DNA of 63,958 nt, the filler included, from Octopus bimaculoides (taxonomy: Eukaryota): assembly GCF_001194135.2 (NCBI RefSeq). It is 6 parts of 5 records of this genome, joined end to end, with 100 filler letters (N's around TTAATTAATTAA, not from the genome) between each part and the next. Parts side by side here need not be neighbours in the genome. Positions count along the whole stretch, not along the records: positions 16,761 to 35,164 come from NC_068986.1; 5 more parts are not named here. One strand, written 5' to 3'. Below are positions 1-63,958 of the stretch, piece by piece (the stretch's first letter is position 1; the number at the start of each line of letters is the position of its first letter). The position numbers and the translations under genes were made by a program. The notes under the pieces are model-generated. The model saw nothing but the letters and a program-made list of their open reading frames with translations. It was not told the origin of the DNA and did no database searches.

Positions 1-26004: not shown

Positions 26005-26520
26005 ACATAAACTTATATAAACTCTTGAGTATACAAAATTATATGCACCATCGACTACACAAACTTATACACCCACGATTATACAGACTTCTTTACACCC
26101 TCAATAATAACGGCTCATATACTCTCTTAACCATAAAATTTATGTACACCATCAGCTACACAATATTATATATACCCCCTATTATACAATCTTCTATACA
26201 TCTTTGTTTATGCAAGCTTATATACACTCTTGACTATGCAAATTTATATATACGATCGACAACACAAACTTATATAAACACTACACATATACATCATTAA
26301 TATTAATTTCATATGTATATCTACATCTGTATTAGATATATGAACTTGTATACAGATGCAATTATACAAATTTATATACATTATCAGTTATACAAATATT
26401 TACATACCTTCAACTATACAAACTTTATACACATTTATCTATCCAAATTGTTGACACCCTCGATTGCACAAAGTTGCGTACACACTCTGTATATACCCCT
26501 TTTAATAATACAAATTTTGA
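26005..26520. repeat. Degenerate ~25-bp minisatellite
   Basis: Units such as actcttgactatgcaaatttatatat, accatcgactacacaaacttatac and accatcagctacacaattattatat. Confidence 0.7.
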
Positions 26521-29500
26521 TTACATTCTTTATTTAAATATACGTGGTAAGAAGCTTACTTCCCAAACACATGGTTCCTGGCTCAGTCTCATTGCATGGC
26601 ATCTTGGATAAATGTCTTGTACTAAGCCACGGGCCGACCGAACCTTTGTGAGTGGATCACCGCCTGATAACTTAACCGGTGTTGGTGTGTTTAGGTCTCC
26701 GTAATTTGACATACATCATCACAGTCTGCTGTGATGATTCTAAAATACAACACTTAAAAACCTAACGGTATATCTTTTTTCTACCCCTCTGAAGAGATTT
26801 TGCACAACACAATGATTTTATTAATTACTATTTAATCTATTAGTCCTAATTGAAACAGCTGTAAGGGACCATGTTTGATTTTTGCAGATAATATATTTTT
26901 TATTAAATGTTATATTACTATTTTCTTACTTTCTTATATACACACATTTATATTTATTTATATATATTTATAAATATTATATACACACCCATCCACACAT
27001 AACTCACACGCACACACAACTCACACACTCGCACAAACACAGACACACGCACACACAGACACACGCACACACATACATACAAATATATATACGGTGGGCT
27101 TCTCTCAGCTCCCGGATGATAAATCCGCTCACAAGGCTTTGACCATCCGAGGGCTATAGTAAATAACACTTGCTAAAGATGCCACATAGTGAAACTGAAC
27201 TGAGAACCCTGTACTTTGTAAGCAAGCTACTTAACACACAGCCACATGTAAAATGTCTCCAAACCGAAACCATTAAAACGCTTGAAATGGAAATTCCGTT
27301 TCATGTATCATTTCAATGTGCAACTCTGTCCTCTCGGGTTCTCTATAAGGTAGATACGTGTTTCCAGTAGTAAATTCATCATCACTGTTGATCTGTTTAT
27401 GTTGCTTATGTCAATAGAAATAGGAACGCCATTACACATACTAGTGCTATATGGGAAATATTGCAAATCAATAAAATTAATTTAGATGGAAAAGAAAAAA
27501 AATTGAGTCAAATTGTAGTTATACACGTTAATTGATTAATGAAAGAATTCATTCGACTCATTAGAGAACTCCCGACACTTTATAGTTCTTCTAGATTAGT
27601 CTATAGGTCTTGGTTCATCAAAGAACACAAATCATTTTTAACCTTAGAACTGATAAGGTTGGTTACTCGATTTCCATGGAGTATAAATGACTAAGGTCAC
27701 AAAATTCCACTTGAATGGGACCCCGCTCCATTCAGTGCCAGCAATTTTGAGGGGAGGGAACAAGCTGATTACACCGATATCAGTATTTGGTTGGTACATT
27801 ATTTCATCGACCTTGAAGAGATGAAAGGCAAAGTTAACCACGGCGGTATTTGAACTCAAAATGCAAAGAGCCAAAAGAAATACCACCAAGTATTTTGTAC
27901 TACGTTCTAACGATTCTGCTAGCTCGCTGTCTTCTCGGTTAATTCACATTATCCTAATTAAATTATATAATTATCACGGTTCTTTATAGTGTCCATTGTT
28001 TATTCCATGGGCTGTTAGTTCAATATTACTTCTGGATAAGTTACAAAACACAAACCTGATAAATTTTGGCGTGACAATGAGAGTAGGTTCCAACGTATTC
28101 GAATTCTTTTCCAAACAGCCTTCCATTTGAAAAAAAAATATTATTACGTAATACCGAACTTATGAATTAAATTAATATATCCCCCCCCCCACACACACAC
28201 ACACAAGCACACCAAATTTAAATCTCCACTTCAGTATCTCAATTATCAAATGTCAAGTATAAAACTTATTCTTTTATTTGTTTGTTTGTTTATTTATTTG
28301 CTCATTATGGAACATAGGAAATGATATGGAACTAATTGAAGTTCTATTATTATATTTTAAATCGATTTTTAAGGCTCAAATACGAAACTAATCATTTCTC
28401 CATCGCTGCACACATGAACAAAAGCATTTCACATGTAATGAAGGACATAGAGTATAATTGGGGAGTGTTGACTTCGAAGGAGTTTAACAATAACAATGGT
28501 TCGTGCAGTCCCAAATTGATTACGGAATGCAGATCGAGCTAAAGATCATATGAAAGATTAAATTTATGATAACTGCCCAAACTCGAAATATAACTCAGAA
28601 AAATAAAATAATAATTGATAGTTTGAATTAAATTCATTTTCATTTTCAATTCATTTGAATATGTATTATGCGATGGTCCTGTAAAATATTTTACCAGAAA
28701 GAGGACTCTTACACACGCCAGTTCAATATATGTAGCACTTCCGTATCCGGTCCGCAATACGTAAACACAATTATCTGAAGTACAAAAACACAGCCTCAAT
28801 GTTATCCTCATCTTCCGTGGGGCAACATCCCGTAGTTCTTCAGTTTATTTCCTTCATTACCTGTTTACAGTGGAATGACTTTTATCGTGTGCAGTGATTA
28901 AGAACTGATTAGTTGCATATTTGAATCTTGTACTTCTAAACAGAACTTACAAATCGATTTTGAAATATAAAATAATTAAAACTCTGCTTGAGTTATAATT
29001 TTGAACGTTCGATAACGAGCGAGAGAAAGAAAAAAAAACTATGTTATCAATATTTTTAATTGACAGAAGATTCTAATATCGAAGTAGAGATTTAAAAGGG
29101 AGGGCAGCTTACTAATCAAAATAGATAATGCTATGAGTTACACTTCGTAATCTTCGTAAATAGTCTCTGTATTTGAATGCTGATGTATGCGTGATGTGCA
29201 TAAGTGTTGAGATGGACGAGTGGTTAAGCATTTCGTTTCGTAATCACGATGTTCCGGATACGATCCGACTGCGAAGCATCTTGGGTAAATATCTCCTGCT
29301 TTAATCTCAGGTCAAAATATGTCTTGTCTTATGAGTGAAACTGTATCGGCGGAAACTGTGTGGAAGCCTGATAGATGGACTCCATCTTTGTTTCAATGGA
29401 CCTGTTTTGTCACGTGATATGTCGTATTGATTCTTCCTTACGACTGCACTAAAAGCAAGCGTGGCTGACGAAGACTCGACCCATTACACGCTAATATAAG

Positions 29501-29750
29501 AAACAAATTGATAAAGTGATCGAGAAACTACTAGAATATTGTACGTTGAAAGAGAGATGGAGCTATTTCCTGTATGTGTGAGAATCATCAAACGACATTA
29601 ATCATTTGGTAGGAATTAAATGGAATGATCGGATCGTTCACATCCAGATCGTGCTGAGTCTCTTGTTAATATTTATTTATATCACTTACTTCAAAAAGTG
29701 CTTTAATTACAAAATATCAATCGATAATCTTTGCACATTGGTTCTTTCAG

Positions 29751-29834
29751 ATGAGTTCGTCATCATCGCTGGGCTCGGAAAATATAATAGATTTGCATGG
29801 AAAAAACTTGCAGAAAATTGAGAAAATCTCCACG
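29751..29834 (+). CDS. Exon of an SDS22-type LRR protein, CEP97-like N-terminus (MSSSSSLGSENIIDLHGKNLQKIEKIST)
   Basis: Acceptor ttggttctttcag, donor ACG|gtaatt, 84 nt, phase 0-0. IIDLHGKNLQKI resembles the CEP97 segment VVNWSGQGLQKL as I recall it. Confidence 0.7.
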
Positions 29835-31668
29835 GTAATTCATTTTCTAAAATATTCTTTGATATATTATAAAGCTCTTGATTCACTATATAACGTTTAG
29901 ATAATTATATAGGCCCTTGTCTATTACAGAGTACTTTTAGGTCTGTTTCTGTGCTTGAGGACACGCATAGTGTATTTTAACTGAGAAACAACTATAACTA
30001 GGTGCCTAGTTATTGAGCGCAGTGTTATTCATAGATTAGGGAACTGGAAGATATACGTGCACCAATGTCGTGTAATAGATATTTTGGGGGAGTTAAGGCA
30101 AGTAGTTCGGATCCTTATTTGTATAAATTAATATTTAAATATCGTTTTACGAAAACATTGATCTTCCTTAATGGAAGGGAAATAGCGTTCCAATAAATTC
30201 GCTCATCAGGAAACCTGAAAGAAGGAACGACCGACAAATAGATAAACAGAGAGACAGACTGACAAACAAATAGACAGACACTGTTGTAGCATCGTGACGC
30301 GGTCTCAAGCCTAAAGATATTTTACTGTACTACTTTCTATTGTACTATTCTAAGAGATGTAGATTCTTTCCTTTCCTCCTTCGGTTTCAGAAGCCATGTA
30401 AAATGTCATGGATATTCCCTTTCTTCCTCTGATTAAGCCAGTTACACACAGATTAATCAAGTGATAAATCCCTTAACCAGAGATACTGCTCCCGATAAAG
30501 AAAGAAAAACAAAACATAATTAAGTTACAGTGTTACTTGATATATGACAGGTAATTTTGGAAGTATAATGTTGCCACCATGGGTATCAAGAGGAAATCTA
30601 GAATACATACAGTAATTACAATTTAACTTTTATCAAATGTCTTGGTGCTTATACAAAAAAGCAAGGATGAAATGAATACATATCGTCGAAAATAAAATAT
30701 TTATTATATCAAAATAAAATTAAAACCAAATTTCCTAATTGTAGGACTTCTCCCAAACCTCCTTCTGCCAAGTATGTGCACTCATCCTGTACCTCTTGTG
30801 TTAACTCCTTCTGTATCTTCCTTTTATTCTCTCTGCATACAATGAGAACGTAACTGGAGAAATCAACCTACTACACGAAACTTCGTTTATCGCTGATTCA
30901 TTCACCGGAAGAACAGAGTACGCTCAACTGTGAACCATGTTATGATTATCACAGATTGGTCTTTGATAGCAGGTGTTGGGTGGACTGTCGAAGATTCTGC
31001 CTACACCATATAAACGCACCCTAGCGACATCCTTCCCCCCACCCCCTCACACACACACACACACATAATCCTCAGCTAACAAGAAATCACCGACTATCGT
31101 TTGTGCTTACATGAACGTGTAGCGAATCTGCGTATTTATATGGATTTTCGCACTCGTACCCATTAACATCGGACCAGTGAACAGAGAAGCTATGAAGGTG
31201 CTTCATCCAAACAAGTGACTCAGGCGAGTATCTTTTCAGCTGGAGAAGTTAAATAAGATCAAAAAGATACGAGACGGTGGATGCTTCGCAGCTTTAGGAA
31301 TTGAGTTTGCTGTCAATAAATCAACCATTAAACGTTAGCACGTATTTCGTGTCTTTACGTTCTGAAATCAAATTCCGTCCATGTCGACTTTGCCTTTCAT
31401 CCTTTCGGGGTCGATAAATTAAGTACTAGTTTCGTACTGGGATGGATCTAATCGACTGGCCCCCACCTCCCCAAAAATGTCTGGCCTTGTGCCTAGAGTA
31501 GAAACGAAAAGAGTAAATCAACCATTTATTCCATTTAAAAGTGCATGTGGTGATTCACGTATCACTGTTTTTATTATAATTTTACCAACGCATCGTGATA
31601 AACGAGGATAGATGTGTTATTGTACACAGATACTGATATTAATATTGCTAAATTAATATTTTCTACAG

Positions 31669-31740
31669 AAGCAGCGCCCCAGCATACTAGATCTATCGTG
31701 TAACACCATAGAGAAAATTGAAAACTTGAACAATCTGAAT
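31669..31740 (+). CDS. LRR exon (KQRPSILDLSCNTIEKIENLNNLN)
   Basis: Acceptor attttctacag, donor AAT|gtaagt, 72 nt, phase 0-0. Encodes the LxLSxNxIxKIENL SDS22-class repeat in frame with the previous exon. Confidence 0.85.
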
Positions 31741-32080
31741 GTAAGTATATGTGAAATTGGCGTTTATTATTCAGTAACAAAAGTTTTTGAAAATGCATTG
31801 AAGGGCGTAATATTATTTTTTACTTTGATAAGAACAAATGAGTACTAACCATTGTGATGCTTTATCAAACTAAAGATACAGCGATTCTTAATAATGCGGG
31901 TAAAGTTTGCGAAAAACAAATGTATGTATATGTATATATTTATGCGTGTACGCGCGCGCGCATACATATTACACACATAAACCCACACACACGCGCGCGC
32001 ACACACGTATTTATATACAAGTGAGTGGACAAACGAAAGAAAGAGGCACCCAGTCATTTAATAAGAGTTACATATATATT

Positions 32081-32290
32081 TACGAAAGCGTTCTGAAAAG
32101 TTCCTGGTTTGGGATAAAAGAAAATACAGGAGAATAAGTTAATTATGATTTTATTCAGCATACTTCCCTTTCAAATTCACACACTTGTTGTAGCGGTCTT
32201 TCGGTTTTTGTAAGTCCTGTAAAAGAACTTGGATGTTTGGGCCCCCAACCAGGTCATTCAGGATACCCTTAAAGCCAAGAACTTTTCAAT
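32081..32290 (-). mobile_element. Mariner 3' end with TIR
   Basis: The - strand encodes KCVNLKGKYAE*. TIR-like TACGAAAGCGTTCTGAAAAGTTCC begins at 32081. Confidence 0.7.
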
Positions 32291-33139
32291 ACGCCTCGTA
32301 TTTGAAATAGTTTGATTCAGCACCATGCAGCTTAAAGTTTTGTAGGCATGTTATAGAAACCTAGCTCGTAGGACTCAGCAGCCGAATTGAGAGGTTCAAG
32401 ATGTTTAAGGTGGCTACCTGAAAATGGGATGCTATCGTTCAGGATAGGTCATGTGGTGTTACCACATATGGAATTGAAATTTCAGCGACATCATATCCAT
32501 TTACGTAGAGATCCCAATATGAATTTCATGGACCTGGTGGCATCTCGTTGCCTAGCTGGTCTTCGAAGGGACTTGAGAAACATCGTATCCATGGCCGACG
32601 CAGCGGGGCAGATCGTGTGTGTAAACATATATATAAGGAGATTTTAGGACTATCATTTTTGCTTGTTGCAAAATCTGCGACTGTGAGTTCGTTTGAAATT
32701 CATATATTGCGAGCAGAAGCGAGCTACAACCATCTCTAGCAGACGATGTGTATAGTACTGAGGAATGGCAGAAATAGCGCGAAGCCAAAACTGGCCTCCT
32801 GGTCCTGATGCTAGAAGGTAGTAGAGGTTCGCTTCCCTGCTCACAATTCATCGGATGCAGCTGTGCATCGTTAACCAGCTAGCGCAGATGTCCTCTTGGC
32901 GTTAAAAAGTCGTAGTAGAGTCTGTTCGAACGAACAGCCATGTTAAAGTAACTACGATGTATGTACATGCGCGCATACGCGATTGTTATGAGCATTTTTA
33001 CTTCTTTACATTTTACTTCCTTCCTTTCGGGTTTTTTCCTCTTATTTAACGGTCATTCTAATAGCTCTTTTGTCTTAATAACAGTCAATTACATAGTAAT
33101 TTCCCTTTGTTTAACGGTCATTTTCATTGCATATTTTGA

Positions 33140-33214
33140 TTGCCTCGATAACTGAAGAGATGCCGGAGCAGGTTTCCGCCCCGACATCCGAAACTCGGGG
33201 TCTTATTATGGCAA
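33140..33214 (+). ncRNA. Type I hammerhead ribozyme motif with extended stems I and II
   Basis: Stem I ATAA/TTAT plus TTGCC/GGCAA; core CTGAAGA; stem II GATG.CGG/CCG.CATC; GAAAC; GUC at 33200-33202. One extra C precedes GAAA. Confidence 0.75.
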
Positions 33215-33599
33215 CCGAATAATTGTCACATGTTGTACTACAAATAAATTCCTGTATTTACATAATATCGAAGTCTCTTTCATTCTTTTTTGTCTTACCA
33301 TTAATATATATATATATATAAACTTTAAAAAGTTTGTTCGTTTTTTGTAATTGTGAAATTTTTTCGCCATGAACGGTTTGTGTTTTTAAATGAAATGTAT
33401 TTTTTCTGATGTAATATCTGTTCCTGAATGATGTGTAAAGAAATTTTGATTTAAGCATCTTAATGAATTCTTTATACTGAAATATATATTGAAGAAGATA
33501 AATANNNNNNNNNNNNNNNNNNNNNNNNNNNNNNNNNNNNNNNNNNNNNNNNNNNNNNNNNNNNNNNNNNNNNNNNNNNNNNNNNNNNNNNNNNNNNNN

Positions 33600-33631
<32 letters not shown>

Positions 33632-34353
33632 AAAAGGAATGCAAAAATGGGACAAGAACGCAAAACATCCAGACAGATGATACAAAAAAAGGACAAGAAG
33701 AAACAAGGGCTGGTCATTCACAGTTTTCTATCCTCAGTCGCGTTCCAGATTATCTTCGCAATTTCGGCTGGTTATACTCGAGATTGCTCCAATCTGGCCA
33801 GCCCCAAGGAAAAACTAAGCTAAGAGCACTAGATTCCTTAGAAGAAAGCAGCAAGGTGAGAAAAAAGCCTGAGGACCCTTCTTTCATGGCCACAGATTCA
33901 CTCAAGAGTTGTGAGAGAAATTAGATAGCACTTCCATTCATGTTCCCTTAACGGTAGGCTAAATCCAGTTTCATGTCAGGACCTGAACCTTAGTTACCAA
34001 TGCTTATCAATACACAATCTTCACAATCTTCCCATTATGTTAATCAATAAAATGATCAGCATATCGATATTTAAATGGTTTCAAGAATAACAGAACACAT
34101 GCAATTTCTTAATGCAGTAAATTCGTTCGCAGAAATATATCAGGATTAATGCTGTATAATATCAAACGTCGGTTTCAATTAACACTGTCAAATATTTCTA
34201 TATTGACTATTTCGATGAAGGGGAAAAGCAAGTTTGATTCATTAGGGATCACACTTAACGCATCATATTTAGTGATTATATAGATATAACAAATATAACA
34301 TCTACAAGCAATGATTAACCTACGTATATTGAATTATACTGACCCAGAACTGA

Positions 34354-35090
34354 TATGAAGGTGCATTCCAGATGTTTTCAGACTTTTTCAGGAGAGACAT
34401 TAATTTCAAAGAAGTACAAAACGCTAATCGTCTTCAAAGGAAGATCCTCAACTTCGATGCACTTAAGTAGTTGTAAATTGTCAACTTAATGTGACAGTCC
34501 CCTGAAGGGAATAATACGACTGTTGGTTAGACCTAGGAAGCTGCACCGCTTCCTGTCGGCCTTGACACATTTCATGTGTCCTTATGTTTACAAGGACACA
34601 GAAAATGTGCCAAGGCCGACAGGAAGCGGTGCATCTTCCTACGTCTAACCAACATTATTCCCTTCAGGGGACTGTCAAATTAAGTTGACAGTTTACAACT
34701 ACTTCATCGTAACACTACTGTATAAATCTCTCTGAGAGATTTAGAAATGTATTATTTCTAAATTTGATGCACTTATTAAGTACTCTATCCACTTCGTGAA
34801 GGCCCCCATGGAATTTCTCCCAAGTGAAGGTGTCCAGGCTCCTTGCCATAGCCTACTCCATCTTCAAAACGACTGCTCCTTCAGTTTGGAGAACAACCAA
34901 AAGCCATAGACAGTAATGTCTAGACTGTAGGGGCGGGAGGTAAAGAACAGTTTTGGCGCCCATCTTTGTCAAGCAGGTTCGACTCATACAAATGAATCCC
35001 CAAGCCGCCTGTAACGTTTTGGCCCAGTTTAACACAAGAATCTATTGCATAGCGAGATTCACAGCGAAAATGTTCCCTGGAGTAGTATCT
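34354..35090 (-). mobile_element. Internally deleted mariner relic interrupted by a hairpin
   Basis: The - strand gives RYAIDSCVKLG, PYSLDI..FWLFSKLK (YSPDL-like motif) and KCI..SFEDD*. TIR-like tatgaaggtgcattcc begins at 34354. Confidence 0.7.
34455..34709. repeat. Long near-perfect palindrome (foldback)
   Basis: Arms aagtagttgtaaattgtcaac...gccttgacacatttc and their reverse complement surround an inner tgtgtcctt/aaggacaca hairpin. Confidence 0.9.
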
Positions 35091-35312
35091 CCTCATAGAT
35101 AATATATGTCAAAACAACATGTATATGCTATTCAACGATATTTCATTTATAAAGCACATATATANNNNNNNNNNNNNNNNNNNNNNNNNNNNNNNNNNNN
35201 NNNNNNNNTTAATTAATTAANNNNNNNNNNNNNNNNNNNNNNNNNNNNNNNNNNNNNNNNNNNNTTTTTCTTTTTTTTTGGTCTTATTGTTTCTCTGTGC
35301 TACTCTTTATTT

Positions 35313-35375
<63 letters not shown>

Positions 35376-36090
35376 CTGTCCCACTATCTCTGTTTCTCCG
35401 TTTCTCTGTTTCTTTCATTCGCTCGTTTTTCTTTCATCCACCTGTCTATTGTGTACGTCACACGTGCGTGCATACTCATATATGTACGTGTATGCGATAT
35501 ATATATATATGCATACATACATACACACCCACCCATATATATATACATACACGCACACACACACATACTACATATATATGAACACACATACCCGCACACA
35601 CACACACACACGCACGCACGCACACACACACCTATATATACTCTATATACGTATATATATATACATATAGAAACGTATATATATATACACTGCCTTAATT
35701 CTTCAAAACGCCGGTGTTTTAATGGTGGCAGCTGATGAAGGAGATGTTTCTATGTGGCTTGCTTGTTTGTTGTACCTTGTTTATCATTTTGTCCATGTTC
35801 GTTTGCCACGTCATGTACCCAGTTATGTATCTATGTGTACATGTGGATGAAGGTATGTACATACATGTACATATATATGCATATACTCATATATTGTTTA
35901 TATATATATATATATATATATATACCCGTATATATACATGTATATAATGTGTATTAATGTACACGCATGCATATATATGTATATATATGTATGTATGTAT
36001 TATAATACGTATACATGTAAATGTGTATACATATACGTACGTGTGGGTGTGTGTGAGAATGCGTGCGCGAGTGCGTATGTGTATGTGTGT

Positions 36091-36138
<48 letters not shown>

Positions 36139-36597
36139 TTGTGTAGGTGTGTGTGGCCTGCTAATATGAAGGAAGCTGAATCAAATTGTGGAAATTGTAG
36201 ACTGCAGCGCCCCTTGCTCTCATTTAAGAGAAGGGGGCGCTACCGCACCCTTTCACCCTTTCATTCAATGGGTGTTTTATAATACAGATATTGTTGCTAT
36301 TGTTGCCTAACCCTAGCTCAGCCCTAATTCACTTGTTCTAGGATCCAAGTGGTCCTAACGTGACCATCCAGTAAATTTGCATATCCAGTACAAACGACTG
36401 TGTTTATTATCCTTTAAAATACAGTAGGTTGTATATTGAAGGAGATTTAGCGGCTATTTCTAGCAGTGAGGTCTTCCGGGTAGTGATCTCCGTCGTTAGC
36501 GCCATTGATTTGTATATGTACTATGACAATATTACTAATAATCACAATGATGACGAGGATGAGGCGACGTTGATTACTATGAAAATGGTGGTGCTGG

Positions 36598-36629
<32 letters not shown>

Positions 36630-51426: not shown

Positions 51427-51767
51427 ATACAAAAATAAGAGGAATGACCAGCAAAAGTGGACTCCTACACGTGCTCCCTTTCGGGTGGACGTCTTATGTC
51501 TAGTTCTGGAAATTATATTTTTAAATCGACAGACTACGCTGATGATCCTGCAGATATTTACTTATGTAAATTTTAACAGGTGAAACCATGGTACGTAGGT
51601 TAATCGTCTTTTTTATTTAGTATTTTTTCATTTGTCTTGCCCATTTACAGTCTGTTGTGTCGCTAATTTTTTTACTGAGAACATATTTGTTCGTGGTTAG
51701 ATGATTCGGCATCTATTTCTAGCATATAGGAGTCCACTTTTGCTGGTCATTCCTCTTATTTTTGTAT
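51427..51767. mobile_element. Element bounded by a 41-bp perfect inverted repeat enclosing a hammerhead
   Basis: 51427-51467 (atacaaaaataagaggaatgaccagcaaaagtggactccta) is the exact reverse complement of 51727-51767. Confidence 0.75.
51534..51598 (+). ncRNA. Type I hammerhead ribozyme motif, canonical core
   Basis: Stem I CTACG/CGTAG; core CTGATGA; stem II CCTG/CAGG with inner ATTTAC/GTAAAT; GAAA; palindromic stem III ACCATGGT; cleavage triplet GUA at 51591-51593. Confidence 0.85.
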
Positions 51768-53463
51768 ATATATATATATATGTTATATACACATACATAT
51801 ATAAATGTACGGTGTATACTAACTTTGTTCCCTCATGGGGGTGGGGGAACATTTGCTTTTGGAAACTCGAGGTAAGGCGTAAGATAAAATACGTTAAGAA
51901 ACACAACAACAGCAAGACCAACATGAACTCTACCAACTATAATAAAATCTGCAGGAACCGTAAGAGCAACAGCAACAGTAACAACAACAACAATAGTAAT
52001 TACAACAAGAACTTTATGAGCAACAACAACGAGATCAATAGCAGTCATAGCAGCAGCAGCAGCAGCAGCAGCAGAAAAACTAAATAAGAGCTGAAAAGTT
52101 AGCAACGTCAATTGCAAGAACAACAAATGCAGTGGACCAAAACAGCAAGGACAAACAACAACAACAAAATCAACAACAACAACAACACCAACAAAAGCAG
52201 CAACAACACAAAGAAAGGAATAAACAAGATGGCGAAAAGAAAGAAAAATTGACGACTAAAACAAACGAAAATTAAAAGGAGAAAGAGAAAAAAAAGCAAT
52301 AATAGTCACAAAGAAAGCAATCATTTCTTCATAACGAATGATGAGGGGGCGGATGACTTACCTAGGGACTCCATTTGCACAGAAAACTTTTTAATATTAG
52401 CCCTTGTGGTAATGTTTTATGTTTTTCTTTAAAATCTTTCATCGTATGCGAAAATTTCAATTTTAATTAATTAATTTTAAAGGTTATGTTCCATATATTT
52501 AATAATCATTATTTGTATGAGACAGAAATCTCATTTCCTTATCTTTATAAAAATCGGACACCTAGATGAAATAGAAGGAATAAGAAAGAAAAGAAAATAT
52601 CAGGACGTCCATAAAAGACTGGTAGCAGACGTTCTAACTTTAATAATGGAATCCTCAATTAATTGTAATAATGGAACACTCAGTTAGCACGTGTGTAAAG
52701 AAGAAGCAAAAAAAAGCCCCTAACAAAATGTAAAAATGACGGTGTCAGACGAATGTCGGCAAAATTAATTGCGATTTCTGAATAAATTAACCTGGTTTGA
52801 GATTTCGGAGTCACCGCCCCTGCCTCTCTTCATCAGCTTTTCAAGTTGTCACCTCTACCAGCTTTGATAGAATTTAAGCATTGAGCAAATATTTCCATTC
52901 TGTCAAATGCAAGGGAAGCAAATTGGTTAATCGAAGATTACTAGCTATTATTAGTTCGTAAAGGCATCCTAGATCGCATCCGGAGAAAGCGCCACTATGC
53001 TGTTTTTCACGAAGTCACTCACAAACGTACTCCAGCTTCTGGCTCACACACCTGTTATCTTCACTCTTTCTCTCTCTCTTTGTTTCTGTCTCTCTCTCTC
53101 TCTTTTTTTTTCTCTCTTTCTCTCTTTCTATCACTTCTACAATTGCCTCAGCTCTTCAGAACTGAGTGATCTTTATGCAAACTTCATTCAAATTTTCTCG
53201 ACTTAGTTGTCTCCCCTGCTCTCATCGACCATTTTGTAACTGCCTCTAAGCCTTACACTAACCAGTACACACTCTCCTTCCTCTCCCAAAACGTCTCTCT
53301 TCGGTAATCCCTTGGCCACAGCACACCTCGTTCTTGTAGTTGCTGAATTGCAACAATTTATGCGAAACGTTCAAAAGTTCAAATGATACCTCAATTGCTC
53401 AGATTTCAGAGGGGAATGAGAAGGGCACACATATTATCCTTCTTCCTTTCCTCCAAATATAAG

Positions 53464-53591
<128 letters not shown>

Positions 53592-55316
53592 TATCATTCG
53601 CCATGATAGATCGCGAACCACTACACACATTTTTTTCTCGGCTTGTTTCTCTCCTTGCTTCTTTCTGTGTTCCTTTCTGTGGAAGAGCGTAGGCTCGAAA
53701 CGTTAAAGACTTTTTCAATTCCCAAGCGTTATACTAATACATCTGTTTGTTCTTCAAATGGAAAACAAATATGGTTTAGTGGTTGAGAAGATTATTTTGC
53801 AACAATACGACCACGGATTCAATTCTACTGCGTAGCATTTTGGGAAGGTGCCTTTATTATATTATCGAATAAACCAAAACTTAATGGGTGAATTTGGGAC
53901 AGTCAGAATTATGTAGAAGCCCGTCGAATGGACTGTATCCATATTCCAAAAATCAAGCCTTATTATACAGTGTCATACTGAAAATTATGTCAATGGAATA
54001 TTTATTTGAGGATTACACTGTGATTAACACGTTCGCTTTGGAAACACTTGGTTGCGGGTTCAGTCCAATAGGACGGTATCTTGGGCAAGTGTTTTCTACT
54101 ATAGCTCCGGACCGACCAATGACTTGCGAGTGAATTTGGTAGATGGAAACTGTGTGAAAGCCCAGCGTGCTAGCGATTCTACCAGCTCGCCTCTTTCGTA
54201 GTCTTAGTAATATCCCGTACTACATTATCCTATGTATTCTTTCTATTTTAAAAACATTATTGTTGTGTAATTTGAGGGAATTTTAGCGGTTATTTCTAGC
54301 GTGTCGAGTGATCACGTAAAGGTTTGTCACGTCTTTGATTGATTATTTAGTGTTTTACGTCTGGAAAGTTCCATCTGCTGCAGAACAATTGTGATAATCC
54401 GCATATGTCTTTACTTCTTTACATTTTGCTAAAATGGCGGTCATTTGTTTTCTTTTTAATGTTTTGGCTGATCTTTTATTGTCTTCTGTCTTTGTATTTT
54501 TATTTCTTTCAGAGATATCTTCTTCGTACTTTCCTTTTCCCTCACCATCACCATCACCGCCACCGCCACTAACACCATTATCACTATCATCAAGACTATC
54601 GTCAACATTATCACAGCATCACTATCACTATTATCACCGCCGCCAACACCAACACCAAACATTGCTGCTACCATTACTACATCACTATCATCGTCACCAC
54701 CACCGTCGCCATAACAACCATTATGTTATGTCTACCATTGTCAGCTCCATCACTATGAACAGCAATACCACCATCATCACCACCACCACCACCACCACCA
54801 CCACCACCACCACNNNNNNNNNNNNNNNNNNNNNNNNNNNNNNNNNNNNNNNNNNNNNNNNNNNNNNNNNNNNNNNNNNNNNNNNNNNNNNNNNNNNNNN
54901 NNNNNNNNNNNNNNNNNNNNNNNNNNNNNNNNNNNNNNNNNNNNNNNNNNNNNNNNNNNNNNNNNNNNNNNNNNNNNNNNNNNNNNNNNNNNNNNNNNNN
55001 NNNNNNNNNNNNNNNNNNNNNNNNNNNNNNNNNNNNNNNNNNNNNNNNNNNNNNNNNNNNNNNNNNNNNNNNNNNNNNNNNNNNNNNNNNNNNNNNNNNN
55101 NNNNNNNNNNNNNNNNNNNNNNNNNNNNNNNNNNNNNNNNNNNNNNNNNNNNNNNNNNNNNNNNNNNNNNNNNNNNNNNNNNNNNNNNNNNNNNNNNNNN
55201 NNNNNNNNNNNNNNNNCTCAACATATCCAATCAGCTCAGTTATGAAATATCTAAAACGTCTAAAAATATTTGTCTTTCAAGTTCAAATAAATTTCCTTTC
55301 ATTTCAAAATGGAGGA

Positions 55317-55351
<35 letters not shown>

Positions 55352-56779
55352 AAAACAAACAACCAACAAAAAAAGTTGACAAAAAAATGAAAAAGGAAAA
55401 AAATGAGAGTAAAGAAAAATGAAAATATTTTCGTTCTCTTCTTTTTCTTCTTTTGTCTGTTGGACATCCGCAATTATTTCTTGAGTTCTTAAGTTCTTTA
55501 ATTCCCGTGTTCTTTATTTCATTAGTTGCGGAGTTCTTCAGAATGTTTTAAACCATTCTATTTCTTCAGGTAATAAACAGTATCAGAACTGAGTTCCAAC
55601 AGAGAAGATTGGAGGTTTACAATCTTTTATCATTCGTTATAACGAGCATTTGGCCGAACGTTTAGGAAGTTCGCTTCTCAATCCGATTGCAAGATTTCCC
55701 CGTTCTGTTCCTTACAAAAGTATCTTCCATCAAAGATTCGGGATGACCGAAGCCCATGTTACATAAGCTCAATTATACAATGAAATTGGAAAGACAGAAA
55801 CTGTGTAGAAGTCCACTAGGGGCGTTCTGTACCTATAATTCCAAGGTCAGTTTTATCACAAGCAATGTCTCACTGATTCTGTTTGTAGATTATATGGTGA
55901 GGACTACATATGCTTGTTGAATACGCCACAAAAAAAAAAAAGTGACCGTGAATATTATTCTCTTAAGCAGACTGTGCGATGGAAGGAGAAAGAAAAAGGA
56001 CTGAAAAATAGTAAGTAGAAATAGAACGGCAATAAAAACAGCAACAGACTTACTAAAATCTTCAGTTAGTAAAAAAATTCTGCTTTGCAATATATAAAAT
56101 GCAGATCCATTTACCACTCGAAGTTACATCTTTTTGAGTTTAGACGTGTAAATTATTTTACTAAACTTTCAGTCTATAACGAGTCAACTCTGCTGTAAAT
56201 ACAGTATTTTTTACTTAAATAATTGTTGGTATACAAGGATCATAAAATTTTTATCCACAGAAACTTATCATTTGCCACTTTGTTAACGTATGAGGAGGTT
56301 TTGACTAAGATATTTCACTGAAATGTTACGTTAATGCTGTGGATAAAATTATCATGAAAACTTTCCTTTTGACATTCGTCGTCTGCCATAAACACACACA
56401 TAATGATGAAAAAAGAACCTAGACTAGAAATGTTGTTTATTGAGACGTCATCTAAATAAATATTACTTTGTAAAATTTGAAATAAAATGCTTTAAAAATA
56501 AGCGTTTTCGATAAGCACTGTTAAAAGATTATTTAGTTTTCCCAGAGAAGGGCAACTTAAGTTTCAATAATTCAACCATTAAAAAGTACCCTTTAGTATG
56601 TATTTTTCTTGCGCATTTACTCCTCCACTTAACATTGAGTTCTTTTTCTCTAGCATGTTTACATTGCTCCATATGTATATGTATGTGTTTACGTATGTGT
56701 GTATGTATGTATGTATGTATGTATGTATGTATGTATGTATGTATCTATCTGTCTGTCTGTCTGTCTGTCTTTCTGTATG

Positions 56780-56846
<67 letters not shown>

Positions 56847-57404
56847 GTGTATGTACGTTTGTATGTATCATGTATATGTATATACACAGTTGATAGGCCC
56901 GTTACTACAGGATTTGTTCTGAGATAGCATTTTTGTGGATATGCTGTTGAAAACACAGTATGTAAAAAAAGGGAGAGAGAGAAAGAGATAGAGAAAAGAG
57001 AGAGAGAGAGAGAGAAACAGACAGAGAGAGAGAGAGAGAAGGAGAGACAGCGGGAGGAGAAAAATTCGTCCCAACAGCGGCCATCGAGAGAGCCAGATGC
57101 ATTTCGGCCTTATTGCGCATTTTCAATGGCACGTACTCACATTTAGCCACATATTCAGACAAGAATTTGTTGTCCCTGACATAGGAGGAGCGAACAAAAT
57201 ATTCACTGATACTGCGTATAGCTACCAAACTGATAAAAATTCCACTGTATGCAATTGAAACGGTATTTAGTTAAAATAACCAGCTATACGTCATACTTAA
57301 CACATACACGTAATCTATAGGTCAGTGTTTATATGGTATGCAGGATGTTTATTGCGCACATAGGATATTTATATGTGTGTGTGTGCGTGTATGTGTAAGT
57401 GTGA

Positions 57405-57452
<48 letters not shown>

Positions 57453-58027
57453 CTGTAAATACACGCACACATACGTATGCATACTTATTATAGAATAATA
57501 AAACTGCGCTGTCAAAAAATGACGGCGTTTTAATAGAAATAAGTTGAATTTGGTATTTAATAAATGCTTCGACATAACATATATTCCATATGCTCGCTAT
57601 TGACTTGTATAGAAAGATTAATTAAATTTTTATTGAAAATACTTCGAAGGATTGAATCCAAAGAGAGTTAAATATGATGGAAAGTTTTATATAAGCGATT
57701 TTAATATTTTATCGCGGTTAAAGCTATAAAACCCTTTATATTTAATTGTTGAAACTTTTTCGACAGCTATTTCACGAAATCACTGATGAGTCTGCGCTGT
57801 CAAATATGACAATGGTTCACACATATTAAAAGTTAATCATATTCATGACTTGTGCCAAAAAAAAAAAAAGCACAAAGATATTGCAGAGTTTACTGTGCAT
57901 AGCTTAGTTACCATGCGTTATTCATATGTGAATAACCCATTGCCGTATAAATTTTCGTCTCAGAAAGGAGTTACTGGCTTTCTATGGTAGTTCTATCACC
58001 GATCTATGTGATAAAAATGTTATTTAA

Positions 58028-58091
<64 letters not shown>

Positions 58092-58120
58092 GTATGTATA
58101 CATATATGTATATAATAATG

Positions 58121-58181
<61 letters not shown>

Positions 58182-59640
58182 GTGCGGAATAATCTAGGTA
58201 CAGTCCCTGGCAGGGATAGAATTACAGAATAGAGACTTGATTAAATAAATTGAAACGAAAGGATACAAATACCTTGGTGTACTAGAGTTCAACGAGTTAA
58301 TGGAAAATGAAATCAAAGAGCAACTGAGGATAGAGTATTTCCGAAGACTGAGGTTGGTGTTGCGCTCATAATTGATTGGATGGAATGAAATCTAAGCAGT
58401 TAATACGTGGGTGTTAGCATCACTTCGTTATGGAGCGGGAATTATAAAATGGCAAAAGAGAGAAGTAGTGAAAATGGATATCAAGACCAGAAAAATGTTG
58501 ATAGTACACGGAGCCTTCTACCCTAAGAGTGACATCGATAGGCTGTATTTGTTCAGAAGAAAGAGTGGGAGACGTTTCATCAGTTGTCAAGACAGTATCA
58601 AAGCAGAGGAAAACAGCCTAGGGTGGTATATAAAAAATGCCGCGGAGCCACTGTTAAAACACGAAGAAGGCCGGTGTCATCAAAACTGAAAATTGTGTAA
58701 CGAAAGAAAAATTTAAACAAGAAATGAAGAAAACAAACAAACAAACTAACAAAACACACAGACATCTCACAAAAAATAAGAAAAGGCATGGAAGGAAAAG
58801 AAAATGTACGGTCAGTTTTCAAGAGAAGTAAACGCCACGACAGATACAGAGGACCGGTGGCTATGGATGAGGAAGAGTGACCTGAAGATAGAGACAGAAA
58901 CACTCATATGCGCAGCTCAGGACCAAGCGTTAAGGACCAACTATATGAAGTGCAGAATAGACAATACTTCCGATAGTGGCAAATGCAGAATGTGTGGTGA
59001 GAGCGGTGAAATGGTATAGCCTACCGTTAGCGAATGCCCGGAATTGGTACAACGCAAATATAAAAGACGCCATGACAATGTGGAAAGAATGATCCATTGG
59101 GAGCTCTGTGAAAATTACGGCCTACAAAGAGCAAAGACGTGGTATGAGAAGACCCCACAAAGAGTCACCGAAAATGAGAATTGCAAATCATGTGAGATGC
59201 AATGAACCAGTGCGACCGCCCGATCAGACATCGGAAACCGGATATTGTTGTGGTGAATAAAAAGAAAGAAAATGTATGATAATCGACATAGCATACCCAG
59301 GTAACAACAAGTTCAATGTGAAAAAAGAAGAGAAAATAAATAACTATAACGATTTGAAGTGAGAAATACGAAGGTTGTGGTCAACGAAGAGAGTAAACTT
59401 GATACCTATAGTTATTGGTGCACTTGGAAGTATCAGCACTCAACTACCAACATGGCTGAAAAAGATTGGTGCAAGTGTGAAGGTAGAACACCTAAAAAAT
59501 CAGCATTGCTTGGAACTGCAAGAATTCTTCACAGAGTTTTTTGAAGCATGACCAGTAAACAAGCGTCACCTTAGTCTGCTGGCTGTGGACAGCTGACACT
59601 TTCCATCATATCCAGCAAAATGAGCAGTGAGTTTTCATAT
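58182..59640 (+). mobile_element. 5'-truncated R4/Dong-type non-LTR retrotransposon (RT C-terminus, CCHC finger, REL nuclease)
   Basis: GYKYLGVLE, DIKTRKMLIVHGAFYPKSDIDRLY, AAQDQALRTNY..CRMCGE, RHDNV and HRKPDIVV. (AAT)n arrays lie on both sides. Confidence 0.9.
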
Positions 59641-59673
59641 AATAATAATAAATTTATAATAATAATAATAATG

Positions 59674-59760
<87 letters not shown>

Positions 59761-59955
59761 ATAGANNNNNNNNNNNNNNNNNNNNNNNNNNNNNNNNNNN
59801 NNNNNNNNNTTAATTAATTAANNNNNNNNNNNNNNNNNNNNNNNNNNNNNNNNNNNNNNNNNNNNGGATTTTGTAGACAAACACTAAACAAGTCCAGTGT
59901 GTATGTGTGTTTGTGTGCATGTGTGTGTACGTGTGTGTGTGCGTATGTGTGTGCA

Positions 59956-59986
<31 letters not shown>

Positions 59987-60059
59987 GTGCGTGTGTGTGT
60001 TTGTGTGTGTGTGCGTGTGCGTGTGTGTGTGTGTGTATTTCTTTCACTTTCTAATTTAG

Positions 60060-61330
60060 ATTAAGCTTTGACCAGCCACCGGCTTGGTAGCGAAGTTGTG
60101 AAGGAAATCTTAAGGTCTTGCAGATTATTATGGTCTCAGATATCGTGATCATTTGCAATGTATAAATTAAGGATTTGCATTCTCTCCTCAAGAACCCAGC
60201 CAAGTTCAGCCTTACTTTACTACAAGCAGGTTGGCACGAGTCCTGTTTCTCCAATAATAATAGTTACAAAGCTGAAAGTGTATCTTGCGTGTACTGTATT
60301 TGCAAACTCCTTATTAACGGCCCATAGATGTCCTCTTTCTCTTGTATTTTTCTAACCCCATTTGCGTCCAGAACACAGCTGATTTTATTAAGAGAACATA
60401 TTTTTCCATTGTGGCCCAACACAATAACATCTGGCCGGTTGTGTTTTAATTTGGTGGCTGATTTAATTTTTAAGTTCCACCAATATTCTTTTGATCCATC
60501 GGTCTCAATATAGTCAACTTCGTCTGTAGGTGTTTTATCATTTTGTTTTCCTGTTCCAAACTGTTCTGGCCACTACATCATGTCCCATGGGAAGGGAATA
60601 TCTGGAAGCCATTCTCTTGCAGTTGGCAATAATGTGGTTGTCTTCAGTATTGGTCTTGTACAGCGTGTATCTGTTGTCTGTTAGCGTTTTCTTCTTTTTA
60701 TACCGTAGGTATTTGGTGAGATCTTTTGTTTTTGAATTGCATGGAGGTAATCTTCGAAGTGGGATTTCATAAACTTGTCGGTACGCCATGATTTTAACAT
60801 GATCAATCCCTTCTATGGTTTGTGATTTTCATATCAAATATCAGTGAACTGGTTCATTCTTTATATTTTGTTCCTCTGATAGATTTTACCAATGCTTGTT
60901 GAGAGAGATCTTTATCAATTCTTATTTCATGCCTCTCCTGAAGTTCATTATCTATCCTAATTATGTTGTTAATTTCATAGCCACAAACTTGATCTCTTTC
61001 CCCTACTGTAGATATTGTTTCAGTGCCACAATACGTGTTTCATAAGACATCACTACAGATTTAAGACCACAACCACCATCTTTGCATGGGCAGTATAGCC
61101 TATCTACATCTCTGAATTCATCATTTGTTGCCCATACAGTTCTCCAGTGGCCCTTAACCTGAGCTTTTGTACGGGTGTCTTTTACAGAGATTGGTCTTCC
61201 GCATTGAAACTGCTGCAAACTGACGTGGGATCTTTGACAAATAATTTTATTGAGCATTTGCCGTTTATATGCTGTGCATTTATATTTTAGTTTTTCAGCT
61301 GTTCTGTCTGACAAACGAAGGTATGGAAAA
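60060..61330 (-). mobile_element. Second, divergent R4/Dong-type LINE fragment
   Basis: DVDRLYCPCKDGGCGLKSV, HIIANCKRMASRY..HDVVARTVWN and EYWWNLKIKSATKLKHNRPDVIV on the - strand, with stops and frameshifts. Confidence 0.8.
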
Positions 61331-62289
61331 GTAAATGTGAAAATGAATTTTATGATGATGATGATGATGATTTTCAAATTGTGAAACTTTTTTGCCTTTT
61401 CACTAAATTTTCCCTTTTGTATACACTTAACTCTTAGTTTACCTAGTTATAAAAGAGTTCAGTTAGCTACTGCAAACAAAGAGGAGGAGGAGGAGGAGGA
61501 GGAGGAGGNNNNNNNNNNNNNNNNNNNNNNNNNNNNNNNNNNNNNNNNNNNNNNNNNNNNNNNNNNNNNNNNNNNNNNNNNNNNNNNNNNNNNNNNNNNN
61601 NNNNNNNNNNNNNNNNNNNNNNNNNNNNNNNNNNNNNNNNNNNNNNNNNNNNNNNNNNNNNNNNNNNNNNNNNNNNNNNNNNNNNNNNNNNNNNNNNNNN
61701 NNNNNNNNNNNNNNNNNNNNNNNNNNNNNNNNNNNNNNNNNNNNNNNNNNNNNNNNNNNNNNNNNNNNNNNNNNNNNNNNNNNNNNNNNNNNNNNNNNNN
61801 NNNNNNNNNNNNNNNNNNNNNNNNNNNNNNNNNNNNNNNNNNNNNNNNNNNNNNNNNNNNNNNNNNNNNNNNNNNNNNNNNNNNNNNNNNNNNNNNNNNN
61901 NNNNNNNNNNNNNNNNNNNNNNNNNNNNNNNNNNNNNNNNNNNNNNNNNNNNNNNNNNNNNNNNNNNNNNNNNNNNNNNNNNNNNNNNNNNNNNNNNNNN
62001 NNNNNNNNNNNNNNNNNNNNNNNNNNNNNNNNNNNNNNNNNNNNNNNNNNNNNNNNNNNNNNNNNNNNNNNNNNNNNNNNNNNNNNNNNNNNNNNNNNNN
62101 NNNGGAAATAATTCAAGATAACTTTTCGCTGGTGTGCCATTCAAAAAGTCTCGCAGACCGCAACTTGCCCATTACTAGTCTAGGACATTGGTAATGCATG
62201 TGTGTGTGCGTGTATTTGTGTGTGTGTGTGTGTTTTCAGATGATAGCGATGTGATCTAGGCAGGATTTGGCAGCTATGTCTAGAAGTCT

Positions 62290-62548
62290 AGCAATTTGCA
62301 ACCACTTTTTAGCAATGGACCCCTTTGATTATTATTTTACTCAGGTGGACCCCATAACCATTCGATGATTTTTAAAAAATCCTTTTATGCTTTTATAATT
62401 AAATATTATTAGGAATTGTATAAAAAATTGTTAAAATATTTTGTGCGTTGTAGAAGTATAACCAATTTATTGCACATACAATTTTACCACCAAAATCTTA
62501 TATGGATCCCCTAGTGTCATCTGGACCCCAGTTGAGAATCACAGGCTA
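62290..62548. mobile_element. Degenerate hAT-type MITE
   Basis: Right end is the reverse complement of CTGTGATTCTCAACTGGGGTCC. Left end reads caaccactttttagcaatggacccc. Confidence 0.45.
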
Positions 62549-62943
62549 AGAGTCTTCCCCTTTGGCTCGTAATGTCTTGTTATACTTGTAGGTCAGAACA
62601 TCGTAACCGACCATATCACAAACTACCCAACATCTATGGAAAGTATATGGACCCTTGGAACCACAGAGAATAACATCAACAAATTTGAGATCAGAGATTA
62701 GGAAAGATTTACAACACAGCTGAGGTATTCAAATTTAGATGATTCTTGTTTGCACTGACTACACAAGTATCCGCCTCCCACCCGACTTCATTTTCCGTAT
62801 ACGATTACAACGGAATTTGTTTTCATAATTTTTTTNNNNNNNNNNNNNNNNNNNNNNNNNNNNNNNNNNNNNNNNNNNNTTAATTAATTAANNNNNNNNN
62901 NNNNNNNNNNNNNNNNNNNNNNNNNNNNNNNNNNNATATATAT

Positions 62944-63145
62944 AATTGCAGCGTGGAAGGTGTTTATAAGCCATTTAAGAAACACAGAAAAACCATTAGA
63001 TTCACTTCAACATTTAAATATAGTTTGCCAAAATATTTTCGGCACTTTGAGACCACGACCTGTTCACTGACAAAATTCTGTGCTGCATCATAACGGTTTT
63101 TGTATGTTTCTTAAATGGCTTACAAACACCTTCCACACTGCAATT
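62944..63145. mobile_element. ~200-bp element with ~51-bp imperfect inverted repeats enclosing a hammerhead-like motif
   Basis: 62944-62994 pairs with 63095-63145. Confidence 0.75.
63024..63074 (-). ncRNA. Hammerhead-like motif with G3-C8 core (GUGAACA)
   Basis: Stem I TTTGTCA/TGGCAAA; core GTGAACA; weak 3-bp stem II; GAAA; palindromic AATATT; then U. Confidence 0.5.
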
Positions 63146-63423
63146 GTTTTCGTTCCAGCACACAATCTCAGATCAGGTCGCTTGCTATGCAAGTACATCT
63201 CCGTAACTATATACATATATAAAACGAAGGCTGGAATAATCCCATAAACTCCAGTCTTTGTACATATTTACTCAGCAACTAAGATACTTGACCAGGACTT
63301 TCAATTCGCCTTTTATGCATGATTTTTCTCTTTGAAATAAAACATCTGCAAACAAACAAGTGACAGCTGGAATATGCAGATGTGTTTTATGAGGACAAAG
63401 CTTAAGATTATAATCTCATACGC

Positions 63424-63461
<38 letters not shown>

Positions 63462-63878
63462 GTATGTATGTATATATATTAGTTGTTTCAGTCATTTGAC
63501 TGCAGCCATGCTGGAGCACCACCTTGAAGGGTTTTAGTCGAACAAGTCAACCCCAGATCCGTGGGGTCACTGATTGTCTTTGGAAGAGACGATATGAGAG
63601 AGTTAACTAGAGGGAAATAGAATAGTTCAGTATAAGGAGTTATTTTGGAAAAGGATGGATATAGGAAATATAAAGAGAAATAAGAAAATAAAAATAAAAG
63701 TAAAAATATATGTAGGATATTACAGTGCAGTTCCATTATCCAAGGAAAGTCCTGTGTAGAATGGGTAGAAATGCTTCTTGTCCATGGTATGCAGATTCCA
63801 ATAGGAGTTCATATTTTGTTATTACAAGTGGATTGTGTGGAGACATAAATTCCATGTGCTGTTCATTCAAAGAGGCCT

Positions 63879-63931
<53 letters not shown>

Positions 63932-63958
63932 ATATATATATATATATATATATAGATA

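What the first reader, a model, noticed from the sequence alone, without database searches (positions are those of the whole stretch)
33140..33214. Sense-strand intronic hammerhead 1.4 kb downstream of an LRR-gene donor site
Seen: CUGAAGA core, GAAAC, GUC site, a 9-bp stem I split by an internal loop and a long bulged stem II, on the same strand as the exon ending at 31740. Known: stem I/stem II tertiary contacts speed up hammerheads, and intronic hammerheads occur in animal genes. Inference: the pre-mRNA intron could self-cleave co-transcriptionally and affect splicing or output of this CEP97-like gene. One extra C before G12 may reduce activity.
Basis: partly seen in the sequence, partly recalled or inferred. 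Interest (0 to 1): 0.75.

Follow-up and report, generated by a model that had tools for sequence, protein, structure and literature searches.

The report
Solo retroelement-type hammerhead ribozyme motif
The sequence really does contain a complete type I hammerhead ribozyme motif, but it is most likely a lone, probably weak leftover of the ribozyme-carrying retroelements common in invertebrate genomes, not a device that regulates the neighbouring gene.

Summary
Positions 33140-33214 (+) carry every conserved hammerhead core base (CUGAAGA, GAAA, A15.1-U16.1, C17), with cleavage predicted at 33202|33203. Helix I is 4+5 bp around a 3x3 internal loop, helix II is long and irregular, and helix III is 2 bp. 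A strict descriptor finds it once in the piece, 0 times in 2000 shuffles, and about 0.005 times per Mb per strand in random sequence.

It is a marginal hammerhead. Rfam Hammerhead_1 scores 16.7 bits against a gathering score of 34. The G10.1-C11.1 pair needs a bulged C; otherwise an extra C sits before G12. The predicted MFE fold (-21.8 kcal/mol) is a rival hairpin, against -12.8 to -16.2 for the ribozyme fold.

There is no second copy, no tandem repeat, no PLE reading frame nearby and no paralogue in the piece. The host gene rests on one 24-codon LRR-like exon that matches no protein in the database. Cross-species conservation could not be tested.

The best reading is a solo type I hammerhead of the Penelope-like element/retrozyme kind, probably weak or inactive alone. 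This is a new member of a known kind and of low interest.

The parts
33140..33214 (+). Complete type I hammerhead motif (75 nt)
   Evidence: Sequence read. Strict descriptor hit. Rfam Hammerhead_1 alignment at 33146-33211, 16.7 bits.
33140..33151 (+). Helix I 5' strand: UUGCC (distal), UCG (internal loop), AUAA (proximal)
   Evidence: Pairing listed. Helix I pairs have 0.65-0.98 ensemble probability.
33152..33158 (+). Core box C3-A9: CUGAAGA
33159..33189 (+). Helix II: G10.1...C11.1, GAUG/CAUC plus an irregular GC-rich extension closed by a UUU loop. C33188 or C33189 is unpaired.
   Evidence: The segment alone folds at -11.2 kcal/mol in the GAUG/CAUC register. Both registers are compared.
33190..33193 (+). 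Core box G12 A13 A14 A15.1: GAAA
33193..33201 (+). Helix III: A-U and C-G (with an optional U.G) and loop UCGGG. The 9-mer ACUCGGGGU is nearly self-complementary.
   Evidence: Ensemble probability is about 1-2e-4.
33202..33203 (+). Predicted cleavage site: C17 (33202) | U1.1 (33203)
   Evidence: Position follows from the core numbering. Cleavage itself was not tested.
33203..33214 (+). Helix I 3' strand: UUAU, UAU (internal loop), GGCAA
33178..33201 (+). Competing hairpin GCCCCGA/UCGGGGU that encloses the GAAA box in its loop and excludes helices II and III
   Evidence: It is the MFE and centroid structure at -21.8 kcal/mol. The hairpin alone is -10.4 kcal/mol.
33035..33130 (+). Local 65-nt tandem duplication just 5' of the motif (33035-33065 and 33100-33130, 81% identity). 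Weaker similarity runs into the helix I 5' strand.
   Evidence: Repeat D12, D1, alignment A1.
33304..33320 (.). (TA)8 microsatellite 100 nt 3' of the motif. More (TA)n borders the assembly gap at 33505-33599.
31669..31740 (+). LRR-like 72-nt exon candidate (context only; its reality is unverified)
   Evidence: Splice-like borders and frame. No Pfam hit. No protein match.

Best explanation
This is a solitary copy of the type I hammerhead carried by animal retroelements: Penelope-like element (PLE) pseudo-LTRs and their non-autonomous derivatives, the non-LTR retrozymes. It sits in AT-rich non-coding DNA that may or may not be an intron.

In the parent elements the ribozyme cuts multimeric or read-through transcripts after C17 into unit-length RNAs with 5'-OH and 2',3'-cyclic phosphate ends. 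Those RNAs can be circularised and reverse-transcribed. That step is established in the literature and was not shown here.

At this locus only one copy remains. It has a 2-bp helix III, an irregular helix II/G12 junction and a strongly competing alternative hairpin. I infer that it cleaves poorly or not at all on its own, and that any effect on a host transcript is incidental rather than selected.
For: 1. All core positions and all three helices are present. The strict descriptor gives 1 hit in the piece against 0 in 2000 shuffles, and about 0.005 per Mb per strand in random sequence.

2. The architecture matches the published description of animal type I hammerheads: an internal loop in helix I, a helix II base of 4 bp, and a helix III of 1-2 bp with a small loop (PMC4209133). 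[quoted passage not shown]

3. Single dispersed motifs are the commonest genomic state and are attributed to truncated PLEs (PMC4209133). 'Solo' retrozyme monomers are also described (10.64898/2026.07.22.740005).

4. A relaxed min-hammerhead descriptor finds 3 loci in this 16.6-kb piece against 0.055 expected. One of them lies in each arm of an inverted duplication (17327-17559), an arrangement reported for PLE insertions (PMC4209133, PMC8557442). This suggests a genome rich in hammerhead-bearing repeats.

6. Rfam's silence is uninformative. A textbook PLE hammerhead 215 nt 3' of an RT ORF in control locus L003 is also missed by Rfam at E<=1.

7. Weak activity is suggested by the fold energies: -12.8 and -16.2 kcal/mol for the ribozyme fold against -21.8 for the rival (ensemble probabilities).
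Against: No repeat-family membership could be shown.

- There is no paralogue in the piece.
- There is no tandem unit.
- There is no RT or GIY-YIG remnant in six frames of 31.8-33.3 kb.
- The 32.1-32.9 kb pseudo-ORF has no protein homologue.
- No genome of the source organism was available to search.

The motif lacks the extra base between A9 and G10.1 that marks PLE minimal hammerheads. The other two hammerhead-like motifs in the piece get no Rfam hammerhead hit even locally. The source organism is unverified. Nearest-neighbour energies ignore hammerhead tertiary contacts and co-transcriptional folding, in which helix II forms before its competitor is made, so activity cannot be excluded.
Confidence: 0.68

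Rival explanations
1. This is a domesticated intronic hammerhead. Under this reading the motif is transcribed within the pre-mRNA of an LRR gene, cleaves co-transcriptionally at 33202|33203 and modulates splicing or output, like the HH9/HH10-type ribozymes of amniote introns.
For: The motif is on the same strand as an exon-like LRR ORF with good splice consensus, and 1.4 kb downstream of it. The core is complete and helix I has an internal loop that could support loop-loop contacts. Helix II would form first during transcription, at -11.2 kcal/mol alone. Domesticated intronic hammerheads derived from retroelement hammerheads are known in amniotes (PMC6155905).
Against: The exon is unverified. 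It has no Pfam hit and no match among 5.8 billion proteins. No second exon is in the piece. No downstream exon is seen, so intron status is unknown. The ribozyme fold is disfavoured by 5.6-9 kcal/mol. There is an irregularity next to G12. Conservation was not testable. Retrozyme-type hammerheads are reported to be depleted from introns in Xenopus (10.64898/2026.07.22.740005), which argues against tolerance rather than for function.
Confidence: 0.06
2. The motif is part of a larger, possibly still active, tandem retrozyme or PLE array whose other copies are hidden in or beyond the assembly gap at 33505-33599. In that case the hammerhead would work as a dimer with a neighbouring copy.
For: The assembly gap lies only 300 nt downstream and is bordered by (TA)n. 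PLE tandem and inverted insertions are known to break short-read assemblies, and N-terminal-EN PLEs (Naiads) target (TA)n (PMC8557442). The helix III 9-mer ACUCGGGGU is nearly self-complementary, which is the hallmark of dimer-acting hammerheads (PMC4209133). There is a local 65-nt duplication just upstream.
Against: The sequence after the gap shows no similarity to the sequence before the motif. There is no second hammerhead within the remaining 1.9 kb. No tandem period was detected. No RT or EN coding remnant was found.
Confidence: 0.12
3. The resemblance is due to chance: an AT-rich stretch with a GC-rich hairpin that happens to spell the hammerhead boxes.
For: The most stable fold is a plain hairpin, not a hammerhead, and the fold z-score is only -0.91. 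The Rfam score is half the gathering score. About 30 strict-descriptor hits per 2.7 Gb genome are expected by chance. A 21-base pattern taken from this motif also matched an unrelated GC-rich metagenome contig.
Against: The expectation per piece is about 1.7e-4. The extra 5-bp distal helix I was not in the descriptor and lowers that by a further ~30-fold (my estimate from base composition). Hammerhead-like motifs are about 50-fold over-represented in the piece. Genuine hammerheads number in the thousands in many invertebrate genomes (PMC4209133, PMC7229834), so the prior odds favour a real one.
Confidence: 0.12

Closest known systems
Canonical type I hammerheads of metazoan non-LTR retrozymes (coral, mussel, salamander satellite-2; PMC7229834)
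   Same: Type I topology, a full core, an internal loop in helix I, a 2-bp helix III with a small loop, and AT-rich surroundings (flanks 20-35% GC).
   Different: There is no tandem array or second copy. Helix II is much longer than the usual 4 bp plus loop. There is a bulged or inserted C next to G12. The conserved loop1-loop2 contact bases were not identified.
Minimal hammerheads in pseudo-LTRs of Penelope-like elements (PMC4209133; control example L003:5616-5648)
   Same: A dispersed single motif, a long helix II, a nearly self-complementary helix III region, low predicted monomer stability, and proximity to a (TA)n tract.
   Different: There is no RT/GIY-YIG ORF or pseudo-LTR nearby. There is no unpaired base between A9 and G10.1; the irregularity is on the 3' side of helix II instead. 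A real helix III loop and a two-part helix I are present.
Ultraconserved intronic hammerheads of amniotes (RECK, CTCL, DTNB; Rfam HH9/HH10; PMC6155905)
   Same: A type I hammerhead, possibly on the sense strand of an intron, probably of retroelement ancestry.
   Different: Those are defined by deep conservation and verified host genes. Here neither conservation nor the host gene could be verified, and the predicted fold is unfavourable.
Rfam RF00163 Hammerhead_1
   Same: It aligns over all 45 model positions with the core intact.
   Different: It scores 16.7 bits against a gathering score of 34, owing to a 29-nt helix II insert and a 3-nt insert in helix I. It is not a member by Rfam's own criterion.

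Membership tests
Hammerhead ribozyme, type I | Conserved core: C3 U4 G5 A6 N7 G8 A9, G12 A13 A14, A15.1-U16.1, H17 (not G) | tested here: met
   CUGAAGA at 33152-58, GAAA at 33190-93, U33201 and C33202.
Hammerhead ribozyme, type I | G10.1-C11.1 pair directly flanking A9 and G12 | tested here: inconclusive
   It is possible only with C33188 bulged (-12.8 kcal/mol). The more stable register puts an extra C33189 before G12 (-16.2).
Hammerhead ribozyme, type I | Three helices around the core, with helix I open | tested here: inconclusive
   All three can be drawn, and helix I is robust. Helices II and III lose to a rival hairpin in the MFE and the ensemble.
Hammerhead ribozyme, type I | Score at or above the Rfam RF00163 gathering threshold | tested here: not met
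   No hit at gathering. 16.7 bits against 34.
Hammerhead ribozyme, type I | Covariation in the helices among homologues | not testable with these tools
   No homologous copy could be retrieved.
Hammerhead ribozyme, type I | Site-specific self-cleavage after H17 | not testable with these tools
   This needs an in vitro or in vivo assay.
PLE pseudo-LTR minimal hammerhead | Lies in the repeat flanking an RT plus GIY-YIG ORF | tested here: not met
   Six-frame Pfam scans of 31.8-33.3 kb and 33.6-35.2 kb found no domain. A 5'-truncated copy shorter than about 1 kb cannot be excluded.
PLE pseudo-LTR minimal hammerhead | Unpaired nucleotide between A9 and G10.1, and helix II of 6-8 bp | tested here: not met
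   G follows A9 directly. Helix II is 4 bp and then irregular.
PLE pseudo-LTR minimal hammerhead | Palindromic 15.2-16.2 / loop 3 | tested here: inconclusive
   The 9-mer ACUCGGGGU pairs with itself at 8 of 9 positions: 2 A-U, 4 C-G, 2 U.G wobbles and a central G.G mismatch (read from the sequence). The cofold of two copies did not give a hammerhead dimer as its MFE.
Metazoan non-LTR retrozyme | Tandem repeats of about 150-450 bp, each with a type I hammerhead | tested here: not met
   TRF finds only (AT)8. There is one strict hammerhead in the piece. An assembly gap 300 nt away leaves some doubt.
Metazoan non-LTR retrozyme | Low GC (<45%) non-coding unit | tested here: met
   Flanks are 20-35% GC. 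No coding signal was found.
Domesticated intronic hammerhead (HH9/HH10-like) | Sense strand of an intron of a verified gene | tested here: inconclusive
   There is one LRR-like exon upstream on the same strand. It is not recognised by Pfam or by any database protein. No downstream exon is seen.
Domesticated intronic hammerhead (HH9/HH10-like) | Conservation at the orthologous site across species | not testable with these tools
   No eukaryotic genome DNA of related species could be reached.

The most novel reading that the evidence does not exclude
A retroelement hammerhead has been co-opted in a mollusc/cephalopod LRR (CEP97-like) gene as a sense-strand intronic ribozyme. The rival hairpin (33178-33201) would act as a built-in switch that gates self-cleavage and thereby splicing or transcript output. 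This would be the first domesticated intronic hammerhead outside amniotes.
Probability: 0.04. Interest if true: 0.65.

Novelty: new member of a known kind. Interest (0 to 1): 0.25.

Why it matters
If the best reading is right, this is one more of the thousands of retroelement-borne hammerheads scattered in invertebrate genomes. Its use is as an annotation mark. It flags a PLE/retrozyme relic that protein-based repeat annotation and Rfam both miss. It also indicates that the source genome carries hammerhead-bearing repeats, which I did not find reported for cephalopods in the searched literature. It would matter more only if the motif proved to be conserved at this intron and active, because domesticated intronic hammerheads are so far documented only in amniotes.

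Tried and rejected
1. Rfam at gathering over the whole piece gave nothing. At E<=10 over the whole piece it gave only hairpin and microsatellite look-alikes of miRNA families.

2. I looked for a PLE ORF next to the motif. Pfam on local ORFs and on six-frame translations found nothing.

3. I looked for paralogues inside the piece by sensitive blastn and found none beyond (TA)n.

4. I tried to reach the source genome through exact-ORF look-ups.

5. I tried to identify the host gene. Padded to 50 aa it gave 1 candidate and no score.

6. I tried to classify the 32.1-32.9 kb block, which has higher GC and a 108-codon open frame on the minus strand. It has no homologue, so it was rejected as a recognisable TE gene.

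7. A metagenome scan with a 21-base motif-specific pattern gave one hit, in a GC-rich unrelated contig (L001). It was rejected as chance.

8. I built a PLE RT/EN query from memory to reach octopus PLEs. It found 1205 PLE proteins, but the listed top 120 are crustacean-like or unnamed and none is from an octopus. They were used only as controls (L002, L003).

9. The 21-nt inverted repeat 32929-32949 / 33322-33342 that brackets the motif was considered as MITE ends. It was rejected because it has 81% complementarity, no target-site duplication, and is plausible by chance.

10. I read a mariner-like C-terminus at 34.75-35.1 kb (minus strand) by eye. Pfam does not support it.

11. No tRNA or SINE head was found next to the motif.

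Full report
**What is there.** Reading 33140-33214 on the + strand gives UUGCCUCGAUAA-CUGAAGA-GAUGCCGGAGCAGGUUUCCGCCCCGACAUCC-GAAA-CUCGGGGU-C-UUAUUAUGGCAA. In standard hammerhead numbering:
- C3-A9 is 33152-33158.
- G10.1 is 33159.
- G12-A14 is 33190-33192.
- A15.1 is 33193, paired with U16.1 at 33201.
- C15.2 (33194) pairs with G16.2 (33200).
- C17 is 33202, so cleavage would leave a 5'-OH at 33203.

Helix I is AUAA/UUAU next to the core, then a 3x3 internal loop (UCG/UAU), then UUGCC/GGCAA. Helix II starts GAUG/CAUC and continues as an irregular GC-rich stem closed by UUU; alone it folds at -11.2 kcal/mol. There are two Cs before G12. Either C33188 bulges and the canonical G10.1-C11.1 pair forms, which is how Infernal aligns it. 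Or GAUG/CAUC is contiguous and C33189 is an insertion into the core.

**Is it more than chance?** I wrote a strict type I descriptor with these requirements:
- CUGANGA followed by G
- a C-GAAA within 60 nt
- at least 3 further helix II pairs, with one bulge allowed
- a 2-bp helix III with a 2-8 nt loop
- U-H at the cleavage site
- at least 4 contiguous helix I pairs

It hits once in the piece, at this site, and never in 2000 dinucleotide shuffles. In 1340 Mb of random sequence with the piece's composition it hits 7 times. That is about 0.005 per Mb per strand, 1.7e-4 per piece, and about 30 per 2.7 Gb genome. The distal 5-bp part of helix I was not required. By my estimate from base composition it lowers the chance by a further ~30-fold.

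The curated model is unimpressed. There is no Rfam hit at gathering. Hammerhead_1 gives 16.7 bits against 34, and E=0.15 only when 161 nt are searched alone. This matters less than it seems. A textbook Penelope-like-element hammerhead in a control locus (L003:5616-5648, 215 nt 3' of the RT ORF) is also invisible to Rfam at E<=1.

**Would it fold and cut?** The predicted MFE and centroid structure of the 75-mer (-21.8 kcal/mol; z = -0.91 against shuffles) is not a hammerhead. GCCCCGA (33178-33184, the 3' side of helix II) pairs with UCGGGGU (33195-33201, the helix III region) and traps the GAAA box in a 10-nt loop. Forcing the ribozyme fold gives -12.8 kcal/mol in the canonical register and -16.2 with C33189 inserted. 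In the ensemble, helix II has about 5% probability and helix III about 0.02%, while helix I is stable.

These energies ignore hammerhead tertiary contacts and co-transcriptional order, since helix II is made before its competitor. Activity therefore cannot be excluded. Even so, this is not the profile of an efficient monomeric ribozyme. The 9-mer ACUCGGGGU is nearly self-complementary, with a central G.G mismatch and two U.G wobbles. That recalls hammerheads that act as dimers (PMC4209133), but only one copy is present.

**Surroundings.**
- No second hammerhead, tandem period or paralogue exists in the piece.
- A 65-nt local duplication lies just upstream: 33035-33065 and 33100-33130, 81% identity.
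- (TA)8 lies 100 nt downstream, and a 95-N assembly gap bordered by (TA)n lies 300 nt downstream.
- Six-frame Pfam scans of 31.8-33.3 kb and 33.6-35.2 kb find no RT, GIY-YIG or transposase domain.
- The higher-GC block at 32.15-32.95 kb, with a 108-codon open frame on the minus strand, has no homologue among 5.8 billion proteins.

**The 'LRR gene'.** This rests on one 72-nt ORF at 31669-31740 (KQRPSILDLSCNTIEKIENLNNLN), with ctacag|A and AAT|gtaagt borders. The pattern is typical of SDS22-type repeats. However, it is the only such exon in the piece. Pfam does not score it, and no database protein shares it. No downstream exon is visible, so 'intronic' and 'CEP97-like' remain unverified.

**Wider signal in the piece.** A relaxed descriptor allows U3-A8 cores, an extra base after A9, a helix III loop of 0-8 nt and a helix I of at least 3 bp. 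It recovers the control PLE hammerhead and finds three loci in the piece: this one, 26789-26863 (+) and 17393-17360 (-). Only 0.055 loci are expected per shuffled piece.

The 17.4-kb motif is CUGAAGA-G-GUCACA-GAUG-UGUGAC-GAAA. It has the extra base after A9 and the 6-bp helix II typical of PLE minimal hammerheads. It sits in one arm of a 115-nt-arm inverted duplication whose other arm has a mutated core, CUCAAGA. Opposite-strand pairs and inverted truncated copies are reported for PLEs (PMC4209133, PMC8557442). Neither extra motif gets an Rfam hammerhead hit, so I treat them as suggestive only.

**Comparison with what is known.** Most animal type I hammerheads belong to PLE pseudo-LTRs or to non-LTR retrozymes. 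Most genomic copies are single dispersed motifs ascribed to truncated elements, and helix III is typically 1-2 bp (PMC4209133, PMC7229834). Retrozymes appear to be PLE derivatives (10.64898/2026.07.22.740005). Canonical PLEs carry hammerheads near their 3' ends (PMC8557442). Domesticated intronic hammerheads are known in amniotes and are defined by deep conservation (PMC6155905).

The present motif resembles the canonical retrozyme type more than the PLE minimal type, because it has a helix III loop, a two-part helix I and no base between A9 and G10.1. It fails the tandem-repeat criterion for retrozymes and the adjacent-ORF criterion for PLEs. I therefore file it as 'works like / derives from' this class, not as a proven member of either family.

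**What could not be done.** No tool gave access to eukaryotic genome DNA by nucleotide similarity.
- Exact-ORF look-ups failed.
- A motif-specific metagenome scan gave one unrelated GC-rich hit.
- A PLE protein query reached 1205 PLE proteins, but none identifiable as cephalopod among those listed.

Copy number, family consensus, covariation and cross-species conservation all remain untested. These are the decisive tests between relic, domesticated element and chance.

**Verdict.** The intronic-regulator interpretation is only partly supported. I estimate the readings as follows:
- Solo retroelement-type hammerhead, probably weak or inactive: about 0.68
- Part of an array hidden by the assembly gap: about 0.12
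- Chance: about 0.12
- Domesticated intronic ribozyme: about 0.06

This is a new member of a known kind, with interest 0.25.

Noticed in passing
window 17327-17559 (motif on - strand at 17393-17360): An inverted duplication with 115-nt arms at 87% complementarity. One arm carries a PLE-like minimal hammerhead core (CUGAAGA-G-GUCACA-GAUG-UGUGAC-GAAA). The other arm has the same sequence with the core mutated to CUCAAGA. The long hairpin also produces sub-threshold Rfam miRNA look-alike hits (MIR5380, mir-4716). No Rfam hammerhead hit was found locally.
   Followed up: partly
window 26789-26863 (+): A third hammerhead-like motif: CUGAAGAG, a helix III C-G closed by the palindromic loop AGCU, A17, and a 4-bp helix I. 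However, it has a 60-nt AT-rich 'helix II' closed by G.U instead of G-C. It may be a decayed hammerhead or chance. No Rfam hammerhead hit was found.
   Followed up: partly
window 34521-34654, extending to about 34462-34706: A long, nearly perfect palindrome (63-nt arms at 92%, with longer imperfect arms around them). It is foldback/MITE-like and gives sub-threshold miRNA-family look-alike hits (mir-3910, mir-4716).
   Followed up: no
window 23155-23264, 31360-31469 (direct, 74%) and 27799-27876 (inverted, 73%): Three copies of a short interspersed repeat containing ...GCCTTTCATCCTTTCGGGGTCGATAAATTAAGTAC.... It is probably a SINE family. One copy lies 200 nt upstream of the LRR-like exon.
   Followed up: no
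window 34745-35110 (- strand): Read by eye, the translation ...RPYSLDITVYGFWLFSKLKEQSF... resembles the C-terminal PPYSPDLAPSDFWLFPKLK block of Tc1/mariner transposases. Pfam gave no hit, so this is unconfirmed.
   Followed up: partly
window 26009-26435: An array of degenerate 26-nt-period repeats (8 copies of a 68-nt reference, 62-82% identity).
   Followed up: no
window 17756-18681, 19482-19886, 24717-25120, 33505-33599: Four runs of N (assembly gaps), most bordered by (TA)n or (CA)n microsatellites. The piece is a draft assembly with 35.5% GC, and the source organism could not be verified.
   Followed up: no
L003:5616-5648 (ENA metagenome contig ctg144953_3x_l): The control PLE locus carries a textbook minimal hammerhead, ACGACG-CUGAAGA-C-GACUU...AAGUC-GAAA-CGCG-UA-CGUCGU, 215 nt after the RT ORF. 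Rfam does not report it at E<=1, which shows the blind spot of the curated models for this class.
   Followed up: yes
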